From the NCBI GenBank assembly GCA_963758915.1, contig CAVWXH010000012.1, positions 1 through 49,144 of the forward strand: a DNA stretch of 49,144 bases, written 5' to 3'. The stretch's first letter is position 1. Every line of letters starts with the position of its first letter. Shown piece after piece: positions 1-49,144 of the stretch. A program made the position numbers and the translations under genes. This DNA is from an uncultured Methanomicrobiales archaeon (GTDB lineage: Archaea > Halobacteriota > Methanomicrobia > Methanomicrobiales > Methanospirillaceae). The notes beneath the pieces were generated by a model, which made no database searches, was not told the DNA's origin, and worked only from the letters and a program-made list of their open reading frames with translations.

Positions 1-2
1 GA

Positions 3-230
3 CACTATTTTGGTGTGGATATCGATGAAACGAGATACCTCCGGAGGCTCGAGGGAAACCTCACCATCAGGACCGGCCCTGACGGGATCCGTTATATCAG
101 CCTCGCGAAAGTGAACGATGCGGTCTCGTTCCTATCAATGATGAAATATTTTCTGGCCAGAACCGAGGATGATGTAATCCTCGTGGGATATTTCCCGGAG
201 GGACCGGATCGGGAGAAATTACCTCTTTGA
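3..230 (+). CDS. Hypothetical protein, probably 5'-truncated by the window edge
   Basis: Frame of ORF 15..230 is open back to position 3 (HYFGVDIDETRY...); stop lies 7 nt before the next ORF; no recognisable motif. Confidence 0.45.
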   Translation, partial: HYFGVDIDETRYLRRLEGNLTIRTGPDGIRYISLAKVNDAVSFLSMMKYFLARTEDDVILVGYFPEGPDREKLPL

Positions 231-237
231 GACGATA

Positions 238-480
238 ATGCCGGAAGTAGAAAAATTATACGGGCACCGGATACGGAAGATCTGGCTTGCAGGGCACGCC
301 TCAAAACATGCATTTGACAGGTTTTCTCCTGAAACCCAGGAAAAAACGTATTACTGGGTCGGCAATGAAAGCATTGACTCAATCATCGCATACGCTAAAA
401 AGCATAATTACATCCTCATCACGATGGTTAACCGCGTGAATAAATTCATGGATGAACTCTATGAAAAAATGGTTGTGTGA
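238..480 (+). CDS. Small hypothetical protein (80 aa)
   Basis: ATG-started ORF tightly packed between neighbours; protein-like composition; no family recognised. Confidence 0.55.
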   Translation: MPEVEKLYGHRIRKIWLAGHASKHAFDRFSPETQEKTYYWVGNESIDSIIAYAKKHNYILITMVNRVNKFMDELYEKMVV

Positions 481-483
481 GTA

Positions 484-1236
484 ATGCAACTCAGGGGCAG
501 TCATGTAGCATGTATCGTTATGCTCCTTGCCCTTTTCGTTTCAGCGATATCATCCGGGTGTGCACCAGCTTGATGCCCGGCTGGAAGATGTGTACCTTAC
601 CCTTACGACCAGCCGGGAGCCCTGTACCGCGGGTAGCAGCCTGCCGCACCAGGGCAGTGTGCTGCTGCTCCGTGAAGCAGAACGGCAACTTGGCCGTATG
701 AACGCGTCACGTTACTCCCATGAAACCTATATCGATGAAACGAACGGGACCTACGAGTACGATTGTTCTGGTTTTGTCGGGTATGCCCTCTCCAGGGCCG
801 ACCCGTGTGCAATGAGTGTCCTCCTGCATAAACGGCCTGATGCAGGGAATTTTTATTATCATTTCATCCAGTTCGGGCCTTCACCGGGCAGCGGTGGTTG
901 GATGAGCGTTTCGACACCAACCGACCTCGCCCCGGGGATATCATTGTCTGGCTGAAACCAGATGAATCAGATGCAAAGAGCACCGGCCATATCATGATTG
1001 TTGCAGGAACCCCCGGGCCAAACCCGGAACGTGATGGTGAGATCCTCGTCAGGGTAATCGATTCAACAACGTCTCCCCATGCAGATGATACAAGAAAACC
1101 CGGCCAGACCGGTCTTGGAAAAGGGACAATTGGCATAATGACAGGACCGTCAGGGCACCCGTCCGGATATTACTGGCGGGGAGGGGTGTCTTCGGCCCTG
1201 CAGGAGACGAAAATGGTATTTGCACGGATTGCATGA
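484..1236 (+). CDS. Secreted lipoprotein with NlpC/P60-like (papain-fold Cys-His) domain; two frameshifts (~565, ~935)
   Basis: ATG 484 gives signal peptide with lipobox MQLRGSHVACIVMLLALFVSAISSGC; continues in ORF 527..955 (YEYDCSGFVGYAL) and ORF 898..1236 (PGDIIVW...TGHIMIV). Confidence 0.65.
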
Positions 1237-1249
1237 GTGAAAAACGGGT

Positions 1250-1266
1250 AAAGATACCTTTAAATC
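1250..1266 (+). promoter_or_regulatory. Putative archaeal BRE/TATA box
   Basis: aaagatacc-TTTAAAT about 33 nt upstream of ATG 1298. Confidence 0.4.
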
Positions 1267-1297
1267 ATAACTGGTATAGTTCAGAGGTACGGCTATC

Positions 1298-3451
1298 ATG
1301 GTAAAGGATGTCCAGGTAATACTGGTTGCATTTATCATATCGATCGTGTTTTTTTCAGCACTGGCCCTCGTGTTCGGCGACGGGAAAGAGCCCGTGGTCC
1401 CAGGCCATGGAACCCCCGTAACACCAGCTCCTGGTATCACCGTAACACCGCCGGCACAGGTAACCCCTGCAGGACCTTTACAAGAGGTCCGGCTGGTAAC
1501 GACCACGGATTTTTATAATACAGGCCTGCTCCAGTACCTGAAACCGCTGTTCGACGAACGGTCCCATGCTGACCTCCGGGTGATTGCCAGTGACGCGAAC
1601 GGGGCGGTTGCAACAGCGAAACGGGGTGATGCCGATATCCTGCTGCTGAATGATCCAATCCGCGAACGGGTATTTCTTGAAGAAGGGTAAGCGGGTGAAC
1701 CACAGGACCTTTGCCAGTAATTCCTTCATCATCATCGGGCCTTCAGATGATCCTGCCGGTATCAGGGGTATGAATGCGTCGGGAGCCCTGCAGAGGATTT
1801 TTGAAGCGGGAAGCGCCGGAGAACCAGGGGTCCTCTTCATATCACGCGGTGATGGTTCAGAAATTCACCGGGTTGAGCTGGCAGCCTGGAATAGTGGGGG
1901 ATCCACGCCAGGAAAAATGGCATTTTCTCCGGCCTTCTGGTACATTGAGGTGGATAAAGGGGCAGATGAGACCATAAAAATTGCCGGCGACCTGCAGGCA
2001 TATACCATTGCCGACAACGCCAGTTACCATGGATACCAGGCAGACCTGACCCTCGAACCGCTTGTTTCGGGAGGGGGACTGCTGTTCAACGGTTACAGCA
2101 CCATTTCTGTCTTCAATGACCTGCAACCGGTTGAACGGATCAGAATGGCCAATAATTTCACTAATTTTATGCTATCCACGGAGATACAGGACGAGATTGG
2201 AAGCTATGGCAAAGGGAAATACGGGATACCGCTCTTTATACCGACGGTAGGGAATACAATTCCAGTACCTGAGGACTACATGACGAACCTCACTGCCCCG
2301 GCTGTTGCGGTCAGGCCGTTAAAAGTTACTTTACCCCTCGACAAATCCCTCAATTTTTGGAAAGTTCCGGAAAAAATTTGAGCAGCTCCATCCCCTGACC
2401 GACGTGCCAGCTCTGGCCGGGGAGCAATGCAGATAACACGGATAAGGTCAGCCGGTATGGGGGCTTCAGCGACCTGCTTGCGACCACCAGCGAAAACCTC
2501 GTCATCGATGACCTCTACCCGGATGATGTGACGTTCCTTGTCACCTACGCGAAAAATGGCATGGTGATCGCCTACACCAATAAGAGCAGGGGTGCAGCGA
2601 TCATTAACGAGACCAACTGGTACAGGGTGCTTGAAACCGACCGGGTAACGTATGCCACAAGTGACCCCAACGAAGAACCGGTCGGTTACCGGGCGTATAT
2701 GGTCATCGAACTCGCTGAACGGTATTACGGCGATCCCGGGATCTTTGACCGCCTGGTCAGTTCCCATAGCAACATCACGGAAGTCACGTACCGGGACAGT
2801 TACCGCGGCCGCTGGACGGTTAATGTCACCAATACGTCCCCGGACAACCGGAAACTGTTCATTTCGAGACCTGGGGGGATATCAACAACACAGATGCTTG
2901 ATGATGGCAGGGTTGATTACATCTTTACCTACCAGAGCCTGGCCACGAGGGAGGGGTTTAAGTATATTGCACTCCCGCCGGAGATCGACCTGTCGGACCC
3001 CAACATGTCCGGGCGTTACGAACTCGTGCGTGTTATCCGGGCGCCGGAAACAATCGTAGTCAGGGCAACGGGCACGACTATTACAACCTCCGGAGATGAG
3101 GGTTACCCGGGTACAATTGCCGGGTTTACCGGTATTACATCAGGGGCAGGGGAGGATATTCTCGTGACAGACATGGCTGTAGCAAATCCTGCTGTTTCGT
3201 TACGTTCGGGATCTCTCTGGATACTGCGATCAACAGGGCCAAGGACTGTCATCGGCAGGCCATTGACCTACGGTATTACGATACCGGCAAGTGCCCGCAA
3301 CACGGAAGGGGCTGCCGAGTTTATCAACCTGGTCATCAGTGGGCAGGGGCAGGCAATTACCAGCTCGGAAGGGCAGGTACCAATCGTTCCTGCCATCGCG
3401 TACGGATATGGGATCCCGTATTTCCTGCTGCCAAAGCTGCAATTCGTCTGA
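1298..3451 (+). CDS. Membrane-anchored fusion of TupA-like and WtpA/ModA-like oxyanion-binding domains; frameshifts near 1685 and 2340-2410
   Basis: N-terminal TM; TupA pattern (RLVTTT..GLL, GDADILL, IIGPSDDPAGI, FISRGDGS); WtpA pattern (KFEQLHP..., NGMVIAYTNKS, SDPNEEPVGYRA, LPPEIDLSDP, YGITIP..A.N); ORFs 1298..1690, 1650..2381, 2528..3451. Confidence 0.75.
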
Positions 3452-3739
3452 TAATTCTCTTTTTTGAAGTTACACATCAACACCCGCCTCCCCCGGCTGG
3501 GAGATCAATGTCGTGTATTAGCGCCCCGTGGGTTTTTCCGGGGCTGTTACCTGGCCTCCGGAAATAGTTATTGGATACCCGTTTGGCAGCACGGCAGAAT
3601 TACCAGGCTAACACGACCGAGACAGTTTTAAATCACGGGGAATATACTGATGAACAGGGAACACAGGTGTACAAGGGTCACCGGTGACTCCCGGTCAAGA
3701 GAGAGCAGGATGTTGAAGGAAGGACCAGGTGACGGATAA

Positions 3740-4120
3740 ATGCCTCACAGGAAAGTAAGGGTGCTGGTTGTTGAGGATGACGGGGAGTTACGCGAAGTTC
3801 TCAGGCTTTTTATCGAGAAATACGGCTACCACCTGTGCGGTATGGCCGAATCCGGTGAAGAAGCCCTTGAACTTATCAGGGAAACCTCCCCTAACCTTGT
3901 GTTTATCGATATTGTACTTAAGGGGAAAATGACCGGGATTGGACTCGCACGCCATATTAACAGGGAAGTCGGAATCCCGTTCATTTATATAACAGGGCAC
4001 TCGGATGCACACATTATTGAAGAAGTGATCCATACGCGCCCCAGTGCCTTCATCCTGAAGCCTTTTGCCGGCGAGGAGCTGAAAGTCGCAGTGGAAATTG
4101 CAATACGGAAGAAAACCTGA
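3740..4120 (+). CDS. Stand-alone response regulator receiver (CheY-like)
   Basis: VLVVEDD, phospho-acceptor LVFIDI, ITGH, KPF motifs. Confidence 0.92.
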   Translation: MPHRKVRVLVVEDDGELREVLRLFIEKYGYHLCGMAESGEEALELIRETSPNLVFIDIVLKGKMTGIGLARHINREVGIPFIYITGHSDAHIIEEVIHTRPSAFILKPFAGEELKVAVEIAIRKKT

Positions 4121-4430
4121 TTTTTTCCCCATATTATTGCTAATATGAGCCCCCTGCTAATTCAGACCTAAAAGTCGGGGGGTAATTCATGAAATGAGAA
4201 TTTTTCAAGGAAGGTTACATTTTGTTATCTGAATAAAATCTCTGGCTTTTCACCCGGTCCGAAGAAATGATATAACCCCAAAAATGAACCCAGCATTAAT
4301 GTTCCCGGAATTTTGAGGTCTATATCCTGATTAAGATGAATTTTATAAAATGTATTGAATTAAAACAAAAATTTAATTAGGATCAATACTCAATCCCCCT
4401 CTTAAATTAGTACTGGGGGTAAACGGGTCG

Positions 4431-4808
4431 ATGTCAGATACGAAAAGAATTCTCGTTGTAGACAGCCTTGAAGGGAGTGAACTCATCACACTCATCATAA
4501 AAAAATTCGGTAATCAATTGTGTGGCGTGGCCGAATCCGGGGAAACTGCCATGAAACTTATCAGGGATACAAAACCAGACCTGGTTTTTATCAATGTTGC
4601 CCTGAAAGGGGAGGTGAACTGTACCGGGCTTGCATGTCATATCAACCAGCATGAGAAGATCCCCTTCATCTACATGACCGAACACGCAGATAAAGAGGAT
4701 GTCGACGAGGTAATCCATACCCGTCCCAGCATGTTCCTGCTGAAACCATTCGTCGAAAGCGAGATTAACCAGGCGATTAATATTGCAACGCGGAAACAGG
4801 CCGGATAA
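4431..4808 (+). CDS. Atypical (pseudo-)receiver protein, paralog of 3740..4120
   Basis: Receiver fold sequence but acidic pocket VVDSLE and phospho-Asp replaced by Asn (LVFINV); shares EVIHTRPS..LKPF with the upstream gene. Confidence 0.85.
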   Translation: MSDTKRILVVDSLEGSELITLIIKKFGNQLCGVAESGETAMKLIRDTKPDLVFINVALKGEVNCTGLACHINQHEKIPFIYMTEHADKEDVDEVIHTRPSMFLLKPFVESEINQAINIATRKQAG

Positions 4809-5037
4809 TTAACAACCACGGACAAGGGGATACCGGGGGTTCCATTGCATTGACGGATCCTGGTTTATAGTTCACCTGGCTTTTGCAATACCGGAATTGT
4901 ATTCTTATCCAGTATATGATAACTAACAACGAAATGGATATTATCAGAAAACAGGACCGAATAAGAAGAAATCATTATTTACTATCATTTTCAGTACCAT
5001 TTAACCATACAATGGATTTAAAGGAGTCCCTGGTCCA

Positions 5038-5406
5038 ATGCCTGATGTAACAATCCTCGTTGTCGATGATGAGGAAAATATTCTCAATATTTTCCGCCTG
5101 GTGCTTGAGAGTAACGGCTACAAGGTTGATACGGCAGCTACTGCACATGAGGCACTCGAAAAAGTGAAGTCAGGCAAGTTCCAGGTCTGTCTTCTCGATA
5201 ATAACCTTCCTGATATGCATGGTACAGAACTCCTGAGGCAGATCCACCAGATTGATCCGGCTATGAAAAAACTGATGGTCACCGGGGACTGGTCGCCAAG
5301 AGATGTGGAACTTGCAAAGAAAAACGGGGCTGATGAGTTTGTTGCAAAACCCCTGAACAAGGCAGCCCTCCTCGAAGCAGTCAAGGCGGTATTACCAACT
5401 GCCTGA
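5038..5406 (+). CDS. Stand-alone response regulator receiver (CheY-like)
   Basis: ILVVDDE, LLDNNLPDMHG, VTG, KP motifs; aaggag upstream. Confidence 0.92.
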   Translation: MPDVTILVVDDEENILNIFRLVLESNGYKVDTAATAHEALEKVKSGKFQVCLLDNNLPDMHGTELLRQIHQIDPAMKKLMVTGDWSPRDVELAKKNGADEFVAKPLNKAALLEAVKAVLPTA

Positions 5407-5428
5407 ACGGGCTGGTCCGGAGGCTTAA

Positions 5429-5445
5429 TTTTTTTTGATTTTTTT
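5429..5445 (+). terminator. Oligo-T archaeal terminator
   Basis: T8-ga-T7 tract about 22 nt after the stop of 5038..5406. Confidence 0.5.
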
Positions 5446-5532
5446 CCTGGGCAGTTCTTGGAAGTATACCGGAAAAAAAGATAACCTCCCGGGCATAGCA
5501 TATACATGAACGGTTTATCCGGGTGAGGCACC

Positions 5533-7819
5533 ATGACGATGAAACCCTGCAGGAGGAACTATTACCTGGCGATCCTGTTCCTGGTAATTTGTACAGTCGT
5601 GGTTGCTGCTGTTGTTTTGACGGTGGCCGGCAATGATGCCGTGGCAAGGGAAAAAATGGCACGCCAGCAGGTACTGACGGAGACGATCAGCCTCCGTGGC
5701 ACCGTGCTTGGCGTGAATGGAACACCGCTTGGCGGGGCAACAGTATCCCTGAAGGACAGGACTGTCACAACCAGTGCTGACGGTACGTTTATTGTCAGCG
5801 GCTTATCACGCCAGAACAACATGGCGGTGATCGATGCACCCCGCCACCGGAAAGAGTTCATCCCCGTCCACCTTTTCCTGCCGGTCCTGGTGAAGGAAGT
5901 GGAGCTGGCCCCGGTCTACATGACCGTAGCCGACCCCGGCCAGGTCCGGTTCCTGTTCGGCGGGGACACACATTTCGGGCGCCGTTATATCGACCCCCTG
6001 GAAACAACCCCGAGGGACCAGGTGCCGCCAGATAACAAAAGTGCCCTTATCAACGTTTCAGACCCCGAACCCGGGACACGCGGGGTTGTCCAGTACATCC
6101 GGCCATTTTTCCAGGACGCTGATTTCAGCAGCGTGAACCTTGAGTCCCCCGTAACTGCAAATGTATCAACCCCTCACCTGACAAAAGATTACGTTTTAAT
6201 GACCCTGCCGGGTTCCCTGCCTGCACTGAAATGGATGGGTGTTTCTTATGTTTCTCTCGGGAACAACCATGTCTATGATTACCGGGAGCAGGGGATACTC
6301 AGATACCCTTGATTCCCTGAAAGCCGTAGGCATTTCCAATAGTGGTGCAGGACGTAATGTCACAGAGGCGTTCAAGGCGTACCGGGTCGTTCTGAACGGG
6401 ACCCCCTACGCTTTCCTCGCGATGAATTCAATCGATGGTATCGAACATCCCATCGATTATGTTGCAGCTGACCACAAGGGAGGGTCGGCTAACCTGAAAG
6501 ACACAACGAGGGTGACTGCCGCCATCCAGCGTGAAACAGACGCGGGATATGTCCCGATAGTCCAGATCCACGGGGGCGATGAATATGTCTATGATACACC
6601 GGATTACATCAGCGGCAGGATGGACCTGGTGGTGAACTCCGGGGCAGCGCTTGTGGTGTCAGAACATTCCCATATTGCAGAAGGTGTGGGGATAAGGGAT
6701 GGTATCGTCGTGATTAAAGGGCTTGGCAACATGGCATTTGATGCCGAGCGCCACGAGACGATGCTTGGCCTCCTTGCCCGGGTTGACATGAAAGGGGAAG
6801 AGGTGCAGTCGGTGCGGCTCATACCGGTCTACATCGGCAACTATACACCAGTCCCACTTTCCGGCGACGCTGCGGACCTGCTCCTGCGAAGGATCGGTGA
6901 ATTTTCACGGGACTCTCCCTATCCCGTCTATCCCTATAACGGGCAGGGCTGGGTGGCACTCGGGAAAAAGCAGGCAGCGGTACATGATAGGACAGTTATG
7001 GTGAATATCACGGTCCCGGCATCAGGTTCAGCTGTCGTGGACCTCCGGCAGCTTGCGAAAAGCAACGAATCACTGGCAGATATCAGGGATAATGTTACGA
7101 AAAGCCAGGTCCGGCTCGGGCGTGACCTGATGGTCTACGGGGACTTTGAAGACTGGGATGTCGATGAGATGACCGGGGAGACGAACCATTGGGATACAAA
7201 CATGGGTTCAGTGGAAATGGCCGTGTTACAACCATACCGTGGAACCCAGAACCTTATGAGTATACGCCATTTTGGTAATAGTGCGGATTCCGTGATACCC
7301 TTCAGGAACAGGATCCGTGTGATGGGGGATGCCCGGGGCCAGACTCCGAATAAAAATCTCACATTCCTCGGTTATATCCGCGGCCAGGATGCGGGGCCCG
7401 TGAAAGTTATCGCAAAGTACCTTGCAAGCGAAGACCCTGTGGACGGTAGCGGGGGGATGACATTTGGCGAGGAGGAGGTCCTGGCAATCCCGGGAGGTAC
7501 ATTCCCGTGGCAGCAGTATGTCTCCGATATCCATATGCCACCCGACGACCCTGCAGTCCCGAGAGATCCGGTTGCAGATCCACGGGCACTCCAGGTCTTT
7601 ATCCACCATTCGGCATCACCGAAAACCACAAGCATCGCGGAGTTCGATGATTTCGCCATTATTTCCTGGGAGGAGACGGTCAACAGTTCACGGGGTGCAA
7701 CACTTCGGACCCCTCATGCCAGGGATTTCCTCCGGATTAACGGGACACCAGGTACCCACCAGCTGACCCTGACGTTTGAATCGTATTCCCCTCTTTTTGG
7801 TGAAAGCAGCACAGGGTAG
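5533..7819 (+). CDS. Secreted CapA/PGA_cap-family metallophosphatase-fold protein with N-terminal carboxypeptidase-regulatory-like domain; frameshift ~6295
   Basis: Signal/TM segment; GTVLGVNGTPLGGATV; FGGD, VNLESP, SLGNNHVYDY, HGGDEY, EHSH, GLGN motifs of the CapA family; ORFs 5533..6312 and 6239..7819. Confidence 0.8.
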
Positions 7820-7867
7820 TGATTTCCTCGCTGCCGGCTGAATACCTCACTTTTTTTTAAAAAGTCA

Positions 7868-7998
7868 AAAAAGAAATGTTATCAGCTCGCTGAAAACACT
7901 ACTAATTCAGGCTTCAATATCAGGGGGGTTTGCCTAAGATCCGGTTACAGATGAATGTGGAAACCTCCTTTAGATTGGAACGACTTGAGGGTTTCCAA
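7868..7998 (+). promoter_or_regulatory. Conserved upstream/leader element, copy 1
   Basis: aaaaaagaaa-tgttatc...ctgaaaacacta...tcaggcttcaatatcaggggggtttgcct...ggaaacctcc is shared with 11735..11866. Confidence 0.65.
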
Positions 7999-10900
7999 AT
8001 GTACCTGAACGGGAAGATGTATTGCTTAATTTTGGTATGCACAGTTATTTGCGTATTATTTGCACCGGTTTTTGCGGCGAGCGATCTATTGCCAGGGAGG
8101 GACATTGGCTCAGTAAGTCCTGTTAGCGGGCAGCAGGTGATCCAGCCATCAGATGTGACGCCTCTGCCAGAGACTCCGGTAATAGTAACCGTAGAACCCA
8201 CGCCGATTCCAACAAGCGAACCGATAACAATCGAACCTACTACGGTACCAACAACTCAGCCGACTACTGTTGAAACAACCGTATTGACCATGGAACCAAC
8301 TCCAATCCCCACGACAATAAGTATTCCACTTGTACCTATAATTTCTCCAGAAGACCAGGCACAGGCAGGCAACGACTCAAATATCAGCAATATCGCTCCA
8401 GCCATCACAGGTACCTGTCAAAATGCAACAATAGAACTGAACCAGTCGTCCAGCAACCCCCCGTCCGGAGGCTTCAACCTTTCGTGGACCGCAAGCCTCA
8501 CCGATCCCCCGCTCAACAACACCAACCTGCAGGGAACTGCGGGGGGCCAGTACTGGGAGATCAATGCGACCACCGGTTCCAATGGTTATTATCCCCTCGA
8601 CCTTGTCGGACTCATCACCAATTCCCTGTTCGGGATCTGGATCCATGATGTAACCAATGTGACCCTTGACGGGATGGGTCATACCCTCCAGTATACCGGC
8701 TCTCCGGATATCGGGGCTACCGGAGTGGTAATTAACGGGACAACAACCAGCAATGTCCTGATCAGGAACCTGACCCTTCTCGGCTGGGACACTGGGATCT
8801 CGATCCATGACTCTGACAATGTCTATGTGATGGACAATGTCACGATTACCGGGAACAAAGGATCCGCTTACACCGGGTCAGGAATTGTTGCAACGGACTC
8901 CACCAATATTTTTATCGCATCGAACCCCTATGCCGGGCCAGTGACGGTTCAGAACAACGCCCGGGACGGGATTGTCTTTGACAACGTTACCGGAGGACTA
9001 ATCAACAATACCTATGTGATGAATAACAGAAATAGCGGGATTAATCTTACCTTTACAGAAGGGGTTACGGTGCTGAATGTCACTGCTACAGGGAACTCCC
9101 AACACGGCATCATTCTCGAAAGTTCAGGCAACAACAACCTCACGAACAACACGGTGAGCGGGAGCGACTATCACGGCATCATTCTCGAAAGTTCAAGCTA
9201 CAACAATCTGACTGACAACACGGCGAGCGGGAATAAACTATCCGGCATCATTCTCTACCAAAATTCGAACTACAACAACCTCACGAACAACACCGCAAAC
9301 TCGAATAATGTAGGCATTTACATCGTTCAATCAGACCACAACAACCTCACCGGCAATACGGCGGACCAGAACGGTGGCGTAATATCCGGCGGAAACGGCT
9401 ATGGGTTCTATCTCTACGGATCGAATTACAACAACCTTACCAACAACACCGCTACCAGGAATTACGGCGTCAATATGGACTGCGGTAATGGCGGTAACGG
9501 GTATGGGTTCTTCCTCAACAGCTCGAATAACAACACCCTGACGACCAATAATGCTAGAGGGAATTATGGCGGTAATGGCGGCTACGGAGGCTATGCCTAT
9601 TCCGGCGGTAACGGCGGGAACGGGTATGGGTTCTTCCTCAACGACTCGAATAACAACACCCTCGCGGACAACAATGCCATGGGGAATTATGGTGGTAATG
9701 GCGGCAACGGAGGCTACGCCGATCCCGGCGGTAATGGCGGTAACGGGTATGGGTTCTTCCTCAACGGCTCGAATAACAACACCCTCGCGGACAACAATGC
9801 CATGGGGAATTATGGCGGTAATGGCGGCAACGGCAACAATATGGGCTACGAGGATAACGGCACTAATGGCGGTGGCAGCGGCTCTGGCTATGGCTTCTAC
9901 CTCACAGGCTCGAATAACAATACCCTCATGTACAACAATGCCAGTTGGAATTATGGCAGTAACGGCGGGAACGGCGGCTACGGCTTTTACGGGGGAATCG
10001 GTGGAGACGGCGGCTCTGGCTATGGGTTCTACCTTACAAGCTCGGATAATAATACCCTCATGTACAACAAAGCCAGTTGGAATTATGGCGGTAATGGTGG
10101 GACCGGCGGAAGCGGTGCCGGTGGTGGTGACGGTGGCATAGGTGGCAACGGGTTCGGCATCTACCTCACCGGTTCGGGTTACAACAACCTTACCAGTAAT
10201 AATGCAACCGGGAATTACGGCGGGACCGGCGGCACTGGCAACAGCTGGAACGGTGGTAGAGGCAACGGCTATGGACTCTACCTCACCGGATCGACCAATA
10301 ACAACCTCACGAATAACACTGCAACACAAAATGGCGAAAATGGGTTCTATCTCGAGGGCTCCCAGTCGAACAACCTCACGAACAACACCGCAACCGGAAA
10401 TAACGTAACTGGGTTCTATCTCGAAGACTCAGACGAAAACACATTCACGAACAACAATGCCAGTGATAATAACTGGAATGGTATTGTAATCCACGACTCC
10501 GATGATAACACCCTTTACGGTAACACCATCAGCAATAATGGCAGGAATCCTACCGTTCTCCCTGAGGGAATTTTTGGTATGCCTTCCCTGGGGGAATACC
10601 GTCTCTCCGGTGCTGATGACAATATCATCAACCACAACTGGATAACCGGAACAGCGGTACTGAATTTCTTACGAGATTCGCAAGACAACCCATTTACGAC
10701 AATTATTTCAATAACACGCAGAATGCAATCGTTTTACGTATACCAAGTCACCGGAAAACGAACTTTTGACTACAAGCGGTCCCTCTTTCAACAACAATAA
10801 CTGGAACATCGACCCCCACACCGGGCACCAACATCGCCAATGGCCCGTATATTGGCGGGAATTACTGGGCAACACCCGAACGGGACCGGCTGGTCGCAGA

Positions 10901-11713
10901 CACATCCGGACATCGGAAGGGGTTCACCAACACTACGAAATAACCGGCAGCACCAGTTCATCGTTTACAGGTTGCAACTTCCCGGTGGCAGAATATCGAC
11001 CAGCACCCGCTTACCCTGAATGGCCCCGTACCCAACCCCCACACCGACGCAATCCGGTCCATACAACGTGGTCATCCAACCGGTTACACCGGGTACACTT
11101 CCCTACGATGCGTCATTCACCGGCAATACCCTCCCCGGAACCATGCAGTCCTGCCACTCGTATACCGTTTCACTGACCGTGAAAAATACCGGGACAGTGA
11201 ACTGGTCATCTGTAAACGGGGTGGTGCTGGTCTCATCTTCGACGAACGGATTCACCTTCGACCCCTCAAGATACCGCATTCCCGAAGGTGTAGTTGTGCA
11301 TCCCGGGGATTCCTATACATTCCCGGTGACCATCAACGTGCCCTGCCCGATGAGCAACGGTACATACCAGTCTGAAATTCGCACTCCGTTACACGGTTCA
11401 GACAAAAACGGGTCCGGTTGAAGTCCCATTCGGAGATGTCCTGACCCCCAGCGTTACAATTGGAACGACAACGGGCGCTAAAATGGGGACGAAAATGCCC
11501 ATTCAATCAACAACTCTTGCTGGTGGTTCATCAGGATCTACATCAAGGCAGTTTACAACAGTAATTCCCAATACAGAGGTCAGTAGCCAGGGAACAACCG
11601 CGATACCAGGGAACTACACCGGGAGCGGCAGAAACACGGTAACCACAACCGCTTTCCGGAATTTCAATGCAGTAACCGGGCTTCTATGGACGACATTCTT
11701 ACCAGACAAATAA
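7999..11713 (+). CDS. Large secreted right-handed beta-helix (NosD/pectin-lyase-like) surface glycoprotein with Gly-rich inserts and C-terminal Ig-like domain; several frameshifts after ~10600
   Basis: Signal peptide, Pro/Thr linker, many (S)NNNLTNNTA..N..G(F/I)YL repeats; C-terminal pieces 11020..11421 and 11483..11713 match the C-terminus of paralog 17214..18503; ATG 7999 preceded by gagg. Confidence 0.8.
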
Positions 11714-11734
11714 ATCCTTTTTTTAATGAAAATT

Positions 11735-11866
11735 AAAAAAGAAATTGTTATCTGTTCACTGAAAACACTATTAAATCAGGCTTCAATATCAGGGGGGTTT
11801 GCCTGAAATCACTTTAATGAGTGATTTGGAAACCTCCCTGGAACACTATGTGTGGGGGACCACTAA
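11735..11866 (+). promoter_or_regulatory. Conserved upstream/leader element, copy 2, with long hairpin
   Basis: Homologous to 7868..7998; gggggtttgcc/ggaaacctcc outer stem plus perfect inner stem aaatcact/agtgattt (11806-11813 with 11820-11827). Confidence 0.65.
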
Positions 11867-14800
11867 TTGATTCTGAATAGCAAGATCTATGGCTTAATTT
11901 TGGTATGCACGGTCCTATCCGTGCTATTTTTACCGGTTTTTGCAGAGAATGAAACGGTGACCGGGGGAGACCCGGGAACAATTGTGACAACCGGACCGAC
12001 GGTAATTCCTACAACGGTGCTAACGACAGTTGAACCAACCGTCGTTCCAACAACTGTTGAAGTCACGCCGGTCCCTACCGGGATCATTACGGTACAACCT
12101 ACGGAGACCCCAACAACCCTCCCGACTATCGTTGTCACCACAGAGGTTACCATTGAGCCGACGCTGATTCCCACAACCGCAGATGTCCCACTTATCCCGG
12201 AAAATTCTACAGATGTTCAGGGGACAACCGGCAATGAATCCATCATTAGCGCTATAGCACCGGCTGATGTTGCAGCAGTCACCCCTGGTACTGGTTCAAA
12301 TAGTACGATAGAATTGAACCAATCGTCCGGAAGCCCCCAGGGCGGTGGATTCGACCTCTCATGGACTGCAAACCTAACCGACCCCCCACTCAATACCACC
12401 AACCTCCAGGGGACTGAAGGAAGCCAGTACTGGGAGATCAATGCAACCACCGGTTCCAACGGCTATTATCCCCTCGACCTTGTCGGACTTGTCACCAATT
12501 CCCTGTTCGGGATCTGGATCCATGATGTCTCCAATGTAACCCTTGACGGGCTGGGCCAGACCCTCCAGTACAACGGCCCTGCGAACCAGGGTGCAACAGG
12601 AGTCGTGGTCAACGGGACGAACCAGAATATCCAGATCGTCAACCTGACCCTTCTCGGCTGGGATACGGGGATTTCGGTCGCCACCTCCAATAATGTGTAT
12701 ATCAGCAACACCACGATAACCGGGAACCCGGCATCCACCAGCGGCCCAGGTATCGTCGTTACGGACTCCCAAAACGTCTATATTGCTACTGAACCGTCCG
12801 CGGGGTCTGTAACGGTTCAGGGTAACGGGCAGAACGGGATTCTCTTCAACAACGTCACCGGCGGGCTGATCAACAATACCTGCGTGACGAACAACAGGGA
12901 CGGCGGAGTCAGCCTTACCTCTTCACGGGGGATCACGGTGCAGAATGTGACCGCCAGTGCAAATGCAGCGTACGGGTTCTATCTCTACAATTCGAGCGAT
13001 AACATCCTCATTAATAACACCGCGGACATGAACACGGGCAATTTCCTTCCAAGCGGGATCTATCTTGACGAGTCAGAAAACAACAAACTGACAGGGAACA
13101 ACGCGAGCGGGAACTCGCTGGGTATCTACCTCTGGAATTCTGGCAGTAACAACCTTACAGGCAACAATGCGAGCGGGAACACCGAGGATGGCATCAGGCT
13201 GGCATACTCGGACCTTAACCGCCTCACGAACAACACCGCGAATAAAAACACCGATAACGGCATTTTTATCTACGGTTCGGGCTACAATGACCTGGTAAAC
13301 AATACAGTAAGCGATAACGGGCGTTTCGGGATCTTACTAACCGATTGGAGCAACAACAACAACCTCACAAATAACACCGCGAGCGGGAACTTCAACGGCA
13401 TCGCACTCGGTGTTTCGAACAACAATAACCTCACCGGCAACATCGCGAGAGGAAGCGGCAACGCCGGGATCTTCTTATGGGGTTCGAGTAACGGGAACAA
13501 CCTGACGGGCAACCAGCTGATCGATAATTCCCGGGGTATCTACCTTTCCGGTTCAGGTTTCAACAACCTCACCGGGAACACTGCCACGGGGGGCTACAAC
13601 GCGGGGATCTACCTCGAATCAAGCAGCTCGAACAATCTTGTTGGCAACCATCTGACCGGGAACAACAGGGGGATTTTCCTCTCCGGTTCAAGCTATAACA
13701 ATCTTACCGATAACAACGCGAGCGGAAACATAGACAGCTGGTGGGACTCTTATGGCATCTGGCTTAACAGCGGGTCAAATAACAACAACCTTACCAATAA
13801 TACCGCGAACGGGAACATTTACGGTATCTATCTCTCCGGGTCGGGCAGCAACAACCTTACCAATAATACGGCGAACGGAAATATCGGATCCGGTACTACG
13901 GGTGGGACCGGGTTCCGGCTCGATTCCTCCAACAAGAACAATCTCACAAATAATACTGCCACCGGGAACAATTACGGCATCTATCTCTCCAGGTCGGGTA
14001 GTAACAACCTCACCAACAACACAGCTAACGGAAACACCGGTAGCGGCACCACTGGCGGAGCCGGGTTCCGGCTTGATTCTTCAGGCTCGAACAACCTGAC
14101 CAGTAACACCGCGAACGGGAACTGCGGGACAGTCGGGATTGCCGGTAGTACCCCTGGAGGGACAGGTGGCACTGGCGAAAGCGGTTATGGGTTCTACCTG
14201 ACCGGGTCGGATAACAACACCCTCGTGAACAACACTGCTACAGGAAACCTGGGCGGTAACGGGGGTAATGGAGGTATGATCGGGGATGTCCCCGGAGGTA
14301 CCGGGGGCACTGGCGGAAGCGGTTACGGGTTCTACCTGACCGGGCCAGATAACAATACCCTTTTCTATAACACGGCAACCGGTAACAAGGGTGGTGCCGG
14401 GGGTACTGGCGGTGGCGGTAGCGAGAGCAACCCCCAGGGAGGTACTGGTGGCGACGGGGGTAATGGGTACGGGTTCTACCTCAACGGGTCGTACCACAGT
14501 ACCCTCGAAGACAACAATGCTACCGGTAACCAGGGCGGCAGCGGGGGCAAAGGCGGTGACGCAAATCTCGCCATCCCGGGTGTTTTTGGGGCCAGGGGGG
14601 GCAATGGTGGAAGCGGTTACGGTATGTACCTCTATGAATCGGGCTATACCAGCCTCACAAGCAACTGTGCTACGGGCCAGTCAGGTGGAGATGCGGGCAC
14701 GGGCGGCCTCGGCACTCCGGGTGGCTCCGTTGGTCCGGATGGGAACAGTGGTTTTGGCTATGGGATCTACCTCAACGGTTCGTTCAACAACACACTCGAA

Positions 14801-17800
14801 CATAACACCGCGGACCTGAACCCTAATGATGGTATTTCCCTCGTTAGTTCTGTGAACAACACCCTCACAAACAACACTGCAAACTCGAATACTTACGGGA
14901 ACGGGATCGTCCTCTCTGCGATGAGCGAAAACAATACACTCTTCAACAACACCGCGAACTCGAATACCATTGGAACAGGCATCCGGATCTCCCAGTCCGG
15001 CAACAATACTCTTGTCAACAATACCGCGAACTCCAACAAGTATGGTATCACCCTCGCTGCTTCTTACAATACCCTCGTCAATAACACTGTCAACCTGAAT
15101 GAGCGGGGTATCCAACTCGACGGATCGGGATACAACCACCTTACCGATAACAACGCTGACCAGAACCAGGGGGGCATCTTCCTCCAGTTCTCTGAATTCA
15201 ATATCCTCTCCAACAATTCTGCGGACTCGAGTACATTGAATAATGGTATTACCCTCTTCTATTCCGGAAACAATACGCTCATTAACAACTCGGCGGACTC
15301 TGGCCTGGCCGAGGGAATCGTCCTCTACCTGTCGGGGAACAACACGCTCACCGGCAACTCCGCGAACTCGAACCCGGGCGACGGGATCCTGCTCCAGACC
15401 TACTCCAACAACAACACCCTTACAGGCAACACCGCGAATATGAATGGCCTCAATGGTATATTCGTCTCCACCCTGAGCAACAACAACAACCTAACCAGTA
15501 ACACCGCAACCGGGAACATTTTCGGCATCTCACTCTCGGATTCGGATTACAACAAACTCACCGGGAACAATGCCAGCTACAACGTTGGCAGTGGATCGGG
15601 TGGCGGTTTGTTGCTCCAGAACTCGGACTACAATATCCTCACGGGAAATACCGCTAACGGTAATTCCGGTGGTACCGGTGGCGATGGATTTGGTATCCTC
15701 CTTAAAGGCTCTGGCAACAACAACCTCACCGGGAATAACGCGAGCGAAAACGATTTCGGCCTGGCCCTGGCATTATATTCCCAGTCCAATACCCTTGAAA
15801 GCAACAACGTAAGCGGGAATAAAAATGGCATCTGGCTCGTCAACAGTTACCTGAATACTGTTACCGGCAACACGGCAAACGACAACACCGCAGATGGCGT
15901 CACGCTCCGTTATGCGCCAAGCAACCAGGTTATCGGAAACAACGCGAGTGGTAACACCGGAAACGGGTTCTACCTGGTAAGTTCGGATTACAACACATTT
16001 ACTGGCAATACCGCCTCGGACAATAGCGATACCGGGTTCAATCTTACAACATCCCGCACCAACACGCTGAATGATAACATAGCAAACAGGAATGTAAACG
16101 GGTTTGTCTTCGAGGGATCTACCTCGAACAACCTGACCAACAACACAGCCAATCAAAATTCGGGGGGTTCCGGTATTGGGGATGGATTCTGGTTCTATGG
16201 AGGATCTGACCGTAACATCCTTTCCCACAATAACGCGAACTCAAATGGTCATGATGGGATCTACCTCGTATCCTCTGGCGATAACATCATCATCAACAAC
16301 ACTGTGAAATCGAATATTCATGACGGCATCGCGCTCTACAGCTCAGGGAACAACAACCTCACCGGGAACACCGCGAACTCGAATTCCTATGGGTTCTACC
16401 TCAATGACTCGAACTATAACAACCTCGCCGGTAACACCGCAAACTCAAATAGTAATCATGGCGTCCACCTTCAATATTCGAGCAATAACAATATACTCAT
16501 CAACAACACCGCGAATGATAATGTGTATGGCATATACCTGGCCTCATCAGTTAACAACACGCTGGAGAATAATATCGCGAATAATAATGGGTATGGCATA
16601 TACCTGGCCTCATCAGCTAACAGCACTTTGACAAATAACACCGCGAATGACAATTGGAACAGGTATGGTATCTACCTGGCCTCATCACCTGACTGTACAT
16701 TGTCATACAACACTGCGGATACGAACAGGAGGTCAGGCATTTACATCATGTCTTCTGCGAACAGCAACCTGACGAACAACAACGCGAATGGGAACCGTAA
16801 CTATGGCATCTACCTATCCTCTGCGGCAAATAGCATGCTGGCAAACAACACCGCAAACGGGAATGTATACAGCGGGATCTCCGTGAGTTCATCGGGTAAC
16901 AGTCTACCTTCTGAATAACACCGCGAGCGGAAATACCGTATCGGGCATCTACTTCTGGTCGGACACCAGCACGTTATCAGGCAATAATGCAAATAATAAT
17001 GGGAATACAGGTATCTGGGTCGCGGGACAGAACAACACGCTTTCGGGGAATACCGGGAATGCGAACAAGTATTTCGGTATCTCCGTCGCGGGACCGGGAT
17101 ACACGCTTACCGGGAACACTGCGAACGACAACGGGTATAGCGGCCTCTTCGCGGGAGGGTCGAATAGCACGATCTCCGGGAACACTGCGATCAATAATTC
17201 CGATTCCGGCATCGTGGTCGGGGGATCGAATATCACCCTGACCGGGAATATCGCGAATGAAAATACCGACAGCGGTATCCTGGTCGGGGGGTCAAATATC
17301 ACGCTCTCGGCGAACACCGCGAATAATAACCACGTGCACGGCATTTATCTCGATAAAACAAGTTACAGCTCGCTCTCCGGGAATATAGTGAACAACAATA
17401 ACGAGGCCGGTATCTATCTCGATAATTCGAGCAACAACAACCTCACCGGGAACATTATTTCCGGCAGCGGAAATTATGGTCTCTGGCTCAATGGATCGAG
17501 TAACGACAACCTGATTTACAACAATTACTTCAACAACACCAATAACACCCACGTTTCTTCCGGAAGCACCGGAAACACCTGGAACATTACCCCCGTTAAT
17601 GGCACGAGCATCGTGGGCGGCCCGGAAATCGGAGGAAACTGCTGGGCAACCCCTTCAGGTACCGGCTGGTCGCAGACCCACCCGGACATCGGTATGGGTT
17701 TCACTGAACCCTATAATATCACGGGTTCATCGCTGAACGGATACCAAGTGTATGGTCCTCCCATGACGGTGCCCGTGAATATTGACTACCACCCACTGTA

Positions 17801-18503
17801 CCTCTACACACCAACCCCGGTTCCCACTCCGTCACCGACACCTTCAGGCTCTTACAGCGTGGTTATCCAGCCGGTTACACCAGGTACATTACCCTTCGAT
17901 GCATCATTCACTGGCAACAACATCCCGCAGAATATGGAATCCTGCCATTCGTATTCTGTTGGAGTGACGGTGAAAAATACCGGGACGATGAACTGGTCAT
18001 CTGCAAACGGTGTCGTATTGGTCTCAACATCCTCGAACGGGTTCACCTTCGACCCCTCAAGATGCCCGATCCCACCGGGAGTCGTGGTGCAACCCGGCCA
18101 GTCCTACACATTCCCGGTTACCATTACCGTGCCCTGCCCGATGAAGGACGGCACCTACCAGCTGCGGTTTAAGATGGCCTACACAGTCCAGACCAAATCC
18201 GGGCCGGTTGAAATCCCGTTCGGGGATTCCCTGGCAGAAAGCGTTACTGTCGGAACTTCTTCGACAACTGGAGTAAAATCCGGGATGAAAGCAATCACAC
18301 AGTCCAGCACCATTTCAGGTAGTTCAACAGGCTCAGTATCCAGGCAGTTTACGACCGTAATTCCCAATACAGAGGTCAGCAGCCTGACACCTGCACACGG
18401 ATACCTGGCCGGGAGCAGAACAAACACGGTAACCACAACCGTTTTCCGGAATTTCAATGCAATTACGGGTCTTTTGTGGTATTCCCTTCAATTGGATGAA
18501 TAA
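11867..18503 (+). CDS. Giant (~2200 aa) secreted beta-helix (NosD-like) surface glycoprotein, paralog of the upstream gene; one frameshift ~16905
   Basis: ORF 11867..16918 continues from 16911 in the frame of 17214..18503; dozens of parallel beta-helix repeats, N-x-S/T sequons, NLIYNNYFNN..WN...GGN.W cap motif, C-terminal Ig-like domain (VTVKNTGTMNW). Confidence 0.85.
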
Positions 18504-18635
18504 CTCTTTTTTCAATTCAGGTCTTTGTTAACTCAGGCAGGTTTCAGTCTGCTGTTTTCCGGTAACCGAAAACAACAAGCCCAACCAGTAGATACCGTGC
18601 GGTATAATTATCCCTGCACCCAAACATTCCCGTTA

Positions 18636-19871
18636 ATGACCGCACATAAAGTAATCCTCCTGGTGCTGGACGGGGTCTCGGACCGCCCCTGCCCTGAACT
18701 CGGGGGAAAGACCCCCCTGCAGACCGCACGCACCCCGGTCCTTGACCGCATTGCCAAAGAGGGTATATGCGGTATTATGGACACCATCGGACCGGGTATC
18801 AGGCCGGGTTCTGACACTGCACACCTTGCCCTGCTCGGGTATCCCCCTGAACAATACTATACCGGTCGAGGGCCCCTCGAGGCGGAAGGGACCGGGATCC
18901 ACATGAAACCCGGGATGATCGGGTTCCGCTGCAATTATGCCACCATTGACGCGGAGGGTACGGTAACGGACAGGAGAGCCGGTAGGATCCACGATACGGA
19001 TGCCCTGAGCAAGGCAGTCCAGGAAAAGGTCGACCTCTCCCGGTTCGGTGTCGAATTCGTCTTCCGTTCGGGAGCAGGCCACCGTGCAGCCCTCGCCCTT
19101 TCCGGGGAAGGACTCGGTGAGTGTGTCTCCTCGAATGACCCGAAAAAAGAAGGTGCCGTCCCGCCGGAGTTCGAAGCGCTCCGAGACCGCCCTGGAGATG
19201 AAAAAACGGCATTCGTGCTGAACGAATTTGTCGCACAGGCAACGCGGGTCCTCTCGGACCACACGGTCAACAGGGAACGGCTCGCACAGGGCCTTCCGCA
19301 GGCAAATGTCGTCCTAATCCGTGGCGGCGGGGAAATGGGGCATTTTGAACCGTTTAAAGAGCGGTATGGCCTTTCGGGGAGTGTTATATCTGCAGCATCA
19401 CTGATAAGCGGTATCGGCAAGGTAGTAGGCCTCCGGCATGTCCCTGTACCGGGTACGACCGGATCGATTAATTCAGACCTTGATGCCAAAGTAGCTGCCA
19501 CCATCCAGGAGTTACAGGAACAGGACTTTGTGCTCGTCAATATCAAGGGGGCGGACGAAGCGGGACACGATGGTCATGCAGGAGAAAAATCTGCCTTTAT
19601 CGAACGGATCGATGCGGCAATTGCACCCCTGACTGAAGTTTCGGACTGCCTGCTGGTCGTATGTGCAGACCACAGCACCCCCTGCACAATAAAAGACCAC
19701 AGTGCTGACCCGGTCCCGGTAGTGATAAGGGGTGACGGTGTCAGGGTGGACCGGGTGAGCCATTTCGACGAGTATGCCGTTGCCGAAGGGGGACTGCACC
19801 GGATCCACGGGTGTGACCTGATGCCGATTATCGAAGACCTGATCAACAAGGCGCACAAATATGGAGCATAA
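18636..19871 (+). CDS. apgM: 2,3-bisphosphoglycerate-independent phosphoglycerate mutase
   Basis: LDGVSDRP..L.GKTPL, PGSDTAHL, YTGRGPLEA, KGADEAGHDG, ADHSTP, HSADPVP. Confidence 0.95.
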   Translation: MTAHKVILLVLDGVSDRPCPELGGKTPLQTARTPVLDRIAKEGICGIMDTIGPGIRPGSDTAHLALLGYPPEQYYTGRGPLEAEGTGIHMKPGMIGFRCNYATIDAEGTVTDRRAGRIHDTDALSKAVQEKVDLSRFGVEFVFRSGAGHRAALALSGEGLGECVSSNDPKKEGAVPPEFEALRDRPGDEKTAFVLNEFVAQATRVLSDHTVNRERLAQGLPQANVVLIRGGGEMGHFEPFKERYGLSGSVISAASLISGIGKVVGLRHVPVPGTTGSINSDLDAKVAATIQELQEQDFVLVNIKGADEAGHDGHAGEKSAFIERIDAAIAPLTEVSDCLLVVCADHSTPCTIKDHSADPVPVVIRGDGVRVDRVSHFDEYAVAEGGLHRIHGCDLMPIIEDLINKAHKYGA

Positions 19872-19889
19872 CCTGGACGGTGCTGTTCA

Positions 19890-20729
19890 TTGAAAGCTGA
19901 ATTAATTCTTGGAATCGAGGGCTTCCGGTTCGTGGAGCCAACCTTTGCTGACCTTTCCGACGACCTGTGGACTGATATCCTGATCGCTGCACTGGGTGAC
20001 CAGGGGCGGCTCCTGATAGATGAAAAGGAGGACCCCATTGCATTTGCCATCGGGGACGGGTTCCGCTGGAACGTGGGTTCCTTCCTTGCACGAAAACCGA
20101 ACGCTGCACTTATCGAACGGTTTGAAGAGACCGCAGGTGAGATCTGGCAGGAAAAACGCGAAGTCTGGGCCGAAGCGGTCAGGGAATACTACAGCATTGA
20201 GGTGATCAATACTGTCGGGCCCGCGCTGGAGGACCAGAACCCGGACCGCCAGGCGATGGTGAACGAGTTGCTCGCCTATATCTGGGGCGATGAGGTGCCG
20301 GGAGTATGCCTTGACTGCTGCTGCGGGTCTGGTATCGGTGCCGTTGCACTACGAAAACTGGGGTTCTCGCCACGGTCTTATGATAACGATGCCTCGCTCC
20401 TTTCACTAGGTTTTTCGAAAAAACGCCTCATTCCTGAAGAGACTATGCTGATCGATGCAACTATTGCCAGCCAGTATACCGGTACTGCGCCGCACGGTCT
20501 CGGGCTGATGTTCGGCGATATCAACAATTTCACCGAGGCACTCTGGGAACAGATTACGGTCGAGTTGATCTCACTCACCAGTACTACCCTGATCACCGTG
20601 AGCACAGAAAAAGAAGCAAGAATTGTAGAGGAATGGGTGAAGTCCCGGGACAGGTCGGTCCGGGTCTTTGAGAATAAACGTGACCCGATATACGACCACT
20701 GGGTCCTCGATATCAGGCGGAAAAAGTAG
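19890..20729 (+). CDS. Conserved hypothetical protein with SAM-dependent methyltransferase-like motif
   Basis: CLDCCCGSGIG glycine-rich motif I followed by YDND; co-oriented with apgM. Confidence 0.7.
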   Translation: MKAELILGIEGFRFVEPTFADLSDDLWTDILIAALGDQGRLLIDEKEDPIAFAIGDGFRWNVGSFLARKPNAALIERFEETAGEIWQEKREVWAEAVREYYSIEVINTVGPALEDQNPDRQAMVNELLAYIWGDEVPGVCLDCCCGSGIGAVALRKLGFSPRSYDNDASLLSLGFSKKRLIPEETMLIDATIASQYTGTAPHGLGLMFGDINNFTEALWEQITVELISLTSTTLITVSTEKEARIVEEWVKSRDRSVRVFENKRDPIYDHWVLDIRRKK

Positions 20730-20745
20730 GAGTCTTGTCCCACGC

Positions 20746-21270
20746 ATGAACACTGCAGACGAACAGAAATCCCGCGATTACCAGGTGAGCCCGGGTGAAG
20801 GCGTAATGTTTCTGCCTTCACCTAGGTTGAAACTCCTCTATCTGACCTATCTCTTTTTCATAGTCTGGGCTGTCGTTATGCCGGTCCTCATGGTAATAAG
20901 CATCACATACCCCCCGTCGGTCAGTCTCCCGGTTTCAGTCGCAGCATTGGTCGTTGTCCTGATATCACTGGTCTGGGTCCGGAAATTCTACGGGTCTGTC
21001 AGGTACCTTTTCAGCTCCGGGAGGATCACGCTGTACCAGGGAGTCCTGTTTAAAAAAACAACCCGCGTTTCCTGTGACCAGGTACACAGGATCAGTACCC
21101 GGAGAGGGCCGTTCCAGCGCATTTTCGGTTTTGTAACGGTAGACCTGCTTACCACTGATCCCACTGCCCCGTCAGGCAGCCATATCCTCCTGTCAATCAA
21201 CGGTGTGGTGAAACCTGATGCTCTGGAGCAGCTGATAAATTCCTGCAGGACAGATAGGGTAAAAAGATAA
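20746..21270 (+). CDS. Membrane protein with bacterial PH (bPH_2/YdbS-like) domain
   Basis: Two TM helices followed by Y.....I...GV.......V....V..I...RGPFQRIFG pattern. Confidence 0.75.
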   Translation: MNTADEQKSRDYQVSPGEGVMFLPSPRLKLLYLTYLFFIVWAVVMPVLMVISITYPPSVSLPVSVAALVVVLISLVWVRKFYGSVRYLFSSGRITLYQGVLFKKTTRVSCDQVHRISTRRGPFQRIFGFVTVDLLTTDPTAPSGSHILLSINGVVKPDALEQLINSCRTDRVKR

Positions 21271-21472
21271 AACAGACCTTATGGTTTCCCGTGATACCTG
21301 GCCGCAATTCATCCGGGAGCGGGGTAAATGATGCCAGTTGCTTCAGAACTGCAGGCTTTTCCGACATTTCCGGTTTTCTGGATCCAGGCCCCAGCCTTGC
21401 CGGTTGTAGTTGCAATGATGAGGACCCAGGCAACCCAGGATGATTATTGTCTGGAAATCAGATATGACAGGG

Positions 21473-22276
21473 TTATTGCTTTTTCCCGTGTTGCATTTCC
21501 AGTTCGGTGATACTGACCGATGGGTTTCGGTACTGTTGTCTTTTTGCAGTCCGGGGCCCTGCCTGTATCGCTCCTGCAGGGCAGAGGTGGATACACCCGC
21601 AGCAGACCTCGCACCGGTCTTTCCAGACCGGCTTGCCCTGTTTGAGATCGATATTATCTGCAGGGCAGACTCTGACACAGGTACCGCAGGAGGTGCAGGC
21701 GCTTGTAACGCTGAATGTTTGGCCTTTATTACGGGCGTGGGAGGCAAACCAGGGATATGCGACGGAATGCAGAAGCTTGCCAAAGATGGCCATGCGGATG
21801 TCCTGGTGCTCGCAGCGTTCGATAACAGGAATGATCTTTTTGACCTGCTGGTCGGCAGATGCAAGGATATCGGCTTGTTTTTTCCCGACAGGTGGACTGT
21901 ACATTAAAATATAATTGCCTGGCATTCTGATTGAAAAACCGGCGTCCAGCCCGCGACCGTGACTACTCACGATGAGGTGGTCAAGCTGTTTCAGGGCCGG
22001 GCTGCCACCGCTTCCTCCAAGTGTGACAACTGCAAAACTATATCGGCAATGGGAGTAATTAACCCGGCTGGCGAATTCTGCAACCATAAGGGGCAGCCCG
22101 GAGAAGTAAACCGGGCAGACGATCCCTACGCGTTCCGCAACAGGTGTGATTTCTCCCGTCGTGTCCCTGAGTGATGCAATTGGCACCACCTCGCAGTCTC
22201 CCACTGCTGCAGCGATCTGCTTTGAAACTGCAATTGAGTTGCCGGTGCCGGAAAAATAATAGATAACCGTCTTCAT
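21473..22276 (-). CDS. EFR1-family flavodoxin/ferredoxin (flavodoxin plus 2x[4Fe-4S])
   Basis: YFSGTGNS, PVY, MPGNY, CTSCGTCVRVCP and CEVCCGCIHLCP. Confidence 0.92.
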   Translation of the reverse strand: MKTVIYYFSGTGNSIAVSKQIAAAVGDCEVVPIASLRDTTGEITPVAERVGIVCPVYFSGLPLMVAEFASRVNYSHCRYSFAVVTLGGSGGSPALKQLDHLIVSSHGRGLDAGFSIRMPGNYILMYSPPVGKKQADILASADQQVKKIIPVIERCEHQDIRMAIFGKLLHSVAYPWFASHARNKGQTFSVTSACTSCGTCVRVCPADNIDLKQGKPVWKDRCEVCCGCIHLCPAGAIQAGPRTAKRQQYRNPSVSITELEMQHGKKQ

Positions 22277-23796
22277 AGGGATCCCTGATTTGTAATCTAT
22301 GGGTATTCTTACGATGTATCTTGGGAGTTTCTAACAAAAAGGTTGCGGTAGTCCCACGCTGAATTCATGCAAAGGTATGCGATAACCCAGGGGATCCGGA
22401 TAAAAAACACCAGGTGGTTGTCTAACTCTTGCCCCTAACTTAATGCAATGGGTAAGCAGAATGACAAATGTGAACTTTTCCGATTTCAAAAGCATCACGT
22501 CAGATGAAACCCGATCCTTCGAACACTTGTATTATCGGGCTGGTATGAAAAACTCCACGAACCACCTGAAAGACGACCTTTTTCATTCTCATCTATGAGC
22601 CAACGGCTCATAGCACGCTCTGTTGAAACACACATGAACGATGAGTTCACCCCCGAACTATGAAAATGCCCTTTCATAATCTCCTCATTTGTGGTTTGTT
22701 TAACCATTTTCATGGGAACCCCTGAACATTTTTTAAAAAAGGATGGATACTCAGACAGTAGGGGGTTTCACCCCCCTCACTGTCCCACCCATGATAAGAT
22801 ATTCATTGGCAGAGTTCAGTTGAGACATTCAAGGAAATTTCAGAGATTTATAAATCATTCCTTATCCCAACCGGGGCCGCTAAAGCGGCGGGACTGAACC
22901 CCGGGAGCGTGACTAAATTTGGGAATAACCTAATGTACAAACTAGATTGAGAGAATTTCCTCGAAACCGGATTTTTTCTATTTTTACCAGCGGGAATTTT
23001 TCAGTGGGACTCCTGAAGATTTGCAGCCCATGGAGGCCCCTTATACGAGCAGGGGGAAACGAGTGTGTCCGCAGACTCAATGACTGGGAGAGAACAAAGG
23101 TTAATGTATTTACACCACCATTTAACAAAGACACGGTTCCGGGATCTTCAAATAATCAGGAACACCTGCGCGGGAACTATAGTGCGGGAATCAGACCGGG
23201 ATGGTAAAATTACCAATAATTAAGGGCAGGCTCTGTCGGAACACAATGATGCCGACAAAGGGGCTCGATGATCCATGGTTTCATGGTGATGGCCCTTCAG
23301 GAAGAGGGCCTGCACTGTAACGTGTAAATTGTCCCGTGCGGTTCCCAGAGGGAATTTCGCCGGTACGCCGAAGATGGCTCGCCACCAGATTACCGGGAGC
23401 ACCGGATGGAGGGTAAGGGAGATTTAGGAACCTGAACGGACCTGATCTTCAGGTTACCCTGCAGGCAACTCACTATATACCGATGTTACTGGTGGAATGA
23501 ACGGGAAAACGTGGGAGCAGCCCCGGGCATGCGGATGCCGGAGTAAGATATCATCCTTATGCCGCGTATTCCGGAAATAGAGGGGCAATGATTATTCCCA
23601 GCAGGGTCGTGCCTGAAGACCGGCACCAGCTCATGGGTCCACAGGGAAACTGTATCCGGGACCGTAACGGGGCCGATGTCCGGCAACGCCGGTCCGGACG
23701 AACCATCGCGGGGATCACGTGATACCATAACAGACCGGGAAATAATCCCCACGAAAGAAACCAGTCAGAGATAAAAATTCAGGAGATACAACACCA

Positions 23797-25135
23797 ATGG
23801 AAATAGAAATTATCGCCGTAGGCGGATACGATGAGGTCGGGAGGAACATGACCGCCGTCCGCTGCGGGAAAGAAATTGTCATTTTTGACATGGGGCTCCG
23901 CCTGAACCAGCTGATGATCCACGAGGACGCGGAGGTCGAAGAGATGCATTCCCTTGACCTGATCAAGATCAAGGCGATTCCCGACGACACCGTGATGCAG
24001 ACCGTCGAAGGCACGGTGAAGGCCATCGTCTGCTCGCACGGGCACCTGGACCATATCGGGGCCATCCCGAAACTATCGCACCGGTACAATTGTCCCATCA
24101 TCGCGACCCCTTATGCAACCGAACTGATCCGCCAGCAGATTTCAGGAGAGAAGAAATTTCTCGTGAACAACAAGCTCTTATGCACTCAGTGCAGGGCAGA
24201 AGTACACGATCTCGCAGAACCTTGTTCTTGAATTCGTGCATACACAGCACTCGATCATTGATACCGTCACGCCGGTGCTTCACACACCTCACGGTGCGAT
24301 CGTCTACGCCTGTGACTTCAAGTTCGACCGGACGCCGGTCATCGGTAAACCGCCGGACTTTGCCCGGTTCCGGCAGATCGGCAATGAAGGGGTGATGGCC
24401 CTTATCGTGGAAAGTACCTATATCCATCGTTCAGGACGGAGCCCAAGCGAACGGATCGCCCGCAATCTTGTGCGGGACGTCATCACCAGTTTCGAAGATG
24501 ACAAGAATGGCATCGTGGTGTCGACCTTCTCGTCCCATATCTCCCGGGTGAAGACCATTGCGGAATGCGCCCACGAGATCGGCAGGAAGCCGGTCTTCCT
24601 CGGCCGCTCGATGGAAAAATATTCCGTTACCGCAGAACAGATGAAATATGTCTCGTTTCCTGATACGGCAAGCGTCTTTGGGACCCGGAGGACCGCCGAC
24701 CGTATGATGCAGAGGATGATGAAGGAGGGAAAGGAGAAGTTCCTGCCTATCATAACCGGCCACCAGGGGGAACCCGGGTCTATCCTTACCCGGATTGCGC
24801 TCGGTGAAACACCGTACCTGCTGGGTAACGGTGACAAGGTGCTCTTCTCGGCAAACATCATCCCGAACCCGATGAATATCGGGCAGCGGTACCGGATTGA
24901 ACAGCACATCAAGAAAGTGGGTGCACGGGTATTCGAGGACCTGCATGTGAGCGGGCACGCCTACCGGGAAGACCATTACGAATTTCTCCAGATGCTCAAA
25001 CCGCAGCACATCATCCCTGCTCATGGAGACCTGATGATGTCAGCAGCGTATGCCACGTTTGCCAGCGATCTTGGGTATACGCTCAACAAAGATGTCCACC
25101 CGATGAGGAACGGGCAGCGGCTTCGGATCAACTGA
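23797..25135 (+). CDS. rnj: Ribonuclease J (beta-CASP metallo-beta-lactamase); frameshift ~24177
   Basis: [48 protein letters not shown]; removing one T at ~24177 joins the two ORFs. Confidence 0.92.
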
Positions 25136-25357
25136 AGAAGTCCATCTTTTTTCGCCGGGGATGGTCTGGGTTCCTGAAAATTGTAACCCTTTTTACCCGT
25201 GCAATTCAATGACTGACTGAAGGGTAAAGTTGCTTATCGCGAAAACGGCAGGTGCGGGTCTCTTGAGATCGATGAATACCCATTAAAGCAGGGACCGGGG
25301 TGAGAGATTATTTTCGAAGGGAAATTTATTATTCCCTTTTTCCCCGATTCCGACTTG

Positions 25358-27407
25358 TTATATTTTAAAATCTGCTACAACTTTACTGACCTTAGACGGG
25401 GTCAGTTCGAATTGTTCGATCCATTGTTTTGATCCCATCTGGACAATAACCTCATAAAACCCGAGTTTCATGTGGTCAAATGTATGAGGCGTGCTCTCTC
25501 CCGGTGTCCAGCCGTTCAGGAAGATACTGGCACCTTTTGGAAGACTGTCGACTACGATTGTGCCTTCCCCGTAATTCTCCATGGGGAACAGGACCTTCTG
25601 GGGTGTAGTGTTTGAATCCCTGATTTCAAGGGTAACAATCTTTTCAACGGGGTATAATCCCGGCTTTGATAACATGATCCGGTGAAGACTCCCGGAAATC
25701 TCGGTAAAGGTATGGGGTGTAGTATACCCCGTCCTGAAGCCGTCGATGAAGATCTCGGCTCCCTCGGGAACTGAATTGACCAGCAGCGGTGGATGTGGTT
25801 CCTGTTGTTCAACAAGATTCATTGAAACCGTAGGTTGGTTCGTGCAGGGAATAAGGAAGGAGGTATATGCTTCACCTTTCCGTACACCGATAAACGACCC
25901 CGGACAGCCGGCACTGATTGTTGCCGGAAGCCTTCCTACCGGGTACCTGCCGTTAATGGTAAATTCAGCACCAGAATAGGCCCCTGGACTGATCGTGACC
26001 CGTTTCGATATAAGGACCTCCTCGGTATCGACATTGTACATTGTCAGTGCATCATGGTACACCCACACACTCCGCGTATAGGTGACCGGGCCGCTTGCCT
26101 TGTCGGCCCTGAGTATACTAATGGTGTGCTGGCCTTCCGGGTACCCGTAGTAAAGGAACGGGGTCCCTCCTTTGACCTGCACCCCGTCAATGGAGAGATC
26201 GAGCCTGTCCGGGAAAGAAGTCACATACATGCCGCCGTACCTGTTCTGCGCTGTCGATTTACCCGCTGTCACGAACAGGGCCTCCATAGTAGATGTGAGA
26301 GGAATTTCAAGCGTTTTATCCTCATCGAGGGTCAAATCTTCATCGTAGGCAAGATACCCGGTGCGGGTCAGGCTCAACGTATACTTCTTCTGTTCGAGGT
26401 CGGTCATGACAAACGGGGTTGTGCCGGTCCGGTTCCCGTTCAGCACGATAAGTGCACCACTGGGGTAAGAATTGACGGTAAGGTTGAATACGGGCATTGG
26501 TACCGGGGCCGGTGTAGGCTGAACGGGAACCGCTTCAGTTATAGTGAGGTTGGCGGCAGGCAGTAACGTGGGGGCTGATGTAACATTCCGGGCTGCACGG
26601 GCTGCCAGATTCTCCGGGTTGAGAAGGAACCGCTCTTCAGGGACAGGCCCGTATAACGGCGAACCGATCAGGTCATCGGCAGACCTGTTTGTCCAGATCG
26701 ATTTATTTTCCGCTGAATAATTCCGGAGGCTTCCCCGGAAGGCCCGCGGGGTGACTTCAGTAAACTGGAGAATACTTTTGATAAGATTGGCATACCCCGT
26801 CCGGAGCATATTTGGTGGCGGGCCCTCCTCCTCATCTTCCGAAATTGTATCATTGGGGATGCCTGTTGCCGGGGTCGTAAGGCTGGAATACTCATCGGCA
26901 TGAAGGGTCAGGTTGATACTGGTTTTCAGTCCACGTCCCGCAATTTCCGATAGTTCCATCATCTGGCCCTTCATTTCCTGGAACCCGCTTTCATTCCCCG
27001 ACAAGGAGTCCTGCCCGGCACCGCCCTCTTTTTTACCAGGGCCTGCCGGTACCCCTGCCTGGCGGGTCTGGTTGATACTCCTTTTAATTCCCATTCCTGC
27101 TATTTCCAACAGTTCTGCGGAGTTCCCCTGTACTGCGAGATAGAGGTCTTTTGCCCGACCGATTGGTACTGGTAACACCCGCGATGTATCGGGTAATCTC
27201 CGTGTTGTTTCCTTCCCGGAAGACAATGGTCTGATTAACGGACTGTGGGACAGGACAGATGGGATTGCCAAACTGGTCAACTTCTGTGCAGGCCGGGGTA
27301 GCCGGATCTTCCGCTGCTGCCACAGCAACAAATGCTGAAAGTACGAGGAGAAGTATAACCGCATAGCAGAGGAGGCCATGCTTTGCATCTTCCTGTTGTC
27401 CCCTCAT
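25358..27407 (-). CDS. Secreted multi-PEGA domain protein; frameshift ~27150
   Basis: Signal peptide in ORF 27084..27407; several PEGA repeats (VNSYPSGA...GTTP, VNSVPEGAEIFIDG...TTP, VDSLPKGASIFLNG) in ORF 25358..27388. Confidence 0.8.
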
Positions 27408-28447
27408 AATCCCTCCGGTCTTCGAATCCGGACATCAACCTGCCGGAATGGGATCTCGATTCCTTCCGCATGGAACTGTTCGACGATGCGGGAATTGACA
27501 TAGTCCTGGACATCCCAGGAATTGTCGTAGTTGTTTGTCCAGAGAAGCAGTTGTCCGTTCAGGCTGGATTCCCCTAACTCCAGGAAATACACTGAAGGGG
27601 CCGGGTCCGGAATAACCCATGGAGTTTTCTCCGCAGCCTCGTGGGCAATTTCAAGAAGTAGACTTTTTACCCGTAGAATATTGGTCCCGTACGCCACGGA
27701 GAATGGGATCCTTACCTTCATCAGGTTATCCGGCTGTGCATAATTGACTACCACATTGGATGTAATCTTAGAGTTCGGGATCGTAACAATCTGGTTATCG
27801 AGTGTTTTCAACCGGGTACTTCGAGGCCCGATACTGATAATGTCGCCTAAGAACGTGTCAAACTTGATACGGTCACCAATCTTGAACGGCTTGTCTATCG
27901 TAATTACTGCTCCGGAAAAAAAATTCCCGATGAGATCCTGGGCGGCAAGGGCAAGGGCAATCCCTGCGATCCCGGCACCGGCAAGGAGCGGTGTAATATT
28001 GATATCGAAATTTGCAAGAATCAGGAGGACGGCGGCAAACCAGATCAGGTATTTTGTAATGATCTCGAGCATGGGCAGCAGCCGGTCATCGAAGTCTGTT
28101 TCAGTCTTCGCTGCAACAACCGAACCATATGTCCGTATCAGGTCGTGTGAAAACGACGAGACAATCCATCCCCCGATCAGGATGAAAAATGCATTTACGT
28201 ACTGGTCAACCGTAAATCCGGCGATAGTTTCAGGCAGGATCCCGAAATGGGTCAGTGCAATGTATACCGAGCCCGCAAGGATCGTGATGACCAGCGGTTT
28301 TCCGAGTGCCGCCAGCAGGATATCGTCAAGTTGCGATTCGGTTTCTGATGCCTTTTTTTTCAGCCACCGGATAACGACGTGGGCAATTCCCGCTATTATC
28401 AGGCCTAAAACAATGGTAAGGCCTGCATAAAGTATCCCAGGGTCCAT
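27404..28447 (-). CDS. mscS: Small-conductance mechanosensitive channel
   Basis: LLAGAGIAGIALALAAQDLIGNFFSG, DKPFKIGDRI, IPNS, VAYG, GIEIPF. Confidence 0.93.
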   Translation of the reverse strand: MDPGILYAGLTIVLGLIIAGIAHVVIRWLKKKASETESQLDDILLAALGKPLVITILAGSVYIALTHFGILPETIAGFTVDQYVNAFFILIGGWIVSSFSHDLIRTYGSVVAAKTETDFDDRLLPMLEIITKYLIWFAAVLLILANFDINITPLLAGAGIAGIALALAAQDLIGNFFSGAVITIDKPFKIGDRIKFDTFLGDIISIGPRSTRLKTLDNQIVTIPNSKITSNVVVNYAQPDNLMKVRIPFSVAYGTNILRVKSLLLEIAHEAAEKTPWVIPDPAPSVYFLELGESSLNGQLLLWTNNYDNSWDVQDYVNSRIVEQFHAEGIEIPFRQVDVRIRRPEGL

Positions 28448-28499
28448 TACAGATACCCTCCTTATCCCGGTATCAGCGATGCTTATCGTGCTCACCCGA

Positions 28500-29343
28500 T
28501 CACAACTTCTTATACCAGACATTCATGCTCTCCAGTGAGCCGCAGATGTTGGTATTATTGGGGAGGAGTCCCCCGAACTGGTATCCAGAACCTGCAAACG
28601 TGGTATTGATCGGTTTGGAAATTGCCCTGGCAATGGTGTATGCCAGCAATCCACCCTCCTTTTTTACTTCAGTTTCCATTGCATGAAGCAGGTTTACGGC
28701 AAGTCCTCTTCCACGGAACCCGGGATCGGTTGCAAAATCCGTCATCTCCGCAGTCTTATTGTCAGCATTGAACTCAAAAGACGCTACAGCAGCAAGCTGA
28801 TGAGATTTTTTGATGATAAAATACCGCACCTGCTTCTGCATAGACTCCCTGATATATTCAGGGTCAGAAATGGGGAATGGGTATGTTTTAAAGACCGATT
28901 GGTACAGGGCTGCAATATCCTTCGCATCTCCGGAATGGCCATGCATCAGTGAGAATCCCTCCATCAGCTTATCAGGGGATCTCTCGCCCGCATATCCGAA
29001 CGCTGCCGAAAGGACCTCTGCAATTACCGTTGCATCTGGGACATCCTTCCGTTTTGGATCTGTATATTTTGCCATGAAAACAGCAGTATCTGATCCGTTG
29101 TAAAAAAGCGGGATGGTCGCTTCAGCCTGCGTAACCCGCCTCCGTAAAAATATCCACCGAGGATTCCGGCACCTTGACAAAGATTTTCGTGTAACCTTCT
29201 TTGTGAGTTAGTTCATCGGCGTACCGGATAATATCCGGGATATCTTCCCGGGCCAATTTCATTATATATACTCTGTTATTGATTTTGCCGTGCTGGAGGA
29301 CGCTGTTTCCCCGGTGCACTACAACATCACAATGCGTCATCAT
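28500..29343 (-). CDS. ablB: Beta-lysine N6-acetyltransferase (GNAT); frameshift ~29140
   Basis: [64 protein letters not shown]; GGAGGT SD; overlaps end of ablA. Confidence 0.9.
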
Positions 29344-30788
29344 ACCTCCTTTCAATCCGGTCATTATTTGCCGGGATCAGTGTCGTTGTTTCGTCATAAT
29401 CTGCAAGAAGCCTGGCAACACCGACTACTTTTGACTCGTCCCCCCGGTCAATGTTCAGGTGGAGTTTACATTCGGCACAATCTCCGTTGCAGAAGATGCG
29501 GTCATAGTTGGCTGGTTCCTGGTAGGTACAGATCATCCCCTCGTAATTGCGGAGCACCACCTTGTGCACTGACCACGTCAGCAGGTAGTTAGGGAAGATC
29601 GGGATCTTTCCTCCGCCACCTGGTGCATCGATAACGTACCTGGGGACGGCGAACCCGCTGGTGTGGCCGACGAGGTTCTCCATGATTTCGATACCTTTGG
29701 AGACAGGGGTACGGAAATGGCTGATACCTTCGGACAGATCACACTGGTACAGGTAATATGGCCGGACACGGTTCCTGACGAGCTCATGGATAAGCGCTTT
29801 CATAATCCTTGGACAGTCATTGATCCCGGCAAGGAGAACGGACTGGTTTCCGAGCGGAATACCTGCATCCGCAAGTTTTGCAATAGCAATTCGCGTAGAC
29901 TCTGTCATCTCCTTGGGGTGGTTGAACTGCATGTTCACCCAAAGAGGGTGGTGCTTTTTCAGCATGGTAACGAGATCATCAGTCACTCTGAACGGGAGCG
30001 TTACGGGTACACGGGTCCCGATTCGGATTACTTCTACGTGAGGAATAGCACGGAGCTCGGTGAGTATCCAGTCGAAGGTACTCATTGGAGAGCATGAACG
30101 GGTCACCACCGGAGAGCAGCACATCGCGTATCTGCGGGGTGTTCCGGATGTATTCAATACCCGCAAGGATCTCTTCCCGTTCGGGGATCGAATCAACATC
30201 GCCGACCTTTCGTTTCCGGGTGCAATGCCGGCAGTACATCGCACAGGTATTGCTGACAAGGAACAGTACCCTGTCCGGGTACCGATGCGTGATACATGTA
30301 CACGGGCTGTCCTTATCTTCAGCCAACGGGTCGGAGAGCTCGTAATTTTCGATAATGAGTTCATTGGGAGATGGGAATGCCTGCTTGAAAATCGGGTCAT
30401 TCTGATAATCATTCACATCAATGAGGGAGATGTAATAAGGAGTGATATTGAGAGGAAATTTATCGATCGTCTTCTGGAGCTGTTCCCGCTCCTCCCGATT
30501 GAAACGGATACCGAGGACCTGTTCGACTGTTGCAAGGTCCCTTATTGCATGCCGCATCTGCCAGCGCCAGTCTTTCCAGAACTCGGGAGTCCGTTCGGAT
30601 TCAATGGTATTCCGGATAATTGATGGATCATCCGGTTTTTCTCCTCCCTCATAATGACCCCTCAGGACAGAGATAATATCCTTAACCGTATTTTTTACCT
30701 GGCCACTCACCTGCTTCACTGAGCGAAGGGTGGCAACAGATACCCCGGTTTCCTTTGGTTCTTTCGGGACATCGGAATTATTTGTCAT
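29327..30788 (-). CDS. ablA: Lysine 2,3-aminomutase (radical SAM/PLP); frameshift ~30076
   Basis: [61 protein letters not shown]. Confidence 0.95.
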
Positions 30789-30800
30789 CGTTGAGATCCC

Positions 30801-31946
30801 TCAAAACAACCACTGCATCTTCGGTTTTTTCACCGGTAGGAGATCACCGGGTTCAGTTGAATGGTGCCGGTAATCGTCAAACCAGCGTGCCAACGGGTTG
30901 CTCTGAAAAATCATGAACTTCCCGATTTGTGCCGGATCTGCTGACTGGTGGTATCGCATGAAGACGTGTCCAGCGGTCTTTCCTACCATCTCAATCTTGC
31001 CGGTCGCATGGGACATGATAAACCGGGCCCGCTTTGCAAGTCCTGAACAGGTCTCCCACGATTTCTGGAGGACTTCGTAGGATTGCTCAAGGGGGACCTG
31101 GAAGAACTGGTTACCGATGGTCGGCCTGCACTGGAAGACGTAATATGGAGAAATGCCGGCAAATGACAACCTCCGGAAGAGCATTGTCAGGGTTTCCGGT
31201 TCGTTATTGATACCGTTCAGGATCGGCGTCTGGTTGACAACGATAACCCCTGCCTTTCTGAGCGCTTCTGCAGCCTGTATTGAAACTTCGGTCAGTTCAC
31301 GGGGATGGTTGAAATGTGCCATCAGGTAGATACGTTTCTCCGGTGTGCTGAGGCGTGAGAGGACGTCGAGCAGGTTGGGATCGTTCAGGATCCTGTAGGG
31401 ATTATAGGCCAGCATTTTGCTGCCGATCCGGATGATATTGACGTGTTCGATCTCCCGCAGTTCCCGCAGGATCTTACCCAGATCCCGGGTTTCGAGGGTA
31501 AGCGGGTCACCCCCGGTTACAAGGACATTGGTGATTTCCTTGTGCTCCCGGATGTACTCGATATTATCAGAAACGTCCCTGATGGTTTCACGTTCGCAGG
31601 ACATGAACAGGCGTTTCCGGAAACAGAAGCGGCAGATACCGCCACAAACATCAGTGAGGAGCAGAACACCGGTCTGGCCATATTTATGCTGCAGGCCGGG
31701 TTTTTTGGTATAGTCTTTTTCGCACGAAGGATCAGCAGATCCCCCGGTTTTTAGTTCACAAGAGTCGGGAATAACAATCCTGCGCAGCGGATCGTGCCCG
31801 TCTTTCCAGTCAATCAGCGAGAGATAATAATCGTTGGCACGGAACGGGAACAGTTCCGTCACCGTCTCCATCATCTCCCTCGCTTTAGGGGCGAGCCCGA
31901 CAAGGTTGTCGAGCTCTGAAATGGACGTAATGTACTTCGGGTTCAT
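30801..31946 (-). CDS. KamA-family radical SAM aminomutase paralog, substrate unknown
   Basis: LQHKY, CGGICRFCFRKR, TGGDPL, IRIGSK, HFNHPREL, NQTP..GIN, PYYVFQCR, SHATGK; intact ORF. Confidence 0.9.
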   Translation of the reverse strand: MNPKYITSISELDNLVGLAPKAREMMETVTELFPFRANDYYLSLIDWKDGHDPLRRIVIPDSCELKTGGSADPSCEKDYTKKPGLQHKYGQTGVLLLTDVCGGICRFCFRKRLFMSCERETIRDVSDNIEYIREHKEITNVLVTGGDPLTLETRDLGKILRELREIEHVNIIRIGSKMLAYNPYRILNDPNLLDVLSRLSTPEKRIYLMAHFNHPRELTEVSIQAAEALRKAGVIVVNQTPILNGINNEPETLTMLFRRLSFAGISPYYVFQCRPTIGNQFFQVPLEQSYEVLQKSWETCSGLAKRARFIMSHATGKIEMVGKTAGHVFMRYHQSADPAQIGKFMIFQSNPLARWFDDYRHHSTEPGDLLPVKKPKMQWLF

Positions 31947-32082
31947 TTCTTCACCTCATTCGGGGGTTATAGCCTGCCTGTCAGAGGGCAGGGGTAGAGT
32001 AGTGCGAAAATTTCTGATAGACATTAACAGAATTTGATCGTAGTAACGTGCACCACTCAGTAAACTTTTCTATTGGGCTCAT

Positions 32083-32134
32083 CCTTTAAACCCTTTGTGT
32101 TATTTCAATTATAAATGACGGAAACGTTTAAAGG
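32083..32134. promoter_or_regulatory. 9-bp inverted repeat containing TTTAAA boxes between divergent genes
   Basis: cctttaaac (32083-32091) ... gtttaaagg (32126-32134), 34-nt AT-rich spacer. Confidence 0.45.
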
Positions 32135-32302
32135 GGATTGAAAACGAACCATTTACACCTTGGCCCGATCCTGTTTGCGATGGAAGAATATCGCGGTCTC
32201 GTGGCAGTACCGGAAATCATAAACCTTCAGGCAATCACAATAACCTGATACATAAAGCAGAAATCCCGTAACTATTCCCGGAGTAATCGACTGTGCAATC
32301 AA

Positions 32303-32683
32303 TTGATCATGAAGGGCATTACATTCCCCGCCAGGATTATTCGAAAGATCTCACCGTACCTTTCGGGCCCATGGTTCAGGCTTGCCCTCGTGGCGATTAT
32401 GCTCGTCGTCTATGCTCTCGACCTCAGTAGCCCGCTTGGTGTCCCGGTCTGGCTGCTGTATTTTATCCCGCTGATTCTTGCTTTCTGGTCTAAAGCACCA
32501 TACGCAGTTCCTGCGGTCTGTGCGGTAACAATACTCTTTCTTGCAACGGGGTTCGTCTTCTCTCCCCCGGGAATACAGACAACGGCCGCCCTGTTTATCC
32601 GGATTATCTTTTCTGTGGTGTTTGTCGGCACATCTGTTGTGCTCTGGATGATACTCAGGCGACAGGGACGGGTTGACAGGTAA
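32303..32683 (+). CDS. Small hypothetical membrane protein (about 4 TM)
   Basis: Hydrophobic segments with DL..PLG.....LYFIP pattern reminiscent of sensor-kinase N-terminal membrane modules. Confidence 0.65.
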   Translation: MIMKGITFPARIIRKISPYLSGPWFRLALVAIMLVVYALDLSSPLGVPVWLLYFIPLILAFWSKAPYAVPAVCAVTILFLATGFVFSPPGIQTTAALFIRIIFSVVFVGTSVVLWMILRRQGRVDR

Positions 32684-33042
32684 TTATTGACCCTGCTGGC
32701 GGTCATCTTTTTCAGGGCATCCAGGGATGCCTCCGCCCTGAGTTCCTGCCAGAACCCGATAACGCTGTTAACCAGTATCAGCAGGGAGATGACGAGAAAG
32801 TCCTTGATATCGGCGACGAAAAGGGAGATAATGGCTGCAAGGATCAGGATATAGATGAGCAGGCTTTTAAACTGGCGGAGAAATATGACGACCTTTGATG
32901 TTTTTTCTTCTGACAGGGTATTTTTTCCACACACCAAAAGACGCGTAGCGGCCTCAGCTTCTGTAAGACCATGGGGACCGGTGGACAGCTTGCCGGTGAT
33001 CTCTTCAACAGGACATGCGTGGGGGGTTTCAGGCAGTTCCAT
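32684..33042 (-). pseudogene. N-terminal fragment of a P-type cation-transporting ATPase
   Basis: GLTEAEAATRL...GKNTL, FLRQFKSLLIYIL, N..IGFWQE.RAE.SLDALKKM; homology ends at ~32690 and the ORF runs antisense into the neighbour; no DKTGT. Confidence 0.8.
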
Positions 33043-33298
33043 GGGATACTATTGTAACCTTTATCCATGGATATAAAGCATTTCTGGTAACCCAATGCGG
33101 GTAAAAATAAGGGTTACATGATAAAAACGCCTGATAACTGTCCCTTTATACCCCAACTTGTGAAGACATCGACATAACAATGCGACACGCTACAGGATGA
33201 GGGATAGGGCTGGTATTTCCGGCTAAATCCACTCTCTTGATTGAATTCCGCGCAACCAAGAATGTGGGGGATTCAAACAGCGGAAAAATGGGCAGCGG

Positions 33299-34150
33299 TT
33301 ATGGCCTGCGCAGTACGAGCACGGGACACTGTGCGTTCCGTGCCACGTGCCCGGTTATGCTGCCGAGAAGGTTTGCAAACATCCCCTTTTTCCCCGTTGA
33401 TTTCAGTACGATCATTGAACTTTCTACATCCCGGGACAGGGAAATAATCTCTTCCGCTGCGTTCCCTACAGGTACCTGCACCGTAACAGGGATCTTCTTT
33501 GTCAAAAAAGCATCTTTCATATTCTCAAGTTTTGTTCTTGCTGTATCAACCAGTGCCTGGACTTCTTCCTCGGACGCTCCTGTCGTCACGACATGGAGCA
33601 GGGTTACCTTTTCTACCGGGGGCAGTTTATCAATGGAAATGGTCATGATTTCAGGCTCCGAAAAATCCGTGCAAATCATGACATTTGAAAAGAAATCCGG
33701 ACAGGAAGAGTCGTGACTGCTTAAAACACCCGCCCCGGGGGGGTGGACGAGGACCAGGTCCTTCTTTCCATAGCGGAGGACATCTGATGCTACACTCCCC
33801 AGTACGAGGCTTTCAATCACCCCCTGCCCACGTCTTCCCATCAATACCAGCGGTATCTTTTCCCGCATGGCAACCCGGTTGATAACATCAGCGATTTCAC
33901 CACCCGTGATTTCCTCGATGATTGCTTTGGCCTGCAACCCCCTGGTTTCCAGGCTTTTTACCAGTTCCAAAAGACGTAAGCGTGCATAGTCGGCATCAGG
34001 GGATACCCCGCACTCAAGGTTCGACGGGCACTTGCTATACAAAATGTGAAGCAGAATTACTTCGCGAATTTGTGGGATTTTCTTCAGACACTCGACCACG
34101 TAATTGGAATCTGCAGAGAAGTCAAACGGGACTAACACTTTTTCAAACAT
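33299..34150 (-). CDS. Universal stress protein with tandem USP domains
   Basis: MFEKVLVPFDFS, MGRRG...LGSVA, second domain CTDFS...LLGSIT..VAR....PVLV. Confidence 0.92.
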   Translation of the reverse strand: MFEKVLVPFDFSADSNYVVECLKKIPQIREVILLHILYSKCPSNLECGVSPDADYARLRLLELVKSLETRGLQAKAIIEEITGGEIADVINRVAMREKIPLVLMGRRGQGVIESLVLGSVASDVLRYGKKDLVLVHPPGAGVLSSHDSSCPDFFSNVMICTDFSEPEIMTISIDKLPPVEKVTLLHVVTTGASEEEVQALVDTARTKLENMKDAFLTKKIPVTVQVPVGNAAEEIISLSRDVESSMIVLKSTGKKGMFANLLGSITGHVARNAQCPVLVLRRP

Positions 34151-34320
34151 ACCAGCCCTCCAGGGGTTATCATGAAGCGGTTCCTTGCCAGCCGATAATG
34201 GTCGGCATCCGGGAGTCTTTTAGTTTCATTGTTCTATTGTTTAGTCGTGTGCCCGGGCCTATACAAGACTTTCCGGTCTTTGGACACGGGTATTATCTTT
34301 GCTACCTCCGAATTCCCGGA

Positions 34321-35518
34321 TCAGATCGCATCCTCGTCAACCGTGGGACACTCCCCCTTGTAGAACCAGTTCCGGTACACGATTGGTGTGATAATCGTTG
34401 TAACGAGACTCATCAGGACAAGTGCCACGTAGATATTCTGGTCGATGATCCCCTGCTGGAGCCCGATCAGTGCGACGATCATGGCGACCTCCCCTCTTGG
34501 CGCCATGCCGAACCCGACAATAAGGGAGTCCTTGGTTGACAGGCCCATCAGTTTCGCCGGTATTCCACACCCGATCACCTTGGTGAGAATTGCCACAATG
34601 ATAAGCACGATGAGGAAGATGACGATCCCGGGCGTCAGCTGTCGTAAATCAGCGAGTACACCAAGCGAAACGAAAAATATCGATGCAAAGATAATCTGGA
34701 GGTATTCTGCACCCTCCTTGATATCCCGGCAGTGGGTAAGGCGGACACCCTCGAACGAGACTCCCGGCGATAAACGCCCCCACGATTGCAGAGAGGCCGG
34801 TCAGTTCTGCCATCATGGCGTAGAAAAACGCCATCATCATGGCAAAAATAAATATAAATTCCGGGAACTTCCTTGCAAAGCGGGACCGGTCAAGGCGCTC
34901 TATATACCGGCTCACGACGAAGATACCAAAAGCCCCGGCAAGGACAATAAAGGCGATTGCTTTTATTATCACGAACGCAATTCCCTGCGGAGAGAAAACT
35001 CCTTCGACGACTTCTGAACTCACCGAGAGTGCGAGCAGCGACAGCACATCATCAATAACGGCCGCCCCGATAATCGCTTTTGCAGCATCGGTCTGGAGTT
35101 TTCCCATCTCACGGAGGACGTTTGCCGTAATTGCGATGCTCGTCGCGGTGAGCGCCGTCCCGATGAAAATCGCACTCGATGTATCAAACCCGAATGCGAT
35201 GGAGATCCCATACCCGCCAATCCATGGAACAATCACCCCTACTGCTGCAATCACCCCGTTGCGTATGCCGACAATGTCCTGGATCTTGAATTCGAGACCG
35301 ATAACAAAGAGCAGGATCACGGCCCCGAGATTTGCAAGGCCTGCTACGAAATCCGTATAGGTAATCAGCCCGAGCACACTCGGACCGACAACGATTCCGA
35401 CGAGAATCAGCCCGATAACAGCGGACTGGTTGATACGCGAAGCAACGAGGTAACCGGCCAGGGCCACAAACAGTAACAGGCTCATCTGGAATACCGGCTG
35501 CATCAGGATATTTTCCAT
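34321..35518 (-). CDS. Cation:proton antiporter (CPA2/NapA-like); frameshift ~34763
   Basis: LGAVILLFVIGLE, TATSIAIT, AAVIDD, IVGAFIAG, TKVIGC, MAPRGEV. Confidence 0.9.
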
Positions 35519-35678
35519 TCAACATGAATGGGAATCAGACTAGAAAACCCTTTTGGATTCCCTTGTATCCGGCATATGCGAGGGTGTGGTGTTCCAACTC
35601 AGATTCCTCCTCGTCCACCAGATATTTTCACAAGAAAACCGAAACACTCAAGCCACCCTTTTCACAATAGAAAAGGCA

Positions 35679-36947
35679 ATGGATGTCGCGATTGTTGTCC
35701 TGTTCCTGGGTGTCCTGATCTTCCTCGGGAACGTGTTCAACAGGGTATTTGCACTTACGAAAATCCCGGATCTTCTGATCCTGATCGGGATCGGGATCCT
35801 GATCGGCCCGGTCCTCGGCTTCATTACCCCCGAGGAGTTCGGCATTGTCGGTCCGCTGTTTGCAACAGTCACGCTTGCGGTAATCCTGTTCGAGGGGGGA
35901 CTTCACCTCAAAACGGCGACTATAAAGTCAGCATTCCGGGGCACAATTGAGCTTACCCTGATTTCATTCATCGCGACGATGCTCATTTCAGCAGGGATTC
36001 TCTATTATCTGCACCTTCTCGAACCACTACCGGCCCTGATGCTTGGAGCTGCGATCGGCGGGACTTCATCTGCAGTCGTAATTCCGATGATCGAGTACCT
36101 TCATTTAGGGAAGGACGGCAATGCAATACTCTCCCTTGAATCCGCCGTTACCGATGTGCTATGTATCGTTGTAATGCTTACCCTGCTCGATGTATACATG
36201 CTCGGGGAGCTTGATGTCCCCTATGTCACAATCAGGCTTGTTTCATCATTCTTTGTTGCAGCAGTCCTCGGGGTAATTGGAGGGATTGTCTGGTCAGTGC
36301 TGTATCCCCAGCTCAAAACGATTAAAAGTATTTTCCTGACCCCGGCATTCCTCTTTATTATTTACGGGGTTGTTACCCTGCTCGGATTTTCCGGGGCGAT
36401 TGCGGCCCTGGCCTTCGGAATTACACTCGGGAACCTGCAATCATTCAGTATCGTCAAATGGCTTCCCTCTTCACACGTTGAGCAGGTTGAACTCACTCCG
36501 AGTGAAGTCACATTCCTTTCGCAACTGGTCCAGCTGCTGAAGACGTTCTTCTTCATCTACCTCGGCCTGTCGATTATCCTTACCGACACAGAGGCATTGA
36601 AAATTGCACTCGTGATTACCGTGATACTGTTCGTTGTCAGGATCCTGATTGTCCGGTTCTTCATTCCGAAATCCATCCCGGTATGGGATGCAAGCATTAT
36701 GGCGGTCATGATCCCCAAAGGGCTGGCCGGTGCAGTCCTTGCCGCCATCCCACTCCAGATGGGTGTCAAGGGGGGCCTGTTTATCGAGACGACGACCTAT
36801 GGGATTATCCTCTTCTCGATCATGGCCTGCTCGATACTCGTGTTACTGCTCGAAAAGACCCCGGTAAAAAAACTCTATGCATTATTTTTCCGCAATTTCG
36901 GGAAGGTGGCGGAGGCGGAACCACCACCACCTGTGAACCTTGATTAG
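35679..36947 (+). CDS. Cation:proton antiporter (CPA1/NhaP-like)
   Basis: ILFEGG, GTSSAVV, LESAVTD, PKGLA; about 12 TM helices. Confidence 0.88.
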   Translation: MDVAIVVLFLGVLIFLGNVFNRVFALTKIPDLLILIGIGILIGPVLGFITPEEFGIVGPLFATVTLAVILFEGGLHLKTATIKSAFRGTIELTLISFIATMLISAGILYYLHLLEPLPALMLGAAIGGTSSAVVIPMIEYLHLGKDGNAILSLESAVTDVLCIVVMLTLLDVYMLGELDVPYVTIRLVSSFFVAAVLGVIGGIVWSVLYPQLKTIKSIFLTPAFLFIIYGVVTLLGFSGAIAALAFGITLGNLQSFSIVKWLPSSHVEQVELTPSEVTFLSQLVQLLKTFFFIYLGLSIILTDTEALKIALVITVILFVVRILIVRFFIPKSIPVWDASIMAVMIPKGLAGAVLAAIPLQMGVKGGLFIETTTYGIILFSIMACSILVLLLEKTPVKKLYALFFRNFGKVAEAEPPPPVNLD

Positions 36948-37017
36948 AGTCGTGGCTTTTTCCTGCAATAGAATTCACTATTTAATGGGATGAAAGAGTG
37001 ATTTCCCTTATCAATAT

Positions 37018-39218
37018 TTAAAATAACCGGCTAGGAGAATTATTTCCTTCGCCGCCCGCCCTTACGGCCACCGGTTTTCGGTCCCCCTGATCCCGGCCAC
37101 CCGGACGGCCCGGCCTTACCTTTTTTCTCTTTCCCCCGGGACCCTTCTTGGGACCATGCTCTTTTTGCCCTTTCCCACCGCTGCCTTTCGTTTCCTTGAA
37201 CCGTTCGTCACGGGTCTCGCGGCATTCAAGTTCGGCAACGATCTCGATCGGGTCGTTGACCCGGGTGACAAGGTACCGGATCTCGAGGAGCCGTTCCATG
37301 CCGATAAAGTGCTCGGCCATCACCCTCGCGAGGTCGGAAAGGATGATTTTCCCGCCTTCCTGCGTGACGAGCTTGTGACCGATCATCTCGTCCAGGACCG
37401 GTTCAACCGTCCCGACCATGGACTCGGTGATCTGGTGGAGTGCCTGGAGATCACCCTTGCATACCACCGCATTCGCCACCAGTTCTTCGGAACTCTGTTC
37501 CATGTCATGGACTGGTGCGACCTCTTCCATCTCCCCCTTGAGGAGCATGAGCGCCATCTCTTCCTCGGGGATCCTGCTCTCCCTCGAGTAGGTCGCACCC
37601 GGTTCTGCCAGTACCACGACCTTCCCGAGGTCATGGAAATCCGGGCGGCCTGCACGACCAGCCATCTGGTTGAACTCCCCTACCGACAGCCAGCTGATAC
37701 CCATGGCAAGTGCATCGAATATCACCTGGGATGCAGGGAAATCGACCCCTGCACCAAGCGCTGCCGTCGTCACCACGCCGACCAGTTTCCCGTCCGTGAA
37801 TTTTTTCTCGACGTCACGCCGCTCCTGCGAGGTAAGGCCGGCATGGTACGGGGCATACCGGGGACCGAGCGAGTCCGCAATCATGTGACACCGGGCCCTG
37901 GAATTCGAAAAGATGATCGTCTGGCCCTTGTACCCTTTCGAGGATTTATGGGTATATTCCTTCTCGGCAAGCTGCTTGATCGCAGGGATCTTCTCCTTTT
38001 TCGCCGTGAACATCAGGTAGCGTTCAAGCGCTACCGGGCGTTCGTCGTACCTGACCAGCGTGGCCCCGAGTTTTTTTGCGAGTAACTTCGGGGTACCGAT
38101 TGTCGCACTCAGGTACAGGAACTGTGCCTTTGGTGCGAGGTATTTCAGGCGGGCGATCATCCCGTCGAGCCGGTGTCCCCGTTCAGGGTCTTCGAGCATC
38201 TGGACTTCGTCGATCACCACGGTGCCAATCTTTCCGATACTGCCACCGCAGCGGACCATGTGGTCAAGCCCCTCGTAGGTAGCGACAAGGAGCGGGGAGT
38301 TGGTGTTCCGGTCCCCGATCGGCCGGTTGTCCGGAAGGTTTAACCTGCTCTTCCCGATCAGGATACCGGAGCCGAGGATTTTTCCATACCGCTCATCAAA
38401 CCGCTGGTATTTCTGGACGGCGAGGGCGACAAGCGGGACGAGAAACAGGCACTGGCCCCTTCCTTCGAGGTAATTTTTCACGCCGGCCATCTCACCGATG
38501 AACGTCTTCCCGCTTGCGGTGGCCGCAACGACGAGAAGGTCTTTTCCAAACAGGAGCCCGGCATCGACCGCCAGCTGCTGGGCTGGCATCAGCTTGTCGA
38601 CCATGGCAAGGTCTACGAATTTCCGTGGCAGTGCCAGTTCTTCGAGGGACTGGGTATTGGTTACCGGGTGGGCTTCAAGCCGGTCAAACAGGGTCTGCCC
38701 GATTTTGACATTCTCGGCTGGATACTGGAAAGGACCCGGTCGATATCGCGGTATTTTTTTAAGAGCTCCTCCATGTGCCCGAGAGCACCGCGGCCGACGT
38801 GGCCCATGTGGGCAACTTCCCGGCGCAGTTCCCGCCGGGCACAGTCATAGCATATCTGTTCGCTCGATGGCCCGTACCTGACCGACGTCCCGGGGTCAAG
38901 CCTGGTAATCCGGTCTTCAAGGAGGCACATCCTGCAGACATCGGTATAGGAAAAGGCAACCTGGAAATCGTTGAGGAACGATTCGAACAGCGGGTCCGGC
39001 CGGGTCAGTTTCACGCGTGACTGCCGGAACGAGAGGAGCAGCTCTTTTGTCGGGATGTTCCGGTAGACCTTCTTTCCGCCCCAGCGCAGCCGGTAATGGT
39101 CAGGACGGACACCTTTCGGTGAATCGCTGATATCGACGATCCCGACGCCCCGTATATGCGACTCGTCATAAAACAGGATACGATAACTCCCTTTTACGGG
39201 CTGGACGAGGACATTCAT
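37018..39218 (-). CDS. Archaeal DEAD/DEAH-box SF2 helicase with N-terminal Cys-rich region; frameshift ~38710
   Basis: ATASGKT, IDEVQ, LSAT, YHAGL, TAALGAGVDFP, QMAGRAGRP; N-part 38661..39218 has CRMC...CYDC. Confidence 0.9.
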
Positions 39219-40024
39219 GGCGCAATCAGGTCGTGGATTACATAGGTCAGTTCCACGCTCTCAAGCCTCTTTAAAAAGTCGGTAAATTCCTCATCGACGA
39301 TGACAATCGCCGATTCAATCCCATGGAAGGCGGCCTCGATCACGCCCTCGCGTGCACCAAAGAACATGTCGGGTTTCCGCCCGATCTGCTGGAGCGCAAT
39401 ATAGGCTTCAAGGCCGACCGCTGCGACCATGCTGACACGGCCCGTTACTTCACGGAGGAGGTCCCGTTTCACCTTTCGCGAACCCCCACGCTGGACCCTT
39501 GGTACTTTGCATACATGGATGAGCCCTTCACTATGGGAGATAAGACCATTCAGCCGGGATATCCCGACATCCTCACCCTTCTTCGCGTCCATTACCGCGT
39601 TTCCCATCGCGTTCTGGGGTACCTTGCCTGCATAGAGCCAGCCACCCTCCATGTAGACCCCGACAGAGTCACCGGTTTTCAGGTCTTCTGCAGCGATTGC
39701 AGTCCAGACCGAGACCTGCTGTATAATGTCCCGGCGGATATGGCGTGCATAGGACTCGAGTGCCTCCGCATTGTTGAGCACCCATTCGATGCCGTTCCGG
39801 GTGACCTCGTAGCGGCCCCGTCCCTTGGCACTCACCATCCCGTCATCAATGAGTTCCCTGATGTATTCGGATACGGCCTGGGGAGTTACCCCGAGCTCGG
39901 TCGCGATCTCCTGCTGCCGGACCGCGGGCTGGTGTTCCGCGATACCTACCAGTATCTGGAGACGGGTGACTTCGCGTTTGCTTCTGAGAATAATATAGAG
40001 GGGGTCTTCCTCATGTCCTTTCAA
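39215..40024 (-). CDS. Winged-helix transcriptional regulator (conserved euryarchaeal family)
   Basis: QQEIATELGVTPQAVSEYIRELIDDG HTH; overlaps both neighbours. Confidence 0.85.
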   Translation of the reverse strand: MKGHEEDPLYIILRSKREVTRLQILVGIAEHQPAVRQQEIATELGVTPQAVSEYIRELIDDGMVSAKGRGRYEVTRNGIEWVLNNAEALESYARHIRRDIIQQVSVWTAIAAEDLKTGDSVGVYMEGGWLYAGKVPQNAMGNAVMDAKKGEDVGISRLNGLISHSEGLIHVCKVPRVQRGGSRKVKRDLLREVTGRVSMVAAVGLEAYIALQQIGRKPDMFFGAREGVIEAAFHGIESAIVIVDEEFTDFLKRLESVELTYVIHDLIAP

Positions 40025-40520
40025 GCAACACCAGTCCCTGCCCCTTCACATCGAGACTGGGCATCCGCTTTGCAAGGCCCTTGATAAAAACCGGGCTGAC
40101 GTTGAATTTTCTTGCAATGTCGGCGATCGAACTGTTATTGTTTTTCAGCTCGTTCTCGACATGCTCGACCATCTCGCGAAGGGACTCATCGTTGGAGATG
40201 GAGATATAGATGAGATCTGAAAGATCTGAAAAATTGCACTGGAAATTAGCCCGGAACTTGCTGTAGGTCGCCCTGTACTCCCGTATGGGTTTCTGGCCTG
40301 ATACGGGCATCCGCCACTGCTCCTCGATGAGGTTTCCCTTTTTCAGCAGTATTAGACACTGCTCCAGTCCGTCATCTTTCACCTGCGACTGCAGTTCCTC
40401 TTCGGTCATCCACGCTTTATTAAGAAGGTCATAGACCTTCTTGTATGAAACATTATGAAACGTGATGAGGAGGGGAACCAGTTCGACTGGATCATTTACA
40501 ATCCTGATGTGGCCCGACAA
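40011..40520 (-). CDS. Conserved archaeal ArsR-like HTH protein
   Basis: VNDPVELVPLL, WMTEEEL, LKKGNLIEEQWRMP, NFQC; TTG start. Confidence 0.75.
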   Translation of the reverse strand: MSGHIRIVNDPVELVPLLITFHNVSYKKVYDLLNKAWMTEEELQSQVKDDGLEQCLILLKKGNLIEEQWRMPVSGQKPIREYRATYSKFRANFQCNFSDLSDLIYISISNDESLREMVEHVENELKNNNSSIADIARKFNVSPVFIKGLAKRMPSLDVKGQGLVLLERT

Positions 40521-40575
40521 TGTAAAACCCTATAATTATATTGCGGTATAAATCAATAAAATTTTTGGAAAAATA

Positions 40576-42806
40576 ATGCAGACTGCCGGAATTATCATCG
40601 TTCGGGGAATTGTACAGGGGGTCGGGTTTCGGCCTTTCGTCTTCCGGAAGGCGGTAGAATTCGGCATTAGCGGAACGGTTACAAATCTTGGGAGTGAAGT
40701 CGAGATCAGGGCTGATGGGGCACGGTTTTCTGAATTTTTACGGGAGGTCTCCCGTGGTCCGCCGATGTCACGTATCGACACGATTGATGTCCTGCCACTC
40801 ACCGAAATTCCCTCCGCCGGTTTTTTTATTGAGCCAAGCCGGGAAGGGTCACTTTCCGGGATGATCCCCCCGGATATTGCGACCTGTGAGGAGTGCATCC
40901 AGGATATTGACCGGAAGGGCGGCCGGTACCAAGGGTACTGGGCGACGTCCTGCGTGAACTGTGGCCCACGGTACAGCATCATCCGTTCACTCCCCTATGA
41001 CCGGGAACGGACCTCCATGGCTGCATTCCCGATGTGCCCGGCGTGTGAGAAGGAGTATTCTGATCCCCATTCCCGGCGGCATCATGCCCAGACGATTGCC
41101 TGCAGGGAGTGCGGCCCCGGGCTCAGGCTCCTTGACCCGTCCGGAAACCAGGTCATGACACCAAGACCCGGTGAAGGAAACGGCCTCGCTGCTCGACCAG
41201 GGCCACATTCTCGCGATACGGGGCATCGGGGGGTTCCATCTCGTCTGCATCGAACGGTCTCCGGCGAACTCAAACGGCGGCTGGGACGGACTGAACAGCC
41301 GTTTGCCATCATGGTGAGGCCGGATATCCTCGACCAGATCGTCCGGGTAACACCTGAGGACTAACGAAATGCTCAACGGGCCGGAGCGGCCTATCGCGGT
41401 GATGGCAAAACATGACCCTTCGTCTCACCGTGAGATCAGCAACCTCCATACCCTCGGGTGCATGCTCCCCTATACCGGACTCCACCACCTCCTGTTCCAT
41501 TACCTGAAAAACCCGCTCCTGATCATGACGAGCGCAAACATGCCCGGGTACCCGATGGTAACGGATATCGACCAGGCGATGGCGAAGATGAACCGGGACG
41601 TGGACTATTTCCTCACCCATGACCGGGTTATTGTCAACCGGTGCGATGATTCGGTGGTCCGGGACGGCCATATCATCAGGCTTTCCCGGGGTATCGCCCC
41701 GAAGAGGACGAAGATCGATCTCGGTGACCGGACCATCCTCGGGGTAGGACCGGAGTTAAACTCCAACGCCACGATCTACAAGGAAGGGTTTACCGTCACC
41801 TCCCCGCACGTGGGGAACGTGAGAAACCCGCAGACGTTTTCGTACCTGCAGGAGACGATTGAAAACCTCGGACGGCTGCTGGGTGCAGAGTATGATGTGA
41901 TCGCCCACGATGCCCACCCGCAGTTCCTGTCGACACGGTATGCACAGCGGCTCGCGAAAGAGTCCGGGGCGGAGCTGGTCGCAGTCCAGCACCACCGGGC
42001 ACATATCGCTGCAACGACGACCAGGCCATGCATAGGGATTGCAATTGACGGGGTCGGCTATGGTGATGACGGGACGGTCTGGGGAGGGGAGATATTTGCC
42101 GGCCAGGCACCTGATTACAAGCGGGTAGGTCACCTCGAAGTGGTCCCGATGCCCGGCGGAGACCTGGCGACACGGTTCCCGGAGCGGATGCTCTACGGTA
42201 TCCTTCCCGATAACGGGGTGCCTTGACCTCCTTGCTTCCCGTGGCTGGACGGATATCGAACTCGGGGTGCTGGAAAAACAGCTCGGTCAGAAGGTAAATG
42301 TCTCGTACACGAGCAGCACGGGCCGCGTGCTTGACGCTGTCTCAGCACTTCTCGGGTTATGCCGTGAACGCACCTATGACGGGGAACCGGCGATGAAACT
42401 CGAATCGGCGGCCTGTCTTGGTACTGCAATACCATGGGACCTTGAATTTATCACGAATGGCGGGGCCGAAGTCCTCTCTACCCGGGCACTCTGCCAGGAA
42501 GCATTCAGCCGGTTGAACAGGTTATCCCCGGATGACAGGCAGGGGATTCATGATATCGCTGCCTCGTTCCAGTATAACCTTGCAAGAGGGATTGCGACCA
42601 TTGCCATCAATGCTGCAGGTGAACGGGGGCTTGAGGATATTGCCCTCTCAGGCGGGGTGGCCATCAACAGCGCAATCAGGAATACGATTCAGGACGAGAT
42701 CGAAAAGTCAGGTCATAATTATGTCGTAAACCGGGAGTACCCCCTCGGTGACGGGTGTATCTCATTCGGCCAGTGCATCTGTGCTGCAATGGGAAGGGGC
42801 CGGTGA
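40576..42806 (+). CDS. hypF: [NiFe]-hydrogenase maturation carbamoyltransferase HypF; several frameshifts (~41165-41370, ~42225)
   Basis: [12 protein letters not shown] acylphosphatase motif, CxxC zinc fingers, TSANMPG, DDSV, QHHRAH, DGVGYG...[23 protein letters not shown]. Confidence 0.95.
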
Positions 42807-42935
42807 GGGCAGGGTAGCGGCAGAACCATAGGAAAAATAACAGTATGTTCTATCAGGACTGCCCGGTCATCCGGAACCCAGGGCAGACTTTTTTACACCC
42901 TTCGGGTAAAAATTATGGAGTAAAAAAGGGGGTAA

Positions 42936-44165
42936 CTATCCCCAGTTAAATGGCAATATTTTCTGTAGCCATGACGGGAAGATCATCTTGTAGGACCACG
43001 CGCCCGAGGCTGTTGTTGGTACTATCGTTGGAACGGTCGTTACCTGGGTAATGGTTGTCGTGGGAATGGTCGTGACAACAGTGGTCCCGGGGGTTGTCGG
43101 GACAACACTGTTTCCAGGTGAGAGCCGCCGTGAAACCGTGGTCATCGCATTCGTTTTTACCTCGAAATTCGCCTGTAACTCATCATAACCAGCCATTTTC
43201 AGAACGACACCATGGGAGCCGGTTGGTAACGTCATGATGATCGGTGTAACGGCGCCCGAAGTAGTCCCATCAAGTACGATATGGGCACTCTGTGGCGTAG
43301 TAGAGAAATATACCTGTCCTGTCGGGCCTGTGTACGGAGTTGGGGTCGTTGTCGGTACTATGGTTGTTGTCGTTGGGACTACCGTCGTGGTTGTCGGCAC
43401 TACGGTTGTTGTCGTTGGGACTACCGTCGTGGTTGTCGGTACTACGGTTGTTGTCGTTGGGACTACCGTCGTGGTTGTCGGTACTACGGTTGTTGTCGTT
43501 GGAACTACCGTCGTGGTTGTCGGTACTACGGTTGTTGTCGTTGGAACTACCGTCGTGGTTGTCGGTACTACGGTTGTTGTCGTTGGGACTACCGTCGTGG
43601 TTGTCGGTACTACGGTTGTTGTCGTTGGGACTACCGTCGTGGTTGTCGGTACTACGGTTGTTGTCGTTGGAACCCCCCCTCCTACCTGCAGTGTCCCTGC
43701 CTGGATAGTCGGGTAAAAGGTAGTGGCTCCCAGACCCTGACCAACAAACTCAAGATTGATCGGCGTTGAACCTGCCTTAAGTCCTTTCAGGGTAACGGTT
43801 GCAATTGGAACATTCGTAGCCCCTGGCGGGTTAAGAAAATCATTAGGGTTCTGATGCAGGTCTCCCGCTGTTACTACTACTTCGCTGGCAGGGAGTGTTG
43901 TTGCAATTACGTGCAAGCCTGCCCACGAAGGGAAGCTCACTGCCGTGACCTGTGCAATTGTGGGGTCTGCAACGGTGACCCTCATCTGGTAATAGATTAA
44001 CCCGTTATTTGCAACATCCATTACGACAGGGACAGTTATCTGATCGCCGGCCAGGGAGATTTGTCCTCCTGATACGGTGACGGTCGAAGCATAAACCCCC
44101 CCCACAGTAATCGTTGCAAGTAATATCATAATGGATACCATCATGAGCTTTTTCGTGTAACTCAT
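42936..44165 (-). CDS. Secreted protein: cohesin-like domain, Thr-rich linker, PEGA domain, hydrophobic C-terminus
   Basis: GGAGGT SD, signal peptide; ITVPVVMD...GL..Y...V...DP.IA.VT.V.FP.W...GATNVPIATVTLKG..AG cohesin-like pattern; FSTTPQSA.IVLDG...TP PEGA. Confidence 0.8.
   Translation of the reverse strand: MSYTKKLMMVSIMILLATITVGGVYASTVTVSGGQISLAGDQITVPVVMDVANNGLIYYQMRVTVADPTIAQVTAVSFPSWAGLHVIATTLPASEVVVTAGDLHQNPNDFLNPPGATNVPIATVTLKGLKAGSTPINLEFVGQGLGATTFYPTIQAGTLQVGGGVPTTTTVVPTTTTVVPTTTTVVPTTTTVVPTTTTVVPTTTTVVPTTTTVVPTTTTVVPTTTTVVPTTTTVVPTTTTVVPTTTTVVPTTTTVVPTTTTVVPTTTTIVPTTTPTPYTGPTGQVYFSTTPQSAHIVLDGTTSGAVTPIIMTLPTGSHGVVLKMAGYDELQANFEVKTNAMTTVSRRLSPGNSVVPTTPGTTVVTTIPTTTITQVTTVPTIVPTTASGAWSYKMIFPSWLQKILPFNWG
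43345..43673 (-). repeat. Coding tandem repeat, about 15 x 21 bp (VVPTTTT), with 42-bp higher-order unit
   Basis: Alternating gtcggtactacggttgttgtc / gttgggactaccgtcgtggtt units on the + strand. Confidence 0.95.
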
Positions 44166-44269
44166 TTTTACCTCCTTCTGAATTTTTTCTTTAATGCTTT
44201 TTTCATTTTTATCGCTTTTTAATCTTGATAATCGGAAAATATGATGATAATGAGGAGAATGTTGTCCCC

Positions 44270-47200
44270 TCATATCAACAGCGGGATGTTATAATAGAGT
44301 GTTATGACATCCATGTAGTTCACTACGCCGTTGTGATCGAAGTCGAAGAATGGCTGGTACTCATTCGTATCGTCCGTAATGGGCCCGTAGTTGTTTGTTA
44401 CCCACCAGAGATAGGTGAAGAAGTCGATGACATCGTAGTAGTTGTATATGTGGTCACCGTTTACGTCTTCATAGAGACCGTCCCCGTTTGGATCTGTTGG
44501 TATAAATGGTGCGGGTGGTACGATCGAACCAGGTAATGGTTGTAACCGCTCGACATACACCGTCAGGTTAGTATCCGGTGGGCATAGCGTGATATTATGC
44601 CCAGCATCATCGGTCATCATGTTGGTGGAATTAATGTGAAGGGTACTGTTCCCGATCTGGTTTCCATGGATGGTGATATTTGCCAGCCTTACATCCAGGG
44701 CACCTGGGAGGATCGCCAGGTTAATGTCTGCACCCTGGAAGGTCACGTTGTAACCATCACCGAGCGGGTAGAGGACATTAGATACCTGGAAGATATCGAC
44801 ATTCTGCGGTATCCATTCCGGCCTGCTTACATTTGTGATGTTGGCAACAGTGGTATTGGGGACCCATGGGAGTGGCGGGGTTGTGTTCCTGAAACTTAGC
44901 GTGAGGTTATACCCGGAAAGTCCCTGCGGTGTTGCAGCGAGGTACAGGCTCACTCTTCCTGTCCCATTCTGGGGTATATGAATATCGTTGATACCGGTGG
45001 TACTGTTCAACATGGTGAATTTCGGGCTTGCCGATGTTGGGACATAAATCACCTGCGAGGTTGAGCTAGTTCCCAACGTGTTCGATATCGTCAGGGTAAC
45101 AGTGAAAGTGCCTCCATTTGAATACGAATGGACAGGGTTTGGTGCCGTTGAATTCGCGGTACCATCACCGAAATTCCACTGCCAGGATGTCGGGCCTCCG
45201 GTGGAAGTATCCGTGAAAGTCACGGGTATCGGCAGGCAGCCCCATGGCGAGGGGATACTGTAGGTAAAGTTTGCTACTGGGGATGCCGGTGTAGGCACGT
45301 TGTTGATATGCGTGACGAACCCTTCAACCCAGCCACTGTAGTGGTTCCCGTTATACTTGTTTGTTACCTTGAATGAATTTACACCAGGGTAATTCGTCGA
45401 TGTCGGGAAGTCGTAGGATGTTGTAAACCCTGTAATAAAGATATTATTTGCATCGCTGACCGCGATACCTGTACCGGTATCATCGAGATTCCCACCGAGG
45501 AAGGTGGACATATTAATGTTCGTTAAGTTCGAGTTTATTTCTGTAATGAATGCGTCCTGGAACGGATGTTTCACACCAAATCCAGGTACCGGGTTGACTA
45601 TCGGGAAATCGCTTGAACTGGTATATCCCGTGATATAGATATTCCTGAGGCTGTCCAGTGCAATACTGTTCCCGCCATCGTTATTCGTTCCTCCCATGTA
45701 GGTAGACCAATTCAGCTGGCCGTCAGGTTCCAGTTTTGTAATGAATGCATCACCGAACTGGCTGGTGCCAAAATTCGGTTCATCGAACGGTTCGAACGGG
45801 TTCTGGATCGGGAACGTATTAGAGTACGTTACACCGGTGACATGGGCGTATTCACTGCCGCCTACGTTTGCGACTGCAATTCCCCGGCATTCATCATTGC
45901 TTTCCCCACCAAGATAGGTGGAATAGGCAATAGTTGGCGTCGGAGCTGTCACCCAGCTGAACTTAGAAACAAACCCATCTTTTCCACCGGAATTTGCTGT
46001 CCAATATGCAGCTGGCGTAGTAGTGAAGTTGGTCGATTGGGTCCAGCCAGTTACATAAAACGTATTAACATCAATAGTTGCTATTCCAGTTCCCTGGTCA
46101 TTATCACTGCCGCCCCAGAAAGAGGAATAAAAGGCAGGCAGGGCGGTTCCCATCTCATAATAAACGATAAATGCATCGCTTGCAGATGTTGGCGCACCCT
46201 GGTTAAGCAATCCTAGCGGGACCGGGTTGTTAAGCGGGAAATCAGGTGAGTTCGTGTACCCGGTTACATATACGTAACGCAGGTTATTCGGACTCTTGTC
46301 GATAGCGATCGAGGTCCCTACATCGGTAAGGTTCCCACCAATACATGTTGAATAGGGAAGTGACAGGCCATCCGGGGGTATAGCCGAAATAAAGGCATCA
46401 GCCTGGCCAAGGCATCCCGGGAACGGGCACGGGTAAGGTGTTGTTGAATTGCTGTTTTTCGGGGTACCGGTCGGATCAACCGGGAAGTTGAGGGAGGTCG
46501 TATAACCAGTAACAAATGCCCATCCTGTAGAATTCACCGCTATTCCATTTCCGGCATCGGAGTTATTACCACCAAGATAGGTCGAATAGAGAAGATATTT
46601 CCCGTTTGCGCTGACTTTTGTAACGAACACATCAGAACAGCCATTGGAGGTCACGTTAAAGGAATGATTAACAGGGAAATTCGTTGATGCCGTGTACCCT
46701 GTAACATACGCCTGACCAAGGCTGTCGACGTCAATACCATAGGCGGCATCATTGACAGATCCACCAAGGTAGCTCGAGTAGAGAAGTGCCGGGTCAATTA
46801 CAAGGGGATAGGTCGTGTCATACGCCCCGAAATTAAACCCTGCTTTGCCATTGCCAAGGATATTATACCGGGCCGGGACATTGACCGCAACCCCGTTGAT
46901 GACCTGGTAACAGACCGGTGCGGTCTCAGTCAGGACACCGGAGGGCGTCTGGACTTCAAGGGTGCCATCCGGGCCGTATGCAAGTCCGTCAATGTTGTCA
47001 TATACAATGACAATGCCTGATGCATCTGCACCCGGGGCAACGACAAATTCACGCTTGAGGACACCGTTTGTGCCACGGTACGTCAGGTCAACACCAGGAA
47101 GGACGTTTTTGTATTCCACGCCTCCATATGTCGCGAGTCCGCTCTGCCAGTTTGCGGGATCATTTCCGATGAAGAAACTGGCGGTACCGGGAAGCGGGTC

Positions 47201-47515
47201 GACACCCACGACTGTCGCAGCAGGATTTGCCCCTGCAACCGTTGTTGAGAATACTGCCGGTGCCCCGTCGTTGTCAGCAACAAGGACCACATCGTTATTC
47301 GTGAAGAAAATCGTGTGGCCTTCGGCTTTAGCCTGGTAAAGGACTGCCGGGTCTGCCTGGCCCTGGTTCGGGATGAAACTGAGCGGCAGTTTTGAAAATT
47401 CTGCACGGACTGCAGCCGCCCCGCCTGCACTTTGTTCACTCGCACAAGCCGTCCCGGAAAGGACAAGCAGGATAACGAGCATGAAAAGAATCACTTTTAC
47501 TGAATCGAATCTCAT
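44270..47515 (-). CDS. Large secreted surface protein: N-terminal beta domain, SBBP beta-propeller repeats, PKD, cohesin-like and C-terminal dockerin-like domains
   Basis: LSFIPNQGQ...PLVIDP; repeated YSTYLGG..D.G.GIAVD..G.AYVTG.T.S.NFP; FTDTSTGGPTSWQWNFGDG; GLSGYNLTLS...GA.DVRLANITI; DPNGDGLYEDVNGD...DV and DFDHNGVVNYMDV. Confidence 0.88.
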   Translation of the reverse strand: MRFDSVKVILFMLVILLVLSGTACASEQSAGGAAAVRAEFSKLPLSFIPNQGQADPAVLYQAKAEGHTIFFTNNDVVLVADNDGAPAVFSTTVAGANPAATVVGVDPLPGTASFFIGNDPANWQSGLATYGGVEYKNVLPGVDLTYRGTNGVLKREFVVAPGADASGIVIVYDNIDGLAYGPDGTLEVQTPSGVLTETAPVCYQVINGVAVNVPARYNILGNGKAGFNFGAYDTTYPLVIDPALLYSSYLGGSVNDAAYGIDVDSLGQAYVTGYTASTNFPVNHSFNVTSNGCSDVFVTKVSANGKYLLYSTYLGGNNSDAGNGIAVNSTGWAFVTGYTTSLNFPVDPTGTPKNSNSTTPYPCPFPGCLGQADAFISAIPPDGLSLPYSTCIGGNLTDVGTSIAIDKSPNNLRYVYVTGYTNSPDFPLNNPVPLGLLNQGAPTSASDAFIVYYEMGTALPAFYSSFWGGSDNDQGTGIATIDVNTFYVTGWTQSTNFTTTPAAYWTANSGGKDGFVSKFSWVTAPTPTIAYSTYLGGESNDECRGIAVANVGGSEYAHVTGVTYSNTFPIQNPFEPFDEPNFGTSQFGDAFITKLEPDGQLNWSTYMGGTNNDGGNSIALDSLRNIYITGYTSSSDFPIVNPVPGFGVKHPFQDAFITEINSNLTNINMSTFLGGNLDDTGTGIAVSDANNIFITGFTTSYDFPTSTNYPGVNSFKVTNKYNGNHYSGWVEGFVTHINNVPTPASPVANFTYSIPSPWGCLPIPVTFTDTSTGGPTSWQWNFGDGTANSTAPNPVHSYSNGGTFTVTLTISNTLGTSSTSQVIYVPTSASPKFTMLNSTTGINDIHIPQNGTGRVSLYLAATPQGLSGYNLTLSFRNTTPPLPWVPNTTVANITNVSRPEWIPQNVDIFQVSNVLYPLGDGYNVTFQGADINLAILPGALDVRLANITIHGNQIGNSTLHINSTNMMTDDAGHNITLCPPDTNLTVYVERLQPLPGSIVPPAPFIPTDPNGDGLYEDVNGDHIYNYYDVIDFFTYLWWVTNNYGPITDDTNEYQPFFDFDHNGVVNYMDVITLYYNIPLLI

Positions 47516-47747
47516 GAGATCATCTCCACCGGCAACAGGCGTCGTTCTGTGCCGGTCACATTCAAATGCCCCACATCCCTGTACCCGGGACAAACCGGTA
47601 CGGTCCATACCATCGTATGGCCGAAGATGAAGTTGTCCTGTACGCGATAGGATGGTGCCACCATTGATACACTCTACCCCGGATCATCAGGAAAGGGGTA
47701 ATTTCCCTGATAACCCTAAGAATGATAAAAAGGTCATCTTTTTATAG

Positions 47748-47766
47748 TTATATATATCTTTCTCTC
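47748..47766 (-). promoter_or_regulatory. Putative BRE/TATA promoter of the cohesin-dockerin gene pair
   Basis: Minus strand reads gagagaaag-ATATATATAA about 230 nt upstream of ATG 47515. Confidence 0.45.
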
Positions 47767-48048
47767 AAAACCGCTTTTTCTTCATCCAATTATTGATTCA
47801 CCCCCCAATTCCGTGAATAAGATCACGGTGCTGCAGGGTTACCCGGTCTTTTTTTTCCGGGCGCGCTAATCCATGGAAAAATGGACCCGGAATCTGTTTT
47901 GCGGAAAATACGGGGAAAACCGAAGATTATCGTTGAGAAAAAAGCCGTGGATCCCGGAGATACGTACCTCCACGGTACACAAATTGATACCCCGGAATGA
48001 GGAATTTTTTGATTTATTGGACCCCTGCGTAGGGGTCATACCGGATTG

Positions 48049-49144
48049 TTATTTTTCAATGGGTGCAATATCGACCAGACGAACCGGCACAACCCGTTTC
48101 AGGGAGATCAGGGTATCCGAACTGACTTCTTCTGCGGTGAATGTTACATAGAGGCCGTTATGTTTGTAAGCCCTGTCAGACTCGGCGGGTATGTACTGTG
48201 TCCCGTCATCCCCGAAAATACCATACGTCCCACCGTCCTGTGCACCGCTGATCCACCTGATGTGTCCTGTCATGACGATCCGTGGCAGATCGGGTTCACC
48301 GGTAGCGACGATTGTGATAAGTCGCACCGGAGTACCCCACATTGAGACCGTTGAGACACTGGCAGGGTATGCAGAGAAATTCACCCGCTGGCCGTCTACC
48401 CTGAAGGTGTCATTAAGGCAGGTGGGGAGGTACTGGCTGCCATTGTCTGCAATGATACCATAGAAACCGCCTTCAAGGTCTTCGTAATGGATTGTCCCGT
48501 TACCATCGATCCTTTGTTCGATCACACGCCCAACCTGTACAAGTTCCAACAGATCTACCGGGGTACCCCAGTTATGGGGGTCCTCGCGGTCATGCCGTTC
48601 CAGCACAAGATAGGTCACCCGTAAGCCGTCAACCTGGAACAGCGGGTCTATTTTGCCCGGAACATACAGTGAGCCTTCATCACTTACAATCCCGAAAAAA
48701 CCACCGCCGGTAGTTATCATGGAGATAGTCCCGTTGCCCCGGGAGACCTTATTTGGCCCGGGGACTTTGGTCGGTGCTGTTGTCGCTATTGTTGTCGGTA
48801 CTGTCGTTGGGACTTTGGTCGGTACTGTTGTCGCTATTGTTGTCGGTCTCGTCGTTGGGACTTTGGTCGGTGCTGTTGTCGCTATTGTTGTCGGTACTGT
48901 CGTTGGGACTTTGGTCGGTACTGTTGTAACTATTGTTGTCGGTCCTGTCGTTGGGACTTTGGTCGGTGCTGTTGTTGCTATTGTTGTCGGTACTGTCGTT
49001 GGGACTTTGGTCGGTACTGTTGTAACTATTGTTGTCGGTACCGTCGTTGGGAGTTTGGTCGGTGCTGTTGTCGCTATTGTTGTCGGTACTGTCGTTGGGA
49101 CTTTGGTCGGTGCTGTTGTCGCTATTGTTGTCGGTACCGTCGTT
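48049..49144 (-). CDS. Probable surface protein (5' end outside window): Thr/Pro-rich repeats followed by three repeated ~70-aa beta domains
   Basis: Frame open from 49143 to stop 48049; repeats GTISMITTGGGFFGIVSDEG..Y.P, GTIHYEDLEGGFYGIIADNG..YLP, GHIRWI..DGGTYGIFGDDG..YIP. Confidence 0.8.
   Translation of the reverse strand, partial: TTVPTTIATTAPTKVPTTVPTTIATTAPTKLPTTVPTTIVTTVPTKVPTTVPTTIATTAPTKVPTTGPTTIVTTVPTKVPTTVPTTIATTAPTKVPTTRPTTIATTVPTKVPTTVPTTIATTAPTKVPGPNKVSRGNGTISMITTGGGFFGIVSDEGSLYVPGKIDPLFQVDGLRVTYLVLERHDREDPHNWGTPVDLLELVQVGRVIEQRIDGNGTIHYEDLEGGFYGIIADNGSQYLPTCLNDTFRVDGQRVNFSAYPASVSTVSMWGTPVRLITIVATGEPDLPRIVMTGHIRWISGAQDGGTYGIFGDDGTQYIPAESDRAYKHNGLYVTFTAEEVSSDTLISLKRVVPVRLVDIAPIEK
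48760..49144 (-). repeat. Coding tandem repeat, about 8 x 48 bp (TTVPTTIATTAPTKVP)
   Basis: Recurring gggactttggtcggt(g/a)ctgttgtcgctattgttgtcggtactgtcgtt on the + strand, running off the window edge. Confidence 0.92.

Follow-up and report, generated by a model that had tools for sequence, protein, structure and literature searches.

Gene organisation of the locus

The window analysed is a stretch of 49,144 nucleotides from an uncultured Methanomicrobiales archaeon, a Methanoregula-like methanogen (GenBank assembly GCA_963758915.1, contig CAVWXH010000012.1). On its reverse strand, an intact gene for a radical SAM/PLP aminomutase of the KamA family (30801..31946, 381 aa; FQCRP / MSHxxGK clade), referred to below as the paralog, is located upstream of ablA and ablB. 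Its ATG start codon stands behind the Shine-Dalgarno-like ribosome-binding site GAGGTGA, which is part of the non-coding leader upstream of the gene (31947..32150, same strand). At 135-195 nt before the ATG, the leader sequence also contains several TATA-like boxes rich in A and T. A search of positions 28000-33500 against Rfam (E <= 1) gave a chance match to one miRNA and nothing relevant.

The stop codon of the paralog at 30801 is followed after 12 nt by the ATG of ablA at 30788, in agreement with the initial annotation, in which two KamA-family genes had been described in tandem at this distance. The gene ablA (29327..30788, TIGR03820) encodes a lysine 2,3-aminomutase and ablB (28500..29364, TIGR03827) a beta-lysine N-acetyltransferase; a gene for an MscS-type mechanosensitive channel (27404..28522) is located directly downstream of ablB, and all three are on the reverse strand. 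An MscS gene was found after ablB in five fetched loci of related genomes as well, and directly after the paralog in a sixth (L053).

Both ablA and ablB read as two frames in the window. The former is split by one additional base at about 30075 into frames of 29979..30788 and 29327..30412, and the latter by one additional base at about 29126. These splits were absent from the initial annotation. The extra base in ablA is missing in the relative L034 and in contigs of three other sequencing runs, none of which is near-identical at the site. A 303-nt contig of run X6 is identical to the window over 28990-29293 except that the extra base in ablB is missing, and this frameshift is therefore probably an assembly error. 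The same is probably true of the frameshift in ablA. A view of ablA and ablB as decaying pseudogenes beside a surviving paralog was rejected, since purifying selection is strong (dN/dS of ablA 0.035, with no further lesions) and the single extra base is the sole lesion in each gene. In the loci L039 and L067, ablA is interrupted by in-frame stop codons and not by frameshifts. The paralog itself was compared with that of L034 (94% identity), resulting in a dN/dS of 0.09 and no indels in 1146 nt.

Family assignment, motifs and substrate pocket

The paralog scored 201.7 bits with the KamA family model TIGR00238 (201.9 in the genome search), just above the cut-off of 199.2, and remained far below the cut-offs of all specific models: 207.1 bits against 525.4 for TIGR03820 (AblA/KamA), 177.7 against 369.3 for TIGR03821 (EpmB), 206.1 against 600 for TIGR04468 (arginine 2,3-aminomutase), and 217.3 against 650 for TIGR04368 (bacterial glutamate 2,3-aminomutase), which was nominally the top specific model and whose cut-off was passed by no control genome. 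PF04055 was the sole domain detected. The LAM_C domain (PF12544), which carries the zinc-binding cysteines of lysine 2,3-aminomutase (LAM), was not found in the paralog and was detected in the ablA piece at an e-value of 1.4e-40. The AlphaFold model of the paralog has a pLDDT of 91.3; its sole close match in the PDB was LAM (2A5H), with a TM score of 0.76 and 30% identity over 359 columns. Searching the ESM Atlas yielded generic KamA clusters and nothing more specific. The comparison with LAM, glutamate 2,3-aminomutase and EpmB, which had been proposed as a check in the initial annotation, thus led to a distinct KamA subfamily that fails the specific models, and by every test run the predicted protein is distinct from the lysine enzymes.

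The motifs of the paralog are C101-x3-C105-x2-C108, Arg110, GGD at 145-147, FQCR at 271-274 and FIMSHATGK at 309-317. The cluster motif, the arginine following it and the PLP-type lysine (Lys317) had been recognized before and were found at these positions. By analogy with LAM, GGD is presumably involved in SAM binding and Arg110 in binding of the substrate alpha-carboxylate. In LAM, Asp293 and Asp330 bind the epsilon-ammonium group of lysine. The AblA encoded in the window keeps both sites, as had been noted, and reads YQCD and YVID...GGGGK. At site 1, the HMMER alignment to PDB 2A5H placed Arg274 of the paralog opposite Asp293 in the YQCD of LAM, and this pairing was repeated in a MAFFT alignment of nine sequences. 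At site 2, the nine-sequence alignment placed Ser312 opposite the Asp of the lysine aminomutases (Asp330 of LAM) and the Asn of the bacterial glutamate aminomutases. In an alignment of 117 sequences the register was off by one, with the lysine-aminomutase Asp opposite a gap. Because the two registers differ, Ser312 is taken as the best equivalent of Asp330 to within about one residue; under either register, residues 308-317 of the paralog include no acidic residue. The replacements of Asp by Arg and by Ser, originally read by eye, were hence reproduced by HMMER and MAFFT (site 2 within about one residue), and neither Asp is retained on proper alignment.

Arg274, Ser312 and Lys317 were invariant in 26 clade members of 35-87% identity, rows that had been picked for showing the motifs. 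The clade alignment also had C101, C105 and C108, G145-G146-D147 and K317 invariant. In an unselected set, composed of the paralog and 116 representatives with a length of 300 aa or more, the Arg/Ser pair was present in 43 of the 117 rows. In the motif stretches printed for the clade, the core RF[IV][MI]SHxxGK is free of acidic residues, with the exception of P0122, in which Glu replaces Arg308. Judged from these alignments, the motif pattern of the paralog is not due to chance. In the tree, in which rows were grouped by alignment-column signatures, the clade with FQCRP and MSHxxGK comprised 61 rows (SH-like support 98), 59 of them with Arg at site 1; AblA (6 rows, support 98) and the named bacterial glutamate aminomutases (7 rows, support 97) each stood apart from it.

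Distribution and gene neighbourhood

A protein search gave 7462 relatives at E <= 0.001. The clade was detected in 225 of the 401 Methanomicrobiales genomes searched, furthermore in genomes of ANME/Methanosarcinales and in many bacterial metagenome-assembled genomes, the latter at 51-61% identity in a contig scan that gave hits at 51% identity and above only. Many carriers bear the names of freshwater or digester genera (Methanoregula, Methanolinea, Methanospirillum). The wider clade includes relatives fused to ATP-grasp ligases, to an NRPS condensation domain, to a DdaG-like ligase plus RidA, or to TauD-type dioxygenases, and these fusions point to beta-amino acids of secondary metabolites.

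Co-occurrence with ablAB, also suggested earlier as a check, was analysed in the 401 Methanomicrobiales genomes: 153 had the paralog and ablB, 72 the paralog only, 22 ablB only and 154 neither, counts that overstate the signal because related genomes are not independent. Several of the 72 genomes with the paralog only are single-contig genomes of 95-99% completeness. The paralog adjoins ablAB in 8 of 26 loci (25 picked Methanomicrobiales loci and the window); the order of paralog and ablA recurs in loci of the Methanoregulaceae and of Methanospirillum. None of the bacterial loci had ablAB or a KamA gene as neighbour. The layout expected of the single operon with ablAB that had been proposed at first is seen in the window, and there is an association with ablB at the genome level, but the arrangement is not general. 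In two Methanocorpusculum-like genomes, the paralog and ablB are intact and ablA is interrupted by different in-frame stop codons. These two genomes and the 72 genomes without ablB fit an independence of the paralog from AblA.

Neighbours of an osmotic type were ablAB, MscS, a Na+/H+ exchanger, Usp, a P-type ATPase and DUF1646; together with the genome-level co-occurrence with ablB they fit an osmolyte role. Genes linked to glutamate were a handful among roughly 100 loci (plain counts without statistics): glutamate dehydrogenase occurs near the paralog in L042 and L054; both Methanogaster loci have a same-strand gene of the Glu/Gln-tRNA synthetase family upstream of the clade gene; formiminotransferase-cyclodeaminase lies downstream of the clade gene in three bacterial loci; and one locus has a sodium:dicarboxylate symporter. 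In most families no conserved neighbour was found, and in two families the paralog lies beside the origin-associated genes oapB/oapC.

A different type of KamA-family protein was found among the archaea. Eight proteins of about 600 aa (P0463, P0465-P0470, P0472) have the cluster motif CPQICVYC at positions 314-348. The two members that were aligned, P0463 and P0465, carry the pair Lys/Asn at sites 1 and 2, and their alignment to TIGR04368 begins after about 150 residues. The enzyme of Methanococcus maripaludis reported in 2022 is said to have an N-terminal extension of roughly 160 aa, and we take the proteins of about 600 aa to be probably of this type. The paralog has 100 residues before its cluster motif, lacks the N-terminal extension and the Lys/Asn signature, is 31-36% identical to the longer type and belongs to a different clade. 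The longer type was present in 1 of the 401 Methanomicrobiales genomes, compared to 225 for the clade of the paralog. In a sample of 391 genomes of the phylum, 26 had the longer type, 84 the paralog clade and none both, and here, too, the non-independence of related genomes inflates the exclusion. Three families hold both types, in different genera, and G083, a genome of 78% completeness from the Methanomicrobiales set, contains both. The genome searches covered taxa up to the phylum of the window.

An archaeal glutamate 2,3-aminomutase was reported by Tunckanat et al. (Biochemistry 2022), and the paralog is consequently not the first archaeal candidate, the kind of enzyme being already known. 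Of the earlier proposal of an uncharacterised archaeal glutamate 2,3-aminomutase, the distinct subfamily is supported.

Proposed function and comparison with known systems

The paralog is a plausible variant of glutamate 2,3-aminomutase; we give about an even chance to its being a third sequence type of this enzyme, which would convert L-glutamate to beta-glutamate. According to the alignments and the model, Cys101, Cys105 and Cys108 would bind the [4Fe-4S] cluster and Lys317 would hold PLP. Arg274 and Ser312-His313 are predicted to fill the pocket that holds the epsilon-ammonium group of lysine in LAM, so the amino acid bound there would have an anionic side chain and would most likely be L-glutamate. 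[quoted passage not shown]

The expectation that glutamate aminomutases have basic and neutral residues at the two sites was correct for proteins above the TIGR04368 cut-off, which have Lys and Asn. As named Eam proteins (715 and 708 bits) carry Lys/Asn, a basic residue paired with a neutral one is the known glutamate pattern. Site 1 of the paralog is occupied by Arg, whereas both known glutamate types have Lys. With this Arg and with the Ser-His loop shorter by two residues, the pocket is unlike those of the known glutamate and lysine enzymes. According to the Roberts 2005 review, the results of early NMR work spoke against methanogens using a glutamate aminomutase route.

The unusual pocket leads to the question of other substrates. 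A 2,3-aminomutase whose substrate is glutamine, 2-aminoadipate, an amino acid bearing a phosphate or sulfonate group, or a different polar one, and whose product serves as a solute or a building block, is possible but somewhat doubtful. The Arg/Ser-His pocket corresponds to no characterised class, the fusions to ATP-grasp, NRPS condensation, DdaG-like plus RidA and TauD domains resemble the logic of natural-product pathways, and neighbouring subclades have Lys, Met, Gln, Asn or Ala at site 1, which shows that the scaffold switches specificity readily. On the other hand, the Arg is nearly fixed (59/61) in a clade that spans archaea and many bacterial phyla and has no conserved partner gene, which fits better with a free product of primary metabolism; the distribution is complementary to that of the archaeal Lys/Asn type, and glutamate-linked genes are neighbours at some loci. 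That the clade would act on a substrate new to the family and form a beta-amino acid undescribed as a microbial solute or building block (e.g. beta-glutamine, 3-aminoadipate, or the beta-form of a phospho- or sulfo-amino acid), widespread in Methanomicrobiales, ANME archaea and bacteria such as the marine Nitrospinota is considered unlikely.

A role in the beta-lysine pathway would be suggested by the position 12 nt upstream of ablA, an order that recurs in Methanoregulaceae and Methanospirillum, by the strong co-occurrence with ablB in genomes, and by the two Methanocorpusculum-like genomes with a broken ablA, in which the paralog could substitute for AblA. The paralog would then be a second lysine 2,3-aminomutase of opposite stereochemistry, as EpmB, an aminomutase for N-epsilon-acetyl-lysine, or a partner of AblA. 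We regard this as improbable: both acidic ligands of the epsilon-ammonium group are gone, with a cationic Arg instead, the scores are 207 against 525 bits for AblA and 178 against 369 bits for EpmB, 72 of the 225 carrier genomes show no ablB, and no bacterial locus has KamA or ablB as neighbour. Every catalytic motif is kept, so the paralog is not a mere scaffold subunit. There is, finally, a slim chance that the protein is no aminomutase at all and that the KamA fold serves another radical SAM/PLP reaction, e.g. epimerisation or the modification of residues bound in proteins or tRNA. It belongs to the family's most divergent part, barely above the TIGR00238 cut-off, has a distinct C-terminal beta-sheet domain and no LAM_C, and in two families is found beside genes of the replication origin. 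However, the residues aligned with the cluster, SAM, PLP-lysine and alpha-carboxylate sites of LAM are all invariant, and every characterised member of the KamA family is, to our knowledge, a 2,3-aminomutase.

Beta-glutamate is a long-known solute of some methanogens, e.g. of the Methanomicrobiales species Methanogenium cariaci. If the clade produces beta-glutamate, the source of this solute in the Methanomicrobiales would be explained. Glutamate specificity would then have more than one origin within the KamA family, based on Arg/Ser-His and Lys/Asn pockets, and a functional name would become available for archaeal and bacterial proteins whose present label is just "KamA family" or the erroneous "lysine 2,3-aminomutase"; the clade would also offer a compact scaffold of 375-390 aa for the production of beta-amino acids. 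If the substrate is a different one, the clade would mark a new beta-amino acid in abundant environmental microbes.

Among the known systems, LAM of Clostridium subterminale (2A5H) shares with the paralog the fold, CxxxCxxC, the Arg two residues after it, GGD, HxxHP and the PLP lysine. The paralog differs from LAM in a glycine-rich loop before the PLP lysine that is two residues shorter (SHATGK), in the absence of LAM_C, in the exchange of Asp293 for Arg and of Asp330 for Ser, and in its position in a separate clade. The bacterial glutamate 2,3-aminomutase Eam (Ruzicka and Frey 2007) belongs to the same family and likewise combines a basic site 1 with a non-acidic site 2; its named members are proteins of 410-430 aa with Lys/Asn (P0271, P0279), an APGGxGK loop and LAM_C, whereas the paralog has Arg/Ser-His. 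IdnL4 of incednine biosynthesis is a putative glutamate 2,3-aminomutase assigned by genetics, for which the available part of the source reports no in vitro activity (PMC11284099). By description, it resembles the proposed enzyme as a radical SAM protein assigned to the formation of beta-glutamate, and belongs to an actinomycete polyketide cluster with a beta-glutamate decarboxylase. The M. maripaludis enzyme reported in 2022 is a member of the same superfamily with the same proposed role, the formation of beta-glutamate as a solute of methanogens under salt stress.

Locus and integrity of the genes

The KamA-family ORF at 30801..31946 on the minus strand (381 aa, hereafter the paralog) is the first gene of a minus-strand series and is followed after 12 nt by ablA, then by ablB and an MscS channel gene. 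Upstream of it lie genes for a universal stress protein and a Na+/H+ exchanger as well as the stump of a P-type ATPase gene. The genome (2.38 Mb, 18 contigs, 94% complete; the window is contig C12) has Methanoregula and Methanoregulaceae MAGs as its closest named relatives. The ORF is preceded by a strong ribosome-binding site and carries no lesion. Compared with L034, the corresponding locus of a 94%-identical relative, no indels were found over 1146 nt, and dN/dS was 0.09.

One extra base relative to L034 splits each of the two following genes, at 30075 in ablA and at 29126 in ablB. Apart from this base, each gene appears to be under full constraint (dN/dS 0.035 for ablA and 0.097 for ablB), and no stop interrupts the reference frame. 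A contig of sequencing run X6, otherwise identical to the window over 28990-29293, lacks the extra ablB base, and three other runs have contigs that lack the extra ablA base. Both frameshifts thus probably arose in assembly, and the genes are unlikely to be pseudogenes; for ablA the evidence comes only from relatives.

At 32676-32688 of the window, approximately 6.5 kb of the relative (L034 4093-10640) is absent, comprising three ORFs (133, 535 and 681 aa) and the remainder of an 823-aa P-type cation ATPase that persists in the window only as a 210-aa N-terminal fragment (32410..33042). This could be a true deletion or an assembly collapse. The Na+/H+ exchanger gene (34321-35518, minus strand) is present as two ORFs of 289 and 95 aa versus about 446 aa in a relative, possibly a further frameshift in the same salt-gene cluster.

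Family membership and pocket residues

The paralog passed the general KamA model with 201.7 against 199.2 bits. No other model was passed; the specific models for the glutamate (217 of 650 bits), lysine (207 of 525), arginine (206 of 600) and EpmB (178 of 369) enzymes all failed, and the LAM_C domain was not found in the protein. A search that exhaustively covered 1.84 billion cluster representatives yielded 624 proteins at a cut-off of E <= 1e-30. The best of these aligned end to end with the paralog, C-terminal sheet included, and had the motifs FQCRP and MSHxxGK in common with it. In a FastTree phylogeny of 163 rows the paralog fell within a 61-row clade (SH-like support 98; hereafter the window clade), separate from the branches of AblA (support 98) and of the named bacterial glutamate 2,3-aminomutases (support 97).

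All motifs claimed in the initial annotation were found in the paralog where it had placed them. The proposed exchange of Asp for Arg at the first amine-binding site was confirmed by a HMMER alignment to lysine 2,3-aminomutase (PDB 2A5H), which sets Arg274 against Asp293. A nine-sequence alignment was prepared that included an intact AblA, a protein passing the AblA model, two bacterial glutamate 2,3-aminomutases named by NCBI and two long archaeal proteins. Arg274 stands there against Asp in the lysine enzymes and Lys in the glutamate types, and Ser312 against Asp and Asn, respectively, in agreement with the second proposed exchange (Asp330 to Ser). The second site moves by one residue in a larger alignment, and Ser312-His313 are therefore taken jointly as the replacement. 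In the AlphaFold model (pLDDT 91.3), for which lysine 2,3-aminomutase was the sole close PDB match, Arg274 immediately follows strand 266-272, strand 308-313 ends at Ser312-His313, and Lys317 begins the next strand. Arg occupies the first site in 59 of the 61 clade rows; the subclades beside it carry Lys, Met, Gln, Asn or Ala, thus the pocket evolves.

Several clade relatives (P0126, P0156, P0164, P0391-P0399 and P0404) are fused to other domains, namely a DdaG-like ligase with RidA, a D-Ala-D-Ala-ligase-type ATP-grasp, an NRPS condensation domain, TauD-type dioxygenases and a PurD-like ligase. Such fusions suggest that a beta-amino acid product of the clade enters peptides or natural products.

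Distribution and gene context

KamA-family matches were present in 250 of 401 Methanomicrobiales genomes; 25 of these had AblA-level matches only, leaving 225 genomes with the window clade, across all six families. The ablB gene was detected in 175 of the 401. Paralog and ablB occurred together in 153 genomes, the paralog only in 72, ablB only in 22 and neither in 154, where many genomes are incomplete and relatives are non-independent. A scan with one genome per species gave 600 pattern matches, 588 of which were relatives. Among the best 80 of these (51-98% identity) were Methanoregula, Methanolinea, Methanospirillum, Methanoculleus, Methanocorpusculum, the ANME-2 'Methanogaster' and Methanosarcinales MAGs, together with many bacterial MAGs (Nitrospinota, Calditrichia, Deferribacteres, KSB1, Planctomycetota, Acidobacteriota, Thermodesulfobacteriota and others). 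Seven window-clade matches of the 391-genome phylum sample described below (G406, G416, G523, G525, G528, G635, G021) contain one or two in-frame stops, which could reflect either gene decay or errors in sequencing.

Gene context was compared at 26 chosen Methanomicrobiales loci, mostly from complete genomes of different genera; 25 had the gene, giving 26 rows with the window. The link to the ablAB operon proposed initially holds for 8 rows, in which the paralog adjoins ablA-ablB, but not for the other 18. Among named MAG loci the order paralog-ablA-ablB was found in nine and the reverse in one, and no KamA or ablB neighbour was seen in the bacterial loci examined. Salt-related neighbours were MscS, Na+/H+ exchanger, Usp, P-type ATPase, DUF1646 and Na/Ca exchanger genes. 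Glutamate-related neighbours were few: a glutamate dehydrogenase gene in two families, a Glu/Gln-tRNA synthetase-family gene at both Methanogaster loci, formiminotransferase-cyclodeaminase at three bacterial loci and a sodium:dicarboxylate symporter at one locus. These neighbours are hints, not statistics. In two families (L045-L050) the origin-associated oapB/oapC lie directly beside the paralog, with GTPase and CBS-domain genes, and no functional link to these neighbours was apparent.

Substrate and comparison with known enzymes

A role as a mere accessory of AblA is opposed by the 72 carriers in which no ablB was found and by two Methanocorpusculum-like genomes in which ablA contains in-frame stops (L039:10537-11850, minus strand; L067:5836-7146, plus strand) while the neighbouring ablB and paralog are open. 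The stops differ, TAG plus TGA in one and a TAG at a different codon in the other, which looks like independent decay; the paralog could be replacing AblA there. The paralog is best read as a candidate 2,3-aminomutase acting on an anionic amino acid; glutamate is the most likely substrate, although its chances appear about even. Such an enzyme would serve osmoadaptation next to the N-epsilon-acetyl-beta-lysine pathway. Against glutamate stand the Arg instead of Lys in the pocket, the clade relatives fused to ligase, NRPS and dioxygenase domains, and the freshwater or digester genus names of many carriers. According to an old report, labelling data also ruled out a glutamate aminomutase in methanogens.

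A search for longer relatives retrieved an archaeal KamA family of 599-633 aa, named from Diapherotrites and ANME-2 MAGs. Its cluster motif is at 314-348, about 150 residues precede the point where the bacterial glutamate model begins to align, and both members aligned have Lys at the first site and Asn at the second. A bacterial glutamate 2,3-aminomutase was reportedly described in 2007, and an archaeal one, from M. maripaludis C7, in 2022; the latter is said to be extended at its N-terminus by about 160 aa and to have been assigned from its substrate-binding residues. We infer that the 599-633-aa family is this archaeal type. It is further from the paralog (E 1e-18 to 1e-26) than the lysine aminomutases are.

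Of the 401 Methanomicrobiales genomes, one had the long type, on a 1.5-kb contig; this genome (G083) is 78% complete and also holds the window clade. In a 391-genome phylum sample it was found in 26 genomes and the window clade in 84, never together; three families had both types, but never in the same genus. One genus has the long type in 12 of 15 genomes and the window clade in none, and in other genera of its family the window clade is the only type. Such a pattern would be expected if a functional equivalent had displaced one enzyme, on counts that are small and phylogenetically clustered. In one complete genome of the sample the long-type gene (G408:C1:905744-907374) reads as two pieces and contains an in-frame TAG; the gene may be a pseudogene, or the TAG may be read through in a lineage perhaps using pyrrolysine. 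If the paralog is a glutamate 2,3-aminomutase, its activity would be known already and its sequence variant would be new.
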